The notes: generated from the sequence alone by a model not told the origin. DNA of 64,000 bases from Candidatus Deferrimicrobiaceae bacterium (GCA_963792415.1 CAWBVY010000004.1:352001-416000), one strand, 5' to 3'; shown: positions 1 through 64,000, counted from the first letter of the stretch. Numbers and translations are program-made.

Positions 1-522
1 ACGGGAACCCCGATCTCCTGCGATACCTGCCACAACGGGCTGGGGAGCGGATCCCTGAACCATTACAACCGCGCCAAATCCCGGGTATCGCCCGGGGACG
101 CGGCGTTTCTGACCACGTACAACGCGAAGACCGGAGCGTCGTCGTTCGACAACTCCGCCGCACTCAGCTGTTCGAACGTCAGCTGCCACGGGGGACAGGC
201 CACCCCCAACTGGCAGACGGGCGCGCTCAACGTGAACACCCAGTGCACGAATTGCCACGCCTCCGGAACGACGCAGTACAACGGCTACAGTTCCGGAGAG
301 CACTCGACGCATGTCGACGGGGAAGGTTTTCTTTGCACGGTATGCCACAACACCACCACGCTCGCGGTGAACCATTTCACCACGCTTGGCACCACGGCGA
401 TGGAGGGACCGGCTTCCGCGACCATCGGAGGTACGGGAACGAATGTAACCAGCTACTCGGCCCCATCGTGCACCCCCTCCTTGCCCGCTAGCCAGGGTTG
501 CCACGGGACCAGGTCCTGGTAG
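1..522 (+). CDS. CxxCH/CxxxxCH multiheme c-type cytochrome, 3' part (5' end outside window)
   Basis: Frame 1 is open from base 1 to TAG at 520-522. Motifs are CDTCH, CSNVSCH, CTNCH, CTVCH and a terminal CTPSLPASQGCH, with Thr/Ser/Asn-rich linkers. Confidence 0.88.
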   Translation, partial: TGTPISCDTCHNGLGSGSLNHYNRAKSRVSPGDAAFLTTYNAKTGASSFDNSAALSCSNVSCHGGQATPNWQTGALNVNTQCTNCHASGTTQYNGYSSGEHSTHVDGEGFLCTVCHNTTTLAVNHFTTLGTTAMEGPASATIGGTGTNVTSYSAPSCTPSLPASQGCHGTRSW

Positions 523-562
523 GAACGCCGGCTTCGCCGGCGCCGCGTTCCAAGGCGGGATC

Positions 563-603
563 CACGGAAGCCCCGGTCGAAACGACCGGGGCTTCCGTGT
601 TTC
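563..603 (+). terminator. Intrinsic terminator-like hairpin after the cytochrome gene
   Basis: Perfect 17-bp stem cacggaagccccggtcg-aaa-cgaccggggcttccgtg followed by a short T run. Confidence 0.7.
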
Positions 604-666
604 CGGAAAGGGGAGCCTCACGCATGAAGCCGGCGGAGATCTTCGGGATTGGTGTATAGTCCGGCG

Positions 667-1614
667 ATGCCTCGTCATGCTGGGGAAACGTCAACGCCTT
701 CCCGCGGCCGCGTCTACGCGGGGCTCGTCCTCACCATGTTCTTCTGGGGGAGCGCTTTCCCCACCTCGAAGATGCTGGTCCTCGAGGTGCCGCCGGAGGT
801 GGGGGCGGCCCTCCGGTTCGGCTTCGGCTCCCTGCTGATGATGGCGATCCTCTTCCGGCGGTCGGCGAAGCCGGTCCCCCCGCGGTCCGACTGGGGGCGT
901 CTGGCCGTCGTCGCGCTGGTCGGCGTGACCGGGTTCAACACCCTCTTCTTCCGCGGATTGTCCCTGGCCCCCGCCTCCGACGCGGGGATGATCATCCCCA
1001 CGATGTCTCCCGTCTTCACCGCGATGGCCGGGATGCTCTTCCTCGGCGAAGGGGTCCGCGTCGGCCGGGTCGCGGGCCTCGCCGTTGCGCTCGCGGGGGC
1101 GGCTCTCTTCTTCGGGGATGTCCTCCTCCACACGGCGGGGCAGGGGGGCCGGGTGTGGGGGGACGCGGCGCTCGTCGGTGCCGCGATGTGCTGGGCGGCG
1201 ACCTCCATCCTGTCGCGCCCGCTGTCGGTGCGGATCGGCGCGATGCCCACGGCCGCGTGGACGATCTTCCTCGGGAGCCTCGTCCTGCTGCTGGTCTCCT
1301 CCCCGAAGCTTGCCGCCGTGCCGTGGGGGGAACTCACGGGGCGCTTCTGGATCGTCCTGGCGTACGTGGTGATCTTCCCCACGGTGATCGCGTACATCCT
1401 GTGGATGGAGGGGATCCGGTCGATCGGGTCGGGGCCGACGACGTCGTTCATGTTCCTCGCGCCCATCTTCGCCCTGCTGATCGCCGCCGCGCTGCTCGGC
1501 GAGCGTCCCACGGCGCTGCAGGGGGCGGGCGGCGCGCTGATGCTCCTCGGCGTGTGGCTGGTGAATCGGCCCGGGGAAGGGAAGGCTAGGCGAGGATCGT
1601 CCGCAAGCCCCTGA
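667..1614 (+). CDS. DMT/EamA family transporter
   Basis: About 10 TM helices in two repeats, with the motifs FFWGSAF, ALRF, P-V-F-T and LGE. Start taken at ATG 667 (649 possible). Confidence 0.9.
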   Translation: MPRHAGETSTPSRGRVYAGLVLTMFFWGSAFPTSKMLVLEVPPEVGAALRFGFGSLLMMAILFRRSAKPVPPRSDWGRLAVVALVGVTGFNTLFFRGLSLAPASDAGMIIPTMSPVFTAMAGMLFLGEGVRVGRVAGLAVALAGAALFFGDVLLHTAGQGGRVWGDAALVGAAMCWAATSILSRPLSVRIGAMPTAAWTIFLGSLVLLLVSSPKLAAVPWGELTGRFWIVLAYVVIFPTVIAYILWMEGIRSIGSGPTTSFMFLAPIFALLIAAALLGERPTALQGAGGALMLLGVWLVNRPGEGKARRGSSASP

Positions 1615-2758
1615 CCAGCCGCTCGATTCCTTCGACGGCGGTCTTCTCCCGCAAGCTCCCGTAGGCGATCCGGAGCCAGCACCCCCGCGTCACGCCGAAC
1701 GTCTCCCCGGGGATGACGGCGACCCGGTGTTCCCGCACGAGCCGCTCCGACAGGGAGATCGCGCTCATCGCGGCGTGCACCTTCGCGAAGAAGTAGAAGG
1801 CGCCCGTCGCGGGAGGGACCTCCAGCAGGTCCGGAACGGAGGAGAGGCGCGCGAGGACCTCTTTCCGCACTCTCGCGAGGGAAGGGAGGTGCGCCTCGCA
1901 GTATCCGCGCCCTTCGCGCATCGCGCGCAGGCCGACGAACTGGGAGATCGCCGACCCGCAGACGACGACCGTGTCCTGGATCTTCATGAGGTCCCGGTGC
2001 AGGTGCTCCGGCGCCACGAGGAACCCGACCCGCCAGCTCGCCATCCCGTACGCCTTGGAGAGACTGTAGAGGGAGATCACGTGGTCGCCGCCGAGGGATC
2101 CGGGGGAGAAGTGCCGGGCGTCGTCGTACGTGAAATATTCGTACGCCTCGTCGCTGACGTGGTAGATCCCGCGCTCGGCGCAGAGCCGGTGGATCGCCGC
2201 CAGCGTCTCCCGGGGGTAGACCGCCCCGGTCGGGTTGTTCGGCGACACGGTGACGATCGCGCGCGTCCTCTCCGTGATCGCCGCGGCGATCGCGGGAAGG
2301 TCCGGCTGGAGCCGTTCGTCGACGGGGACCGGCACGGGAACCGCGGAGGCGAGGGTGACCGCCATCTCGTGGTTGAAGTAGTACGGGGAGAGGAGGATCA
2401 CCTCGTCCCCCGGGTCGCAGATCGCGAGGACCGCGTTGAGGAACGCCTGGTTCGCGCCGGCCGTCACGTAGATCCCGCGCTCGAAGGGGGCGTCGATCCC
2501 GTTCTCGGCGCGCAGCTTCCCTTCGAAGGCGCTCCGAAGCCCGGGGAGACCGGCGTCGGGGATGTACTGGTGGTGGGGAACGGTCGCGAGGAACTCGGGG
2601 ATCGCCGCGAGCGCGGCCGCCGGCGGCCCGTAGTGGACCACCCCCTGTCCCAGGGAGATCGTTCCCGGCGTCTCCGCGATCCACCCCGCCACGATCGGGA
2701 TGATGGGAAGCTGGACTCCCGCCGCGCGGATCGAGGGGACGATGCGGTCCGGCGTCAT
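1586..2758 (-). CDS. PLP-dependent aminotransferase, class I/II
   Basis: Motifs SLGQG, SPNNPTG, SDEAY and SLSKAYGMASWRVG. The ATG overlaps the upstream stop (ATGA). Confidence 0.92.
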   Translation of the reverse strand: MTPDRIVPSIRAAGVQLPIIPIVAGWIAETPGTISLGQGVVHYGPPAAALAAIPEFLATVPHHQYIPDAGLPGLRSAFEGKLRAENGIDAPFERGIYVTAGANQAFLNAVLAICDPGDEVILLSPYYFNHEMAVTLASAVPVPVPVDERLQPDLPAIAAAITERTRAIVTVSPNNPTGAVYPRETLAAIHRLCAERGIYHVSDEAYEYFTYDDARHFSPGSLGGDHVISLYSLSKAYGMASWRVGFLVAPEHLHRDLMKIQDTVVVCGSAISQFVGLRAMREGRGYCEAHLPSLARVRKEVLARLSSVPDLLEVPPATGAFYFFAKVHAAMSAISLSERLVREHRVAVIPGETFGVTRGCWLRIAYGSLREKTAVEGIERLVRGLRTILA

Positions 2759-3999
2759 CCTGCGTCGGGCGTCCCGGCGGCGGGGCTCTCGCACCCGGCA
2801 CCGGGATCCGGGGTCCGGTCGATGCACGGGAAGTAGATCCGGAACGCCGTCCCGTCCCCGGGGCGGCTGTCGACGGAGATGTACCCGCCGCTCTGCTTGA
2901 CGAAACCGTAGACCGCGGGGAGTTCCATCCCGTCGTCGCCCGGCTTGAGCGAGAAGAACGGTTCGAAGATCCGGTCGCGGGCCTCCGCGTCCATGCCGCA
3001 GCCGGTGTCCCGGACGGTGAGAAGCGCGTACCGGCCGCGGGCGGGCTCGATCCCCTCGATCGGCTCGACCTCTTCGACCGCGGTCGTGATCACACGGAGC
3101 TCCCCCCCGCCGGGCATCGCGTCGCGGGCATTGGCGACGAGGTCGGTCAGCGCTCGACGCAGATGATCGGGGTCGACCCGGATCGTTCCCACGTCGTCGC
3201 CCGGGGAGAAGGTGAATCGGACGGAGCGGCCCGCGAGGTCGCGCACCGTCGTCGAGAGGCTGGAAAGGAAGAGGTTCACGTCCACCTCCCGGGGGCGAAG
3301 GACCTGAAGCCGGCTGAAGGCGAGCATTTGCCGGGTCAGCTCCGCCGCGCGCTCCCCCGCGCCGCGGATCTTCACGATCTCCTCGTGGAGGGGATCGCCC
3401 CCCGGCACCCGGGTCAGGAGGTGTTCGCTGTACCCCATCACCACGGTCATCAGGTTGTTCAGGCGGTGCGCCAGTCCCCCCGCCATGCGGCCGATCGCCT
3501 CGAACTTCTGCACCTGCCGCAGGCGCTCCGCGTTTCTCCGGATCGTCTCCTCGGCCTGCTTCCTCGCGGTGATGTCCCGGTCGACCCCCCGGTACCCCCG
3601 GAACCTCCCGTTCGCGTCGAAGAACGGGTGGCCGCTCGTCTCGAGCACGACCAGGTGGCCGTCCCTGTGCAGGTTGGCGTTCTCGATCGCCGGGAACGGC
3701 TCCTGTCTGGCGGCGAGCGGGCCGAAGATCTCCTTCACCCGGAGGGCCTCATCGGGTGGCATCAGGTCGAAGGGGGTCTTCCCGAGGATTTCCCCCGGCT
3801 CGTACCCGAGGAGATCCCGGATCTTCGTGCCGACGAACGTGTAGACGGTGTTCTCGTCCACCTCCCAGACCCAGTCGGAGACGGTCTCCACGAGGGCACG
3901 GTACCTCTCCTCGCTCTCCCGCAGTGCGGCGTTCGCTTCCGCAAGGTCCCTCGGGGGGACGCCCTCCCGGTTCCCACGGTCATCCATGTCGGTGGTCAC
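2755..3999 (-). CDS. PAS-domain sensor histidine kinase (degenerate H+1 and G2 boxes)
   Basis: PAS/PAC (RDITARK), HisKA-like AGGLAHRLNN, N-box NARDAM, DTGCGM and IFEPFF. GTG start overlaps the upstream TGA. Confidence 0.85.
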   Translation of the reverse strand: MTTDMDDRGNREGVPPRDLAEANAALRESEERYRALVETVSDWVWEVDENTVYTFVGTKIRDLLGYEPGEILGKTPFDLMPPDEALRVKEIFGPLAARQEPFPAIENANLHRDGHLVVLETSGHPFFDANGRFRGYRGVDRDITARKQAEETIRRNAERLRQVQKFEAIGRMAGGLAHRLNNLMTVVMGYSEHLLTRVPGGDPLHEEIVKIRGAGERAAELTRQMLAFSRLQVLRPREVDVNLFLSSLSTTVRDLAGRSVRFTFSPGDDVGTIRVDPDHLRRALTDLVANARDAMPGGGELRVITTAVEEVEPIEGIEPARGRYALLTVRDTGCGMDAEARDRIFEPFFSLKPGDDGMELPAVYGFVKQSGGYISVDSRPGDGTAFRIYFPCIDRTPDPGAGCESPAAGTPDAG

Positions 4000-5147
4000 G
4001 GAGACCCCTTCTCTTGATCGGAGCGGACGATGTCCACGACCGTGACCTCCGGAGGGGCGAGGAACCGCATCGGGGGCCCCCACGTTCCCGTCCCCCGGCT
4101 CACGTGCAGGGTCCCGCCTCCCGGGACGGGGTGGTCCCCCGCAAGGAGGGGGAAGACCAGCCGGGTGAGGAGGCGGAACGGAAAGATCTGTCCGTGGTGG
4201 GTATGTCCCGAGAGCTGAAGGTCGAATTTCCCTCCCGGGTCCAGTTGGGGGCGGTGCTTGAGGAGGAGCGTGAACCGTTCACCCGGTGGATTCCCCAGGA
4301 TGGCGGCTTCGGACGGGCCGCCCGTTCGCCCGAACCGTGCCCCGGCGGGATCGTCGACTCCCGCGATGCGGACCGCGTCGTCGATCGTCACGGATTCGTT
4401 CCGAAGGAGCGTGAACCCCGCCTTCCGGGTGAATGCGATCGCACGGTCGATCCCCGCGTAATATTCGTGGTTCCCGAGGACCGCGAATTTCCCTCGCGGC
4501 GCCGGGATCCCGCGCAGGATCTCCGCCAACCCCGCGATGCCGTCCAGCTGCCCGTCCACGAGGTCCCCCGTCGACACGAAGATGTCCGGGTGTTCGCGGG
4601 CGACGATCGTCGCGACCTCCCTGGCCTTGCCGTTCCGGTGGATGAGGCCGAGGTGGAGGTCGGTGATCTGCGCGATCCGAACGGAGGGGACGGACGCCGG
4701 GAGCCGGTCCGTGACGATGCGCACCCGGACGACTTCGATGCGGGACGCCTCGACGATGGCGTACGCCGAAAGCGCGACGGCGAGCATGGCGATGCAGAGA
4801 AACGCGGGGAGACCCGCAAGCCCCCTCGCGGCGTTCGCGGCGATCCCGTCGGGTCCCATGGCCCTCAGGGGCAGGCGGAGGAGGTCGACGGAGAGGTTCA
4901 GGCAGACGAAGAAGAAGAGAAATCCCATCCAGAGGTAGCCGACGTGCGAGACGAACCGCGCCCCGTCCTCGTAGCCGTGGCGACTCAGGTGGTGCGTTAC
5001 GATCGGCGCGCACAGGAGGACCGTGAAGAGGAGGAGAAGCGCGAGCGTCGTCCCGGGACCGGGTGCCAGCACCGATCTCGCCTTGAGAAGGGCGTAGGCG
5101 TGCATGGAACCGTAGACCAGGAAGAACGAAAGGAGGAACAGGCTCAT
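3996..5147 (-). CDS. Membrane-anchored metallophosphoesterase (YkuE-like)
   Basis: N-terminal TM segments plus DLHLG, GDLVD, GNHE, SGHTHHGQ and SRGTGTWGPPMR. Confidence 0.92.
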   Translation of the reverse strand: MSLFLLSFFLVYGSMHAYALLKARSVLAPGPGTTLALLLLFTVLLCAPIVTHHLSRHGYEDGARFVSHVGYLWMGFLFFFVCLNLSVDLLRLPLRAMGPDGIAANAARGLAGLPAFLCIAMLAVALSAYAIVEASRIEVVRVRIVTDRLPASVPSVRIAQITDLHLGLIHRNGKAREVATIVAREHPDIFVSTGDLVDGQLDGIAGLAEILRGIPAPRGKFAVLGNHEYYAGIDRAIAFTRKAGFTLLRNESVTIDDAVRIAGVDDPAGARFGRTGGPSEAAILGNPPGERFTLLLKHRPQLDPGGKFDLQLSGHTHHGQIFPFRLLTRLVFPLLAGDHPVPGGGTLHVSRGTGTWGPPMRFLAPPEVTVVDIVRSDQEKGSP

Positions 5148-5200
5148 GTCGAATGTGCGATAATCACCCGGTACGAGGACCGGTCCCGACGGAGGAGAGC

Positions 5201-5470
5201 TTGCCCACCTACGAGTACAAATGCCCCGAATGCGGGGAGTTCGAGAAGGAGCAGCGGATGTCCGCCCCGCCGCTCAAGAAGTGCCCCCATTGCGGCAAGG
5301 CGGTCACCCGGCTGGTCGGCGGCGGCGGCGGATTCGTGCTGAAGGGCTCCAACTGGGTCTCCAAGATGTCCTCTCCGGGGGAATCCATGAAAAAGAAATC
5401 CGACCGGTTCATGAAGCAGACCGTGGGAGAGGTCGCCGAAGACATCGCGAAGCACTCGCGTTCGCATTAG
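5201..5470 (+). CDS. FmdB family zinc-ribbon protein
   Basis: TTG start after GGAGGAG. Sequence PTYEYKCPECG...CPHCG...FVLKGSNW. Confidence 0.88.
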   Translation: MPTYEYKCPECGEFEKEQRMSAPPLKKCPHCGKAVTRLVGGGGGFVLKGSNWVSKMSSPGESMKKKSDRFMKQTVGEVAEDIAKHSRSH

Positions 5471-6198
5471 ACGGGCACGGTGAGCAGGACGGAGCGGGGG
5501 ACGCCCCGCGAAAGTTCGACCAGCTCCCCGTCCGCGAGGAGACGCCACCCGGGATCCGCGTCCAGCGGCTCGCTCGCGACGACCGCGAGCCCGTCCCCGG
5601 AGTTCAGGTACAACGTGTAATATTCCCCGTTCCTTTGGTACCGCCGGAACGCGAAGAGTTCTTTGCCGGCTGCGATCAGGAGGTTCGCCGCGGAATATTC
5701 CCCCACCAGTTCGCGGGAGGAGAGAATCCTCCGAAGGGTTTCCGATAATCCCTCCAGCGTCCGTTCCATCCACCGGTTCTCGAGGAGTTCCAGGAATACC
5801 ACGGTGTCGCTGACCTTTCGTGCGTCTCCCTCCGCGCCGATCTTCCCGTAAAAGGTGCCATTGTGCGCGAGGGTCACGCCCAGCGCCTGGAACGGGTGCG
5901 AGTTTGCCGCGAAAACGGTTTCCGGATTCGAAGCGTACCGGACGTGGCCGATGAACCGGTCGGTCACGGCGTTCATCTCGGACAGGAGCGGGTCGGACGC
6001 GGCGGGATTCCCGCTTTTCACCATCCGGATCTCGTCCCCCGCGCGCCAGGCGACCCCCCACCCGTCCGGATGGTTCCCTCCCGGGCGCTTCTCCCAGCCC
6101 GCGACGAGGTTCCCCGATTCGCAGAACCGCGCAAGGGAGGCGAGGTACGGGGAGACGTCCCGCGGTTCGCTCGACGAAAACGCGATCATCCGGCACAT
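5467..6198 (-). CDS. Class II glutamine amidotransferase-like protein (YafJ/EgtC-like)
   Basis: N-terminal MCR (Ntn Cys), HPDGWG, HVRYAS, NSHPF, AHNG, SDT and VASEPL. Confidence 0.88.
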   Translation of the reverse strand: MCRMIAFSSSEPRDVSPYLASLARFCESGNLVAGWEKRPGGNHPDGWGVAWRAGDEIRMVKSGNPAASDPLLSEMNAVTDRFIGHVRYASNPETVFAANSHPFQALGVTLAHNGTFYGKIGAEGDARKVSDTVVFLELLENRWMERTLEGLSETLRRILSSRELVGEYSAANLLIAAGKELFAFRRYQRNGEYYTLYLNSGDGLAVVASEPLDADPGWRLLADGELVELSRGVPRSVLLTVPV

Positions 6199-6283
6199 GC
6201 CTACATGATAACCGCTTCCGACACCCGCGGGGAGCCCCTGCGGAGAATCGGTCTCACGGCGGGTGTCCGGGTGAGGTGTTCGC

Positions 6284-6784
6284 CTACTTCAGCGTGCGCA
6301 GGTACGCGACGACGAGCCAGCGCTCCTTCGCGGTGAGGTCGGAGCGGAACGGGGGCATGCCGTTCCATCCGTGCGTCACGATGGCGAACAGCAGCCCTTC
6401 GGGGGCCTGCCCGAATCCCGTTGCCGAGATGTCCACGGGGGTCGGGACGAACTTCTTCGCCACGGGCCCGTCGCCCTTGCCCGAGGCGCCGTGGCACGGT
6501 GCGCAGTAGATGCCGAACAGCTCTTTCCCGGTGAGGAGGGAGAAGTCGGTCGCCTTCTCCGGATTCCTGAGGGCCGCGGCCTCCGGGGTCCCCGGCATCG
6601 GGGTGTGCTCCAACCCCTTCGTCGGGACGGAGCCCGCAGGGGGAAGGCGCACCGGCTCCTCCTGGGGGCGGAACGCCGGGTTGTCGTACATGTTCCGGTC
6701 GAGCTTCTCGCAGCCGGCGAGGAGCGCCATGCCGAGGAGGGCGGCGACGAAAACGGCGAGCCGGGCGGGGGGGATTCTCCTCAC
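6284..6784 (-). CDS. actE: Monoheme cytochrome c lipoprotein, ActE-like
   Basis: Lipobox LLAGC, MYDNPAFRPQE, a single CAPCH and a distal MP. GTG is coupled to the upstream stop. Confidence 0.82.
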   Translation of the reverse strand: MRRIPPARLAVFVAALLGMALLAGCEKLDRNMYDNPAFRPQEEPVRLPPAGSVPTKGLEHTPMPGTPEAAALRNPEKATDFSLLTGKELFGIYCAPCHGASGKGDGPVAKKFVPTPVDISATGFGQAPEGLLFAIVTHGWNGMPPFRSDLTAKERWLVVAYLRTLK

Positions 6785-7305
6785 AGTTCCCCCTCCTCGG
6801 GCCGCACGTCGATCCCGCCGGCGGATTTCATCGCATCCATCGCCCGTCCCGCCTGCTCGTCGCCGGAGACCCGCGCGCACAGCAGGATCTTCCCCTCCTG
6901 GATCCGCGGGTCGTGGATCAGCCGGGTGCGGAACCGGCAAAGCCCCATCTCCCGGAACCCCGCGATGACCGTTCCCGCCAGCGCGCCGAGCATCGCAACC
7001 TCGTAGGTGATGATCAGGGTCGGGGGAACGGAGATGATCGCCTTCCCGCCCGTGATCAGCGGGTAGAGCAGGTAGGTTCCCAGCGCGAGGGAAAGCCCCG
7101 CGAGCGCGCCGACGAACCAGCCGACGAGCGTGACCCTGGGGAACCCGATCCCGCGCGGGTCCCTGCAGACGGCGCCGTCCGGGAGCGGCATGGGGGAGAG
7201 GGTCGTGACGTCCCCCTCCGGAAGGGGGAGGGCGCGCAAGGCGCGCGCCGCCGCCGCCGCCGGAGCGACCGCGTCGAACAGCCCGACGACCACGATGCCG
7301 TTCAT
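6781..7305 (-). CDS. actD: DUF3341 / ActD-like membrane subunit
   Basis: Two TMs, TLSPMP, GGKAIISVPPTLIITYEV and HDPRI. Lies between the nrfD-like and cytochrome genes. Confidence 0.85.
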   Translation of the reverse strand: MNGIVVVGLFDAVAPAAAAARALRALPLPEGDVTTLSPMPLPDGAVCRDPRGIGFPRVTLVGWFVGALAGLSLALGTYLLYPLITGGKAIISVPPTLIITYEVAMLGALAGTVIAGFREMGLCRFRTRLIHDPRIQEGKILLCARVSGDEQAGRAMDAMKSAGGIDVRPEEGEL

Positions 7306-8692
7306 CCGTGCCCCCCTTTCCCCGTGTCGTGCGGCATGGCGATCGACTCGACCGTCACGTCGCCGATCTTCCGGTCGGAGGTGTGGAAGAGGTGCTCCTG
7401 GATGTCGCTGATCGCCATGATCGGGAAGAGCTTGGTGAAGACGGTGTACAGCAGGAGGAACATGGCCAGCGCGCCGGCCATGATCGAGAACTCCACCCAG
7501 GAGGGGAAGTAGTTGTGCCAGATGAACGGGTCGTTGCGCCGCGCCAGCGACGGGACGACGATCAGGAACCGCTCGGCGTACATGCCGATCACGACGAGGA
7601 GGGAGACGAAGCTCAGGGCGGGGACCGAGCGGCGCACCCTGCGCATGCACAGCAGCGGGAAGGAGACGACGAAGTTGCACCCGATCATGACGAGGAACAG
7701 GGGGAGGTAGTCGCCCGCGTAGGAGCGGAAAACCTCCCACTCCTCGGGGTTCCGGTTGTACCAGACGGTGAGGAAGTCCGAGAAGTAGAAGTAGCCCCAC
7801 AGGAGCGACATGGTGCACAGCAGCTTTCCGAGGTTCTCGAACTGCACGACCGTGAGCACCCGCTCCAGGCGGAACACCTTCCGGAGCGCCGCCATGACGA
7901 TCACCACGGCGGCGATCCCGGAGAAGATCGCGCCCGTGACGAAGTAGGGGGCGAAGATCGTGCTGTGCCACCCGGGGACCTTCGCCATCGCGAAGTCCCA
8001 GCCGACGATCGAGTGGACCGAGACGGCCACCGGGATGATGAGGATCGCGAAGATCGTCGAGGCGACGTGGTAGCGCCGCCACTCGTTGTGGGACCCCCGG
8101 AACCCCAGCGCGAGCACGGTGTAGAACTTCTTCCTCCACCCCGTCGCGTGGTCGCGTGCGATCGCCAGGTCGGGGATCATCCCGAAGTAGAGGAAGGTGA
8201 GGCTCCCGAGCAGGTACGTGTTGATCGCCACCGCGTCCCACATGAGGGGGGATCGGAGGTTGGGCCACAACTGCCGCGAGTTGGGGTAGGGGATCATGTA
8301 GTAGAACCGCCAGTTCCGCCCGATGTGGATCAGCGGGAAGAGTCCGCCGACCATCAGCGTGAAGGCGGTCAACGCCTCCGCCCCGCGAAGGATGGGGGCG
8401 CGCCAGGTGGCGTTGGTGAGGCGGAGGATGGCGGAGATGAGGGTGCCCGAGTGGGACAGGCCGATCCAGAAGACGAAGGATCCGATGAAGGAGCCCCACA
8501 TGACGGGGCGGTTGAGCCCGGTGACCCCCATCCCGGTCTTCATCATGTAGACGAAGCAGCCGATCCCCCAGAGGGCGACGATCGCCAGCAGCCCCATCCC
8601 CATCCACCACTTTTTCGTGGCGGGGAGGTTCGACCGGGAGAGCTCCCGATAGAGCGCGCCCGGGTCGGTCCGGGAGAGATGGTCGCTCCCGT

Positions 8693-8696
<4 letters not shown>
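7302..8696 (-). CDS. actC: NrfD/PsrC-family quinol-interacting subunit, ActC-like
   Basis: FVFWIGLSHSGTLISAILRL, HIGRNW, NLRSPLMWD, SVHSIVGWDFA and WHSTIFAPYFVTGAIFSG. Confidence 0.92.
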
Positions 8697-9391
<695 letters not shown>

Positions 9392-9446
9392 CGCTTCTAC
9401 CGCCCCCCGTCCGCGAAACGTGGATGTTCCCGGGAACTCCCGGGGG

Positions 9447-11612
9447 TCACATCAAATTGCTGATCTTCCATTGCCCCTCCGGGTGCGCGAACCGGACCAG
9501 CCGGGTGGAAAGTTTCGTCTTCGTCAGGGCGACCCGCGTCGACTGCAGCGCGTACGTCTCCCCTGCCGGAAGGAGGGCGATCGGGTTTTCCCCTCTTCCG
9601 TTCGCGGTTTTCCCGTACCGGGTGTGCCCCTGCCCCAGCGGCATCGCCGCGACGTCCGGGGCGACGCCCGGGTTGAACGTCACGTGGGCCGTGATCTTCC
9701 CGGAAGGCGACGTGACGGTCACGCCGTCCCCCTCGGAGAGGCCCAGCCCCGCTCCCGTCTTCGGGTTCACCTCGACCCAGTTCCGCCACACCGCGGTCGA
9801 GACCGGATCCGGCATCTCCTGGAGCCACGCGAGGTTCGCCCCCCGGCCGTCGTAGAGGGTCACGGAAGGGTAGAGGTGCAGCGCCAGGGGGAACGCCTTC
9901 GGGTCGCCGTCGATGGGGCGCTCCGTCGCTTTCGGGAGGACGACGTTCCCCGTTCGGGCCGCGAACCGCGGAGAGGACGACTCCCCGAAGAAGCCGCCGC
10001 GCCGGAGGGCGGCCTCCATCTCACCGCCGGGGCCGCCGTACGCCTTGTCGAGGCACTCCTTGAACGACCGCCACGGGAGCGCCTTTGCGGGTTCGCCGCC
10101 CAGTTCGCCCGCCGCGGCGATCAGGACGTCGGGCATCGACCGGGTGTCGTGGAACGGGACCACCACCGGCTGGCAGAGGGTGACCGCCCCGGAATGCCCC
10201 ACGGGGGCGAGATCGTCCCCCCAGGTCTCGAGGGCGGTCGGGACCGGCAGCACGAGGTCGGCCTGCGACGTCGTCTCGTCGAGGAAGGAGGCGAAGGCGA
10301 CGACGAAGGGGACCTTCGACAGCGCTTCGCTGAATTTGACCGAAGGCGGGAGGGTGAACGCGGGGTTCGTCGCCCCCGAGAGAATCGCCATCCGGAACGC
10401 CCCGCCGCGCATTTTTTCGATTGCGTCGCGCATCCCCGCGTACCCGCTCTCCGGGGATGGGGCGAGCAGGGCGGCGTCCGCCCCGTACTTCGCGAAGGCG
10501 ACTGCGCGGTTCGGGAACGACACCCCGCCGGGCCTCCCCACGTTCCCCGCGAGGACGTTCAGGAGCGCCACGGCGCCGCAGTGGAACGTCCCGTCGGGGC
10601 CGGTCGCGGCTCCCGTTCCCGGGATCGCGATGCCCGGCTGGTTTCGCGCGAACTCCTCCGCCACCGCGGCGATGTCGTGCGCGTGGACCCCCGTCAGTCT
10701 CTCGACCGCCTCCGGGGAATACGCGGACAGATCGTCCGCAAGCCGCCCCGCGACCGCGGCGGCAAGCCGGTCCCGCACCATCACGTGCGCGATCCCGAGG
10801 GCGACGATCCCCTCCGTGCCCGGGGCGCACGGCAGGAACAGGTCGGCGGCGGCGGCGGTCATAGAGAGCCGGGGTCCGAAGTGGATGAATTTCCCCCGGA
10901 TCGTCTCGCGGTCCCCCCGCATCCGGCCGTACTCCCTTGCGTAGTGCACAGGGGAGATGCCGGTCTCGAGGAAGTCGCCGGAGAAGGAGAGCAGGTACCG
11001 CGCGTTCGCCAGGTCGTGCTCGGGCAGGTCGCGGACGCCGTGGACCGCATCGTTCGCGGACAGCATCGCGTCGGCGCCGAACGGGTCCCAGGCGACGCGA
11101 TGCTTCGATCCGAACGCCTTCATGAACCGGCCCGCAACGAGCCCCGCGTGGCCGCGCATCGGGTCGGTGAGCATCAGGAGCGACCCCGGCGCCTCGGCCT
11201 TCACCTTCTTCAACGGGACCATCAGGAGGGAGAGCGCCTCTTCCCAGGAAATCGGCGCGTAGGTCCCCGAACCGCGCCCCCCGGAAAGCTTCATCGGCCG
11301 CGAAAGCCGTTCCGGGTGATAGAGCGCCTGAAGCGCCGCCTGCCCCCGGGCGCACAGCCGGCCGCGGTTCACCGGGTGGAGCGGGTTCCCCTCGATCTTC
11401 TTCGCACGCCCTTCGGAGACGCGGACGACGATCCCGCACCCGGCGGGGCACTGTCCGCACACCGAGGCGTACCAGAGCGCCTCGCCCAGCGTGACGTTCT
11501 CCGGGGGTATTACGAACGGGATGAGTTTCCGCGGAATCTTTTCGCATCCGCCGAACAGGGTGGCGAAGGCCGTCGCGCCGCCGAGTTTCAGGAATTGCCG
11601 CCGATCGAGCAT
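9447..11612 (-). CDS. actB: Molybdopterin oxidoreductase-fold subunit (ActB1/QrcB-like), Tat-exported
   Basis: DRRQFLK twin-arginine signal, CGQCPAGC...C Fe-S motif, ADLVLP, and a C-terminal WLQEMPDP/GQGH domain. Confidence 0.88.
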   Translation of the reverse strand: MLDRRQFLKLGGATAFATLFGGCEKIPRKLIPFVIPPENVTLGEALWYASVCGQCPAGCGIVVRVSEGRAKKIEGNPLHPVNRGRLCARGQAALQALYHPERLSRPMKLSGGRGSGTYAPISWEEALSLLMVPLKKVKAEAPGSLLMLTDPMRGHAGLVAGRFMKAFGSKHRVAWDPFGADAMLSANDAVHGVRDLPEHDLANARYLLSFSGDFLETGISPVHYAREYGRMRGDRETIRGKFIHFGPRLSMTAAAADLFLPCAPGTEGIVALGIAHVMVRDRLAAAVAGRLADDLSAYSPEAVERLTGVHAHDIAAVAEEFARNQPGIAIPGTGAATGPDGTFHCGAVALLNVLAGNVGRPGGVSFPNRAVAFAKYGADAALLAPSPESGYAGMRDAIEKMRGGAFRMAILSGATNPAFTLPPSVKFSEALSKVPFVVAFASFLDETTSQADLVLPVPTALETWGDDLAPVGHSGAVTLCQPVVVPFHDTRSMPDVLIAAAGELGGEPAKALPWRSFKECLDKAYGGPGGEMEAALRRGGFFGESSSPRFAARTGNVVLPKATERPIDGDPKAFPLALHLYPSVTLYDGRGANLAWLQEMPDPVSTAVWRNWVEVNPKTGAGLGLSEGDGVTVTSPSGKITAHVTFNPGVAPDVAAMPLGQGHTRYGKTANGRGENPIALLPAGETYALQSTRVALTKTKLSTRLVRFAHPEGQWKISNLM

Positions 11613-11633
11613 CCGTTTCCTCTCGCGTCCCCG

Positions 11634-12134
11634 TCAGTAGTGGCAGGTCCAGCAGTCGATGGAGACCTTCTTCTTCCGGTGGCACTCCATGCAGAAGCCC
11701 ATGCCGAACTCGAGTTTCTGCTCCGCCGTCCCCGCCTGGTCCATCCCCGGGTGGCAGGTGAGGCAGGCGATCCCCGCGTTCACCATCTTCCGGTGCGGGA
11801 AGTAGACGTGGTTCGGGACGTCGATCACCTTGTTCCACGGGATCGGCTTCTTCCCGTTCCAGTATTCGGCGACCTTCTTCACCTCGGGCTTGTCGGTCGC
11901 GATCGACCGGTGGCACATCATGCACTTCTCGACCGGGGGGAGATTCGCGAACTGGGATTTGTTCGTGGAGGAGTGGCAGAACCGGCAGTTCAGCTTGTAC
12001 TCCGTGACGTGGATCTTGTGGGAAAAGGCGATCGGCTGGGGGACGGTTTCGGCGAGGGCGGATCCCGCGGACAGGAAAAGCGCAAGGGCGAGACCAGCGA
12101 GGGGAATCGCGGCGTTGATGGGCCTGCGGGCCAT
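11634..12134 (-). CDS. actA: Pentaheme cytochrome c (ActA/QrcA-like)
   Basis: Signal/TM segment, QPIAFSHKIH and five CxxCH motifs (CRFCH, CMMCH, CLTCH, CMECH, CWTCH). Confidence 0.9.
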   Translation of the reverse strand: MARRPINAAIPLAGLALALFLSAGSALAETVPQPIAFSHKIHVTEYKLNCRFCHSSTNKSQFANLPPVEKCMMCHRSIATDKPEVKKVAEYWNGKKPIPWNKVIDVPNHVYFPHRKMVNAGIACLTCHPGMDQAGTAEQKLEFGMGFCMECHRKKKVSIDCWTCHY

Positions 12135-12224
12135 CGGTCCTCTTTCCGGCGCTTCGAGTGTGGGGCCGTACGCGTAATGCGGAACAATTTTATCGCAGTT
12201 CCCCCGGCGGGAGGGGGAGAATTA

Positions 12225-12575
12225 TCACAGGCACGCCTTCGTCGCGGGGATGGCGCAAAGGAACGAGAAGGTCTCGCCCCCCGCGTTCGCGAAGGCGTGC
12301 TCCTCGTCCGGCGGGACGAAGACGAAGTTCCCCGGCCCCACTTCCGTCTCGCCGTTCTTCCGCTTCACCTTCCCCTTCCCCGAGAGGACGAACACCTCGT
12401 GCTCCCACGCGTGGGCGTGGAACGGGGTATGACCGCCCGGGGCCACCTCGAAATGCCGAAGGGTGAAGTTCGGGGCGCCCACGTTGTCGCCCATCAGGAC
12501 ACGGATGGTGACGCCTCCCGCCCCCGCGTCGGTGACCGCCTTCCCCTCGACATCCTTCCAGTTCGCTACGTGCAT
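12225..12575 (-). CDS. Cupin domain protein
   Basis: HAHAWEHEVFVLSG and PPDEEHAF cupin motifs. Confidence 0.88.
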   Translation of the reverse strand: MHVANWKDVEGKAVTDAGAGGVTIRVLMGDNVGAPNFTLRHFEVAPGGHTPFHAHAWEHEVFVLSGKGKVKRKNGETEVGPGNFVFVPPDEEHAFANAGGETFSFLCAIPATKACL

Positions 12576-12592
12576 GACGGTACCTCCGTTTG

Positions 12593-13478
12593 CTATCGTT
12601 TCACCTCGACCTTCGCCTGCTTTTCATAATACCGGATCAGCCCGCCGTGGTCGAGATCGCCGAGGCCGTCCACCTTGAGCGCCTGCATCATCTCCATCAC
12701 CGATGCCGTCAGCGGAAGCGGCACGCCGATTTCGTGGGAGGTCTCCAGGACGTTCGCCAGGTCCTTGATGTGCAGGTGGATGCGGAACCCGGGGGTGGAA
12801 TTTCCGATCCATCACCAGCGGCGCCTTGGCGTCGAGCACGGTGCTTCCGGCCAGCCCCCCGCGAATGGCCTGGTAGACGAGGTCCGGCGCCACGCCTGCC
12901 TTGCTCGCAAGGACCAGGGCTTCGGACATGGCCGCGATATTGAGCGCGACGATGATCTGGTTCGCCAGCTTGGTGATGTTTCCGGCCCCGAGATCCCCGG
13001 TCAGGACGACGGATCCCGCCATCGCCTTCATCACCGGATAGTACCGGTCGAACACCTCCTTCTTCCCGCCGACCATCACCGAAAGCGTCCCTTCGATCGC
13101 CTTGGGCTCCCCGCCGCTGACCGGGGCGTCCAGCATCTCCACCCCCTTCTCCGCCAGCCGTGCCCCGATCTCGCGGCTCACCAGCGGGGCGATCGAGCTC
13201 ATGTCGATCACCACGGACCCCGGTTTCGCGCCGTGGATCAACCCGTTCGCTCCGAGAACCACCTCTTCGACGTGCGGGGAATTCGGCAGCATGGTGATGA
13301 CGGCATCCGTCGTTTCCGCGACCTCTTTCGGCGTGGCCGCCGTCTTGACGCCTTCGGAAGCCAGGGAATGCATGACGTCCGGATTTCTGTCCATCGCCAC
13401 GAGTTCATAGCCGGCCTTGAGCAGGTTCCTGCTCATCGGCCTCCCCATGATCCCCAGTCCGATAAATCCGATCTTCAT
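12593..13478 (-). pseudogene. garR: 2-hydroxy-3-oxopropionate (tartronate semialdehyde) reductase with one +1 frameshift at ~12797 (probably a sequencing error)
   Basis: MKIGFIGLGIMG, DAPVSGG and KLANQ. Removing one base restores PGFRIHLHIKDL...DHGGLIRYYEKQAKVEVKR*. Confidence 0.88.
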
Positions 13479-13631
13479 GATCCCGCCTCCTTTCCCCCCG
13501 TTTGTGACAAGATATATCGGATCAAATATACAGGGAACGCCTTTGATTACCCAAACACTTTACGAGTGCCGGGGCATTCGTGAGCCGCCGCACCGGATGG
13601 CGGGGATCGGCGGCTGGACCCGGGCGGGCAG

Positions 13632-14849
13632 ATGGGAACTCCCCTGAAGACGACAGCGGAGGACACGGGATCCGGCGTCGTCTTTCCCCTGGCCATCACG
13701 TTGGCGATCCAGGCGCTGGTTGCGATGGCCTCGGTCACGGTTCCCGTGCTCGCGCCCGCGGCGTCCGCGGAGACGGGGATCGCCCTCGCATACCTCGGCG
13801 TCTTCATGGCGTTCATCTACATAGGAGGCATGGTATCCAGCCTCGCCAGCGGGGATTTCATCCTGCGGTACGGCCCGATCCGGATCAGCCAGTGCTGCCT
13901 GGTCCTCAGCGGGCTCGGGCTGGCCGCCACGTCGGCGGGATCCGTCCCGCTCATGGCCTTCGGCGCCCTGCTGATCGGGGCCGGGTACGGGCCGGTGACG
14001 CCCGCGAGTTCCCATCTCCTGGCCCGGACCGCCCCGCCCGGCCGCATGTCCCTGACGTTCTCCCTGAAGCAGACCGGCGTTCCGCTGGGGGGAGCGATGG
14101 CCGGGGCCGTTGTTCCTCCCCTGGTCCTTTTCTTCGGGTGGAAGGGGGCGGCGATCGCGGTGGGGGCGTTCTGCGTCCTCCTCGCCTTCCTCTCCGAGCT
14201 GCCCAGGGCGGGCCTCGACATCGACCGGGAGAAGGGTCGGCCGATAAGCTTCAAGGGGGTCGCCGGGCCGCTGGAGATGGTGTTTTCCAGCGTGCCGCTC
14301 CGGGAACTGGCCATGACGTCGTTTTTTTTCGCTTCCATGCAGGTTTGCCTGAGCACCTACCTCGTCTCCTTCCTGACGACGAGCCTGGGCGTTCCGCTGG
14401 TCCGCGCGGGGTTGACGCTCACCGTCGCCCTGGGCGCGGGGGTCGCGGGACGCATCGTCTGGGGCGGCATTGCGGACCGGCTGATCCTGCCGCGACGGAT
14501 GCTCGGGACGCTCGGCCTCGCCATGTCTCTTTCGGCGGCGGCGACCTGCTTCATCTCCCTTTCCTGGCCGTACGCCGCCGTCGTCCTCCTCGGGGCCCTG
14601 TTCGGCGCCTCCGCGGTCGGCTGGAACGGCGTGTACCTTGCCGAGGTCGCCCGCAAGGCGCCTCCGGGCATGGCGGGGGTGGCCACGGGGGGGACCCTGT
14701 TCTTCACATTCTTCGGGGGAGTGGTCGCCCCTCCGCTCTTCGGAGGGATCGCGGGCGTCGGGCACCGGTACGCGCTTGCCTACTTCCTGTTCGCCGTTCC
14801 CGTGTTCCTGTTCAGCCTGATGCTCTTCCGTGGACGGGGAAGCCGCTGA
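13632..14849 (+). CDS. MFS transporter
   Basis: About 12 TMs, PASSHLLAR, SLKQTGVPLGG, GRIVWGGIADRL and GWNGVYLAEVAR. Confidence 0.9.
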   Translation: MGTPLKTTAEDTGSGVVFPLAITLAIQALVAMASVTVPVLAPAASAETGIALAYLGVFMAFIYIGGMVSSLASGDFILRYGPIRISQCCLVLSGLGLAATSAGSVPLMAFGALLIGAGYGPVTPASSHLLARTAPPGRMSLTFSLKQTGVPLGGAMAGAVVPPLVLFFGWKGAAIAVGAFCVLLAFLSELPRAGLDIDREKGRPISFKGVAGPLEMVFSSVPLRELAMTSFFFASMQVCLSTYLVSFLTTSLGVPLVRAGLTLTVALGAGVAGRIVWGGIADRLILPRRMLGTLGLAMSLSAAATCFISLSWPYAAVVLLGALFGASAVGWNGVYLAEVARKAPPGMAGVATGGTLFFTFFGGVVAPPLFGGIAGVGHRYALAYFLFAVPVFLFSLMLFRGRGSR

Positions 14850-15025
14850 GCATGTCCGGCAGGTCGCACGCGTCGGCGATGACGGCGTGCGGCCGGAACG
14901 ACCCCCCGGCTGTCAGCATATCCACCGCGGGATGGGGTTCAACCCGAATTTCATACACACACCGTCGGCATCCCGTTCAGGGTCGCCACGCCGTGCGCCG
15001 GGCTCACGTTTCATGAATTGAAGCA

Positions 15026-15958
15026 CTAGGGCCGCATGGGAACGTCGGTCAGGCCCCCGGGTTTTCCCGGGCGGGCCAAAAGGAAGTTCCGGAAACCTTC
15101 GGCCGCGGAGCTCAGAGGGCTGTTTCGCAGGTACAGCATGTAGATCGAGCGGCGCAGATTCAGATCGGAAATCCGAACGGTGCAGAGATGCCCGAGCATG
15201 ACTTCCAGGGCCACGGCCCGCGTGGAGACGATGGAGAGTCCCAGGTTCGCGGCGACGGCCTTCTTGATGGCCTCCGTGCTCCCCAGTTCCATCACGTGCG
15301 GCAACGATACGCCGGCCCGATGCAACTCCTCTTCGAGGATTTCCCGGGTTCCGGATCCATGCTCCCGCAGGATGAACACCTCTTCGGTCTCGGTGAGCAT
15401 CCGCACCGTTACGGTGTCCCGGGAAGCCAGCCGGTGCCGGGGGGAGACGATCAGCACGAGATCGTCCTCCAGGTACGTGTCGACGGCGAGCTCGGATCCC
15501 GGAACGGGCGGTCCGACGAAGCCGATGTCGGCCGTTCCCGCCCGGACGTTGCGAAGCACCTCTTCCTTGTTCGAGATGTTCAGGCGGATCTCGATCCCCG
15601 GATGCCGGGATTTGAACACGCCCAGCACGTCGGGAATCATGTAGATTCCGACCGTGCTGGCCGCGCTGATCCGCAGGTGGCCCCGGAGCAGTCCTTTCAG
15701 GCCGTCGATCTCCTCCCGTGCATCCGTAAGAAGCTGGAACATGCGGATGGAGTACTGCTGAAGGATCTGGCCTGCCTCGGTGAGTGCGAGGATCCGCCCC
15801 TTGCGCACGAACAGGTGGGTCCCGAGAGCCTCTTCCAGGGCGAGGATCTGTCGCGACACGGCGGGCTGGGTCAGATGCAGGTCGTTCAGGGCCCTCGAGA
15901 TTCCCTGGTGCCGGGCCACCGCCAGAAAGGTGCGGAGGTTCGAAAGGTTCCAGTCCAT
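15026..15958 (-). CDS. LysR-family transcriptional regulator (CbbR/CysL-like effector domain)
   Basis: HTH LHLTQPAVSRQILALE, LTEAG, REHGSGTR and STEAIKKAV. Confidence 0.92.
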   Translation of the reverse strand: MDWNLSNLRTFLAVARHQGISRALNDLHLTQPAVSRQILALEEALGTHLFVRKGRILALTEAGQILQQYSIRMFQLLTDAREEIDGLKGLLRGHLRISAASTVGIYMIPDVLGVFKSRHPGIEIRLNISNKEEVLRNVRAGTADIGFVGPPVPGSELAVDTYLEDDLVLIVSPRHRLASRDTVTVRMLTETEEVFILREHGSGTREILEEELHRAGVSLPHVMELGSTEAIKKAVAANLGLSIVSTRAVALEVMLGHLCTVRISDLNLRRSIYMLYLRNSPLSSAAEGFRNFLLARPGKPGGLTDVPMRP

Positions 15959-16011
15959 CGGGGATCTCCTCGCGTGAATGTATTACTTTTACGCATATGT
16001 TCTATGTAATA

Positions 16012-16028
16012 TATGCATTTCAAGCATA
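16012..16028. promoter_or_regulatory. Putative LysR recognition box
   Basis: Palindrome TATGC-N7-GCATA (contains T-N11-A) in the AT-rich divergent gap between the lysR and CBS genes. Confidence 0.5.
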
Positions 16029-16071
16029 GGCCATTTCCTGATAAAAATCCCGTATCGGATGCGGAGGCCCC

Positions 16072-16611
16072 ATGATCGCCGGCAGGCTCGAAGCGGAAGA
16101 CATCATGACCCCCCAGGTTCACACCGTCGGTCCGAAGGATTCGGTGTGGAAGGTGATCGACCTGATCTGCCGGCACCGGGTCAGCGGGATTCCGGTGCTC
16201 GACGGGAAAGGCCACCTCGTCGGACTCATCTCGGAGCGCGACATTCTGCACGCCATGAACTCCGGCGCGGCCGGTGTCACGGGGTCGCCGTCCGGCAAGG
16301 GCGTCGCGGGGAGGCTCCGGAACATCGATGAACTCCTGGCGCGGGACATCATGGTGGTCAAGGTCATCACCGCCACCCCGGAAACCGAAGCCCTCCGCCT
16401 GGCGTCCATCATGGCTCTCCGGAAAATCCGCCGGATTCCCATCGTCGTCGGGAAGAAACTCGTCGGCATCGTCAGCCACGGAGACGTCTACCGGGCCATC
16501 TTCGGAGTACCCGGGAAGGCGGTACCGTGGCGGACGACTGCACGAGCCGCCGAACCGTCGAAATCGAAACGCCCCAGGCACCTCGAGAAAAGGGGAAAGA
16601 AAGGGACCTGA
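16072..16611 (+). CDS. CBS domain pair protein
   Basis: DIMTPQVHTV...SGIPVLD...GLISERD and DIM...RRIPIV...GIVSHGD. Confidence 0.88.
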   Translation: MIAGRLEAEDIMTPQVHTVGPKDSVWKVIDLICRHRVSGIPVLDGKGHLVGLISERDILHAMNSGAAGVTGSPSGKGVAGRLRNIDELLARDIMVVKVITATPETEALRLASIMALRKIRRIPIVVGKKLVGIVSHGDVYRAIFGVPGKAVPWRTTARAAEPSKSKRPRHLEKRGKKGT

Positions 16612-16695
16612 ACCCCGTTGGTATTTGCGCGGCATTGCGGAAAGGAGATTGAAGTACGTGTTTCTGATTTCCCACAATCCAGTAAGGAGGGACGA

Positions 16696-16938
16696 ATGGA
16701 CGTTCAAAACATCCTTGTTGCCAAGTTGAAAGAGAGCGGCATGAACGGGCTGTTCAATGAGAAGGAAAGATGCGGATGCCACATCGACGACCTGATGCCG
16801 TGCTCTTCGCCCCAGCCCGAATGCAAAGCCGGATTCAGGGTCGCAGGGTGTTCGGACATTTGTGGCCTTGGCTGCGATTTTCACGTTCTCAAAGACAAGC
16901 CGAAGGTGGCTGCTGTCGAAGTTCCTGTAAAGCCTTGA
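16696..16938 (+). CDS. Small cysteine-rich hypothetical protein (80 aa)
   Basis: Strong RBS TAAGGAGG before ATG 16696. Seven Cys, including CGCH and CSDICGLGCDFH. Confidence 0.75.
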   Translation: MDVQNILVAKLKESGMNGLFNEKERCGCHIDDLMPCSSPQPECKAGFRVAGCSDICGLGCDFHVLKDKPKVAAVEVPVKP

Positions 16939-17128
16939 CGCAGGGGGCGGTGCGCCCGGAACTCGCTGCCGGCAGGGCGGCGGGGACCGGCGCGCACGTC
17001 TTGCGCCATGGGACGCCCCCCCATAAAAAGTGTCCTAATCCCTCGAATCCTGTAAAATAATACGCATTTCCCAAGACGTATCCGACGACCAAGCGAATAG
17101 GCGATTCCCCAAGGAAAGGAGACGGAGC

Positions 17129-18913
17129 ATGCCCAAGATGACTGCCGCGAGCGCCGCCGTGAAAATCCTTGAAAACGAGGGTGTCAAGCACATCTTCGGC
17201 ATACCGGGGGCGGGAATCCTCCCTTTCTATCGGTCCCTCAAGGATCTCGGAACGATCAAGCACTTTCTTTGCAGGCACGAGGAGGGTTCGATCCACATGG
17301 CGGACGGGTATGCCCGCGCCATCGGGACGGTGGGCGTGTGCTCGGCGACCTCCGGCCCCGCCGCGAGCAATTTCGTGACCGGCCTGTACACCGCCCAGGT
17401 GGACTCCATCCCCGTGCTGGCGATCACCGGCCAGAATGTGAGGGCGCAGCTGGGGCGCGAGGCGTTCCAGGCGGTCGACATCGCGTCGATCGTGAAGCTG
17501 GTGACGAAGAAGTCGTACTGCGTGCAGGAGCCGGCCATGGTGCCGTGGGTGTTCCGGGAGGCGTTCCGGATCATGCGGGAAGGACGCCCCGGGCCCGTCC
17601 TGATCGATCTCCCCCTCGACGTCCAGAAGGGGGAGATCGAGTACGATCCCGAAACGGATCCGCAGCTCCCGGTCTTCAGGACGCCGCCCGACCCGAAGCA
17701 GGTGGCCAAGGCCGTGGACATGCTCCTGGCCGCTTCGAAGCCGATCATGCTGCTGGGTGGAGGGGTGATCCTGGCGGAGGCCTGCGAGGTATTCGTGAAG
17801 CTCGCCGAGCTCCTGCAGATTCCCGTCGTCACCTCGTACATGGGCAAGGGCGGGATCCCGTGGAACCATCCCCTCGCCGCCGGGCAGGTGGGGACCCAGT
17901 GCAACACCCGGCCGGGGAACCAGACGTTCCTCGAGTCCACCCTGGTGTTCGCCGTGGGCGCCCGGTTCAACGACCGCCACACGGGCGCCCTCAACGTCTA
18001 CAAGGGAAACCGGCAGTTCATCCACGTGGACGTGGACCCGGGCCAGCTCGGGAAGAACATCATGCCGGATCTCGGCATCTGCGCGGACGCCAAGCTGACC
18101 CTGGACGCGATGCTGGAAGAGATCAGGCGGCGGAACGTCAAGCCGGCGCCCGCGAAGATGGCGGTCGCGCAGCTGCGCGCCAAGCTCGAGCGGAAGACCG
18201 ACTACGACGACATTCCCATCAAGCCGCATAGGGTGTTCAAGGAGATCAACGACTTTTTCGACGACGAGACCGTGTTCGTGACCTGCATCGGACTGAACCA
18301 GATCTGGTCCGCCCAGCTGCAGAAGATCTCCAGGCCCAGGCATTACCTGGATTGCGGGGGAGCGGGGCCGCTGGGTTGGGATCTGCCGGCTTCGATCGGG
18401 GCCAAGGTCGCCCGTCCGGACAAGACGGTGGTCCAGGTGGTCGGGGATTACGGCTTCCAGTTCTGCATGGAAGAGCTCTCCGTCGCCGTCATGTACAACG
18501 TCCCCTTCGTGTGCATCGTGCTGAACAACGGGTATCTCGGGCTCATCCGCCAGGCCGAGAAGTACAACTTCGACATGGATTTCGAGGTCCAGACCTGGTA
18601 CGAAACGCTGGCCGAAGGCGCGAGCCTGGCGGTTCCGATGATGGCCGAGGGCGGCCGGAAAGGCTCCGTCGGGGTGGTCGATTCCCCCAAGGGCCGGGTC
18701 GAGCCGGAAAACCAGGGTCGGGGATTCGATTTCGTGAAGTTCGCGGAGGCGTGCGGGGCCACGGGGGAGCGCGTTACGGACCCGAAGGAGATCCGCGGCG
18801 CGTTCGAGCGGGCCGTGAAATCCGGAAGGCCCTACGTGATCGACGTCGTCATGGAGCGGAATACCGACGCTTCGATGGGTCTCTCGCTCGACGCCGTCAA
18901 GGAATTCGAATAA
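17129..18913 (+). CDS. gcl: Glyoxylate carboligase
   Basis: FGIPGAGILP, RHEEGSIHMADGY, DSIPVLAITGQ, EAFQAVDI, GAGPLGW and the TPP motif GDYGFQF...LNNGYLGLIRQ. Confidence 0.93.
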   Translation: MPKMTAASAAVKILENEGVKHIFGIPGAGILPFYRSLKDLGTIKHFLCRHEEGSIHMADGYARAIGTVGVCSATSGPAASNFVTGLYTAQVDSIPVLAITGQNVRAQLGREAFQAVDIASIVKLVTKKSYCVQEPAMVPWVFREAFRIMREGRPGPVLIDLPLDVQKGEIEYDPETDPQLPVFRTPPDPKQVAKAVDMLLAASKPIMLLGGGVILAEACEVFVKLAELLQIPVVTSYMGKGGIPWNHPLAAGQVGTQCNTRPGNQTFLESTLVFAVGARFNDRHTGALNVYKGNRQFIHVDVDPGQLGKNIMPDLGICADAKLTLDAMLEEIRRRNVKPAPAKMAVAQLRAKLERKTDYDDIPIKPHRVFKEINDFFDDETVFVTCIGLNQIWSAQLQKISRPRHYLDCGGAGPLGWDLPASIGAKVARPDKTVVQVVGDYGFQFCMEELSVAVMYNVPFVCIVLNNGYLGLIRQAEKYNFDMDFEVQTWYETLAEGASLAVPMMAEGGRKGSVGVVDSPKGRVEPENQGRGFDFVKFAEACGATGERVTDPKEIRGAFERAVKSGRPYVIDVVMERNTDASMGLSLDAVKEFE

Positions 18914-18938
18914 GGATCCGACAACGGGGGAACAGGCC

Positions 18939-20222
18939 ATGGCAGAGATAAAGGAACGGGCGTACGCCGTACTGAAGGAATTCAAGGGGGATGCGTACGT
19001 TTTCGGAAGCGGCGCGCTGGACACCGCCCCGGGGAAGTTCGCCGCGGAGTTCGGCAGGAAGGCCCTGTTCGTCGGGCCGATCGACGCGGCGTGGTTCCGG
19101 CCGGTCCGGGAGCGGGTGCTGCGGTCGCTGGAGGTGGCCGGGGTGGAGGTGCTCGAATCCGTGCAGTCCGCCGGACCGAACGCCCCCTTCGAGGACGTCT
19201 ATCGCATTCTCGGCCGGATCAGGGAAAGGAAACCGGACGTCCTGGTCGTGGCGGACGGCGGCTCCGGGATCGATGCCGTAAAAGCGGCAGCGGTGCTGGC
19301 GACGTTCGGGGAGACCCATTCCGAAATCGATCCGTTCTTCGGGGTGGGGCAGGTGACCGAGGTGTGCAAAAAAACCGGCCGTTCCGTGATGCCGGTGGTG
19401 GCCGTCATGATGGCCGCCAGTTCCGGGGCGCACCTGACCAAGTACGCCAACATCACCGACCTGGCCAAGGGACAGAAGAAACTCATCGTGGACGAGGCGA
19501 TCGTCCCGCCGCGCGCCGTGTTCGACTACGACGTGACCACCACCCAGCCGATGAGCCTGACCCTGGACGGGGGACTGGACGGGATCGCGCACTGCCTGGA
19601 GGTCTACTTCGGAGCCGCGTCCGCCGTCCGGGACCGGGCAAGGGAGGTCGCGGAGCTCGGCATCGAACTCGTCATCAAGGGCCTCACCGAGGTGAAGAAG
19701 GACGCCGCCGGGAAGGAGGCCCGGACCCTGCTGGGGCTGGGCACGGACCTGGGCGGCTACGCCATCATGATCGGCGGCACGTCGGGGGCCCATCTTTCCA
19801 GCTTCTCGCTGGTCGATGTGCTGAGCCACGGACGGGCGTGCGCCCTGATGAACCCGTACTACACCGTGTTTTTCGCTCCGGCCATCCAGGAGCAGCTGAA
19901 GGTGATCGGACGCATCTACGCGAAGTACGGGTACGCGGAGAAGAACGTGGATTCCCTCTCCGGCAGGGAGCTGGGGGTGGCCGTGGCCGAGGCGATGGTC
20001 CGTTTCAGCCGGTTCCTGGAATTCCCCACGCGCTTAAGCGACGTGAAGGGGGTCGGCCGGGAGCATATAGAGCGGTGCCTCACGGCCGCCAAGAACCCGC
20101 AGCTGGACATGAAGCTCCGGAACATGCCGGTGCCGCTGAACGCGGGCACGGTGGATCAGTACATGGGGCCGATCCTCGAGGCCGCCTGGACGGGGGACTT
20201 CGGGAACATAAGGAACATGTAG
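18939..20222 (+). CDS. Iron-containing alcohol dehydrogenase family protein
   Basis: GGSGIDAVK, DGIAHCLE, GAHLSSF and SHGRAC metal-ligand pattern. Confidence 0.85.
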   Translation: MAEIKERAYAVLKEFKGDAYVFGSGALDTAPGKFAAEFGRKALFVGPIDAAWFRPVRERVLRSLEVAGVEVLESVQSAGPNAPFEDVYRILGRIRERKPDVLVVADGGSGIDAVKAAAVLATFGETHSEIDPFFGVGQVTEVCKKTGRSVMPVVAVMMAASSGAHLTKYANITDLAKGQKKLIVDEAIVPPRAVFDYDVTTTQPMSLTLDGGLDGIAHCLEVYFGAASAVRDRAREVAELGIELVIKGLTEVKKDAAGKEARTLLGLGTDLGGYAIMIGGTSGAHLSSFSLVDVLSHGRACALMNPYYTVFFAPAIQEQLKVIGRIYAKYGYAEKNVDSLSGRELGVAVAEAMVRFSRFLEFPTRLSDVKGVGREHIERCLTAAKNPQLDMKLRNMPVPLNAGTVDQYMGPILEAAWTGDFGNIRNM

Positions 20223-20239
20223 GGACAGGGGATCCGTCC

Positions 20240-21523
20240 ATGAACGTCGACCTCTTGTACGGACGAAAGACCCTGACGGTCCGGCTGCCGGACGATCTCC
20301 GGGTCACGGTGATCGGCAAGCATCCGATGGATCCCGTCCGGGAACCGGTCCGGGCCGTGAAGGAGGCGCTGGAGAACCCGGTGGGGTCCCCGCCGCTTTC
20401 GGAGATGGCGCGCGGCCGGAAGAGCGCCTGCATCCTCATCTGCGACATCACGCGGCCCGTGCCCAACGGCACGCTGCTCCCGCCCCTCATCGAGACGATC
20501 ACCGGGGCCGGCATCCCCAGGGAGAACATCCTGATCCTCGTGGCCACCGGGTTGCACCGCCCCAACGAGGGGGAGGAGCTCCGGGAGATCATCGGCTCGG
20601 AGGAGGTGTTCCGGACCGTCCGCGCCGAGAACCACTTCGCCCGGGACCGGGGTGCCCACGCGGACCTCGGGAAAACGCGCCGGGGGATCCCGATCCTGAT
20701 CGACCGGCGCTTCCTCGAGGCCGACCTGAAAATCGTCACCGGCCTGGTGGAGCCCCACTTCATGGCCGGGTACTCCGGAGGCCGCAAGGTGGTCGCCCCG
20801 GGGGTCGCCCACCAGGACACCATCCTGGCGTTCCACGTTCCGAATCTCCTCGAGCATCCCAACTCCGCCAATTGCGTCATCGAGGGAAATCCCCTGCACG
20901 AGGAGCAGATCGAAATCGTCCGGGCCATCGGCGGGATCGTGGCGCTGAACGTCGCCATCGACGAGAAGCGGCGGATCGGATTCGTCAATTTCGGCGAGAT
21001 CGAGGCCAGCCACCGCGAAGCGGTGGAGTACATGCGGAAGTGCGCGGAGGTTGCCGTCCCCCGCCGTTTCCGCACCGTCGTCACGTCCAGCGCGGGGTAT
21101 CCCCTGGACAGGACGTACTACCAGACCGTCAAGGGGATGGTGAGCGCCCTCGACATCCTCGAACCCGGGGGGACCATCATCATCGCAAGCGAGTGCTCGG
21201 AGGGGATGGGGAGCGACGAATTCGTCGCCGCCCAGCGGTTGCTGCTCGAGACGGGGCCGGACCGGTTCCTGTCCGTGCTGGGAAGCCGCGACCGGGCACT
21301 GGTCGACGAATGGCAGACCGAGATGCTGCTCAAGGCCCTGCGGGTCGGGACCGTCAAGCTCTATACCACGGGGCTGGGGAAGGAAGGCCTGAAGGACGTG
21401 GGCGTGGAAACGGTTTCCTCGGTGGAGGAGGCGGTCGCCGAAAGCGTCAAGGCCCACGGCGACCCGGACATCGCCGTGGTGCCGGAAGGCCCGTACGTGA
21501 TCCCGCTCTATTCCGGTTCCTAG
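20240..21523 (+). CDS. larA: Nickel-pincer-dependent lactate racemase family protein (LarA homolog)
   Basis: ICDITRP, ATGLHRP, EPHFMAGYSGGRK and YYQTVKG. Start MNVDLLYG at 20240. Confidence 0.9.
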   Translation: MNVDLLYGRKTLTVRLPDDLRVTVIGKHPMDPVREPVRAVKEALENPVGSPPLSEMARGRKSACILICDITRPVPNGTLLPPLIETITGAGIPRENILILVATGLHRPNEGEELREIIGSEEVFRTVRAENHFARDRGAHADLGKTRRGIPILIDRRFLEADLKIVTGLVEPHFMAGYSGGRKVVAPGVAHQDTILAFHVPNLLEHPNSANCVIEGNPLHEEQIEIVRAIGGIVALNVAIDEKRRIGFVNFGEIEASHREAVEYMRKCAEVAVPRRFRTVVTSSAGYPLDRTYYQTVKGMVSALDILEPGGTIIIASECSEGMGSDEFVAAQRLLLETGPDRFLSVLGSRDRALVDEWQTEMLLKALRVGTVKLYTTGLGKEGLKDVGVETVSSVEEAVAESVKAHGDPDIAVVPEGPYVIPLYSGS

Positions 21524-21542
21524 TGCAGCGGAGGAGGGAAGA

Positions 21543-22503
21543 ATGAAGCCCGTGATCCTGGTTACCCGCAAGCTGCCGGATGCCGTCGAGGAGCGTCTCC
21601 GACGGGACTACGACCCCCGCCTGAATCCCGGAGACGTCCTCTATTCCGCGGACGAGCTGATCGAACGGGCCAAGGACGTCGACGCCATCCTTCCCTGCCA
21701 CACGGAGAAATTCACCGCGGAAGTGATCGCCCGGTTGCCCGGGCGCGTGCGCGCCATCGCGAATTTCTCCGTCGGCTACGACCACGTGGACGTGAAGGCC
21801 GCAAAGGCCCGGGGGATCATCGTCACGAACACCCCCGAGGTGCTGTCCGACGCCACGGCGGAGCTGACCATGATGCTCCTGCTGGGCGCGGCGCGGCGGG
21901 CGAGCGAGGGGGAACGGCTGGTCCGGACCGCTGCGTGGAAGGACTGGAGCCCCGCCTTCATGGTGGGCACCCAGGTGACGGGGAAGCGGCTCGGGATTCT
22001 CGGGTTCGGACGGATCGGGCAGGTCGTGGCGAAGCGGGCCCGCGGGTTCGACATGGAAATCCACTATCACGACGTGCGCAGGGCGACGCCGGACGCTGGA
22101 GGCGGGCGCGATCTTCCACCCGACGCCCGAGGCGCTGATGCCGCACTGCGATTTCCTGACGCTCCACTGCGTGTCCACGCCGGAAACCTTCCGGTTGCTC
22201 AACGCCGCGCGGATCGCGCTGCTGCCGGACGGGGCGATCGTCGTCAACGCGAGCCGCGGCGCGGTGGTCGACGACGAGGCGCTGATCGGGGCGTTAAAAT
22301 CCGGGAAGCTGACGGCGGCCGGCCTGGACGTCTACACGAACGAGCCGGACATCCATCCGGGGTACCGGGATCTGCCCAACGTGTTCCTGATGCCGCACAT
22401 CGCCAGCGCCACGAAGGAGACGCGGGACGCCATGGGGTTCCGGGCGCTCGACAACCTGGATGCCGTCTTCGCCGGGCGGGAACCCCGCGACCGCGTGGCC
22501 TGA
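21543..22503 (+). pseudogene. D-glycerate dehydrogenase / glyoxylate-hydroxypyruvate reductase with a +1 frameshift at ~22095 (probably a sequencing error)
   Basis: N-half has VGYDHVD, NTPEVL and GFGRIG. The C-half, in the next frame, has NASRG, GLDVYTNEP and MPHIASAT. Confidence 0.88.
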
Positions 22504-22533
22504 GGGCGCCGCCTTCGGGTCGTCGGACAGGGC

Positions 22534-22732
22534 TTACTTGCGGGGAGGATTCATCTTCCTCCAGTATCGATGTGACAAAGTCGTATATCAGGAGGGCGAG
22601 GGTTCCGACGGTGATGATCCAGACCGGGAGGGATTTCGCGAACCCGAGGGCGAAATACAGCCGGATGGGGTAATAGAGAAAGAACGCAACCGCCATTGCC
22701 ACCGCGATCGCTCCCGTGATGATGTTGCTCAT
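22534..22732 (-). CDS. Small two-TM membrane protein ending the TRAP-amidase operon (3' end uncertain)
   Basis: RBS AAGGAGG, then MSNIITGAIAVAMAVAFFLYY...LLIYDF. The ORF as read runs into the convergent gene; an off-frame TAA at 22534-22536 is the likely stop. Confidence 0.6.
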
Positions 22733-22766
22733 TGTGCCACTGCCTCCTTTCCTGCGTTCGATTCCA

Positions 22767-24100
22767 TCATGTGCGGTTCACGAGCCAGCGGGCCGTCCGC
22801 AGCAGCCGGGCGTCGTCCCCCTTGGCCCCCACCAGCTGCACGCCGATCGGCATGCCGTGGGCGCCCTGCATCATGGGAAGGGTGATCGCGGGCATCCCGC
22901 ACAGCGTCCATAGGGTGCAGAAGATCGGGCTTCCCGTCGATTCCAGTCCGACGGGGGCCTCGCCGGTGGTGGCGGGGGTGAGGATGGCGTCGTGCCACTC
23001 GAAGATCTTGTCGAGCGCGTGGTTCAAGGCCGGGATCTGGCTCAACGCGCGGTTGTACTCCACGGCCAGCACCTTCCGCCCCCGCTCGATCATCTCCCGC
23101 AGGATGGGACTCAGCCGGTCCTTGCCGTCCGCATATTCCCGCTCGAAGCTCCGGGCGAGGTCCGCCTCCATGATCGTGCGGTGCAGGTCGACCGCCTCGT
23201 CGAACAGCTCCGGAAGCACGACCTCGCCGGCGCTCTCCCCCAGGTGCGCGACCAGTTCCGCGAACGCCTCCTTCGTGTCTTCGTCGGCCGTGTCCCCACG
23301 CCGGCGTCTTGACGAACGCCAGGCGCGGGTCGATCGGGGGATCTTCGACCGCCGTCTTGCGGAGGGCGGGGCGCGCCCGCGGACGCGTGTCGGGATCGCG
23401 GTCGTCGAAGGCCATCATCTGCTCCGCGATCAGCGCCGCGTCCTCGACGGTCCGCGCGAACACGCCGACCTGGTCCAGGGGCCGCGACTGCTGGAGCACC
23501 AGATGCCTGGAGATCAGGCCGTGGCTCGGCTTGTACCCGTAGACCCCGCAGTAGGAAGCCGGGCGGATGACGGATCCGTTGGACTGGGTGCCGATGGCGA
23601 GAGGCGCCATGAACGCCGCCACGGCCGCCGCGGAGCCGCTCGAGGAGCCGCCGGGGGTGCGCGAGGGGTCGTGCGGATTCCGGGTCTTTCCCGGCGAGAT
23701 AGACCGCAAGCTCGGTGGTGACGGTCTTTCCCAGCAGGATCGCGCCCGCCTCGCGGAGCAGGGCGACGGCGGTGGCGTCTTCCATCGGCCGATGTCCGGC
23801 GTGCAGGACCGTGCCGTCCTCGGTCGGCATGTCCTTCGTGTCGAAGATGTCCTTGACCCCCACCGGAACGCCGTGGAGCGGACCGAGCGCCTTCCCTTCC
23901 CGCCGCGCCAGGTCCGCCGCGCGCGCCTGGTCCAGGGCATGACCGGGGTCCAGGTGCGCCCAGGCGCCGATCCGCTCCTCGAGCGCCGCGATGCGGTCGA
24001 GGCAGGCGCCCACCAGCGCTTCGGAGGTGATCCGGCCGTCGCGGATCGCCCCGGCCGCCTCGACGGCGCTCAGGAGGGTCGGATCCGTCGTTGTGTTCAT
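22767..24100 (-). pseudogene. Amidase-signature family amidase with two +1 frameshifts (~23698, ~23289)
   Basis: GVPVGVKD, GKTVTTE, TPGGSSSGSAAAVAA, GTQSNGSVIRPASYCG and GMPIGVQLVG, spread over three frames. Confidence 0.87.
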
Positions 24101-24113
24101 CGGGGACACGGGG

Positions 24114-25473
24114 TCACCTGGCAACGCCGTAGACGATGTCGGGCAGCCACGTCACGATGACCGGGAAAACGTAGACGATGACCATGCAGAGCAGGACCAT
24201 CCCCAGGAACGGCAGCGACCCCTTGAAGATCGTCGTCAGCTGGATGTGCGGCGGCGCGATCCCCTTGAGGTAGTAGCACGACATCGCCATCGGCGGCGTC
24301 AGGAACGAGGTCTGCAGGTTCAGCGCGATGAGGATCCCGAAGAAGAGCGGGTCGATCCCGAAATGGTCCAGCAGCGGCAGGAAGATCGGCACGAAGATGA
24401 TGATGATCTCGCTCCATTCCAGCGGCCAGCCCAGGAGGAAGATGATGAACTGCGCCAGGATCAGGAACTGGATGGGCGATATGTTCAGGGTCTGCACGAA
24501 CTCCCGGATGAGCTCGTGGCCGCCGAGGTAGGAAAAGACCGAGGAGAAGGTCCAGGAGCCGACGAAGAGCCAGCACACCATGGCCGAGGTGCGCGTCGTC
24601 AGGTAGATCGATTCCTTCAGGCGCGTCCACGTGAGCTCGCGGTAGGCCGCGGCGAGGAGGATGCTGCCGAGCGCGCCGACCGCCGCCGCCTCCGACGGGG
24701 TCGCCAGCCCGCCGATGATGGAGCCGAGCACCGCCAGGATCAGGACGGCCAGCGGGACGACGGAGGTCAGCAGCCGGGTGTACAGCTCCTTTCTGGGGAT
24801 GTCCCAGTCTTCCTTCGGCGGCTTCGGGGCCAGCTTGGGGTTGATGACCACCCGGATGATCACGTAGGTGATGTAGAGGCCGGCCAGCATGAATCCGGGG
24901 AGGAACGCCGCGGAGTACAGGCGGACCACGGAGACCCCGGAGATCGCCCCGTACACGATCAGCAGGATGCTCGGCGGGATCATGATGCCGAGGCAGCCGC
25001 CGGCGCAGATGACGCCGGCGGACAGCGTCTCGTCGTAGCCGGCTTTCAGCAGGGCCGGGAAGGCCAGCAGTCCCATCAGCGTCACCACGGCGCCGACGAT
25101 GCCGACGGCGGTGGCGAAGATCGCGCAGGTGATCAGCGCCGCCACGGCCATGGCGCCGGGCACCTTGCGGGCGGCGATGTTCAGGGTGAAGAAGAGCCGC
25201 TCCACGACGTTCGAGCGCTCGATGATGTAGCCCATGAACAGGAAGAGCGGCACCGCGACCAGCACGTCGTTGATCATGACGGAATACGTCTGGTTCACCA
25301 GGAGGTCGAAGATCTGGTTCTGGAAGATGTGGCTCATCTGGTCGGGCGTGGCGTACGCGTAGTAGCCGAAGACCGACGCCCAGCGCGACCAGCGTGAAGC
25401 AGATGGGAAAGCCCAGGAAGATCGAGACGACGAAGGACCCCATCATTACCATGGCGACCTGGGGATGGGTCAT
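24114..25473 (-). pseudogene. dctM: TRAP transporter large permease with a +1 frameshift at ~25374
   Basis: LVAVPLFLFMG, GCLGIMIPPSI, GLATPSEAAA and NLQTSFLTPP. The N-terminus MTHPQVAM is in the adjacent frame. Confidence 0.88.
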
Positions 25474-26147
25474 TTCGTGCCCTCGTTTCCTTCGCCGCCC
25501 TGCGGGGCGGCTTTCTGCGCTTCCAGTTCCTCTTTCCGTTTCTCGCGCTTCCATCTGCTTCCTGGTGTTCACGGATGAGCTGCGTTTCCAGTTCCTCCAC
25601 GTCCTTCAGGCGCTGCGGCCACGCCCCGGTCCGCAGGCACTGGACGCAGCGGATGGTTTCCGCGATCCCCTGGAGCACCAGCAGGAACGCGGCTATGGGA
25701 AGGATCGTTTTCAGGGGAGAGACCGGCACCCCCACGGGACTGTTGATGCTGACCTCCCCCACCAGTCCTCCGATGCCGTACGGCCTGTAGGCCCAGGATT
25801 CGGCCGCGTACACGTACCCGGCGTAGACCAGCGCCAGCATCCCGGGGAAGAAGAAGAGGAAGTAGAGCACCAGATCGATTCCCGCCTGCACGCGCGGGGG
25901 GAAGAGCCGATAGAGGAAGTCCCCGCGCACGTGGGCTTTTTGGGAGAGGGCGTAGGCCCCCGCCATCATGAACATGGCCCCGTACATGATGTAGGCCAGG
26001 TCGAAGGCCCACGCGGTGGGATTCCGCACGACGTAACGGACGAACACCTCGTAGCTGGTGGCGAAGGTCAGGATCAGCATGGACCAGGCGAAGGCCTTTG
26101 CCCACCCATTGGGACAGGTGATCGATGAACAACAGCACGCGCTCCAT
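25470..26147 (-). pseudogene. dctQ: TRAP transporter small permease with a frameshift at ~26098 and probably more near the C-terminus
   Basis: YEVFVRY, PTAWAFD and HVRGDFLY. A likely true tail ELEAQKAAPQGGEGNEGTK* ends in an ATGA overlap with dctM. Confidence 0.82.
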
Positions 26148-26184
26148 GGGTTCACCCTTCGATGAGATTTCGGTTGCTCACAGA

Positions 26185-26227
26185 AAAGGGTGGCGCGGCG
26201 CCCTCTTCGGCGTCGCGCCAACCCTTT
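26185..26227 (-). terminator. Hairpin between dctP and dctQ (partial terminator or mRNA stabiliser)
   Basis: Stem aaagggtggcgcggcgcc...ggcgtcgcgccaaccctt, ending in a short U tract on the minus strand. Confidence 0.6.
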
Positions 26228-26261
26228 GTCCGGCCATTCCACTCCGTTACAAACGGAGGTG

Positions 26262-27424
26262 TTAGAACCCCGCCTTCTTCAGCTCGCCGGGGAAGTAATG
26301 GTCGAAGGCCATCTTGTAGTCGCACGAGTTGAGGAGATCGTAGTACGCGAGGCGGTGCGCGAAGGCCTTCTGCGACGCCACGACCTTCTTGAAGAACGGG
26401 TCCTTCTCGAGGTCCGGCAGGATCTTGTCCCAGGCGGCGAGCTGCGCCTTCATGACGGAGTTCGGCGTCCGGTAGACATCGACCTTCGCCTTTTCCCGCA
26501 GCCACAGGAGATCCGCGGAGTACCGGTCCTGCCCCTTCCAGTAGCCGTTCGAGGACGCCGCCTCGGCCGCGTATTTCAGGATCGCCTTGTGTTCCGCCGG
26601 CAGGGCGTCGAACTTCGTCTTGTTGAAGATGATCTCGAAGTACTCCGCCGCCTGGTGGTAGCTGCCCAGCATGTACACCTTGCTCACGTCCTGGGCGCCG
26701 AAGGATCTGTCGGAGGTCGGGTTGTTGAACTCGAACGCCTCGATCACGCCGCGCTCCAGGGCCGGGACGATCTCGCCGCCGGGGAGCTGGGTGACCTTCA
26801 CTGCCCATCGCCTGGAACAGGTCGGCCGCCAGGCCCACGGTGCGGTACTTGAGGCCCACCAGATCCTTGGCGTCCGTGATCCGCTTCTTGAACCACCCGA
26901 GAGGCTGGGTCGGCATCGGGAAGGCGAAGAACCCCGACGATGTTGAGCCCCAGGGCCTTGAGAAGTTCGTCGTAGAGCTGCCTGGCCGCCGCCGTAATAG
27001 ATCCAGGCGAGGCCCTGGTGGGCGTTCTGGCCGAAGACGGGCCCCGTGCCGAACAGCGACGCCACCTTGCTCTTCCCGTACCAGTAGACGGACACCGGTG
27101 CCCGGCGTCGAGCACGCCCTTGTTGACGGCGTCCATCACCTGGAACGGCTTGACCACGGCGCCGGCGACCAGGTAGTCGATCTTCAGCCGTCCGCCGGCC
27201 ATTTCATTGACGCGCTTGACGTAGTCCTCGGCGTATTCGTTGAAGATGTCCTTCGCACCCCAGGCGCCCTGCATCTTCAGGGTGACCGTCTGGGCCCTGG
27301 ACACCATCGGGAAGCCCAGTGCGGCTACCCCGGCGGCGCCCGCTGCTGCCGTCTTGAGGAACGTGCGACGGCCGGTCTTCACTTCCTCTTTCTTGGCAAC
27401 TACTTTGGTCTTTTCTTCCTTCAT
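26262..27424 (-). pseudogene. dctP: TRAP substrate-binding protein (TakP-like, Tat signal) with four frameshifts (~27096, ~26981, ~26933, ~26802)
   Basis: GRRTFLK Tat signal, YWYGK, MPTQPLGWF, GLKYRTVG, LPGGEIVPALERGVIEAFEFNNP and SYHQ, recovered across frames. Confidence 0.87.
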
Positions 27425-27615
27425 CCCTTTACCCCCTATTGAAGAGTTCATTGGGGTGGTGCACCCAATGCTTGCCGCAGCCAACGGAGTACAACCCTCT
27501 AAACGGTAACCGCTGTCGACCGGCGTACGATCCTGCTCTTGAGAGAGACGGAATAAGTCATCTCGACAGGAAAAACGCCGTTCCGCCTTCGTACTATTTT
27601 GTCAGCTCTTATGAA

Positions 27616-27644
27616 TGAATATGGTGTCTGAAACATTGTGTCAA
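27616..27644 (-). promoter_or_regulatory. Putative sigma70 promoter for the TRAP operon
   Basis: Minus strand TTGACA-17nt-TATTCA, about 190 nt upstream of the dctP start. Confidence 0.45.
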
Positions 27645-27759
27645 GGATTTTTTCCGGGGCACCGGGTATCATATGAAACGAGGGTTGATTTCGGATGGGC
27701 ATAGCGAATACATTAGTCTGCGTATTTTCCCCGATTTCCGGACAAGGAGGTTCTTATTA

Positions 27760-29271
27760 TTGGAAGCCACCGTCACGAAAACCATCGGTCATTTCGTCAA
27801 TGGCAGGATCCTGCCGGGCTCCGGAGAGCGGTACGGAAACGTTTACGACCCTGCAAAGGGAGAGGTCACCGCCCGCGTATCGTTCGCCGGAAAGAAGGAG
27901 GTGGAGGAGGCCGTCGCCTCGGCCGCCGCCGCGTTTCCGGCCTGGGCCGCCACTCCGCCGCTGCGGCGCGCAAGGGTCCTGTTCCGGTTCAAGGAGCTGC
28001 TGGAACGGAACGCCGATGAACTTTCGGCCCTGATCACGTCGGAGCACGGCAAGGTGCTGAGCGACGCGCGTGGCTCCCTGACCCGGGGGATCGAGGTGGT
28101 GGAGTTCGCCTGCGGGATCCCCCACCTGTTGAAGGGGAGCTTTTCGGAAAACGTCGGGACCGGCGTCGACAGCTACTCCTTCCGGCAGCCGCTCGGCGTG
28201 TGCGCGGGGGTCTCCCCGTTCAACTTCCCCGCGATGGTGCCGATGTGGATGTTTCCCGTCGCCATCGCCTGCGGCAACACCTTCATCCTGAAGCCCTCCG
28301 AGAAGGACCCCTCCTGCCCGTTGCGGCTCGCCGAGCTCTTTTCCGAGGCGGGTCTGCCGCCGGGAGTCTTCAACGTGGTGAACGGGGACAAGGAGGCGGT
28401 CGAGCTGCTGGCCTCGCACCCGAAGGTCTCCGCGGTGAGTTTCGTCGGGTCCAGCGTCGTCGGCGAGCAGGTGCACCGGACGGCCACGGCCCATGGCAAG
28501 CGGGCGCAGGCCCTGTGCAGCGCGAAGAACCACGCCATCGTGATGGCCGATGCCGACCTCGACCAGGCGGTGGACGCCCTGATGGGGGCCGCGTACGGGT
28601 CCGCGGGGGAGCGGTGCATGGCCATCTCCGTCGTCGTCGCGGTCGGGGACAAGGTCGCCGACGAACTGGTGAAGCGGATCGTGGAACGGATCCGGACACT
28701 CAAGGTCCGACCCGGCCTGGCTCCGGAAGCGGAGATGGGCCCGCTCGTCACGGGCGAACACCTGGAGCGGGTGAAGGGATACGTCGACCTGGGGGTAAAG
28801 GAAGGGGCGAAGCTCGTGGCGGACGGGCGGGGGCTCAAGGTCGCGGGCCACGAAAACGGCTTCTTCCTCGGCGCCTGCCTGTTCGACCGGGTGACGCCCG
28901 GAATGAGGATCTACCGGGAGGAGATCTTCGGTCCCGTCCTTTCCCTGGTGCGGGTCCCGGACTTCGAGGCGGCCTTGAAGCTGGTGAACGACCACGAGTT
29001 CGCCAACGGGACCGCCGTCTTCACGCGCGACGGCGACACCGCGCGCGAATTCGCCGGCAGGGTCGAGGTGGGGATGGTCGGGATCAACGTGCCGATCCCC
29101 GTCCCGGTGGCGTTCTACAGCTTCGGGGGGTGGAAGCGGTCCATTTTCGGGGACTATTTCGTGCACGGCACCGAGGGGGTGAACTTCTACACCCGGATGA
29201 AGACGATCACGTCCCGATGGCCGACCGGGATTCGCGCCGGAGCGGATTTCGTCATGCCGACCATGAAGTAG
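27760..29271 (+). CDS. mmsA: CoA-acylating (methyl)malonate-semialdehyde dehydrogenase
   Basis: TTG after [50 protein letters not shown] and SFGGWK. Confidence 0.92.
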
Positions 29272-29289
29272 GGGCCCGCTCGCCCTGGA

Positions 29290-30581
29290 TCACGTTTTGT
29301 CGTATTCCCGGACGCGGCACCAGGTTTCCCGGGTGAAGGAAACGGCCGCCACCGACAGGCAGGAGCTGAGGAACAGCCACAGGAACGCCGCCGAATAGGC
29401 GTCCGCATCGTAGATCCGCACCCCGTTGACCAGCAGTCCGTTCCAATGCCGGTCGAGAATGCCCCCGAGCACCGGTTGCATGACCGCCGCGAAGCCCAGG
29501 GGGCCCATGTTGACCACCCCGGCCCCGGCCCCGGTCGCCCCGGGATGGTTGGCCTCCCGGGAATGGGCGAAGCCGATGATCATGGCCCCGGAGGTGAACC
29601 CGATGGCGGCGAACAGGGGATACAGGAGAGTCCGGGGGATCTCCCCCCAGAAGAGAAAGACCCCCCACAGCGTCGCGCTCGCGACGTTCGCCGCCAGGTA
29701 GGGAAGCTTGCGCCGCCCGATGCGGTCGGACACCCCTCCCAGGGTCGGACCCCCGACGGCCCAGGCGACGAGCATGGTCGAGGTCAGCGCGGCCGCGTGA
29801 CCGCGGTCGAGCCCGTACACCTGGGTCAGGTAGGGGACCCCCCACAATCCGGCGAACACCAGCACCGGGGCCGCCGAAAGGCCGCCGGCCGCCAGCAGCA
29901 GCCACGTTTCCCGCCGGGCGAATACGGTGCGCAGCGCGCGGAACGGCCGGAGGCTCCCTTTCTCGGCCACCGAGGCGTGGACGAAGCTCGTGAACCCGCG
30001 CTCTCCCGGGTCGTCCCGAACCACCGCCCAGATCGCCGCCGCCAGGGCGAACGTGCACGCGGCGCTCGCCACCATCGAGGTCTCGCCAGCCGAAGTGACC
30101 CACCGCCTCCGCGAGCGGCACGCCGGCGAGCACGCCGCCGAGATTGCCGAGCAGAAGGGCGACGCCCGTCACCGTGGCGAACCGGTTGGCCGGGAACCAG
30201 TGGCCGGCGAGCTTCATGCAGGTGACGAACGCGACGCCGACCGCCGCTCCGACCAGCAGGCGGCCGGCAAAGGCGACCCACAGCTGATCCGCGAGGCCGA
30301 ACATCAGCGTGCCGGCCGCGGCCAGGAGGGCCGTCCGATGCGCTGAGGCGCCTCGGGCCGATCGCGTCCGCCAGAAGGCCGCTGGGGATCTGCATCGCCG
30401 TGTAGGAAAAGAAGTAGGCGGCCGACAGGTTTCCGAGCAGCGCCCCGCCGAGCCGGTATTCCCGCATCAATTCGTCGACCATCACCGCGGGCGCGACGCG
30501 CTGGAAAAACCCGACCAGGTAGAAACTGCCCACCAACCCCCACATCAGCCAGGACATCCAGGCGGGCGCGTGACGGGACAT
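29290..30581 (-). pseudogene. MFS transporter with two +1 frameshifts (~30335, ~30082)
   Basis: FFQRVAPAVM, MQIPSGLLADAIGPRR, LWGVPYL and SDRIGRRK, spread over three frames. Confidence 0.83.
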
Positions 30582-30707
30582 GGGTTGCAACTTTATCCGA
30601 TCCCCCCGGTCACATCAACGATTTCCATTTCCCGTTTCCGTTTGCCGCCAAGGAGATACAATAAACCGGTCGCGTCGTAGGAATCCGCTGCGGGAAGGAC
30701 ACGTGCA

Positions 30708-33569
30708 ATGACCTTACGCTCAAAAGGGAAAGATTTCCTGGCGCTTCCGGAAGCGTACAAGGCGTTCCATGACGGCATCTCCCCCCCGATCCCGTCGTCC
30801 CGGATCTTCTGCGACCCGTTCCGGACGCTCGCCTTCGGCACGGACGCCAGCTTCTACCGCCTCGTCCCGAAAATCGTCGTGAAGGCGAACACCCCGGAGG
30901 AAGTCGCGCATCTGCTGCGGACCGCGGCTCCCTTGAACATTCCCATCACCTTTCGCGCCGCCGGCACGAGCCTGTCGGGACAGGCCGTGACGGATTCCGT
31001 CCTGGTGGTGCTGGCCGGAGGATGGCGGAAGCGGACCATCCATGACGGCGGGGAGAAGATCTCGCTGGAGCCGGGGGTCATCGGCGCGGAGGCGAATGCC
31101 TGCCTCGCCCCGTACCGGCGGAAGATCGGTCCGGACCCCGCCTCGATCAATCATTGCATGATCGGGGGGATCGCCGCCAACAACGCGAGCGGCATGTGCT
31201 GCGGAACGGCGCAGAACAGCTACCGGACCGTGGAGAGCATGAAGATCATCTTCCACGACGGAACGGTCCTGGACACGGGCGACCCGGACTCGCGCCGCTC
31301 CTTCCTGGCCTCCCACGCGGAGATGATCCGGGAGATCGAAAAAATCCGGGACGAGATCGCCGGAGACGGCGTTCTCCGGCAACGGATCCAGGACAAGTTC
31401 CGCATCAAGAACACCACGGGGTACAGCATCAACGCCTTCGTGGATTACTCCGACCCCGTCGACATCCTTCTTCACCTGATGATCGGGTCCGAAGGGACCC
31501 TGGGATTCATCGCGGAAGTCACGTACCGGACCGTGGAGGAGCACGCGCACAATGCCTCGTCCCTGATCCTGTTTCCGGACATCGGGAACGCATGCCGGGC
31601 CACGATCCGGCTCAAGACCGGCCCGGTGTCCGCCGTCGAGCTGATGGACCGCGCCTCCCTCCGGTCCGTCGAGGAGAAGGAAGGGATGCCGGCCTATCTG
31701 AAAACTCTCGGGGATACCGCGACGGGGCTCCTGGTCGAGACGCGGGCCGGCGACGCGGATTCCCTTGCGCGGCAGGTGGAGGAGGTCCTTGGACTCCTTT
31801 CCGATCTCCCGACCGTCTTTCCCGCCGCCTTCACGGACCGGAAGGCGGAGTGCGAGAAGCTCTGGAACGTCCGGAAAGGGCTTTTTCCCGCCGTCGGGGC
31901 GGCGCGGCAGATCGGAACCACGGTGGTCATCGAGGACGTGGTGTTCCCCATCGAGACGCTCGCGGACGCGACCGTGGAGCTCGAGGGTCTGATGAAGAAG
32001 CACGGATACGATGAGGGGATCATTTTCGGCCACGCCCTGGAGGGGAACCTCCATTTCGTCTTCACCCAGGATTTCAGCGATTCGGCGGAAGTAGCGCGCT
32101 ACCAGCAGTTCATGGAAGACGTGTGCGACATGACGGTGAAGAAGTACGACGGGTCCCTAAAGGGGGAGCACGGCACGGGCCGGAACATGGCACCGTTCGT
32201 GGAGATGGAGTGGGGGAACAAGGCGTATGCGCTGATGAAGCGGATCAAGCGGGCCTTCGACCCGAAACGCCTCCTCAACCCCGGCGTGATCATCAACGAC
32301 AACCCCCTCGTGTACCTGGAGGACCTGAAGCCCCTCCCGAAGGTGCACGAGATCATCGACAAATGCACCGAGTGCGGGTTCTGCGAGATCATGTGTCCAT
32401 CCAGGGACCTCACGACGACGCCGCGTCAGCGCATCGTCGTCCGGCGGGAGATCTCCCGGTTGGGGGCCGTCGGAGGCGACGGAGAGGCGCTTCGCCGCCT
32501 CGAAACCGACTACCGGTACCTTGGCGAGCAGACGTGCGCGACGGACGGATTGTGCGCCACGACGTGCCCCGTGGCGATCAACACGGGGGAGCATACGAAG
32601 GAGCTTCGGTCCCTGCAAAAAGGCCGCTTCGGCCGGTCCGCGGCCCGGTGGGCCGCCGGCCACTACGCAACGGTCACCGCCGGGGTCCGGGGAGGGCTTG
32701 CCGCGATGGGAGCGGCGCGGACGGTGCTCGGGGACCGCGCCCTGGGCTCCGTGGCGCGGGGCGCAAGGGCCCTTTCGGGAGACCGGCTCCCCCTTTGGAA
32801 TTCCCGCATGCCGAACGCGGCCCCGGCGCAATCGTTCCGGCACACGTCCAACGGCTCCGCCCGCAAGGTGGTCTATTTCCCCAGTTGCATCGTGCGGACC
32901 ATGGGGCCTTCCCCCGGGGACCCGGACCAGCGCGCCCTCTTCGAGGCCGTCCGCTCGCTGCTCGGGAAGGCCGGGTACGAGATCCTGTACCCTCCCGATA
33001 TGGCCCGCCTGTGCTGCGGCATGCCGTTCGGGAGCAAGGGATTCGTCGAGGAGGCCGAGCGGAAGCGCAGGGAGCTCGAGGCGGCCCTCCTCGCATGCAG
33101 CCGGGACGGGGAGTACCCGGTGCTCTTCGACACGAGCCCGTGCCTCTACACGATGAAACAGAAACCGGACCCGCGCCTGCGGCTCTACGAGCCGGTCGAG
33201 TTCATCCATGCCTTCCTCCTGGACGCCCTGGAGTTCACGAAAATCCCGGAGACGATCGCCGTGCACGTTACGTGCAGCTCGATCAAGCTGGGTCTCCGGG
33301 AGAAGTTCCTGGCTGTGGCGGGGGCGTGCGCGGAGACGGTGGTGGTCCCCGATCGCGCGGGGTGCTGCGGCGTGGCAGGCGACCGGATCTTCTTCTTCCC
33401 GGAGCTCAACGAATCGGCGCTTTCTTCGCTCCGTGACGGCTTGCCGGCCGGTTGCCGATCCGGGGTTTCGAACAGCCGCACCTGCGAGATCGGTCTCTCC
33501 CTCCAGAGCGGTCTGCCGTACCAGTCCATCGTCTACCTGGCCGATCGATGCGCGGCAAGGAAGGCATAG
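30708..33569 (+). CDS. FAD- and Fe-S-binding quinone-dependent D-lactate dehydrogenase (Dld-II type)
   Basis: GTDASFYRLVP, FRAAGTSLSGQ, GPDPAS, GHALEGNLHF, GEHGTGRNM, CTECGFC and two CCG domains. Confidence 0.92.
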   Translation: MTLRSKGKDFLALPEAYKAFHDGISPPIPSSRIFCDPFRTLAFGTDASFYRLVPKIVVKANTPEEVAHLLRTAAPLNIPITFRAAGTSLSGQAVTDSVLVVLAGGWRKRTIHDGGEKISLEPGVIGAEANACLAPYRRKIGPDPASINHCMIGGIAANNASGMCCGTAQNSYRTVESMKIIFHDGTVLDTGDPDSRRSFLASHAEMIREIEKIRDEIAGDGVLRQRIQDKFRIKNTTGYSINAFVDYSDPVDILLHLMIGSEGTLGFIAEVTYRTVEEHAHNASSLILFPDIGNACRATIRLKTGPVSAVELMDRASLRSVEEKEGMPAYLKTLGDTATGLLVETRAGDADSLARQVEEVLGLLSDLPTVFPAAFTDRKAECEKLWNVRKGLFPAVGAARQIGTTVVIEDVVFPIETLADATVELEGLMKKHGYDEGIIFGHALEGNLHFVFTQDFSDSAEVARYQQFMEDVCDMTVKKYDGSLKGEHGTGRNMAPFVEMEWGNKAYALMKRIKRAFDPKRLLNPGVIINDNPLVYLEDLKPLPKVHEIIDKCTECGFCEIMCPSRDLTTTPRQRIVVRREISRLGAVGGDGEALRRLETDYRYLGEQTCATDGLCATTCPVAINTGEHTKELRSLQKGRFGRSAARWAAGHYATVTAGVRGGLAAMGAARTVLGDRALGSVARGARALSGDRLPLWNSRMPNAAPAQSFRHTSNGSARKVVYFPSCIVRTMGPSPGDPDQRALFEAVRSLLGKAGYEILYPPDMARLCCGMPFGSKGFVEEAERKRRELEAALLACSRDGEYPVLFDTSPCLYTMKQKPDPRLRLYEPVEFIHAFLLDALEFTKIPETIAVHVTCSSIKLGLREKFLAVAGACAETVVVPDRAGCCGVAGDRIFFFPELNESALSSLRDGLPAGCRSGVSNSRTCEIGLSLQSGLPYQSIVYLADRCAARKA

Positions 33570-33700
33570 GAGTCGCCCCGGCCCCGATCCTGTCCTTCGC
33601 GATTGAAGAGAAACCATCCGGAAGTGCGAGACATCCTACGAGGAAAAAATGGCACTCGCGGGAGCCGTTTCACCGCGAACCTGCCCGGGGAGATCCTTTG

Positions 33701-35761
33701 ATGAAAGGTGTGACCTTCATAAGACCGAGCCTCGCCCAGGAGTTCACCAAAGACATCCTCGCCTCCGAGACGTTGACCCGGTTCAACGAGCTCATCCATA
33801 CCAGGGTTGCAGATGGGCGCACCCTGGAAGAAGTCCGCCGTTCCCTCGTGGAGGCCCGGCCGGCGAAGCAGGCCCGACTGGACGCCGGCGAGCCGCTCGA
33901 CTTCCTTCCGGCGGACGAAGTGATCACCTTCCTGGACGGGACCACGATGACGGCCAGGCAGATCCGGGAGGCCGACTGGAAAGTCGACGGGCAGCCGCCG
34001 CAGCTCAACGGGCGGCACGTCCAGCTCACCGGCCCGTGCTCGGATCCCACCATGGCGATCGGCGCCATGAACACGGGTCAGCAGTGGATGGCGGACAGCG
34101 AGGACGCCGCCGCGCAGACCGCCGACAGCGCGTTGCGGACGCAGCGCACCCTCAAGCTTCTCTGCACCTGGACGCCGGAGGGAAAGCGCGCCATCGATGG
34201 AACCAGCGGAAAGCGCCTGAAGCCCGAAAACGAGCTGGCGAGGATGATCTATCGTCCCCGGGGCCTGCACCTCGACGACCGGCACCTCCTGGTGGATGGA
34301 GAAGCCGTTTCCGGAGGCTTCGTGGACGCCTGGTTGTTCCTCAGGCATAACGCGAAATCGCTGATGGACCGAGACCTGCCGGTCGCCTTCTATCTTCCCA
34401 AGCTGGAGTGCGTGCAGGAGGCCGACCTCTGGCACACCTTCCTGTACGAGACGGAGAAGGCGCTGGACCTTCCGCCCGGGACGGTAAAGGTTTACTTCCT
34501 CGTGGAGATCATCAACGCCACGTATCAGCTCGAGGAGATGATGTACGCCTTCACCCGGCCGATCCGTGACGCACGGACCGGGAAGACCGTCCCCGCCTCC
34601 CGCTTCATCGGGCCGAACGTCGGCCGCTGGGATTACCTCGCCAGCATGTACCGGGCCACTCGTGCCGACCTCGCGGGCATTCCGCCCGACACGAACCTCG
34701 TGACGCTGGACGGGGCCCGGTTCCTGGCGGTGTACGAACAGTACGTCTCGGACATGGCGCGCCGGCGCGGCGCCGTCCCCTGGGGCGGAATGTCGGCCAA
34801 CATATTGCTCCGGGCCACCCTGCGCCCGGGGGACTTCGAAAAGATCGCCGGAAAGGAGGGTGCGCCGGCCCTGTTGAGCGCCCTTCAGGCCGCGGGGTAC
34901 GTGGATCCCAAGGGGAACGTGACCGGGAAGTTCCAGGAGGGAGCGGACGCGCTGCCCGGCCTGCCGGCACCCTACGAGCCGCAACGAAAGCAGATCATCG
35001 CGATCCTGGAGGCCGTCACCGCGCGGGCCTACAACAACAAGGTCGCCCTCGAGAAGGCGAGCGACGACAAGACCCGGGAATCGGGGTTGCGGCTGGCGAA
35101 GGACGGCGGGCGCCGTTGCTACTACGGAGCCTGGGTGGCGACGCTGGACATGGTCGCGGTCATCCAGCCGATCTTCGAGAAGGCCGCCAGGGAGGGCCTC
35201 CTGGCGGCGCTGGACACCGCTCCGGCGCGGACCGACTGGTACGGCAAGGAGCTTGCGGCCGGACTCCGGACGTTCCCGCAGGGACTGGTGACCGAGGACG
35301 GGATGCGGGAGGACATCACGATCACGCTTCAGTACATGGCCTCCTACCTCCAGGGGAGCGCAGCGGCGGCCGTGACGAGTCCTCAACTCAAGCTGCAGCT
35401 GATGGAGGACCTGGCAACGGCGGAGATCCGCCGGGCCGCCCTCTGGAAGCGTCTGCACGCCGGGGCCGTCCTCCAGGGAGAGGGGCCGTTGGCCGGAAAG
35501 CGACTGACCGAGGAGGTGTTCCTGCGGCTCCTGGACGAGGAGGCGGGAAAGCTCAAGGGCAAGTCGGTCGGCACGGCCAGGGAGATCTTGCGGTGGACGA
35601 CCACCGCCGGGAAGCTCATCCCCTGGATCTCCGATCCCCTGAACGTCGTGCTGGATGAGGAAAGTCCGGAGGCGATCACCGCCGCCCTCAAGGCGTACTT
35701 CGACACGTATGTCACTACCGGAAAGCGGCTTGCCAGGGTGGCGGGAGCGGAAAGCCGGTAG
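33701..35761 (+). CDS. aceB: Malate synthase (MSA-like, divergent, with an internal insertion)
   Basis: MADSED, YRPRGLHL, YLPKLE, NVGRWDY, GGMSA and LMEDLATAEI. Confidence 0.82.
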   Translation: MKGVTFIRPSLAQEFTKDILASETLTRFNELIHTRVADGRTLEEVRRSLVEARPAKQARLDAGEPLDFLPADEVITFLDGTTMTARQIREADWKVDGQPPQLNGRHVQLTGPCSDPTMAIGAMNTGQQWMADSEDAAAQTADSALRTQRTLKLLCTWTPEGKRAIDGTSGKRLKPENELARMIYRPRGLHLDDRHLLVDGEAVSGGFVDAWLFLRHNAKSLMDRDLPVAFYLPKLECVQEADLWHTFLYETEKALDLPPGTVKVYFLVEIINATYQLEEMMYAFTRPIRDARTGKTVPASRFIGPNVGRWDYLASMYRATRADLAGIPPDTNLVTLDGARFLAVYEQYVSDMARRRGAVPWGGMSANILLRATLRPGDFEKIAGKEGAPALLSALQAAGYVDPKGNVTGKFQEGADALPGLPAPYEPQRKQIIAILEAVTARAYNNKVALEKASDDKTRESGLRLAKDGGRRCYYGAWVATLDMVAVIQPIFEKAAREGLLAALDTAPARTDWYGKELAAGLRTFPQGLVTEDGMREDITITLQYMASYLQGSAAAAVTSPQLKLQLMEDLATAEIRRAALWKRLHAGAVLQGEGPLAGKRLTEEVFLRLLDEEAGKLKGKSVGTAREILRWTTTAGKLIPWISDPLNVVLDEESPEAITAALKAYFDTYVTTGKRLARVAGAESR

Positions 35762-35820
35762 GTCCCCGGAGCGGCGTCGCTCCCGATGCGATGGATCCTC
35801 CGTCCCGCCGGTTTTCGAAC

Positions 35821-35849
35821 TTGACATCCCCGGGAAGGACGCTTAGTAA
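35821..35849 (+). promoter_or_regulatory. Putative sigma70 promoter for usp
   Basis: TTGACA-17nt-TAGTAA upstream of ATG 35931. Confidence 0.35.
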
Positions 35850-35930
35850 AGAATACGTACTCGATTCATGTGAAGGGACGGACCCGCGGAGTTTCGCCGG
35901 AAAACCGGGACAGGTGGAAAAGGAGGATCC

Positions 35931-36422
35931 ATGTACAAGAACATCCTGTTGCCGACGGACGGGTTGGCGAAATGCCTGGCGGGAACCTGCCACGGGATTC
36001 TGCTCGCCAAGGCCCTCGGAGCGAAAATAACGGCGGTGTACGTCACGAGGCATCTCACCGCCCAGGAGATTCTGGAGACCTATCACGAGGACACGCCGTG
36101 GGGCGCCTCGGACGGCAGGAAGGTCCAGGAGGCGATCGCGCAAGCGAAGGGATCGCACCGGGAAGAGGCGGACAAAGCCCTGGCGGTGGCGGAGAGAATG
36201 TGCGCAGAAAACGGCGTTCCGTGCGAGAAGGTGCAACTCGAGGATGAATCCCCGGCGGATGGAATCCTGCATGCGGCACGCCAGAAAGGGTGTGACGCGA
36301 TCTTCATGTCGACGCACGGCAAACCGGGAATCATGGGCATACTGTTCGGGACCTTGGCGTCGAAAGTCCTATCGCAATCGAAGATCGCCGTCATGGTGCA
36401 CTACTGCGACGGACCGGATTGA
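35931..36422 (+). CDS. Universal stress protein
   Basis: MYKNILLPTDG, MSTHG and LFGTLASKVL, with RBS AGGAGG. Confidence 0.9.
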   Translation: MYKNILLPTDGLAKCLAGTCHGILLAKALGAKITAVYVTRHLTAQEILETYHEDTPWGASDGRKVQEAIAQAKGSHREEADKALAVAERMCAENGVPCEKVQLEDESPADGILHAARQKGCDAIFMSTHGKPGIMGILFGTLASKVLSQSKIAVMVHYCDGPD

Positions 36423-36476
36423 GACGATCGTACGGAAACAGGTGACGGTGGGCGGAACCGGTCCGTTTCCCGGGGG

Positions 36477-37424
36477 TCAGGCGGGGAATTGGACCTTTCC
36501 CCGGGCTCTCAATTCCAGCGGCAGCAGGCTGCGGTACAGGTAATCATGAAGCGGGGTGGCGACGCCGGCCTGTTGCCCAAGGCGGACCACGGCCCCGTTC
36601 CACGCCTCAAGCTCCGACGGGCAACCGGCGATGATGTCCCGCTGCATCGAGACGGTCCCCTCCGGGGGCAGGGAATCCACGAAATCCATCGTCCTGGCGA
36701 CGATATCGTCCCTTAGAACAACCTTTCTTTCTTGGGCAACGGCCCGAATCTCGCGCATCCCCTCTTCCAGCATCCGGCGCGTCTCCGGGAGCGTGCGCAA
36801 GGTTCCGACCGGCGCGCGCGTCACCGCCCCGATTCCCCCCAGGGGAGCGATGAACAGGAACTTTTCCCAGACGGAAACGTGGATATCCGGAGAGATTTCC
36901 GCGGCGATCCCTCCCCGGGACAGGAATTCCCGAAGCCGTTCGGTCCGTTCGCTCGGGCGGTGATCGAGCTCACCGACCGTGATGGAGGCCGGCCCGCCGA
37001 GGTGGCGTATGCATCCCGGCGCGGCGATGAAGGTCAATACCCTGGCCGAGCCGCCGACCACGCGCTCCCGGCCCAGGACCGAAGCGAGCTGGTCCGCGGC
37101 TTCCACGCCGTTCTGCAGCGGGACCACGAACGTTTCCGGCCCGATCAACGGCCGGATCGCCTGCGCCACTTCCGGTACCTGCCACGCCTTCACGCAGACG
37201 AAGACGACGTCGACCGCTCCCGCCTTCGCCGGATCGTCCGTCACCAGGGCCGGCGTGACGACGAAGTCGCCATCGGTGCTGTCAACGCGCAGGCCGTTCT
37301 CGCGGATCGCCCGGAGATGTTCGCCGCGCGCGATGAGGATGACGTGCTCTCCCGCCCGGGCCAGGCGTGCGCCGAAATAGCCTCCGGTCCCGCCCGCCCC
37401 GAACATGGCGATTCGCATTCTCAT
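36477..37424 (-). CDS. panE: 2-dehydropantoate 2-reductase family protein
   Basis: GAGGTGGYFG, CVKAWQ, LQNGVE, WEKFLF, SMQRD and SELE. Confidence 0.9.
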   Translation of the reverse strand: MRMRIAMFGAGGTGGYFGARLARAGEHVILIARGEHLRAIRENGLRVDSTDGDFVVTPALVTDDPAKAGAVDVVFVCVKAWQVPEVAQAIRPLIGPETFVVPLQNGVEAADQLASVLGRERVVGGSARVLTFIAAPGCIRHLGGPASITVGELDHRPSERTERLREFLSRGGIAAEISPDIHVSVWEKFLFIAPLGGIGAVTRAPVGTLRTLPETRRMLEEGMREIRAVAQERKVVLRDDIVARTMDFVDSLPPEGTVSMQRDIIAGCPSELEAWNGAVVRLGQQAGVATPLHDYLYRSLLPLELRARGKVQFPA

Positions 37425-38068
37425 CGAACGATGATGATTCCCGCAAGGACGCCGCAGGGGATCTCGTCGGGCTTGGCGTCGCTCCCGATGGGGTAGACGC
37501 TCCATCCCGCCGAGGCGATCATCTTGTAGACGTCGATGCCCACGGCCTCCATCGACGGCCTGGAGCGGAGGGAAAACCGGCACTTCGTGCCTTTCATGAC
37601 CGCGCAATCTTCCTGTTGGGCGCAGAAGGTATGCCGGCAGGACCCTGCGCCGAAGCCGAACGCCAGGTAGTGGCCGTCATAAAAGGCTGCCGATTCGACG
37701 CCGTTCACGATCTTGTAGACATCCTGGTACGCGGCGATTCTCTCCCTGATCGTCGCCTTGTCCCTGACGACGACCTCGGAGGGGATCTCCTTTACGAAGA
37801 AAACCGCCGACTGGTACTTCTCCAGAAGGGAACGGAGCTCGGCAGGCTTCATCGTGTTGGGAGGACAGTTCGCGCTGACTCCATATCCGAAGCAGAGGGG
37901 GATCTGGCACTTCATCCTCACCCGATCGTCGACGGGGATATCGTTGACAGGGACGATTCTGGCCCGGGTGGCGCCCAGTTCCATGGCCTTCTCCTGGTAT
38001 TTCCGCAGATCGCCTGCAATCTGGACCTCGTCGACGGCGAGCGTGATTTCCTTCGGTTTCCGTCCCAT
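37421..38068 (-). CDS. DUF2284-like predicted metal-binding protein
   Basis: RMKCQIPLCFGYG..NCPP, GSCRHTFC and CRFSLRSRPSMEAVGIDV. Confidence 0.85.
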   Translation of the reverse strand: MGRKPKEITLAVDEVQIAGDLRKYQEKAMELGATRARIVPVNDIPVDDRVRMKCQIPLCFGYGVSANCPPNTMKPAELRSLLEKYQSAVFFVKEIPSEVVVRDKATIRERIAAYQDVYKIVNGVESAAFYDGHYLAFGFGAGSCRHTFCAQQEDCAVMKGTKCRFSLRSRPSMEAVGIDVYKMIASAGWSVYPIGSDAKPDEIPCGVLAGIIIVR

Positions 38069-38087
38069 CTCCACCTCCGGGATTTCC

Positions 38088-38840
38088 TTATCCCCGCCCG
38101 ATAAAGGGCATCTTTGTGGCCATGACGGTCAAGAACTGCACGTTCGCCTCCAGAGGAAGACCGGCCATGTACACAACGGCCTGCGCGACGTGCTCCACAT
38201 CCATGGTCGGTTCCACGGCGGTCGTGCCGTTGGCCTGCGGCACGCCGGTTTTCATCCGTTGCACCATTTCCGTCGCCGCGTTGCCGATGTCGATCTGGCC
38301 GCAGGCGATATCGTACTTGCGGCCGTCGAGCGCGGTCGATTTCGTGAGACCGGTGATGGCGTGCTTGGTGGCCGTATAGGGGGCGGAGTTCGGCCTGGGC
38401 GCGTGGGCGGATATCGACCCGTTGTTGATGATCCTCCCGCCCATCGGGCGCTGGCTCTTCATGATCCTGAACGCTTCCTGCGTGCACAGAAACACGCCGG
38501 TGAGATTGACGTCCACCACGGCTTTCCACTGTTCGTGGGACAGGTCCTCCAAAAGGACCGGCGGTGCGCCTATGCCCGCATTGTTGAACAGCAGGTCGAG
38601 CCTGCCGAAGGCTTCCCGGGTCCTGTCGAACAGGGCGCGAACGGATGCGGGATCCGACACATCGACGGGCACGGCCAACGCCCGCGCGCCGGCCGCCCCC
38701 GCCTGGTCGACCGTCTCCTGCAGCCGCTCCAACCGCCGCCCGGCCAGGGCAACGGCGTATCCCTCGCGCAGAAGGGCAAGCGCGGTCTGCCTGCCGATCC
38801 CCGTTCCCGCGCCGGTTACGATGGCAACTTTCTGCCGCAC
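38088..38840 (-). CDS. SDR family oxidoreductase
   Basis: [19 protein letters not shown] and YTATK. Confidence 0.92.
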
Positions 38841-39199
38841 TACTCCTCCAGCTGGGTCAGTACGCTTCCCAGCCGGGAAACGTAGATGTGGGAGAATTCC
38901 GAGTCCCCGGTCGCGCCGTGCCAATGTTTTTCTCCCGGAGCGATGAGGACGATGTCCCCTTCGGTCACGACCCGCTCTTCCCTTTCCGTGGCCACGATCC
39001 CTTTTCCGGAAGTGACGATCAGGACCTGTTCGCTGTCGTGGGAATGGAACTTGTTCCGCACTCCCTTGCCGAAGTTCACGACATTCACGCTGAGCTCCTT
39101 GCTGTCGGGCACCAGGAGCTGTCTCGTCACATCCGACCCCGTGAAGATGGGACGGGAAAACGGTTCCTTCTCTACCTCGCGGATCGATACGATTTTCAT
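38840..39199 (-). CDS. Cupin domain protein
   Basis: [10 protein letters not shown] and PGEKHWHGA. Confidence 0.87.
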
Positions 39200-39216
39200 C
39201 CCGTGCCCCCGGATTT

Positions 39217-39561
39217 CTACTGTATGGGCGGAGAGTGGTGTATGAAGATCCTCAACGACTCGTTGCCGGTATTCTTCAACGCGTGCTCGTTGGTCTGCGA
39301 CACGAAGATGTAATCGCCGGCCTCGACGGGCTCCCAGGCTCCATTGACGTATGCTTCCCCTTTTCCGGAGACCACGAGCATGGAATCCACCTGCGGATCG
39401 TGGATGTGGATGGGGAGGCTGGCATTGGGCTGAATATCGATCAGGCAGACGCTGACGGCATTCGTGTCCTTCCCCGAGATGAACAGGGACCACTGCACGT
39501 TGGCGAACCTGGGATGCGGGGTAAACGACATTTCTTTCTTGCGGAACAATCGGGTTTCCAT
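39217..39561 (-). CDS. Cupin domain protein
   Basis: IHIHDPQVD and NEHALKN, with RBS GAGGAG. Confidence 0.85.
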
Positions 39562-39844
39562 CGATGGTCTCCTCTTGTCCTCCTGTCGAAAAAACGTTGC
39601 CCATGTGGAAATCCCGTTGATTTCCCTGCCTCTTTCCGCGTCTTCCCGCCGCCAGTATATATCCCTCCCGTTCGGCGTCAACCCTGAACGACATCATGGA
39701 TAGGCACTCCCTCTTTCGAAATGCGTGCCATCGTGACGGTGATCTTGCGAAACCATTCAGGTCGTTTCAATGAATCGTGAAATTCCCGGATCCATACATT
39801 ACAATATTCGACACATTAGGGGCTTCGATGAGGGGGGGGGAACC

Positions 39845-41032
39845 ATGGTTTTTCCAGGCGGACGTCATTTTCTTCAAATTCCCGGGCCCACGAATGTACC
39901 GGACCGGGTCCTGCGTGCCATGAACCGGCCGACCATCGACCATCGCGGTTCCGAATTCGCCCGACTCTCTCTCGACGTGCTCGAAGGGCTCAAGCGGATC
40001 TTCCGGACCTCCGCGCCCGTCATCGTTTACCCATCGTCCGGCACCGGCGCCTGGGAGGCGGCGCTCGTCAACACCCTTTCGGCGGGGGATAAGATCCTGA
40101 TGTTTGAAACCGGGCATTTCGCGACGCTGTGGCGGAACCTGGCGAAGGAGCTCGGCCTGGAGGTCGATTTCCTTCCCGGCGACTGGCGACACGGCGTGGA
40201 CGCGAAGGCCCTCGAAAAAGCGCTCGCGGAAGACGGGGCGCACGCGATCAAGGTCGTCGGGGTCGTCCACAACGAAACCTCCACCGGGGTCACCACCCGG
40301 ATATCCGAAATCCGGAAAGCCATCGATCGTGCCGGGCATCCCGCCCTGTTGATGGTCGATACGATCTCCTCCCTGGCATCCATCGATTATCGCCATGACG
40401 CGTGGGGAGTCGACGTGGCCGTGGGATGCTCCCAGAAGGGGCTGATGCTGCCGCCGGGTCTTGGCCTGAACGCCATCAGCGAAAAGGCCCGACAGGCGTC
40501 GAAATCGGCAAGGCTGAAGAAATCGTACTGGGCCTGGGAGCCGATCCTTGCGGCCAACAAGTCGGGCTTCTTCCCATACACCCCTCCGACAAATCTGTTG
40601 TACGGTTTACAGGAAGCCGTCCGGATGCTGGAAGAGGAAGGAGTGCGGAACGTCTTCGCCCGCCATGACCGCCACGCCGAGGCGACGCGGCGGGCCGTGC
40701 GGGGATGGGGACTCGAAATCCTTTGTGCCGACCCCGAAGAATACAGCAGTTCCCTTACCGCGGTCCTGATGCCGGAGGAGCATGATGCGGACGATCTGCG
40801 TGGCGTGATAATGGAGAACTTCAACTTGTCCCTGGGCACCGGATTGGGAAAGGTCAAGGGGAAGGTGTTCCGCATCGGCCACCTTGGCGATTTCAACGAC
40901 CTCATGCTCGCCGGAACCCTTTCCGGCGTTGAAATGGGCCTCTCCCTCGCCGGCGTCCCCTACTCGAGAGGAGGGGTGGCGGAAGCCCTCGATTACCTGC
41001 AATGCACCCGGAAAGGGAACGTCAGCCGCTAG
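39845..41032 (+). CDS. sgaA: Serine-glyoxylate aminotransferase (class V PLP)
   Basis: GRHFLQIPGPTNVP, SGTGAWEAA, HNETSTG, DTISSL, SQKGLMLPPG and FRIGHLG. Confidence 0.9.
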   Translation: MVFPGGRHFLQIPGPTNVPDRVLRAMNRPTIDHRGSEFARLSLDVLEGLKRIFRTSAPVIVYPSSGTGAWEAALVNTLSAGDKILMFETGHFATLWRNLAKELGLEVDFLPGDWRHGVDAKALEKALAEDGAHAIKVVGVVHNETSTGVTTRISEIRKAIDRAGHPALLMVDTISSLASIDYRHDAWGVDVAVGCSQKGLMLPPGLGLNAISEKARQASKSARLKKSYWAWEPILAANKSGFFPYTPPTNLLYGLQEAVRMLEEEGVRNVFARHDRHAEATRRAVRGWGLEILCADPEEYSSSLTAVLMPEEHDADDLRGVIMENFNLSLGTGLGKVKGKVFRIGHLGDFNDLMLAGTLSGVEMGLSLAGVPYSRGGVAEALDYLQCTRKGNVSR

Positions 41033-41427
41033 GATACGAAGTTCCTGCACTTCTCGATGTTGACGACGTGCACTTCCCGCATGTCGGCGAAGAACGCCTT
41101 CTCTTGGGCGTTCATCTCCGCGGGAGGGATCTCGTCGATCTTGCGGACGACCCACGATTGCCCCTTGACCAGGAGCGCGACCTGCTCGGCCTCCGTCGCC
41201 AGTGCGATCACCTTGTCCGCGAACGCGCCGACGTTCGTCGTGGGGGCCGCGCCGCGGGCCTGAAGGAACCCGAACAGGCCGGCGCAGAATTTCCCCTCGT
41301 CGTTCCGGAAGAGGGTGAAGAGCTCCTTCTTCCCCATGTCCTTTGCCTGGTCCGCCATCGCGTCGAGGCACTTCACTCCCGCACGCTCCGCTTCCAGCAG
41401 TTCCTGCAACCGGTCGATCAGCGTCAT
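41029..41427 (-). CDS. Ferritin-like four-helix protein (DUF6306-like)
   Basis: LLEAERAG, DEGKFC, GQSWVVRK and EVHVVNI. Confidence 0.75.
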   Translation of the reverse strand: MTLIDRLQELLEAERAGVKCLDAMADQAKDMGKKELFTLFRNDEGKFCAGLFGFLQARGAAPTTNVGAFADKVIALATEAEQVALLVKGQSWVVRKIDEIPPAEMNAQEKAFFADMREVHVVNIEKCRNFVS

Positions 41428-41475
41428 TGTCTCCCCCTTCCTCCTTCGCGCCGGATGCCGTACTCACCGCAACCG

Positions 41476-41538
41476 CTTCCTTCGCTTCCTCCTCCGCTGC
41501 CAGGGCAGCTTCGGAGGACAAGCCGGAGGACAAGCCCG
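41476..41538 (+). repeat. 63-bp nested palindromic repeat, copy 1 (intergenic)
   Basis: 60/63 identical to the reverse complement of 42080-42142. Inner hairpin cctccg-ctgcc..ggcag-ctt-cggagg. Confidence 0.85.
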
Positions 41539-41543
41539 CAGTT

Positions 41544-42578
41544 TCAGAACCCCGCGGCGCGGTTGAGCTCCGAAAGGAGCTGCTTCTCGCTCACGTTGTG
41601 CATCATCGCGCTCTGCTTCACGGACTCGGTCGCCTGCCCGGGGCAGGAGAAGCAGCCGTCTCCGTAATATTTGCGGAAGACCTTCTCCGTCTCGGGGTAC
41701 GCCCCGAGGATTTCGCCGAGGATGTGGTCCGCCCCGATCGTCTCCCCCCTCGAGAGCTTCCCCTTCTTCGCCTTCCCGGCGGGTTTCCCCTCCGTAGCGC
41801 CGGAAGCGGCAGCGCCGGGAAAGGCTACCGGTGCGGAGGAGGGCGCTATCGCCTCGTTCAGCTCCGACACCATGTAGTCGAGGTCCACGTTGTGCCGCTG
41901 GCACGCCATCCGCAAGGTGATCGGCATCTGCTTCACCTGCTCGCGGTGCTCCGGGTTCGCGAGCGAGGCGAAGCCGTGCCCCACGAAGGCGTCGACGGTC
42001 TCCGGCCACCGGGTGAGGATCTCGCCCACCCGCATGTCCGGATCGATCCGCGGCGCGTCCCGGGGTTTCGTCGCGGACACGGGCTTGCCCTCCGGCTTGT
42101 CCTCCGAAGCTGCCTTGGCAGCGGAGGAGGAAGCGGAGGAAGTTCCAGCGGAGGTTGATGTTTTCTCCGCGAAGGAGGGCTCCTCCTCTTCCTCCGGTTT
42201 GGGCTCGATCAGCATCGTCGCCCCGAGGTTCACGGCGAACATGCCGGCCGAAAGGACCGACAGGGCCGAGAAGAGGATGAAGCCGTTGGAGGGCAGCGAA
42301 GGCGCGGTGGCCACCATCCCGATCAGCCCGATGTTCGCGAGGAAGAAGTGGATGGGGACCCAGGACGGCCAGCGCAGCGTGCGCCCGTTGAACCGGGGCA
42401 GGATGAAGTACCCGACACCGTAGATCATCATCGACATGAACCCCAGCAGGTTGAAGTGAACGTGGGCGAAACGCACCCATCCCGCCCCGTCCGCCCCGCC
42501 CATCCAGATCCCGAGGACGGCGGCCAGGAAGAAGTAGACGAGCGACGCGACCACGAATCCTTTGGTGTACCGGTCCAT
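41544..42578 (-). CDS. Membrane protein with a 4-TM His-containing N-domain and two DUF1858-like C-terminal domains
   Basis: RFAHVHFNLLGF in the TM region, then IDPDMRVGEILTRWPET...ACQRH and GEILGAYPET...CFSCPGQATES repeats. Confidence 0.8.
   Translation of the reverse strand: MDRYTKGFVVASLVYFFLAAVLGIWMGGADGAGWVRFAHVHFNLLGFMSMMIYGVGYFILPRFNGRTLRWPSWVPIHFFLANIGLIGMVATAPSLPSNGFILFSALSVLSAGMFAVNLGATMLIEPKPEEEEEPSFAEKTSTSAGTSSASSSAAKAASEDKPEGKPVSATKPRDAPRIDPDMRVGEILTRWPETVDAFVGHGFASLANPEHREQVKQMPITLRMACQRHNVDLDYMVSELNEAIAPSSAPVAFPGAAASGATEGKPAGKAKKGKLSRGETIGADHILGEILGAYPETEKVFRKYYGDGCFSCPGQATESVKQSAMMHNVSEKQLLSELNRAAGF
42080..42142 (-). repeat. 63-bp nested palindromic repeat, copy 2 (in-frame inside CDS)
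   Basis: Encodes the linker SSASSSAAKAASEDKPEGKP and is inverted relative to copy 1. Confidence 0.85.
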
Positions 42579-42661
42579 CGATCCCCTCGCTGTTGTTCTG
42601 ATTCCCGGAATGGCGCTTCCCCGGGTACTGATGAGGATGCCGGAAAGCGGGGCCGGGTTCC

Positions 42662-42675
42662 TTGACGTCGGTCAA
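42662..42675. promoter_or_regulatory. Fnr/Dnr-type box upstream of the DUF1858 gene
   Basis: TTGAC-GTCG-GTCAA, resembling TTGAT-N4-ATCAA. Confidence 0.6.
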
Positions 42676-42712
42676 GGGCCCCGGCCCCGGAAATCCCGTG
42701 CCGTTCGCCGCC

Positions 42713-44041
42713 TTATGCCTGGGCTTTCGCCGGCCGCAACGTGAAGAGGTCCACGACGGTGGTGAGCAGTCCCGCCAGGAAGAAGACGCCCGCCAGCATG
42801 GTGACCCCCATCCAGAGCCGCATGTACCCCTGGGCTACCATGTACCCCATGCCGAGCACCCGCTCGATGTAGCTTTGCAGGACTCCCGCCACGCCGAAGG
42901 TCAGCCCCATGATCATCATGGCGGAGCACATCGTCCAGAAGCCGATCTTCCCCCGGCGGTCGTCGTACACCGCGATCCCCTTCATCTTCGGCATCGCGTA
43001 GTAGAACGTCATCAGGTTCAGCAGCGCGTAGGCGCCGAAGAAGGCGAGATGGCCGTGCGATACGGTGACCTGGGAGCCGTGCGTGTAGTAGTTGATCTGC
43101 GGGAGCGTGTGCGCGAAGCCCCACACGCCGGCGCCGATGAAGTGCAGCACCGCGCAGCCGATGGCGTACGTCCAGGTGAGGGGGTTGACGATCTTCTCCT
43201 TCCGCTTCTTCACGTGGTGCATCGTGTCGAAGACCATCAGGATGATCGGCACCGGCTCGAGGGCCGAGAAGATCCCCCCGACCCACAGCCAGTATCTCGG
43301 CGCACCGAGCCAGTAGTAATGGTGCCCGGTTCCGGCCAGCCCGGTGAACAGGAAGAGGCCGATCTCGACGTAGAGCCACTTCTCCACGACCTCGCGCTCG
43401 ACGCCGGTGAGCTTCAAGAGGACGAAGGCGAAGATCGACGCGGTGACGAGCTCCCAGGCTCCCTCCACCCACAGGTGGATCACCCACCACCAGTAGTACC
43501 AGTCGATGACGAGGTTCCGGTAGAAGGGGATCCCGAAGAGATACAGAAGTGCGAGGAAGACCAGCCCCCCGAGGAGCGTCCCCTGGATCGCCGTCCAGTT
43601 TTTCGCCTTGAGCATCGTCATGCCGACGTTGAACAGGAAGACGAGCGCACCGATGACCACGACGAAGTCGAGCGCCATCGGGATCTCCAGGAGCGGCCGC
43701 CCCTGCGTCCACCCGAAGAGGAACCCCACGATGGCGGTCACCCCCGTGACGAGAAGGGCGATCAGCTGGAACCAGGCGAGTTTCTCGGAGTAGATCTCCG
43801 ACTTCGTCTCCTCGGGGATGATGTAGTAGGTGCCGCCCATGAAGCCGAGGAGCATCCACAGGACGAGGAGGTTGGTGTGGATCGCGCGGGCCGTCGAGAA
43901 CGGGAAGACGTTCACGATCGACTGCGGGATGGTGAAGGTGTAGTTTGCCGCCAGCCAAAGCCCCACGACGACCTGGAGCACGAACAGCGGGAGCGCGGCC
44001 GCGAAGTACCAGTAGGCGATCTTCTGGGAACGGTATTCCAT
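42713..44041 (-). CDS. norB: Nitric oxide reductase large subunit (cNOR)
   Basis: RAIHTNL, WWVIHLWVEGAWE, GTGHHYYW, SALEP, HTLPQINYYTHG and SHGHLAFFG. Confidence 0.95.
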   Translation of the reverse strand: MEYRSQKIAYWYFAAALPLFVLQVVVGLWLAANYTFTIPQSIVNVFPFSTARAIHTNLLVLWMLLGFMGGTYYIIPEETKSEIYSEKLAWFQLIALLVTGVTAIVGFLFGWTQGRPLLEIPMALDFVVVIGALVFLFNVGMTMLKAKNWTAIQGTLLGGLVFLALLYLFGIPFYRNLVIDWYYWWWVIHLWVEGAWELVTASIFAFVLLKLTGVEREVVEKWLYVEIGLFLFTGLAGTGHHYYWLGAPRYWLWVGGIFSALEPVPIILMVFDTMHHVKKRKEKIVNPLTWTYAIGCAVLHFIGAGVWGFAHTLPQINYYTHGSQVTVSHGHLAFFGAYALLNLMTFYYAMPKMKGIAVYDDRRGKIGFWTMCSAMMIMGLTFGVAGVLQSYIERVLGMGYMVAQGYMRLWMGVTMLAGVFFLAGLLTTVVDLFTLRPAKAQA

Positions 44042-44051
44042 CGGGGCCTCC

Positions 44052-44756
44052 TTATTTCAGGGTCGCGAGGAAGCTGGCCACTTCGTCCAGCTCCCGCTCG
44101 GAGAGGTTGTCCTTCTGCGACGGCATCTTGGAATTCGGGTCGACGCCCTTGGGATTGCGGATGTACTTGCCGATCTCCTCCGCCGTCATCCCCGCCCCGA
44201 TCTTGTCGAGCGCCGGTCCGAACGTCCCGCCCGTCCCATGGAGGGAGTGGCAGTTCATGCACCCCTTCGTCTGGAAGACGGCGGCGCCCGGCGACACCCC
44301 CACCTTGGCCATCATCATCTGCTCGCCCCTCGACAGGCGCTTCTTGCTGTCCTGCGGAGGCCAGTCGTTGTTGTTGATCTCCCCGACCCAGGTGAAGAAG
44401 GCGATGAGATCGGTGATCTCCTGGTCCGTGACGCCCTGGTTCGGCATCTTCCGCGGGGAGTTGGCGAACGCGATCTCGGGCGACTTCACCCGGTAGCGGA
44501 TCCCCTCCTCGCCGACCCGCTGGACCACCTTCGTCAGGTCCGGCGCGTAGTAGCCGCCGAAGCCCAGGATCGTGTGGCAGTCGTTGCAGTTGTACTTCTC
44601 GAACGCCCGTTTCCCCGCCACGACCTGGTCGGACAGCTTGTCCACGTGGGACAGCGTGGTGACCTGCCGCTGGGTGTCGTACGTGGCCCACAGGAACAGG
44701 GCCGCAGAAGAGAGCGTGCCGATCAGGAAAATCCAGAAGGCGGTCTTCTTTGTCAT
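44052..44756 (-). CDS. norC: Nitric oxide reductase cytochrome c subunit with an extra C-terminal heme domain
   Basis: N-terminal TM, CNDCHTILGFGGYYAPDL...KMP, NNDWPP, then a second CMNCH...KMP domain. Confidence 0.9.
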   Translation of the reverse strand: MTKKTAFWIFLIGTLSSAALFLWATYDTQRQVTTLSHVDKLSDQVVAGKRAFEKYNCNDCHTILGFGGYYAPDLTKVVQRVGEEGIRYRVKSPEIAFANSPRKMPNQGVTDQEITDLIAFFTWVGEINNNDWPPQDSKKRLSRGEQMMMAKVGVSPGAAVFQTKGCMNCHSLHGTGGTFGPALDKIGAGMTAEEIGKYIRNPKGVDPNSKMPSQKDNLSERELDEVASFLATLK

Positions 44757-44872
44757 CCTTCCCCTCCCGAAGGTACCCGGCGATCAAGCCGCCGGCGTCT
44801 GGTTAGGTTCCTCCCGCCACGACGCTTCCGATCCGTTGAAGGTCATGCTACGGGTCGCGGACCGGGCCTGCA

Positions 44873-44886
44873 TTGATGCAGGTCAA
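44873..44886. promoter_or_regulatory. Fnr/Dnr-type box upstream of norC
   Basis: TTGAT-GCAG-GTCAA, one mismatch to TTGAT-N4-ATCAA, in the norC/fumC divergent gap. Confidence 0.65.
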
Positions 44887-44961
44887 GAAGGGAAAAATCA
44901 CGGAAAGGCTCGAGGAGAACCGTGTATCATCAGGAGAAATCGCCGGAGGAAGGGCGCCAGG

Positions 44962-46350
44962 ATGACACGGTACCGGGTCGAAAAGGATTCGATGGGCGAA
45001 GTCCGCGTCCCGGCGAAGGCGTATTACGGGGCGCAGTCGCAGCGGGCGGTGGAGAATTTCCCCGTGAGCGGGCACGGGATGCCGATGTCCGTGGTCCACG
45101 CCGTAGCGCTGGTGAAAGGGCTCGCGGCGGAGGTCAACGCGGGGCTCGGGATCCTCCCGTCCCCGCTGGCGGAGGCGATCTCCCGCGCCGCACGGGAAGT
45201 CCTCGAGGGGAAGTTCGACGACCAGTTCGTGGTCGACGTCTTCCAGACCGGCTCCGGCACCTCCACGAACATGAACGTGAACGAGGTCCTGGCGAACCGG
45301 GCGAACGAACTGCTCGGGAAGCCGCTGGGGGGGAACGCCCCGGTCCACCCGAACGACCACGTGAACCGGTGCCAGTCGAGCAACGACGTGATCCCGTCGG
45401 CGATCCGGATCGCGGCGCGCCGGGAACTTTCGGACCGGCTCCTCCCGGCGCTCGCCGCGCTGCGGGACGCCCTCTCCGGGAAGGCGGCGGAGTTCTCCGA
45501 CGTCCTGAAGATCGGGAGAACCCACTTGCAAGATGCCGTTCCGGTGACGCTGGGGCAGGAGTTCTCGGGGTACGCCTCCCAGGTCGACCACGGGATCCGG
45601 CGCGTCCGGGCGACGTTCGCGGACCTCGAAGAGCTGCCGCTCGGCGGCACCGCCGTGGGGACGGGGTTGAACGCCCACCCGGAGTTCGGCGCGCGGACGA
45701 TCGCGGAGATCGCCCGCGCCACCGGGATTCCGTTCCGTCCGGCGGAGAACCGGTTCGAGGCGATGGGGGCGCAGGATCCGCTCGTTTCGGCGAGCGGCGC
45801 GCTGAAGGGCGTGGCGGCGTCCCTGATGAAGATCGCCCACGACCTGCGGCTCCTGTCGTCCGGCCCCCGGTGCGGGATCGGCGAGATCTCCCTGCCGCCG
45901 CTGCAGCCCGGCTCCTCCATCATGCCGGGGAAGGTCAACCCGGTGATCCTGGAGGTGGCGATCCAGGTGGCGGCGCAGGTGGTCGGGAACGACGCGGCGG
46001 TGACCCTCGGCGGCGGGTTGGGGGTGCTCGAACTGAACGTGATGCTGCCGGTGATGGCGCGCAACCTGCTCGAATCGGTCGGGCTCCTTTCCGCGTCGAC
46101 GACGATGCTCGCTTCAAGGTGCGTCGCCGGGATCGGGCCGAACCGGAATCGATGCGCGGAGCTGATCGAGCAGAGTCTCGCGATGGTGACGCCGCTGGCG
46201 GTGCGGATCGGCTACGACAAGGCGGCGGAGCTTGCCCACGAGGCGTACCATACGGGGAAGACGATCCGGGCATTGCTTGTGGATAAAGGGGTTCTCCCCG
46301 CGGACGAGATCGATCGGGTCCTCGACCCGCGGACGATGATCGGGGAGTAG
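44962..46350 (+). CDS. fumC: Class II fumarate hydratase
   Basis: EKDSMG, FQTGSGTSTNMNVNE, HPNDHVN, GRTHLQDA and GSSIMPGKVNP. Confidence 0.94.
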   Translation: MTRYRVEKDSMGEVRVPAKAYYGAQSQRAVENFPVSGHGMPMSVVHAVALVKGLAAEVNAGLGILPSPLAEAISRAAREVLEGKFDDQFVVDVFQTGSGTSTNMNVNEVLANRANELLGKPLGGNAPVHPNDHVNRCQSSNDVIPSAIRIAARRELSDRLLPALAALRDALSGKAAEFSDVLKIGRTHLQDAVPVTLGQEFSGYASQVDHGIRRVRATFADLEELPLGGTAVGTGLNAHPEFGARTIAEIARATGIPFRPAENRFEAMGAQDPLVSASGALKGVAASLMKIAHDLRLLSSGPRCGIGEISLPPLQPGSSIMPGKVNPVILEVAIQVAAQVVGNDAAVTLGGGLGVLELNVMLPVMARNLLESVGLLSASTTMLASRCVAGIGPNRNRCAELIEQSLAMVTPLAVRIGYDKAAELAHEAYHTGKTIRALLVDKGVLPADEIDRVLDPRTMIGE

Positions 46351-46438
46351 CCCCGGTCCCCGGTTCTTTTCCGCGGAGGTCGGGCCTTTCGTGGACGAAC
46401 CTCCGGTTCCTTCGCGGAGCTTCGGTGCCGTATGCCGG

Positions 46439-47377
46439 TCACGGGGTGAGGCCCGCCAGGAAGATATCGACCAGTTCCGGATCGAGGGCGGCTCCCCGGA
46501 GCACCCCCATCACGCGCATCACTTCCTCCCGCTCGTATCCCTTGGCGTACGGGCGGTCCGACGACATTGCGTCGAAGATGTCCGCCACCGCGATAATACG
46601 CGCCTCGAGAGGGATCTCCGTCCCCTTCGCGCCCGTGGGATACCCCCGGCCGTCGAACCGCTCGTGGTGGTAGAGGATGATGTTGATGACCTCCTCGGGA
46701 AGGTTCGCCAGGCGTCCGACTTCGGCGCCCCACTCCGGATGCTTCCTGATCACCTCGAAATCCGCCGTGGACAGCTTCCCCGGGCGATTGAGGATCGCCT
46801 CCGGAACGTTGATCTTGCCGCAGTCGTGTAGCCAGCTTCCGAGCCGGATCGCCCGCCGCGTCTCCTCCGGGAGGGACAGCCCCTCGGCGATCTTCAGGGC
46901 GAACGCCGCCATGCGATCGCAATGTCCCCGGGTGTACGGGTCCCTGAGTTCGATCGTCTCGGCGATCGAGTGCAGGGTGGCTTCGTCCCCGTGGCGCAGG
47001 GAGCGCACCATCCGGTACCGCCACAACCCCTCCTCGACGGTGCGGACGATCTCCTCGTCCACCCACGGCTTCCCCTGGAAGCGGGACACCTCTCCCCGGG
47101 CGATCGCCTTGTTCGCGGCAGGCAGGTCGGCGGTCTCCGTCAGGAGGACCCTCACGGTGTCGGGCGAGAGATCCCGCACCCGCGAGAGAAGATCGACTCC
47201 GCGCGTCCCCGGCAAGAGGTCGTCGGAGACGACGACCGCCACCGGCTCCCTCCGCACGATCCCGATCGCCTCCTCCCCGTTCCCGGCGCGCAGGACCCGC
47301 ACGTCCCGGTTCAGGAACAGGCGCGCCAGCGCGTCCAGGGTGTTCGCCTCGACGACGAGGAGGATGGTGTTATCCAT
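46439..47377 (-). CDS. Response regulator with HD-GYP phosphodiesterase domain
   Basis: REC-like N-terminus, RDPYTRGH, LHDCGK and HHERFDGRGYP. Confidence 0.9.
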   Translation of the reverse strand: MDNTILLVVEANTLDALARLFLNRDVRVLRAGNGEEAIGIVRREPVAVVVSDDLLPGTRGVDLLSRVRDLSPDTVRVLLTETADLPAANKAIARGEVSRFQGKPWVDEEIVRTVEEGLWRYRMVRSLRHGDEATLHSIAETIELRDPYTRGHCDRMAAFALKIAEGLSLPEETRRAIRLGSWLHDCGKINVPEAILNRPGKLSTADFEVIRKHPEWGAEVGRLANLPEEVINIILYHHERFDGRGYPTGAKGTEIPLEARIIAVADIFDAMSSDRPYAKGYEREEVMRVMGVLRGAALDPELVDIFLAGLTP

Positions 47378-47431
47378 TGACTGCCTCCTTGTGCACGACG
47401 AGGATTACGCACCGGGTCGGTTCTCCCATCG

Positions 47432-49126
47432 TCAGGCCTCCTCCACCACGGGGATCCGCACGGTGAACACGGTTCCCCCGCCGGGTTCGCTCCGCACCGT
47501 GATCTCCCCGTTGTGGTTCCTCACGATGTCGTAGGTGATGCTCAGTCCCAGCCCCGATCCCTTGCCGGCCTCCTTCGTTGTGAAGAAGGGCTCGAAGATC
47601 CGGTCCAGGTTCGCCTCCGGGATCCCCGGGCCGGTGTCGGCTACGGAGACGCAGACGTACCCGTCCTCCTCACGGGAGCGGACGGTGATGATCCCCCGGT
47701 CTTGGATGGCGTGCGCGGCGTTGACCAGCAGGTTCGTGAAGACCTGGTTCATCAGCTGGGGGTAGCAGCGGGTTGTCGGGATCTCCCCCAGTTCCTTCTT
47801 CAGGGTCGCCTTCTGCTTGATCTCGTTCCAGGCGATGCTGATCGCGCTCCGGAGGCACGCGTTGATGTCGGCCTTCCTGTAATCGCTTTCGTCCGCGCGG
47901 GAGAAGCCCTGCAGTTCCGAAATGATGCCTCGGATGCGCTCCGCCCCCTCCATCGACTCGCGGACCAGGTCTTCGAGATCCTTCAAGATGTAGTCGATCT
48001 TGAGGCCGGCCTGCTGCTGCCGGACCGATTCGACCTGTTCCTGCGGCGCGCCGGCGGCGATGCACGCGGACTGGGCCGCGAGGAACGCCTCGATGCGCGA
48101 CAGGTATTTCCCGAGGGTGGAGAGGTTGCTGCTGATGAAGCCGATCGGGTTGCCGATCCCGTGGGCAATCCCGGACGCGAGTTGCCCGATCGACGCCATC
48201 TTCTCCTGATGGAGGACCTTGGCCTGGCTGCGCTTGAGCGCGGCCAGCGCCTCGTTCAGCCGGAGATTCTTCCGGGTGAGCTCCTCGGCGGCCTTCTTCA
48301 TCCCCGTAGCGTCGTGGATGGTGACGATCGTCCCCCGGGTGCCGGAATCCGGGACCTCCTCGAACGGATAGGGACTCAGCACGAACCACTTTCCGGTCCG
48401 TGCGTGGAAGCAATCCACAGGCTTCCCGAGGGAGAGCCCGGCGTCGAGGCCGGCTTCCGAAAGGAGCCGGTCGAACGGTTGCCCGAGGATCTCCGCGTGC
48501 GTCCGTCCGACGAATTCCCGGAACGTCCGGTTGCACCGCCGGATCCGGCGGTGCGAATCGGCCAGGAACAGCATGTCTTCGACGCGGTCTACCGTTCCTT
48601 CCCACTCCTCCTTTCCCGTCGCCACCAGCCGGTGCACGCGGGAGAGTTCGTCGTGCTTCTCCTGGAGTTCCGTGAGCCGCTCCGAGACGCTCTCCGCGTT
48701 CCACGACACGCAGGAGGCGACTTCGTTCCGATCGAAGAACCGCTCGATGTACCGAAGGAGTTCCTCTTCCTCCTCGCGCGGAAGCCCGGCGGTCCGGACC
48801 AGGTCGAGGTACGCCTGGCGGAAAAACTTGACGAGCCCGAGGAAGATCCCGAGAGGCATCCCCTCGCGGCGGCGCTTGCGCGCCTCGACGACGGCGAACG
48901 CGGAGAGTCCGGCTTCGCGGCCGACGTCGTCGGCGGTGAGCGAGGGGGGGGAGGGATCGGAGCGGAACGCCTGGAGCAGGGAGCCGGACAGCCCGCGGAG
49001 CGTGTCCCTCCACTCCTCGGGGGATCCGGGGACGAACCGGAAATATCCGTTCGCCTCGGCGAGGGAGAGGATCCTCCCGAGCAGGCGGTCCTCGTTCCGG
49101 GCGATGAGATCGGTCAGAAGCGTCAT
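47432..49126 (-). CDS. PAS-domain sensor histidine kinase
   Basis: Helical N-domain, [40 protein letters not shown] and GSGLGLS. Confidence 0.88.
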
Positions 49127-49878
49127 CGCGTCGTCAGCCTGTAGACGACCGGGGTGATGACTTCCGCCTCGACCGGGGACGGGGGAAAGGGGGAGGCGTT
49201 CCGGACCGCGTCGATCGCTCCCCGGTCGAGGGCGGCGTGCCCCGAGCCCTGCACGACCCGCACGTCCCGCACCGAGCCGTCCGAGAGAAGCTGGAAGGAC
49301 ACCACGACTTTCCCCTCCCACCCCATTCTGCGCGCCGTTGCCGGGTAGGCGATCGCGCCCTGGATCGCGTCGCGGATCCAGGCGAAGTCCGCCGACGGGG
49401 GAGGCGGTGCACCCGATATCCCCGGCAAACCCCCAGCGGCAGCCTTGACGGGACCCTGGCCTGTCGGGGCCGGGGTTGCGGCAGGGGCTGCGGCAGGAGC
49501 GTGCGGAGGTCCGGGGACGGGGGCGCCCATTTTTTCAGCCACCGCCACCGGGCTCGCCGGCGCGGTCGCTTCGGGCGGATTCGCGACGGGCGGCAAGGCG
49601 GGAAGGGTGGGCGGTTCCGGGAGGACGTCCGTCCCCGGGACCCGTGACGGTTTCACGGAGGCAGTGAAGGAGGGCGGGACCGGGCGCCTGGCGATTCCGG
49701 CGGGAGGCAGGAGAGTGAGGTCGATCACCAGCGGGGTCGCCTTCGGGGGGCCGGGGAGTGCGACGACCATCGCCGCCCCGACGAAGAGGTGCAGGAAGAG
49801 GGACGCCCCCGCCCCTTTCCAGGCGGCTCCGGCCGTCCAGCCCCGCGGCACGGGGACGCTCTCCCGCTGCCTCATCAT
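49123..49878 (-). CDS. tonB: TonB family energy transducer
   Basis: TM anchor SLFLH, Pro-rich linker, and C-domain YPATARRMGWEGKV...SGHAALDRGAI. Confidence 0.85.
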   Translation of the reverse strand: MMRQRESVPVPRGWTAGAAWKGAGASLFLHLFVGAAMVVALPGPPKATPLVIDLTLLPPAGIARRPVPPSFTASVKPSRVPGTDVLPEPPTLPALPPVANPPEATAPASPVAVAEKMGAPVPGPPHAPAAAPAATPAPTGQGPVKAAAGGLPGISGAPPPPSADFAWIRDAIQGAIAYPATARRMGWEGKVVVSFQLLSDGSVRDVRVVQGSGHAALDRGAIDAVRNASPFPPSPVEAEVITPVVYRLTTR

Positions 49879-49899
49879 CCCTCCCTGTTGTGCCGATCC

Positions 49900-51078
49900 C
49901 TACCGGATTCTCTCATACTTTTCAGGGCGCAGGAGGAGCAGGAGCGCCGCGGCGAGGAGGGCGAGCCCCGCGCTGACGCCGAAAGCCGCGGAGGCGCCGT
50001 AGGCGTTCCACAGGAGGCCGAAGAGGACGCTCGCGGGGAGGGCGGAGATGCCGGTGACGAGATGGAACCATCCGAACGCCGTCCCCCTCCGGTCGGTCGG
50101 GACGAAATCGGCCACCATCGCCCGCTCGGCGCCCTCGCACGCCGCTGCGTAGAGCCCGTACAGCAGGAAGACGGCGACGGTTGCCCCCGCGCCGCGAACG
50201 ACGGAGAACGCCGCGTAGCACGCGGCGTACACGCACCAGCCGGCCGCCACCACCCACTTCCGGGGGATCCGGTCTGAGAGTGCGCCCGCGGGGACGGAGA
50301 GGGACGATTTCACCACGTGGAACGCCCCCCACAGCAGCGGGACGTACCGGACGGGGACGCCCGCGTCCACGGCCCGCAGAATCAGGAAGGCGTCGCTCGC
50401 GTTCCCGAGGGTGAACAGGCCGACGAGGAGCAGGTATCGGCGGAACGCAGGCGATAGGCCGTCGCTGCGCAGCACGCTCCCCGCGTGGGGCGGAGCCCCC
50501 GCTGCGGGGGCGTCGCGGACCAGGAGCGCGAGGACGGCCACCGCCGCCAGGCCCGGCACGATCGACAGGAGGAAGACGGAGCGGAGGGAGATCCCGCCCG
50601 CCAGGAGGAGGAACGCCGCCACGGGCCCGAGCACCGCCCCGAGGTGGTCCATCCCCCGCTGCAGCCCGAACGCCTTCCCGCGCTGCTCGGCGGGGACGTA
50701 CGCGGCGACCAGCGCGTCCCTCGGCGAGGTCCGCACCCCTTTCCCGATCCGGTCGCAGAACCGCACGGCGAGGACGTGCCCCCACCCGGTGGCGAATCCG
50801 ACGAGCGGCCGGGCAAGGGTGGAGAGGCCGTACCCGGCGAGAACCAGCGGCTTCTTCCTCCCGCTCCGGTCGGACCAGGCGCCGGAGAAGAGCTTGAGCA
50901 GGCTCGCCGTCGTCTCCGCGACCCCCTCGATCAGTCCGAGGGCGGCGGGGCCGGCGGCCAGGGAGGTGACGAGGAACACCGGCAGGAGCGGGTAGATCAT
51001 CTCGCTCGACAGGTCGGTGAGGAGGCTCACCATCCCGATGGCGACGACGTTCCGGTGCAGCTTCCCGCGTTCCATCAT
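49900..51078 (-). CDS. MFS transporter
   Basis: SLLTDLSSEMIYP, DRIGKGVRTSPRDA, MDHLGAVLGP and GNASDAF. Confidence 0.9.
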   Translation of the reverse strand: MMERGKLHRNVVAIGMVSLLTDLSSEMIYPLLPVFLVTSLAAGPAALGLIEGVAETTASLLKLFSGAWSDRSGRKKPLVLAGYGLSTLARPLVGFATGWGHVLAVRFCDRIGKGVRTSPRDALVAAYVPAEQRGKAFGLQRGMDHLGAVLGPVAAFLLLAGGISLRSVFLLSIVPGLAAVAVLALLVRDAPAAGAPPHAGSVLRSDGLSPAFRRYLLLVGLFTLGNASDAFLILRAVDAGVPVRYVPLLWGAFHVVKSSLSVPAGALSDRIPRKWVVAAGWCVYAACYAAFSVVRGAGATVAVFLLYGLYAAACEGAERAMVADFVPTDRRGTAFGWFHLVTGISALPASVLFGLLWNAYGASAAFGVSAGLALLAAALLLLLRPEKYERIR

Positions 51079-51082
51079 CCCC

Positions 51083-53230
51083 TCAGAGAGGTGTCGTCCG
51101 GGCGCGCAACAGGCGCAACCCGTTGAAAATTACAAGCAACGTGGTCCCCATGTCGGCCAGGACCGCCATCCACAGGGTGGCGTACCCGGCCACCGCCATC
51201 GCGAGGAACACCCCTTTGATGGCAAGGGAGGCGGCAACGTTCTGCCGCACCAGGGATACCATGCGATGTCCGAGGGCGATGGCCGAGGGGATCCTGCGGA
51301 GATCCCCGGTCATGAGCGCCACGTCCGCCGTTTCCATCGCGGCCGGGGAGCCCGCCGCGGCGATCGCCACGCCGACGGTGGCCAGGGCCAGCGCCGGCGC
51401 GTCGTTCACCCCGTCCCCCACCATCGCCGTCGCCCCGTGCGCGGCGACGAGGCCCCGGATCCGCGCGAGCTTGTCCTCGGGCAGCAGGCCGTGCTCAACG
51501 AATTCGATGCCGGCCTCCGCTCCCGCTTTCCGGGCAGCCTCCGCGTTGTCCCCCGTGAGCAGGACGATGTGCGCCACGCCGAGATCCCGCAACGCCCGGA
51601 TCGCCTCCGGCGCCTCGGGACGAAGCCCGTCCGCCATCTCTATCGCCCCGGCGAGGACGTCCCGCGTTCCGACGATCGCGATGGACGGCGCCGCGCTCCC
51701 CCCGTGTTCGAGGAGCCGGTCGAGCGCGTCGCGGCCAAAGCCCATCGTCTCGAACATCCTCCGGTTCCCGACGCAGATCTTCCGCCCCTCCACCTCGGCG
51801 GCGACGCCTTGCCCTTCCACGGGCTCGAACGTCCGGGCGAGGGTCCCGCGCGCCGCTGTCGCCACGCCAAGCCGCGCCGCTTCGCGACGGATCGCCTCCG
51901 CGGCGGGGTGCGCCGAGCCCGCCTCGACCGCACCCGCCAGCCGGAGAACCTCCTCTTCCGTCCACCCGTCCGCCGCCCGGACCCGGGTCACCTGGAGCCT
52001 TCCCGGCGTGAGCGTCCCCGTCTTGTCGAACGCCACCGCGCGGATCCTCCCCAGCGCCTCGAGATGCCTTGCGCCCTTGACGAGGATCCCCTCCCGTGTC
52101 GCGCGCGTGAGGGCGGAGAGGGTGACCACGGGCGCGGCCAGGACGATGGCGCACGGGCAGGCGATCACGAGCATTACGAGCGCCCTGTACGCCCAGTCGA
52201 GCGCCGTGCCCATGCCCAGCAGGGGGGGGATTGCGGCCACGAGGATGGCCGCGCAAAGAACCGCCGGGGTGTACACGGCGGCGAACCGCTCCATGAAGGT
52301 CTGAACGGGCGCTTTTTCCGCCTGCGCCTCCTCCACCCGGCGCAGGATCCGGGCGTAGGTGGATTCGGACAGCGGACGCGTCGCCTCGGCGATCAGCAGG
52401 CCCCGGCCGTTCACCGTGCCGGCGAACAGCTCCTCCCCCTCCTTCTTCTCCACGGGGACCGACTCTCCGGTGAGCGCCGATTCGTTGAGGTCCGAGGTGC
52501 CCCGGCGGATCACCGCGTCGACGGGGACGCGCTCCCCGGGTCGAACGACCAGGGTGTCTCCGGGACGGACCTCCTCGGCGGGGACGATCCGTTCCTCGCC
52601 TCCCGGGCCGCCGACGCGGACGACGGCCCGTTCCGGGGAGGAAGCGAACAGATCGGCTGTGGCGCGGCGGGCGCGATCGAGGCTGCGCGCCTCCAGCGTG
52701 TTGGCGAGGGCGAAGAGGGTTACCACCACCGCCGCCTCCGCCCACTCCCCGAGGAAGGCCGCGCCGCCGATCGAGATCGTCATCAGGGCGTTCATCCCGA
52801 GGGATCGGTTCCGCACTTCCCGGAACCCCCGCATCGCCACCGGGGCGCCGCCGAGGAGGATCGCCGCGAGAAAGAAGAGGCGGACCAGGGATTCTCCGGG
52901 AAAGAGGGTCATCGATCCTGCGCCGAGAAGAAGGGCCGCGCCGGAAAGGAGGAAGGTGTTCCGGGGCGTCCTGTCCGACGGGGGGAGTTCCGCCCGGCGC
53001 AGCGCGTCGTCCAGCGGACGTCCCTCCATCCCGATCCGGCGCAGGGCGTCGAGGATCGGCTCCACCTCCCCCCGGTGACGCACCTCCACCTGCCGGGAGA
53101 AAAGACGGAACGTGAGCGACTCCACGACGGGGAGCCTGGAGAGGGCGGCGCGGATCTCTTTCTCCTCGTCGGGACAATCCATGGCGGGGATGTAGATCCA
53201 TGTGCGGGTTGGATCGCCGGGGGTTCGCAT
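51083..53230 (-). CDS. cadA: Heavy-metal-translocating P1B-type ATPase (Zn/Cd/Pb type)
   Basis: HMA MDCPDEE, TGES, CPC, DKTGTLT, HP, GDGVNDAP and NV..SL.IK/LADMG. This is only the C-terminal part of the listed 1958-aa ORF. Confidence 0.9.
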   Translation of the reverse strand: MRTPGDPTRTWIYIPAMDCPDEEKEIRAALSRLPVVESLTFRLFSRQVEVRHRGEVEPILDALRRIGMEGRPLDDALRRAELPPSDRTPRNTFLLSGAALLLGAGSMTLFPGESLVRLFFLAAILLGGAPVAMRGFREVRNRSLGMNALMTISIGGAAFLGEWAEAAVVVTLFALANTLEARSLDRARRATADLFASSPERAVVRVGGPGGEERIVPAEEVRPGDTLVVRPGERVPVDAVIRRGTSDLNESALTGESVPVEKKEGEELFAGTVNGRGLLIAEATRPLSESTYARILRRVEEAQAEKAPVQTFMERFAAVYTPAVLCAAILVAAIPPLLGMGTALDWAYRALVMLVIACPCAIVLAAPVVTLSALTRATREGILVKGARHLEALGRIRAVAFDKTGTLTPGRLQVTRVRAADGWTEEEVLRLAGAVEAGSAHPAAEAIRREAARLGVATAARGTLARTFEPVEGQGVAAEVEGRKICVGNRRMFETMGFGRDALDRLLEHGGSAAPSIAIVGTRDVLAGAIEMADGLRPEAPEAIRALRDLGVAHIVLLTGDNAEAARKAGAEAGIEFVEHGLLPEDKLARIRGLVAAHGATAMVGDGVNDAPALALATVGVAIAAAGSPAAMETADVALMTGDLRRIPSAIALGHRMVSLVRQNVAASLAIKGVFLAMAVAGYATLWMAVLADMGTTLLVIFNGLRLLRARTTPL

Positions 53231-53253
53231 CGTCCTGAGGTCCGTCGCCGCCG

Positions 53254-54048
53254 TCAGCGGGCCGGTGCGCCCCCCGGTTTCTTCGCGACGAAGATCGCTT
53301 TCTCGTCCGAGTAGGAGACGATCCGGCCCCCTTCGGCGAGGATGCGGAACGTCTCCCGCGCGAGCGGAAAGGCGGAGAGGAAGATCGTCTCGACCTCCCA
53401 TTGCACCGCCTTGGGACGGCCCGTCCGTGCCACCCATTCGGGGAAGGAGTGTGTTTTCCAAAGGGAGGCGGCCTGCAGGAGAAGAAGTCCCGCCCTCCCG
53501 AGGAACTCGAGCCACTCCTCCACGCGGTAGCTGCGCACGTGCGACGGGTCGCGGACCTTCTCGATGCCGTTCAGGAAGGCGTCGAGGGACGGCTCGCCGG
53601 GTACCACGCTGTCGATGATGCCGATCCGCCCGCCGGGGCGCGTCACCCGGGCCATCTCGGACAGCGCGGACCGGACGTCGGGGAAATGGTGCGGCGCGAT
53701 GCGGCACGTCACCCGGTCGAAGGTGGCGTCCCGGAACGGGAGCGCCTCGGCGTCGGCGGCCGCGAAGACCACGTTCCCCGACCGGCGCTCCGCGGCCAGA
53801 AGCCGCGCCTCCCGGAGCATGGACGGGGTCAGGTCCGACGCCACCACCCGGCCGGAACGCTCGGCGAGCGCCGCCGCGGTGTGGCCGCCTCCCGTCGCCA
53901 CGTCGAGGACCCTGTGCGCCGGATCGAGGGCGAGGCCCGTGAAGAGAAGATCGAGGTCCTCCACGTCCGTGTGGTCCGCGCTGCACCGGTATTTCGACGC
54001 CACCCGACCGAACTGCGCGCGGGTGCGCTCCTTCTCGGACAAAGGCAT
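53254..54048 (-). CDS. Class I SAM-dependent methyltransferase
   Basis: VLDVATGGGH, DAEALPF, CRIAPHHF and RDPSH. Confidence 0.88.
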   Translation of the reverse strand: MPLSEKERTRAQFGRVASKYRCSADHTDVEDLDLLFTGLALDPAHRVLDVATGGGHTAAALAERSGRVVASDLTPSMLREARLLAAERRSGNVVFAAADAEALPFRDATFDRVTCRIAPHHFPDVRSALSEMARVTRPGGRIGIIDSVVPGEPSLDAFLNGIEKVRDPSHVRSYRVEEWLEFLGRAGLLLLQAASLWKTHSFPEWVARTGRPKAVQWEVETIFLSAFPLARETFRILAEGGRIVSYSDEKAIFVAKKPGGAPAR

Positions 54049-54115
54049 TCGCGGTTCCTCCGCTCCCATTCTCCCCTGCGGAGTCGGGGATGACAAGACC
54101 GGGCGCGGGGATACA

Positions 54116-57100
54116 ATGGGGAGCATGCAGGACCGGCTCCCCGCCATCTCGCGACTGTACGCCGGACCGTTCCCCGCGCTCGAGGAACGCCTGATCGGGC
54201 GGTATTTCGGCCGCGCAGGGCGCGACCCTTCGCTGGAGCACGTTCTTCTCGTGTCGTCCAACGAACTCCGGGAGCACCTGTTGAAGCGCCTGGCGTCGGA
54301 TCCCGCCGTTCCCTCCGTCTTCGCCGGCGCGTCCGTGATGACGCTGTACGATTTCGCCGTGCGCCTTCTGAAGCATCGCGGAAGCTTCCCGGTGGAACTT
54401 CCGCCTGCGAGGATGGCGGCGGCGATCTTCGCGGCGGTTCGCGAAACGTACGCATCGGGGGGCGGGGATTTCGGGGCGATCTCCGCGACGCCCGGCTTCA
54501 TCCCCGCCCTCGCCCGCACCCTTTCCGACCTCGAGGAAGGGTGCGTGGGGGACGCGGAGCTCGCGGTGGCCGAAAGGACGGCGAAGGATCGGGGGGCCCC
54601 CCGAAAGGCGGCGCGGTGGGCGGAGTGGCGGCGGCTCCGGGGAGCCGTGGGCAGGAAGATCCGGGCGATGGGGGGGGAGACGCGACGCCGGATCTTCCGG
54701 GATGCGGTGGCGGGATTCGAGCAGCCCGGCTACCCGTTCCGCGCGACCCTGTACGGATTCTACGACTTCACCCGGCTTCAGTGGATGCTGGTCGAAAGGC
54801 TCCTCTCTTCCGGCCTGCTGGACGATGTCTACTTCCCCGGTCTCTTCGACGGCGACGGGAATCTCCGTCCTTCGTTCCTGTACGCCGCCCGGGCGTGGGA
54901 TCGTCTGCGCGCCGCCTTCGAGGGAAACGTGGAGTACCTGAACGACGTCCCCGCCGCGGGGGTCGCGTCGGTGCGCGAGCGGATCTTCTCCCCCGCCCCG
55001 CCCGCGGAACCGGGGCCCGCGCCGTTCTCCGTCCTCTCCGCTCCCCACGCGGAAGGGGAGATTCGGCTCGCCGCCAGGCGGGTCCGGTCCTGGATTGACG
55101 CTTCCCCCGGGGCTTCCGTTTTTCTCGTCGCGAGGAGAGTGACCCCGGAAATGGCGGCCGACTGGGAACGGATCGCCGCGGAGTACGGCATCGACACGGC
55201 GGGGCGTCTCGATATCCCCCTCTCTTCCGTCCCCCTCGTGCGCCTCCTCCTGCGGATGATCTCGGTCGCGCGGGACGATTTCCCGCGTCGGGAAGTGATC
55301 GACGTCCTCTCGTCTCCGTATCGTCGTTTCGCCGGGGGGGAGAACGGCGCCGCCGCGCGGCCCGACCTGTGGGACCTCCTCTCGAAGGAGCTCCTGATCG
55401 TTTCCGGGCCCGATTGGGAAACGCGGCTGGCCCGGCCTCCGCGGAGCCGTCGCCCGGCGGAGGATGCCGATGCGGGGGAGGACGCTCGCGCGGCCCAGCT
55501 CGCCCGGCTCCGGTCCGAGGTGCGCGCCTTGAGGGCCTCCCTGCGGCCCCTGGCCGAGGCGCGGGGGTACGCCGCATTCGCACGGGCGGTCCGGACCCTT
55601 GTCTTGCGCGAGTTCCGGGTCGTACGGGACGACGCCCCGGAGTGGGAGCGCGACCGCCGGGCGGTGGAGGCGCTCTTCGCGATCCTGGACGACCTCGAGG
55701 CGATCCCCGACCGGGAGGCGCCGTGGCCGGGGATGCGGGAGGGGGCGGAGGGATTTTCGGCCCTCCTCTCCGCGCAGCGGCTCTTCGTCGGCGAGCGGGG
55801 AGGGATGCGCAGGCCCGGCGCGGTCGTCCTCGGGGATGCCGTCGTCCTCCGGGGCGTCACGGCGGACCGGGCGATCGTCCTGTCGGTGAACGAGGACGCG
55901 GTGCCGGCCCAGCTCGAGGAGGACCCGCTCCTGCCGGACGACGACCGGGAGGAGATCAACCGCGGGACGCGGCAGACGGACCTGCCGGACGCCTTGACGC
56001 TGCGGCGCCGCAACGCGGCGGAGGAGAAGCTCCTCTTCGCCCTTCCCGCCGCCGCCGTGCGGGAGGAGGTCGTTTTCTCGGTCCTGCGCGCCGACGCCGC
56101 GGGCGCGGCCCGGCGCCCCTCCCGGTACCTGCTCCACCTGCTGTCGCGCTTCGCCGGCCCCGCGGTCTTCTCCGAGGAGTGGGAAGCCGCCTCCGGCGCC
56201 GTCGTCGAACGCCTCCCCCGGTCTCCCTTCGACGCCCTCGGGGGCGAGGGGCCGCGCAGCGCGCGGGAGGCGGCCCTGCGCGCGTGGAGAGCCGGAGCGG
56301 AGCCGGAGGGCGCCGCGGCCTTCGTCCCGTGGGGCAAGGTGCGCGGGATTCTGGCCGCGTGGGCCGATCGGGCCGCCGGGGAGGGGATCTTCCCCGGCCC
56401 GGGTCTCTTCGTCCGCCTCCCGGCCTGGCACAGCGCCTCCGCGCTGGAGGAGCTGGCCCGGTGTCCGTACCGGTACTTCCTCCGGCGCGTCGTCCGCCTC
56501 GATCCGCCGGAGGAGCCCGAAGAGGCGCTCGCGCTCTCTCCCGCGGAGCTGGGGGAGATCGCCCACGACATCCTGCGCCGTCTTGGTCAGGACGCCGCGG
56601 CGGGAAAGGGGTGGAGGAACATCGAAGCCGCCGCGCGAAGGGAAGTGGAGCGCTTCGCCCGGGAGAACCCGACCGGTCTTCCCGGCCTCTTCCGGATCCG
56701 GTGCCGGGGCGTGGAGCGGGACGTGGCGCGCCTGGCGGCGTGGGAGCGGAGTCGGGAGGCCGGGCGCCCCGGGTGGCGGGTCGACCGGATCGAGGAGGCG
56801 TTCTCCCTCCCCGCCACCCCACTCCTCCCGGCGCTTCGCGGGCGGGTCGACCGGATCGATCGCGGTCCCGAGGGGGAAGCCCGGGTGATCGACTACAAGT
56901 ATCGCGACCCGGCCCGCGGGGAGATCCCCCCGGACTGGATCCGTCACGGTCTCTCCCATCAGGTCCCCGTCTATCTGTCGTTCGCGGCGTCTCTCTCACC
57001 GGAGCCGTCCGCCGTCTCGGCCGCCTTCTACTTCCTTCGCAACGGGTTCGGGGTCGAGGAGGCGCCGGGGTGGGACGATATCCGCGTCGAGTGGACCGCG

Positions 57101-57340
57101 TCCCTCGCCGGCTGGCTCTCCCTCGCCGCCGCGGGGGCGTTCCCGCCACTGCCGCACCACCGGTTCACCAGCGCGGGGCGGGCGTCTCCCCGGTATTGCG
57201 ATTCCTGCCCGTTCCGTGATCATTGCCGCGTCTCGCCCGTCTACGACGGCTCCGAGATCGACCCGGGCACGCTCGGGGCGCGGATCGCGCGGGAACCGGC
57301 GCTGCGCCCGGTGGCCGACCACCGGGCCGGGAAGGAGTGA
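54116..57340 (+). CDS. addB: AddB/RexB-like PD-(D/E)XK nuclease subunit
   Basis: Inactive-helicase-like N-part, SASALEELARCPYRY, GRVDRID, IDYK and CDSCPFRDHC Fe-S staple. Confidence 0.85.
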   Translation: MGSMQDRLPAISRLYAGPFPALEERLIGRYFGRAGRDPSLEHVLLVSSNELREHLLKRLASDPAVPSVFAGASVMTLYDFAVRLLKHRGSFPVELPPARMAAAIFAAVRETYASGGGDFGAISATPGFIPALARTLSDLEEGCVGDAELAVAERTAKDRGAPRKAARWAEWRRLRGAVGRKIRAMGGETRRRIFRDAVAGFEQPGYPFRATLYGFYDFTRLQWMLVERLLSSGLLDDVYFPGLFDGDGNLRPSFLYAARAWDRLRAAFEGNVEYLNDVPAAGVASVRERIFSPAPPAEPGPAPFSVLSAPHAEGEIRLAARRVRSWIDASPGASVFLVARRVTPEMAADWERIAAEYGIDTAGRLDIPLSSVPLVRLLLRMISVARDDFPRREVIDVLSSPYRRFAGGENGAAARPDLWDLLSKELLIVSGPDWETRLARPPRSRRPAEDADAGEDARAAQLARLRSEVRALRASLRPLAEARGYAAFARAVRTLVLREFRVVRDDAPEWERDRRAVEALFAILDDLEAIPDREAPWPGMREGAEGFSALLSAQRLFVGERGGMRRPGAVVLGDAVVLRGVTADRAIVLSVNEDAVPAQLEEDPLLPDDDREEINRGTRQTDLPDALTLRRRNAAEEKLLFALPAAAVREEVVFSVLRADAAGAARRPSRYLLHLLSRFAGPAVFSEEWEAASGAVVERLPRSPFDALGGEGPRSAREAALRAWRAGAEPEGAAAFVPWGKVRGILAAWADRAAGEGIFPGPGLFVRLPAWHSASALEELARCPYRYFLRRVVRLDPPEEPEEALALSPAELGEIAHDILRRLGQDAAAGKGWRNIEAAARREVERFARENPTGLPGLFRIRCRGVERDVARLAAWERSREAGRPGWRVDRIEEAFSLPATPLLPALRGRVDRIDRGPEGEARVIDYKYRDPARGEIPPDWIRHGLSHQVPVYLSFAASLSPEPSAVSAAFYFLRNGFGVEEAPGWDDIRVEWTASLAGWLSLAAAGAFPPLPHHRFTSAGRASPRYCDSCPFRDHCRVSPVYDGSEIDPGTLGARIAREPALRPVADHRAGKE

Positions 57341-57343
57341 CCG

Positions 57344-60300
57344 GTGCGGGAGAACCGTGAAAAGGCGGCCAGCGAGTTCCGGCGCGACCTCGCCGTCGAC
57401 GCCTCCGCGGGGACGGGGAAAACGTCCACCCTCGTGGCGCGGGCGACCAACCTCTTCCTCGCCCTTCCGGACCTGTCCACCGACCACGTCCTCCTGCTGA
57501 CCTTCACCGACAAGGCGGCGGCGGAGATGAAGGCGCGGGTCACGGAAGGGTGGGAGCGGCTCTTCGCGGCGACGCAGGAAACCGGCGACATCGACGAGGT
57601 CGCGCTGCGCGCGGCGGCGTGGAACCCGCTCGCCCGCGTTCCAGGGGAACTCTACCCCGACTTCGCCGCGCTGCGCCGGCGGGTCGAGGAGATGGTCGAC
57701 GGGGTGGGCCGCCTCTCCGTGACGACGTTCCACTCGTTCTGCGCCCGCGTTCTCCGCTCCTTCCCGGCGGAGGCGGGGGTCGACCCTCTCTTCGAAGTGC
57801 TGCCGGAGACCGCCGCGGCCGACGCGTGGGACGCCGCGTTCCGGAAATTTCTGCAGGGCGAGTTCGGGGCGGAAGAGGTCCTCCCGGAGTGGGATCGGGT
57901 CCTTTCCCGTCTCCCCGACCCCTCGAAGGCGTGGTGGGTGATCCGCCGCCTTTGCCTCTTCCAGCGCGACCTGCTGCGCGGCCCGGCGCCCGATTTCGGG
58001 TCCCCCCGGGACTTCCTCGGCTTCCTCGTCAGGGAACACGGTCCCGATGTCGATTATTTCCGCTCCTTCGTCGCCGGGACCCTGGCTCCGGAGGACGACC
58101 CGGCGGCGGTCGCGTTCCGGGAGGCGCTCCGCGTCCTCGATTCCGCGTGGGAATCGGTCCTGGAGGGGGATCTCGCCTCCGCCGCGGCGGTCGCGGAGGA
58201 GGGGGCGATGGCCTTTGCCATGGACCTCCGCAAGGCGGCGAGCAAGAAAAAGTTCCCGCGCCCCGAGGGGCCGAAACTGTCCGAGGTGCGCGACGCGCTG
58301 CTCCGGTTCTGGAAACGGGTGGCCGAGGTGCCGGAGGGGGATGCGGCGGCGCGCTTCCTCGTGGCGCGCGCCGGGGCCGCTCTCGCATCGTTCGAGGCGG
58401 CGAAGGGGAGCGGGCTCGACTTCATGGACCTGCTGTTGCGGGCGAGCGATCTTCTCGCGGGGAACCCCGCGGTCGCGCGGCGGCTGGGGGAGCGGTTCCG
58501 GTACATCTTCGTGGACGAGTTCCAGGACACGGACCCTCTGCAGGCGGGGGTTCTCCGGGCGATCGCTGCCGACGCGGCTCCGGGGCGCCTCTTCGTCGTC
58601 GGGGATCCGAAGCAGTCGATCTACGGGTTCCGCCGCGCGGATATCCAGGTGTACAGGCAGTTCCGCGAGGGGATGGTCGACGCCGGGGGGGAGGACGTCC
58701 CGCTGGCCCGCAACTTCCGCAGCCGCCCCGACCTGCTCGCGACGCTCTCGGGCCTCTTCTCCCGCGTTCTCTCCGGCGGGGAGGACTTCTCCCCCGCCTA
58801 CGCGCACGTTGTGCCCAACCGGAACGACCCCGGCGAGGGGCATCCCGTTTCGCTCTATCGGCTCGACCCCGCCGTGGACGAGTCGGAGTTCCTCGCGGCG
58901 CTGGTCGGTCGGATCGCCGGATCGGTGAAGGTCCGGGATCGCGACGGCATCGAACGCCCCGCCTCGTTCCGGGACATCGCCGTCCTCTACCGCTCCGACG
59001 CCTCGGGCGAGGTGCTTTCGGGGTATCGCGCGGCGCTCGCGGCCGCGGGGATCCCCCATGTCGTCCCTTCGCGCAAGGGGTTCTTCCTGCGGCAGGAGAT
59101 CCAGGACGTGCGGATGGTTCTTTCCGCCATCGATGTCCCCGCGGACCGGTCGGCGCGCCACGCGGCGATGAAGACGATCTTCTTCGGACTGTCGGACGAG
59201 GAGATCCACCCGCTCTACGGGGAGGACCCGGCCGCGGTCCCTCCGCGCGTGCGCGAGGCCGTGGCGCTCCTTTCCCGCCTCTCCGCGCGGCGGGGGCGGG
59301 CGTCCCTTCCGGACCTTCTCGCGGCCTTGTACGGGGAGACGGGGGTCGATTTCGTCGCGGCGAGGATTCCCGAGGGGGAGCGGATCGTCCGGAATCTGTC
59401 GAAGGCCGCGGAGATGGCGAGGGCCTTCGAATGGGGCGGCGCCGGTTCCCTCAAGCTCTTTCTCGCGGAGATCCGCCGGAAGGCCGCCGAGGGGCGGGAG
59501 GAGGACGAAGTCCCCGACTTCGAGGAGGGGGAGGACGCCGTGCGCCTTTCCACGATCCACGGAGCGAAGGGGCTCGAGTTCCCGGTCGTGATCCTCGCGG
59601 GGATCTCCCGCGGCGGGCGGAAGGGGCCGGAGGGGCTTCGGGTGGACCGGGTCCGGGGTCTCTCCGCGGTGATCTTTCCCGGGTTCCGGACGTATTCGGC
59701 GTTCCGTCAGGTGCCGGGCGCGGGTCGCCCGGTGACGTTCGAGGAGTGGGAGAAGGAGAAGATGATGGCGGAGGAGCGCCGTCTTCTCTACGTCGCGGCC
59801 ACCCGCGCGAAGGACCGGCTCTACCTGGTGGACCGGGGGACGGGGCCCGGCTCGACCCTTCGGGACGCGCTGATGGAGGGAATCTCCGGGGCGACGGCAG
59901 AGGGGGAGGGCCGCTGCCTCGTCACGGGGCTTCCGGGGGAACGTCTTCGGCTCAGCGAGGGGCCGCCCGACGGGTCCGCGGGCGGGGAGCTGCTCCGGGT
60001 GTCGGTGACGTCGGTCCTGCGGGAGCCGGTCCCGCGTCCCCCCGCGCCTCTCGCCGTCCCGGCGATCGCCTGGGCGCGGGTCGGGGAGGAGGCGGAGCCG
60101 GTCCCGCCCGCGCCGGCACCCGAGCCGGTCTCCCTCGCCGAGCTGCACGGCCGCTTGCGCGGGAAACGGTTCGGGGAGAAGGTCCACCGCGTCTTCGAGG
60201 CGTACCCGCCGGTGACCGACCCGTGGCCGCCGCCGGGGGCGGCCCTTCCGGTGATCTGGGACGGGGAGGAGGAGCGCCGGTGGAACGCGATCGTCGTCGC

Positions 60301-60607
60301 GGTGCGCTCCTCCCCGCTGTTCCGGGAGCTTCGCTCCTCCCGCGTCGTCGGCACGGAGCTGGCGCTCCTCCGGGTCCGGGGCTTCACCGCGGACGAGGAA
60401 CGCGCCGACCTCGTCGTTCGGCTCCCTGGACCGGCGGGGGAGATGCGGGTCGTCGACTACAAGACCGGGGAGCGGGACCGGGCGCTCGAGAAGGCGTACT
60501 TTCTCCAGCTGCGCGAATACCGCGGCATACTCTCCGAGGCGTGGCGGGTCCCCGTGCGCGCCTTCCTCTGGTACGTGGAATCCGGCGCGTCGTTCGAGGT
60601 GGGCTGA
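57344..60607 (+). CDS. addA: AddA/UvrD-like helicase-nuclease
   Basis: ASAGTGKT, TFTDKAA, DEFQDT, VGDPKQSIYGFR, NFRS, TIHGAKGLEF, YVAATRA and VDYKTG. Confidence 0.9.
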   Translation: MRENREKAASEFRRDLAVDASAGTGKTSTLVARATNLFLALPDLSTDHVLLLTFTDKAAAEMKARVTEGWERLFAATQETGDIDEVALRAAAWNPLARVPGELYPDFAALRRRVEEMVDGVGRLSVTTFHSFCARVLRSFPAEAGVDPLFEVLPETAAADAWDAAFRKFLQGEFGAEEVLPEWDRVLSRLPDPSKAWWVIRRLCLFQRDLLRGPAPDFGSPRDFLGFLVREHGPDVDYFRSFVAGTLAPEDDPAAVAFREALRVLDSAWESVLEGDLASAAAVAEEGAMAFAMDLRKAASKKKFPRPEGPKLSEVRDALLRFWKRVAEVPEGDAAARFLVARAGAALASFEAAKGSGLDFMDLLLRASDLLAGNPAVARRLGERFRYIFVDEFQDTDPLQAGVLRAIAADAAPGRLFVVGDPKQSIYGFRRADIQVYRQFREGMVDAGGEDVPLARNFRSRPDLLATLSGLFSRVLSGGEDFSPAYAHVVPNRNDPGEGHPVSLYRLDPAVDESEFLAALVGRIAGSVKVRDRDGIERPASFRDIAVLYRSDASGEVLSGYRAALAAAGIPHVVPSRKGFFLRQEIQDVRMVLSAIDVPADRSARHAAMKTIFFGLSDEEIHPLYGEDPAAVPPRVREAVALLSRLSARRGRASLPDLLAALYGETGVDFVAARIPEGERIVRNLSKAAEMARAFEWGGAGSLKLFLAEIRRKAAEGREEDEVPDFEEGEDAVRLSTIHGAKGLEFPVVILAGISRGGRKGPEGLRVDRVRGLSAVIFPGFRTYSAFRQVPGAGRPVTFEEWEKEKMMAEERRLLYVAATRAKDRLYLVDRGTGPGSTLRDALMEGISGATAEGEGRCLVTGLPGERLRLSEGPPDGSAGGELLRVSVTSVLREPVPRPPAPLAVPAIAWARVGEEAEPVPPAPAPEPVSLAELHGRLRGKRFGEKVHRVFEAYPPVTDPWPPPGAALPVIWDGEEERRWNAIVVAVRSSPLFRELRSSRVVGTELALLRVRGFTADEERADLVVRLPGPAGEMRVVDYKTGERDRALEKAYFLQLREYRGILSEAWRVPVRAFLWYVESGASFEVG

Positions 60608-60626
60608 AGGGGTTTGTCGGCCGGTC

Positions 60627-61106
60627 TCAGCGGACCCGCTTCAGGTAGATGAGCTTGTCGTCGCCCATCGCGTAGTAGTCGGGCAGCCGCGCGGCGAGGG
60701 TGCAGCCGACCTTGTCGTAGAATTGCCGCGTCGTGCCGTAGCTCTCCAGGGACGACGTCTCGATCACCAGGAGGTACCCCCCGCGTCGCCGGACCTCCTC
60801 CTCGACGAACGACAGGATGGACCGTCCGTACCCTTTTCCCATCCGGTCCGTGCGCGTCGCGATCCAGTACAGGTCGAAGGTCCCCGTCGTCATCGCGTTC
60901 TTCCCGAAGCAGGCGTAGGCGACCACGGTGCCGTCGTCCTCCACCAGGACGTACGGGTGGTAGTCGTCCTGCCCTTTCTGCGTCAACGCGACGTCCACCA
61001 GCTCCATGGCCACGTCCACCTCGAACGGCTTGAACGCGTTCGTTCCCGCGACCAGTTCCCGGATCGCCTCGCGGTCCCCCGCCTCGATCCCGCGGACGCG
61101 CGTCAC
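60627..61106 (-). CDS. GNAT family N-acetyltransferase
   Basis: DLYWIA, RMGKGYG acetyl-CoA motif, IETSS and FY..G...DYY. GTG is coupled to the upstream TGA. Confidence 0.88.
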   Translation of the reverse strand: MTRVRGIEAGDREAIRELVAGTNAFKPFEVDVAMELVDVALTQKGQDDYHPYVLVEDDGTVVAYACFGKNAMTTGTFDLYWIATRTDRMGKGYGRSILSFVEEEVRRRGGYLLVIETSSLESYGTTRQFYDKVGCTLAARLPDYYAMGDDKLIYLKRVR

Positions 61107-62131
61107 CGCGCCCCCAGGGCCATGCCCAGCCGCAGGATCTCGGCGATAAGGTCTTGGTAGGAGAGCCCCGCCGCGCGCGCCGCGCGCGGCATCCCCGCGT
61201 CGGTGGAGATGTCGGGATTCGGGTTGACCTCGAGGACGAACAGCTCCCCTTTGGCGTTCATGCGGAAGTCGACCCTGGCATACCCGGTCAGGCGGAAGAT
61301 CCGCGCACAGGCGAGGGTGATCTCCGAAAGCCGGGCGGCGAGCCCGGGCGGGACGTCCGCGGGGCAGGCCGGGGCGATCTCCGAATAGGAGGGGTGCGTC
61401 GCGTTCCACTTCGAATCGTACGTGCAGAGCCGCCAGCGCGGGTTCCGGTAGACGAGCTCCGCGGGTGGGAGCGACCGGTGCGGATCGGTGGCCGACCCGT
61501 TCCCGAGCACGCCGACGTTGAACTCCCGCCCCTCGACGAACTCCTCGACGAGCGAATCCTGCTGGAATGTTTCCCTCAGCCACTTCACCTGCCGGCGCAG
61601 GCCGGCCAGGTCGGCGACGACGCTGTCCTCGGTGATCCCGGCCGAGCCGTCCTCGTTCGCCGGTTTCACGACCAGCGGGTACGAAAGCCCCGGCTCCCGG
61701 GCGGGATCGCCGGTGCAGAGCCGGAAGCGCGGCGTCGGGATCCCGTTGGCGATCATCAACTGCTTGGAGAGCGCCTTGCTGTTGCAGATCCCGAGCGCGA
61801 GCGGCCCGTTTCCGGTGTACGGCAGGCGGAGCAGTTCGAGGAGGGCGCAGGCGTGGAGCTCCTTTTCGGGGGAGAGGTCCGGGCACTCGCACAGGTTGAA
61901 GACCGCCTCGGCCCCGGAGGAACGCAGCCCCGAGATCAGCTCCCCGGGGTCCTTTCCGAACGCGTGGGTCCACGCGTCGTGGCCGGCGGAGCGAAGGGTC
62001 TCCGTCACCAGCTTCGCGTTGATCGCCAGGTCCATGTCCTCCCGGTGTTCCTCCCTCACATCCTTGAGCGATTCGAAGACGGAGGTGTAGAGGACGGCGA
62101 CGCGCGCCCCCTTCGTCGCGACCGGGGTCAC
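61103..62131 (-). CDS. D-Ala-D-Ala ligase-like ATP-grasp protein 2
   Basis: VFNLCE, PYTGN, KPANEDGSAG, EEFVEGREF, RVDFR and LEVNPNPD. Confidence 0.87.
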   Translation of the reverse strand: MTPVATKGARVAVLYTSVFESLKDVREEHREDMDLAINAKLVTETLRSAGHDAWTHAFGKDPGELISGLRSSGAEAVFNLCECPDLSPEKELHACALLELLRLPYTGNGPLALGICNSKALSKQLMIANGIPTPRFRLCTGDPAREPGLSYPLVVKPANEDGSAGITEDSVVADLAGLRRQVKWLRETFQQDSLVEEFVEGREFNVGVLGNGSATDPHRSLPPAELVYRNPRWRLCTYDSKWNATHPSYSEIAPACPADVPPGLAARLSEITLACARIFRLTGYARVDFRMNAKGELFVLEVNPNPDISTDAGMPRAARAAGLSYQDLIAEILRLGMALGAR

Positions 62132-63120
62132 GCGGCCCCCATCCCGAGGCGGGAAAGGGCGTGCGAGAGGATCTCGCCGACGAGGGACAGGTAAGGGATC
62201 CCCATCCGGTCCGCCAGGATCGGCAGGTCGCCGTACCCCGGGGAAAGGCCCGGCAGGGGGTTGCACTCGATGAAGTGCGGCGTGCCCGAAGCGTCGAGAC
62301 GGAAGTCGATCCGGGAGAAGTCGCGGCATCCGAGGGCCCGGTAGATCCCCAGCGCGCACCGCTCGATCTCCGAGAGGACCTCTGCCGGCAGCGCCGGGGG
62401 GACGCGGTACGCCACGCGGTTCTCCCAGTCCCTCTTCACCTCGAGGGAGTATACGAACTCGGCCGGGGGGACCGTCTTCGGAACGATCTCCATCATCCCG
62501 GCGACCCGGGGCGGATCGTTCCCCAGCACTCCCACCGTGACCTCCGCCCCCGGCACGAACGCCTCGACCATCGCTTCCTGGCGGTATGTCCGTGTGACGA
62601 ACCGCACCATCTCCCTCGCCTGGTCGAGCGACGCTGCGCGCGAAGCGATCCGGACCCCTTTGCTCGATCCTTCGAAGACGGGTTTCACCATGACGGGGTA
62701 GGGAAACGGGAGAGAATCGAGCTCCTCGGCGGACCGGAAGGTCCGGAACGGCGGGGTGGGAAACCCGTCGTGCTCCACGAGGCGCTTGGCCACCGGCTTG
62801 TCGAGGGTGACGCAGAGCGTGAGCGGATCGGAGCCGACGTACGGGACGCCGAGCATCTCGAGGACGGCAGGGACATGCGCCTCGCGGCACCGGCCGCCTT
62901 CCCCTTCCGCGATGTTGAAGACGATGTCGGGCGCGGCGCCCCGCAGCGCGTCGACGAACCCGCGTCCGGCGGGAAGCCGGCGGACGTCGTGGCCCAGGAG
63001 GGAGAGGGCGTTCTCGATGTGGCCCACCGTCGCCTCTGAGTCGTACTCCTCGAAGGCGTCCTCGGGCAGCTGTTCGGGCGTGTCGGCCGGCTTTACGTTG
63101 AAGGCGAGCCCGACTCGCAC
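62128..63120 (-). CDS. D-Ala-D-Ala ligase-like ATP-grasp protein 1
   Basis: VFNIAEG, PYVGSD, LDK, KPVFEGSSKG, RIDFR and IECNPLPG. Confidence 0.87.
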   Translation of the reverse strand: MRVGLAFNVKPADTPEQLPEDAFEEYDSEATVGHIENALSLLGHDVRRLPAGRGFVDALRGAAPDIVFNIAEGEGGRCREAHVPAVLEMLGVPYVGSDPLTLCVTLDKPVAKRLVEHDGFPTPPFRTFRSAEELDSLPFPYPVMVKPVFEGSSKGVRIASRAASLDQAREMVRFVTRTYRQEAMVEAFVPGAEVTVGVLGNDPPRVAGMMEIVPKTVPPAEFVYSLEVKRDWENRVAYRVPPALPAEVLSEIERCALGIYRALGCRDFSRIDFRLDASGTPHFIECNPLPGLSPGYGDLPILADRMGIPYLSLVGEILSHALSRLGMGAA

Positions 63121-64000
63121 CGGCGTTTCCTCCTGGCCATCCGCTCGTTCCCCGCGGGGATGAGCGCGCGGACCTCCCCGGTCAGCAGGCGGTAGACGTC
63201 GTTGCGCGGCGGAGGGAGCGCCGAATCGACCCGCGCCGAAGGGCGGCCGTCGTCCCGCGCCTCCTCGTAGCTCACGACGATCCCCTCGTAGTTCCGCAGG
63301 ACCGTCCGGTCCTCGCCCATCGAGAGGATGTAGTTCGGCATCAGCGGGATCTTGCCGCCGCCCCCGGGGACGTCCACCACGTAGGAGGGGATCGCGAGCC
63401 CCGAGGTGAGGCCCCGCAGCGCCTCCATGATCTGGATCCCCTTCGACAGGCGGGTTCGGAAATGGTCGAGCCCCCGGACCATGTCGCACTGGAAGAGGTA
63501 GTAGGGGCGGACCTTCGCCCTCAACAGCTCCGTGTTGAGCTTCCGGATGATCTCGGCGTGGTCGTTGACGCCCTTGAGCAGGACGGTCTGGTTGTTGACG
63601 GGAACGCCCGCGCGAAGGAGCCGGTCGCACGCCTGGCGCGCCTCGGGGGTGACCTCCCGGGAGTGGTTGAACTGCGTGTTCAGCCAGACGGGGCCGTACT
63701 TTTCGAGCACCGCGCACAGCTCGTCGTCGATCCGCATCGGGAGGACCACCGGCACGCGGGTGCCGATCCGGATGATCTCGACGTGCGGGATCTTGCGGAG
63801 GCTCTTCAATATGTACTCGATCCGATCGGTCGGAAGCGTCAGCGGGTCCCCCCCCGAGACGATGACGTCGCGGATCTCCTCGTGGCGGCGGATGTAGGCG
63901 AACATCTTCGACAGCTCGAACTCGGTCTTCGCCGATTCGCCCAGGGTCCAGATCCGCTTCCGCGTGCAGTGGCGGCAATACATCGAGCAGAAGTTGGTGA
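63093..64000 (-). CDS. kamA: KamA-family radical SAM lysine 2,3-aminomutase (5' end outside window)
   Basis: CSMYCRHCTR, SGGDPL, RIGTRVP, NQTVLLKGVND, PYYLFQCD and VVDVPGGGGKIP. Confidence 0.92.
   Translation of the reverse strand, partial: TNFCSMYCRHCTRKRIWTLGESAKTEFELSKMFAYIRRHEEIRDVIVSGGDPLTLPTDRIEYILKSLRKIPHVEIIRIGTRVPVVLPMRIDDELCAVLEKYGPVWLNTQFNHSREVTPEARQACDRLLRAGVPVNNQTVLLKGVNDHAEIIRKLNTELLRAKVRPYYLFQCDMVRGLDHFRTRLSKGIQIMEALRGLTSGLAIPSYVVDVPGGGGKIPLMPNYILSMGEDRTVLRNYEGIVVSYEEARDDGRPSARVDSALPPPRNDVYRLLTGEVRALIPAGNERMARRKRRCESGSPST

Follow-up and report, generated by a model that had tools for sequence, protein, structure and literature searches.

A five-gene operon comprising an XRE-cupin regulator, kamA, two genes for Ddl-like ATP-grasp ligases (lig1 and lig2) and a GNAT acetyltransferase gene may well direct the synthesis of a small cytoplasmic peptide or amide containing beta-lysine, in many cases N-acetylated and perhaps an intracellular metabolite of the stress-solute type; this is the reading towards which we lean. 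Many lineages of both bacteria and archaea carry the same gene set, whose product is probably an undescribed beta-lysine-containing small peptide. An earlier annotation made from the DNA alone (the sequence-only reading) had called the cluster a candidate undescribed pathway, and our literature searches found no paper describing the four-gene cluster. The observations in that reading were confirmed, and its interpretation was partly supported.

The four enzyme genes lie on the minus strand at the end of the window (the whole 64-kb stretch of DNA that was analysed) and overlap in the order kamA, LIG1, LIG2, GNAT. The C-terminal 301 codons of kamA fall inside the window (63093..64000); read from the genome, the whole gene has 439 codons and passes the window end (63093-64412 in window numbering). 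Next come LIG1, a ligase of the ECNPLPG type (62128..63120, 330 aa), LIG2, of the EVNPNPD type (61103..62131, 342 aa), and, as the operon's final gene, the GNAT N-acetyltransferase (60627..61106, 159 aa). Direct reading gave a 28-nt overlap (63093..63120) between the TAA end of kamA (63093) and the GTG of LIG1 (63120), with AGGAGG 7 nt upstream of this GTG, and GTGA stop/start overlaps between LIG1 and LIG2 (62128..62131) and between LIG2 and GNAT (61103..61106); the three overlaps are those that the sequence-only reading had reported. Judged from these overlaps, all three enzyme-gene junctions are translationally coupled. The recommended reading further upstream revealed a PuuR-like XRE-cupin regulator on the same strand (window-equivalent 64485-65021, outside the window) and, upstream of it, a sigma-70-like promoter motif, TTGACA-17-TAGAAT (minus strand, 65091-65063, also outside). 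No further promoter-like site downstream of the regulator's, and no terminator-like site, was seen in the operon, which contains only the regulator and the four enzyme genes and no dcw or mur genes. Contigs from four RNA libraries covered 30 of 30 bins and bridged all three junctions; they fall short of proving transcription, because DNA carry-over is possible and a convergent neighbour gene was covered too. The sequencing runs containing this stretch came from estuary, aquatic and sediment samples. Searched against the PADLOC anti-phage defence models, the four enzymes matched no family, and the regulator gave generic HTH matches only.

We surveyed synteny, as had been proposed, by confirming 587 relatives of LIG2 and taking the best 80 loci together with our own. 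Among these 81 loci (the best 80 of 587 plus our own), LIG1 and LIG2 were adjacent in 58, KamA lay in the locus in 45, and a GNAT orthologue adjoined the ligases in 46. All four genes were present in 32 loci, LIG1, LIG2 and KamA in 10, LIG1, LIG2 and GNAT in 12, the two ligases without the others in 4, LIG2 with KamA in 3, LIG2 with GNAT in 2, and LIG2 alone in 18. Many phyla are represented: carriers in this set include Bacteroidota, Ignavibacteria, Aminicenantes, Acidobacteriota, Deltaproteobacteria and four archaeal groups, labelled in their records as Bathyarchaeota, Methanosarcinales, Woesearchaeota and Thaumarchaeota. Gene order varies among phyla. Of the 12 KamA-less loci, 5 lie in genomes that we tested, and each of these five genomes had a KamA elsewhere that was 46–50% identical to the operon's. 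At the surveyed loci, no transporter, exporter, tailoring, resistance or immunity-type, mur, van or racemase gene was conserved near the clusters, no additional gene family was common beyond single lineages, and no small ORF within 1.5 kb of the clusters was conserved across lineages. The 18 solo LIG2 genes form a nested subclade in the tree and adjoin a Peptidase_C39-like gene (26.1 bits); therefore, the link between this ligase family and beta-lysine does not hold in every case. One locus (L094) has the order MerR-like gene, kamA, dnaK, and two others (L093 and L095) also have a small MerR-like ORF ahead of kamA. Many carriers were derived from groundwater, where an osmolyte is not called for.

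By its motifs and profile scores, KamA is a lysine-type aminomutase, as had been claimed. It contains CSMYCRHC, QCD (in YYLFQCDMV) and VVDVPGGGGK (in YVVDVPGGGGK), which we take to supply the CX3CX2C motif, the two aspartates for the epsilon-amine and, in GGGGK, the PLP lysine; of the 45 cluster-linked KamAs, 42 retain Q[CA]D and 44 retain DxPGGGGK. The protein matches Pfam LAM_C and Radical_SAM, and the whole 439-aa sequence passes the KamA family model TIGR00238 (354.7 bits, cut-off 199.2). Its best-scoring equivalog model is AblA (TIGR03820), at 510.3 against a cut-off of 525.4, 15 bits short. Assignments as a glutamate aminomutase (478.7 versus 650), an arginine aminomutase (395.7 versus 600) and EpmB (TIGR03821, 247.2 versus 369.3) were rejected.

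The lysine-type KamA could instead serve mainly to feed the modification of EF-P in place of EpmB, with the ligases and GNAT as passengers or as modifiers of EF-P or another protein. The genome has an EpmA above its cut-off (304.2 versus 286.9, at C7:181453-182385) and an EF-P with a lysine-type KPGKG loop, and the operon's KamA was the sole KamA-family match found in a profile search of the genome, although epmB could lie in the 72 kb of contig C6 outside the coverage of that search. Among 41 relatives, KamA matches above 340 bits occurred only in the ligase-carrying genus and in one further genome (G043), where KamA adjoins a ligase pair; sister-family genomes without the ligases hold EpmB-like matches of 248–267 bits, which stop at position 320 of the model. 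Set against this, none of the 5 cluster-bearing genomes examined in other groups had an EpmA above its cut-off (0 of 4 without the unpublished G008), archaea carry the module, KamA falls well below the EpmB cut-off, and coupling and conserved synteny bind KamA to the ligases. To our knowledge, no Ddl-family enzyme acts on proteins. We regard EF-P as decidedly unlikely to be the main destination, but, with EpmA present in this genome, EF-P may receive some of the beta-lysine.

Both ligases are ATP-grasp enzymes that match Dala_Dala_lig_C (LIG1 115.1 bits, LIG2 96.5 bits), and their AF2 models (pLDDT 88.8 and 82.4) have Ddl as nearest folds (Foldseek TM 0.75–0.84, 21–29% identity). As the sequence-only reading had noted, they lack the GGxSxE motif, differ from one another (32% identity) and lie outside any mur/dcw cluster. 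Neither matches Dala_Dala_lig_N (PF01820), which the true ddl of this genome matches at 67.6 bits, and 34 of 58 LIG1 and 37 of 58 LIG2 sequences are gapped at the E15 column. On the Ddl models NF002378 (cut-off 243 bits) and TIGR01205 (cut-off 245.65 bits), LIG1 scored 163.1 and 132.4 and LIG2 130 and 114.4. We aligned 58 orthologues of each ligase, numbering residues as in E. coli DdlB. K97, K144, E180, E187, K215, R255, D257, E270 and N272 were kept in 55–58 of 58 LIG1 and in 58 of 58 LIG2 sequences. In LIG1, H63 is replaced by E and E68 by R (58 of 58), and Y216 by W (37) or R (21); positions 216, 281 and 282 read R/G/D in 19 loci, including our own, and W/S/C in 34. In LIG2, S150 is replaced by A or G, Y216 by W (58 of 58), G276 by D (58 of 58), S281 by A and L282 by G. 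We assume S150, Y216, S281 and L282 to be D-Ala site residues of Ddl. A canonical ddl, whose presence elsewhere the sequence-only reading had wanted confirmed, was found on contig C6 (G000:C6:772265-773149, 281.2 bits versus 245.65) within the dcw cluster ftsW-murG-murC-murB-ddl-ftsQ-ftsA. A housekeeping Ddl role for LIG1 and LIG2 was rejected on the sub-cut-off scores, the missing N-terminal motif, the D-Ala-site changes and this true ddl.

A cell-wall variant, with an alternative D-Ala-D-X or a stem-peptide end bearing beta-lysine as the product of the ligases, is suggested by their Ddl/VanA fold, by Ddl and Van as their best-matching models, and by the nearest solved relative of GNAT (2r7h, E 1.3e-32), labelled "putative D-alanine N-acetyltransferase of GNAT family". 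The replaced D-Ala-binding positions, the missing N-terminal motif, scores of about half the Ddl cut-off, the resident ddl and the lack of conserved mur, van or racemase genes near the surveyed clusters all argue against it. The peptidoglycan option offered by the sequence-only reading is further weakened by the archaeal records, and we find it very improbable.

Microviridin clusters contain two ATP-grasp enzymes and a GNAT (MdnB/MdnC/MdnD) that act on a ribosomal precursor, the same content as here, and the C39-like peptidase beside solo LIG2 copies would suit a graspetide-like RiPP. However, the ligases belong to the Ddl family in both sequence and fold, and the MvdD model for microviridin-type maturases (TIGR04184) gave no match at the locus. 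The operon has no space for a precursor gene, and no cross-lineage small ORF accompanies the surveyed clusters. KamA-family enzymes, moreover, work on free amino acids. A ribosomal product is hardly to be expected.

The possibility raised earlier that the ligases act as a heteromer is plausible: natural fusions exist, and modelling of the complex gave a result that passed its controls. In the tree, all 58 LIG1 sequences group in a clade of their own, and so does LIG2, with a clade support of 0.991. Pairwise identities of LIG1 and LIG2 correlate (r = 0.84, reached by 0 of 999 permutations), which shows co-inheritance only, because kin are not independent. Among 100 longer homologues, 27 are fusions of an N-terminal LIG1-like to a C-terminal LIG2-like part, and one (P0339) joins a ligase to a GNAT. 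The LIG1 plus LIG2 complex model scored 0.87, whereas the best of three controls scored 0.27, and runs showed at least 97% contact agreement with partner pLDDT of at least 83. Of 157 solved complexes, 116 attained the mark used, as did 2 of the 215 mismatched pairs; these counts are only rough because the alignments were our own. This pass may owe solely to solved Ddl homodimers, and the model does not distinguish a heterodimer from a homodimer.

GNAT belongs to its superfamily by Pfam Acetyltransf_1 (34.7 bits, gathering cut-off 20.7). A RimI assignment was rejected (32.4 versus 86.4), and AblB (TIGR03827) had no match at E ≤ 0.001 anywhere in the genome, whereas a control search of 14 genomes detected it above the cut-off in 2. 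Because GNAT is missing from 35 of the 81 loci, acetylation is not obligatory. Its proposed function in self-protection is weakened by these absences and by the lack of a conserved exporter or immunity-type gene.

Self-resistance would be the task of GNAT if the ligases built a secreted secondary metabolite, such as an antibiotic or metallophore. ATP-grasp L-amino-acid ligases do produce antibiotics (bacilysin, tabtoxin, rhizocticin); LIG1 matches one L-amino acid ligase, BL00235 (3vot, E 3.5e-9), and GNAT weakly matches the streptothricin acetyltransferase model (17.2 versus 420). The sequence-only reading had held that known uses of beta-lysine need no ATP-grasp ligases, which is too strong: a passage in a preprint describes the negamycin (neg) cluster of Kitasatospora as colocalising beta-lysine formation with ATP-grasp enzymes (bioRxiv 10.1101/2025.05.27.656397). 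Against secretion, the surveyed loci have no exporter, tailoring or resistance gene in common, the module is surrounded by housekeeping genes in small genomes (1.5–3 Mb), including the Woesearchaeota-labelled record, and it is near-universal within its genus (22 of 24). We strongly doubt that the product is exported.

The partner of beta-lysine could be a polyamine (agmatine, putrescine or homospermidine) rather than an amino acid, giving a beta-lysyl- or aminoacyl-polyamine conjugate comparable to glutathionylspermidine. Pointing to such a partner are 12 loci in which genes for a deoxyhypusine-synthase-like protein (PF01916, 323 bits) and a pyruvoyl arginine decarboxylase (PF01862, 205 bits) directly precede LIG1, LIG2 and GNAT on one strand. 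Further support comes from the acidic replacements at positions corresponding to G276 (all LIG2) and L282 (19 LIG1), whose roles in Ddl are assumed, from PuuR as the regulator's top model, and from the resemblance of solo LIG2 with its cysteine-peptidase-like neighbour to synthetase/amidase pairs. But the 12 loci count as a single evolutionary instance, since all fall in one related group, and they are also flanked by the housekeeping genes recJ, SLT and dihydroorotate dehydrogenase. In the present genome the deoxyhypusine-synthase-like gene is about 160 kb away, and the regulator reaches 58.4 bits on the PuuR model, whose cut-off is 211. A polyamine partner seems unlikely, if less so than EF-P modification.

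For a beta-lysine-containing peptide or amide, the pathway would begin with KamA turning L-lysine into beta-lysine by radical SAM/PLP chemistry, a step well supported by family and motifs; we infer every step after it. LIG1 and LIG2, both apparently competent acyl-phosphate-forming ligases with pockets unlike those of Ddl and of each other, would act as a pair, probably a heterodimer, in two successive ATP-dependent amide-bond formations, linking beta-lysine to a common amino or amine partner, or to two of them. Where present, GNAT would then acetylate a leftover free amine, with loss of its positive charge. Because the genes are accompanied by no hydrolase, exporter or precursor peptide, an intracellular compatible-solute or stress-protectant metabolite is most likely. 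This role, proposed by analogy with N-epsilon-acetyl-beta-lysine and NAGGN, is the least secure part of the scheme, and the MerR-like and dnaK neighbours, the estuary, aquatic and sediment sources, and the RNA-library contigs are weak hints of it.

The operon resembles several known systems in part. The ligases share the fold and the ATP, Mg and acyl-phosphate residues of Ddl/VanA, but differ from them at H63, E68, S150, Y216, G276, S281 and L282 and in occurring in archaea. EpmA/EpmB likewise combine beta-lysine from a KamA-family enzyme with ATP-dependent ligation, but EpmA is a LysRS paralogue and not an ATP-grasp enzyme. The pyrrolysine pathway (PylB/PylC/PylD) follows the same logic: a radical-SAM mutase rearranges lysine, and an ATP-grasp ligase then couples its product to another amine. 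However, PylB lies outside the KamA family, PylD is absent here, and the PylC assignment (TIGR03909) was rejected at 10.5 bits for LIG1 and 24.4 for LIG2, against a cut-off of 248.3. The actinomycete route to the antibiotic negamycin employs a hydroxylase, an N-methyltransferase and a heme N-N-forming enzyme; the present operon encodes none of the three. The ligase-GNAT fusion in the present family recalls Ngg/AsnO. There, GNAT and ATP-grasp activities yield N-acetylglutaminylglutamine amide (NAGGN), an N-acetylated cytoplasmic dipeptide osmolyte; Ngg, however, is a single bifunctional protein of a different ATP-grasp lineage and works without an aminomutase. AblA/AblB produce the osmolyte N-epsilon-acetyl-beta-lysine in methanogens and some bacteria. 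The present operon departs from them in its 159-aa RimI-like GNAT, which is not AblB, in the two ATP-grasp ligases between, and in a KamA just under the AblA cut-off; it shares with them a lysine 2,3-aminomutase and a GNAT in one operon, with AblA as KamA's top equivalog.

Four minus-strand genes overlap one another at the end of the window: kamA, for lysine 2,3-aminomutase (63093-64412, 439 aa, with the last 301 codons inside the window and the rest read from the genome), the genes for two Ddl-like ATP-grasp ligases, LIG1 (62128-63120, 330 aa) and LIG2 (61103-62131, 342 aa), and that for a small acetyltransferase, GNAT (60627-61106, 159 aa). In genome coordinates the window is G000:C4:352001-416000. 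As the sequence-only reading had described, kamA and lig1 share 28 nt, and the LIG1/LIG2 and LIG2/GNAT junctions are both GTGA overlaps; the GTG of LIG1 is preceded by AGGAGG at 7 nt. That reading had also pointed upstream as the place to look for further operon genes, and a gene for a 178-aa XRE-HTH and cupin regulator was found there on the same strand, 72 bases from kamA. Its best model was PuuR (58.4 bits, cut-off 211), a likeness at the family level only. About 40 nt before the regulator ATG there is a TTGACA-17-TAGAAT site with 11 of 12 matches, and the promoter scan gave no promoter-like site between regulator and kamA. Terminator-like sites were absent from the operon region (0 found versus 3.6 expected by chance, an uninformative result), and a plus-strand ORF (57344-60607) converges on the GNAT gene, ending 19 nt from its stop. 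Because of the overlapping junctions, the upstream regulator with its promoter-like site, the lack of a second promoter-like site before kamA and the convergent ORF downstream, the regulator, kamA, lig1, lig2 and GNAT genes are a five-gene operon. The initial observation was borne out in every point checked. PADLOC, which searches for anti-phage defence systems, returned no match for the operon enzymes.

KamA passed the KamA-family model (354.7 bits versus 199.2). Among equivalog models, the AblA-type lysine 2,3-aminomutase was closest, with a score below its cut-off (510.3 versus 525.4), followed by glutamate (478.7 versus 650), arginine (395.7 versus 600) and EpmB (247.2 versus 369.3). The protein carries the CX3CX2C motif, a LAM_C domain, QCD and VVDVPGGGGK, the last two of which we take to correspond, in the Clostridium enzyme, to the pair of aspartates that bind lysine and to the lysine that carries PLP. 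The earlier assignment of KamA to the lysine type is upheld, and the conclusion that it makes beta-lysine is well founded. Beta-lysine 5,6-aminomutase (PF09043) had no match in the genome, nor in any control genome, which leaves this negative unvalidated.

The operon KamA may, in addition, feed EpmA for the modification of EF-P. EpmA scored above its cut-off in the genome (G000:C7:181438-182454), a Lys-type EF-P with KPGKG is present (G000:C6:469901-470452), and the searched genome has no other KamA-family gene, with 72 kb of contig C6 outside the search that might hide an epmB. In sister-family genomes that lack the ligases, the KamA matches are EpmB-like, at 248–267 bits. However, EpmA was above cut-off in none of five carriers from other groups (none of four without the unpublished genome G008), and EF-P supply therefore cannot be the general role of the module. 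Among 41 relatives, ligase carriers make up 22 of the 24 genomes in the genus, 1 of the 7 in the sister family and 2 of the 9 in the rest of the phylum; KamA matches above 340 bits were confined to the genus and to G043, a relative in which KamA adjoins a ligase pair. Across the genus, genomes likewise have this one KamA match (∼345–358 bits), and within this genus the operon KamA may have replaced EpmB.

Both ligases have the Dala_Dala_lig_C domain and neither has Dala_Dala_lig_N (Pfam); they are 32% identical to each other, and their scores against Ddl models reach only about half of the cut-offs. AlphaFold models (pLDDT 88.8 for LIG1 and 82.4 for LIG2) have Ddl enzymes as their nearest solved folds (TM 0.75–0.84, 21–29% identity), and matches in the ESM Atlas were to Ddl-family clusters only. 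Orthologues, 58 each of LIG1 and LIG2, were aligned with the genome's own Ddl and with E. coli DdlB, whose numbering is used here. The ATP, Mg and acyl-phosphate residues K97, K144, E180, E187, K215, R255, D257, E270 and N272 are kept in 55–58 of 58 sequences of both families, and, because of this conservation, LIG1 and LIG2 would be expected to be active ligases rather than pseudo-enzymes. The earlier description of ligases that retain ATP-grasp residues while lacking the Ddl N-terminal motif is confirmed. At the sites by which Ddl binds D-alanine, the residues differ: H63 is replaced by E in all 58 LIG1 and in 55 of 58 LIG2 sequences, E68 by R in all 58 LIG1, S150 by A or G in LIG2, Y216 by W or R, and G276 by D in all 58 LIG2, and S281/L282 are G/D or S/C in LIG1 and A/G in LIG2. 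LIG1 has two pocket versions, R/G/D (19 loci, in the operon's lineage) and W/S/C (34 loci, elsewhere). A housekeeping ddl, whose presence elsewhere had been left to be confirmed, was found at 281.2 bits within ftsW-murG-murC-murB-ddl-ftsQ-ftsA.

The sequence-only reading had raised the possibility that the two ligases form a heterodimer. We compared 100 long LIG2 homologues (600–2000 aa) with the operon proteins by blastp. In 27, a LIG1-like N-terminal half is fused to a LIG2-like C-terminal half, in the same order as the genes; in 22, both halves are closest to LIG1; and 46 have a LIG2-like C-terminal half behind a different N-terminal part. The remainder comprised three with a LIG2-like N-terminal half only, one with a LIG1-like N-terminal half only, and one that combines ligase pieces with a GNAT 45% identical to that of the operon. 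About 31 of the 46 are proteins of ∼806 aa with other ATP-grasp/LAL domains (P0272-P0320; one from Elongatibacter sediminis), and 15 are fused to a SAM methyltransferase (P0324-P0338; one named from Methanoculleus). A complex prediction for LIG1 and LIG2 scored 0.87, compared with 0.27 for the best of three controls; at least 97% of contacts agreed between runs, and partner pLDDT was at least 83. Of 157 solved complexes, 116 reach the mark used for such scores, as do 2 of 215 mismatched pairs; these counts are only rough, because our own alignments were used. The prediction supports binding of LIG1 to LIG2. Ddl homodimers have solved structures, and the pass may reflect likeness to these, as the model does not separate a heterodimer from two homodimers. 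The natural fusions are the stronger argument for cooperation of the two ligases. A LIG1:LIG2 heteromer, as the earlier reading suggested, is plausible on both lines.

To follow the module across genomes, a LIG2 alignment was scanned against contigs from one genome per species. At least 598 pattern matches were obtained, at least 587 of which were confirmed by tblastn, and the module is thus widespread. For the best 80 of 587 loci, we mapped the five operon proteins and clustered all ORFs of at least 90 aa. Together with the operon's own locus this made 81 loci, several truncated by contig ends. LIG1, LIG2, GNAT and KamA occur together in 32; LIG1 and LIG2 are accompanied by KamA in 10, by GNAT in 12 and by neither in 4; LIG2 occurs with KamA in 3, with GNAT in 2 and alone in 18. 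The four-gene synteny seen in the window is conserved, in several phyla and in Thaumarchaeota: going by record titles, all four genes are present together in Ignavibacteria/Ignavibacteriota, Bacteroidota, Chlorobiaceae, Aminicenantes, Acidobacteriota, Deltaproteobacteria and Thaumarchaeota, and the set without GNAT in Bathyarchaeota, Methanosarcinales, Woesearchaeota and further Deltaproteobacteria. Carrier labels span at least six bacterial and four archaeal groups, mostly uncultured anaerobes from sediments, estuaries and groundwater.

The gene order is regulator-kamA-lig1-lig2-GNAT in the operon's lineage and lig1-lig2-GNAT-kamA in most other phyla; one deltaproteobacterial group has lig1, a histidine kinase, a sigma-54 regulator, a response regulator, kamA and lig2. 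That the set is kept despite this reshuffling argues for function rather than mere inheritance. In a Ddl-rooted tree, LIG1 and LIG2 fall into clades of their own, the former with 58 of 58 sequences and the latter with a support of 0.991. Their pairwise identities are correlated (r = 0.84, reached by 0 of 999 permutations); since related sequences are not independent data points, the correlation demonstrates no more than co-inheritance. A nested LIG2 subclade lacks LIG1, GNAT and KamA (L032, L034, L035, L037, L041, L045, L062, L068-L071, L075, L079, L082) and probably has a different function; in 14 solo-LIG2 loci the divergent neighbour encodes a protein of 278 aa that weakly resembles Peptidase_C39 (26.1 bits). 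Two clusters in records labelled Actinomycetota (L014) and Limnocylindria (L015) are 78–94% and 59–79% identical to the Deferrimicrobium-like operon and share its gene order, regulator included; they may stem from mis-binned contigs or from a recent transfer of the cluster. In a close relative, KamA is matched in two frames (L007:5721-7036; 5721-6284 and 6278-7036), owing to a frameshift or to an error of long-read assembly, and this split KamA was not counted.

KamA is missing from twelve loci of a single groundwater group, and all five of their genomes tested have one elsewhere that is 46–50% identical to the operon KamA. A small MerR-like ORF lies directly upstream of the separate KamA in three genomes (L094:1-2864(-), L093:1088-2577(+) and L095:1387-2847(-)), and in L094 dnaK follows it. 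The twelve related groundwater "Deltaproteobacteria" loci (L018-L021, L025, L028, L030, L036, L038, L042, L072, L076; for example L020:4611-10519) carry on one strand genes for a deoxyhypusine-synthase-like protein, a pyruvoyl arginine decarboxylase, the ligase pair, GNAT, a methyltransferase and a second GNAT. The first two, directly upstream of the ligases, suggest a polyamine as ligation partner, and through these loci the ligases may be linked to polyamines; however, the 12 are a single lineage, and housekeeping genes are also among the neighbours.

No other gene family, and no transporter, hydrolase or tailoring enzyme, was common to more than one lineage among the clustered ORFs. A secreted antibiotic, a RiPP or a cell-wall variant is disfavoured: no exporter or tailoring gene is shared between lineages, near the clusters no small ORF is conserved across lineages as a candidate RiPP precursor, and the ligases have altered D-alanine positions in a genome with a canonical ddl. 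Membership of the microviridin family was tested at the locus and failed. Nine loci (L022, L033, L051, L056, L057, L065, L066, L078, L083) have a 64-aa ORF upstream of kamA (for example L022:1604-1798), which begins like a signal peptide or lipobox, has a tail rich in Ala, Pro and Lys, and is conserved in one deltaproteobacterial group only. Since no export or processing genes travel along, and since carriers include small genomes of 1.5–3 Mb, we favour a cytoplasmic metabolite as the product.

In the pathway we propose, KamA would supply beta-lysine, LIG1 and LIG2 would form two successive ATP-dependent amide bonds between beta-lysine and one or two common partners, and GNAT, where present, would cap a free amine. 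GNAT is a short RimI-like protein; among solved structures its only close relative (E 1.3e-32) is the structural-genomics entry 2r7h, which bears the name "putative D-alanine N-acetyltransferase" and is presumably from a Desulfovibrio; a failed AblB family test ruled out that it is AblB. The stretch was found in 20 rows from 17 studies, of estuary, sediment and aquatic origin, 6 of the 20 being RNA libraries. Contigs of four RNA libraries covered 30 of 30 bins and bridged the three gene junctions, but DNA carry-over is possible, and such contigs show neither strand nor expression level, so that depth cannot rank genes or prove transcription. The origin of these runs and the MerR-kamA-dnaK arrangement weakly suggest a stress-solute role. 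We put forward, as a tentative and rather doubtful proposal, that KamA, LIG1 and LIG2, mostly with GNAT, are a cross-domain ATP-grasp "mini assembly line" for a new class of beta-lysine-based, N-capped tri-(pseudo)peptide acting as a cytoplasmic stress or compatible solute, with KamA also taking the EpmB role in this Deferrimicrobium-like genus (named from the source names of close relatives).

The families are known; as far as our literature searches reach, the way in which they are combined, how widely this occurs, and Ddl-like ligases in tandem or fused form are undescribed. Full-text searches gave no description of a KamA/Ddl-like ligase/GNAT cluster, the only relevant passage found, in a preprint, being on negamycin (bioRxiv 10.1101/2025.05.27.656397). 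Homologues bear generic source names ("D-alanine-D-alanine ligase", "ATP-grasp domain-containing", "GNAT", "RimI-like"). Naming the product would identify thousands of genes annotated "D-alanine--D-alanine ligase" or "RimI-like", and would remove a source of false cell-wall or vancomycin-type annotation in archaea and bacteria. If the proposal is true, it would add a further fate of beta-lysine to those in lysine fermentation, in the modification of EF-P, in N-acetyl-beta-lysine and in antibiotics. The product could be a new beta-amino-acid metabolite or an ecologically weighty solute in salinity- or stress-exposed sediments, and the tandem ligases, whether separate or fused, would serve well as biocatalysts in the formation of beta-amino-acid peptide bonds. 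The proposed pathway is close in logic to AblAB, from which it differs in that the operon GNAT is not of the AblB family, and to PylB/PylC, which pair a radical-SAM lysine mutase with an ATP-grasp ligase, although the operon ligases fail the PylC family test. It is likewise close to Ngg, in which a GNAT and an ATP-grasp enzyme yield an N-acetyl dipeptide solute.
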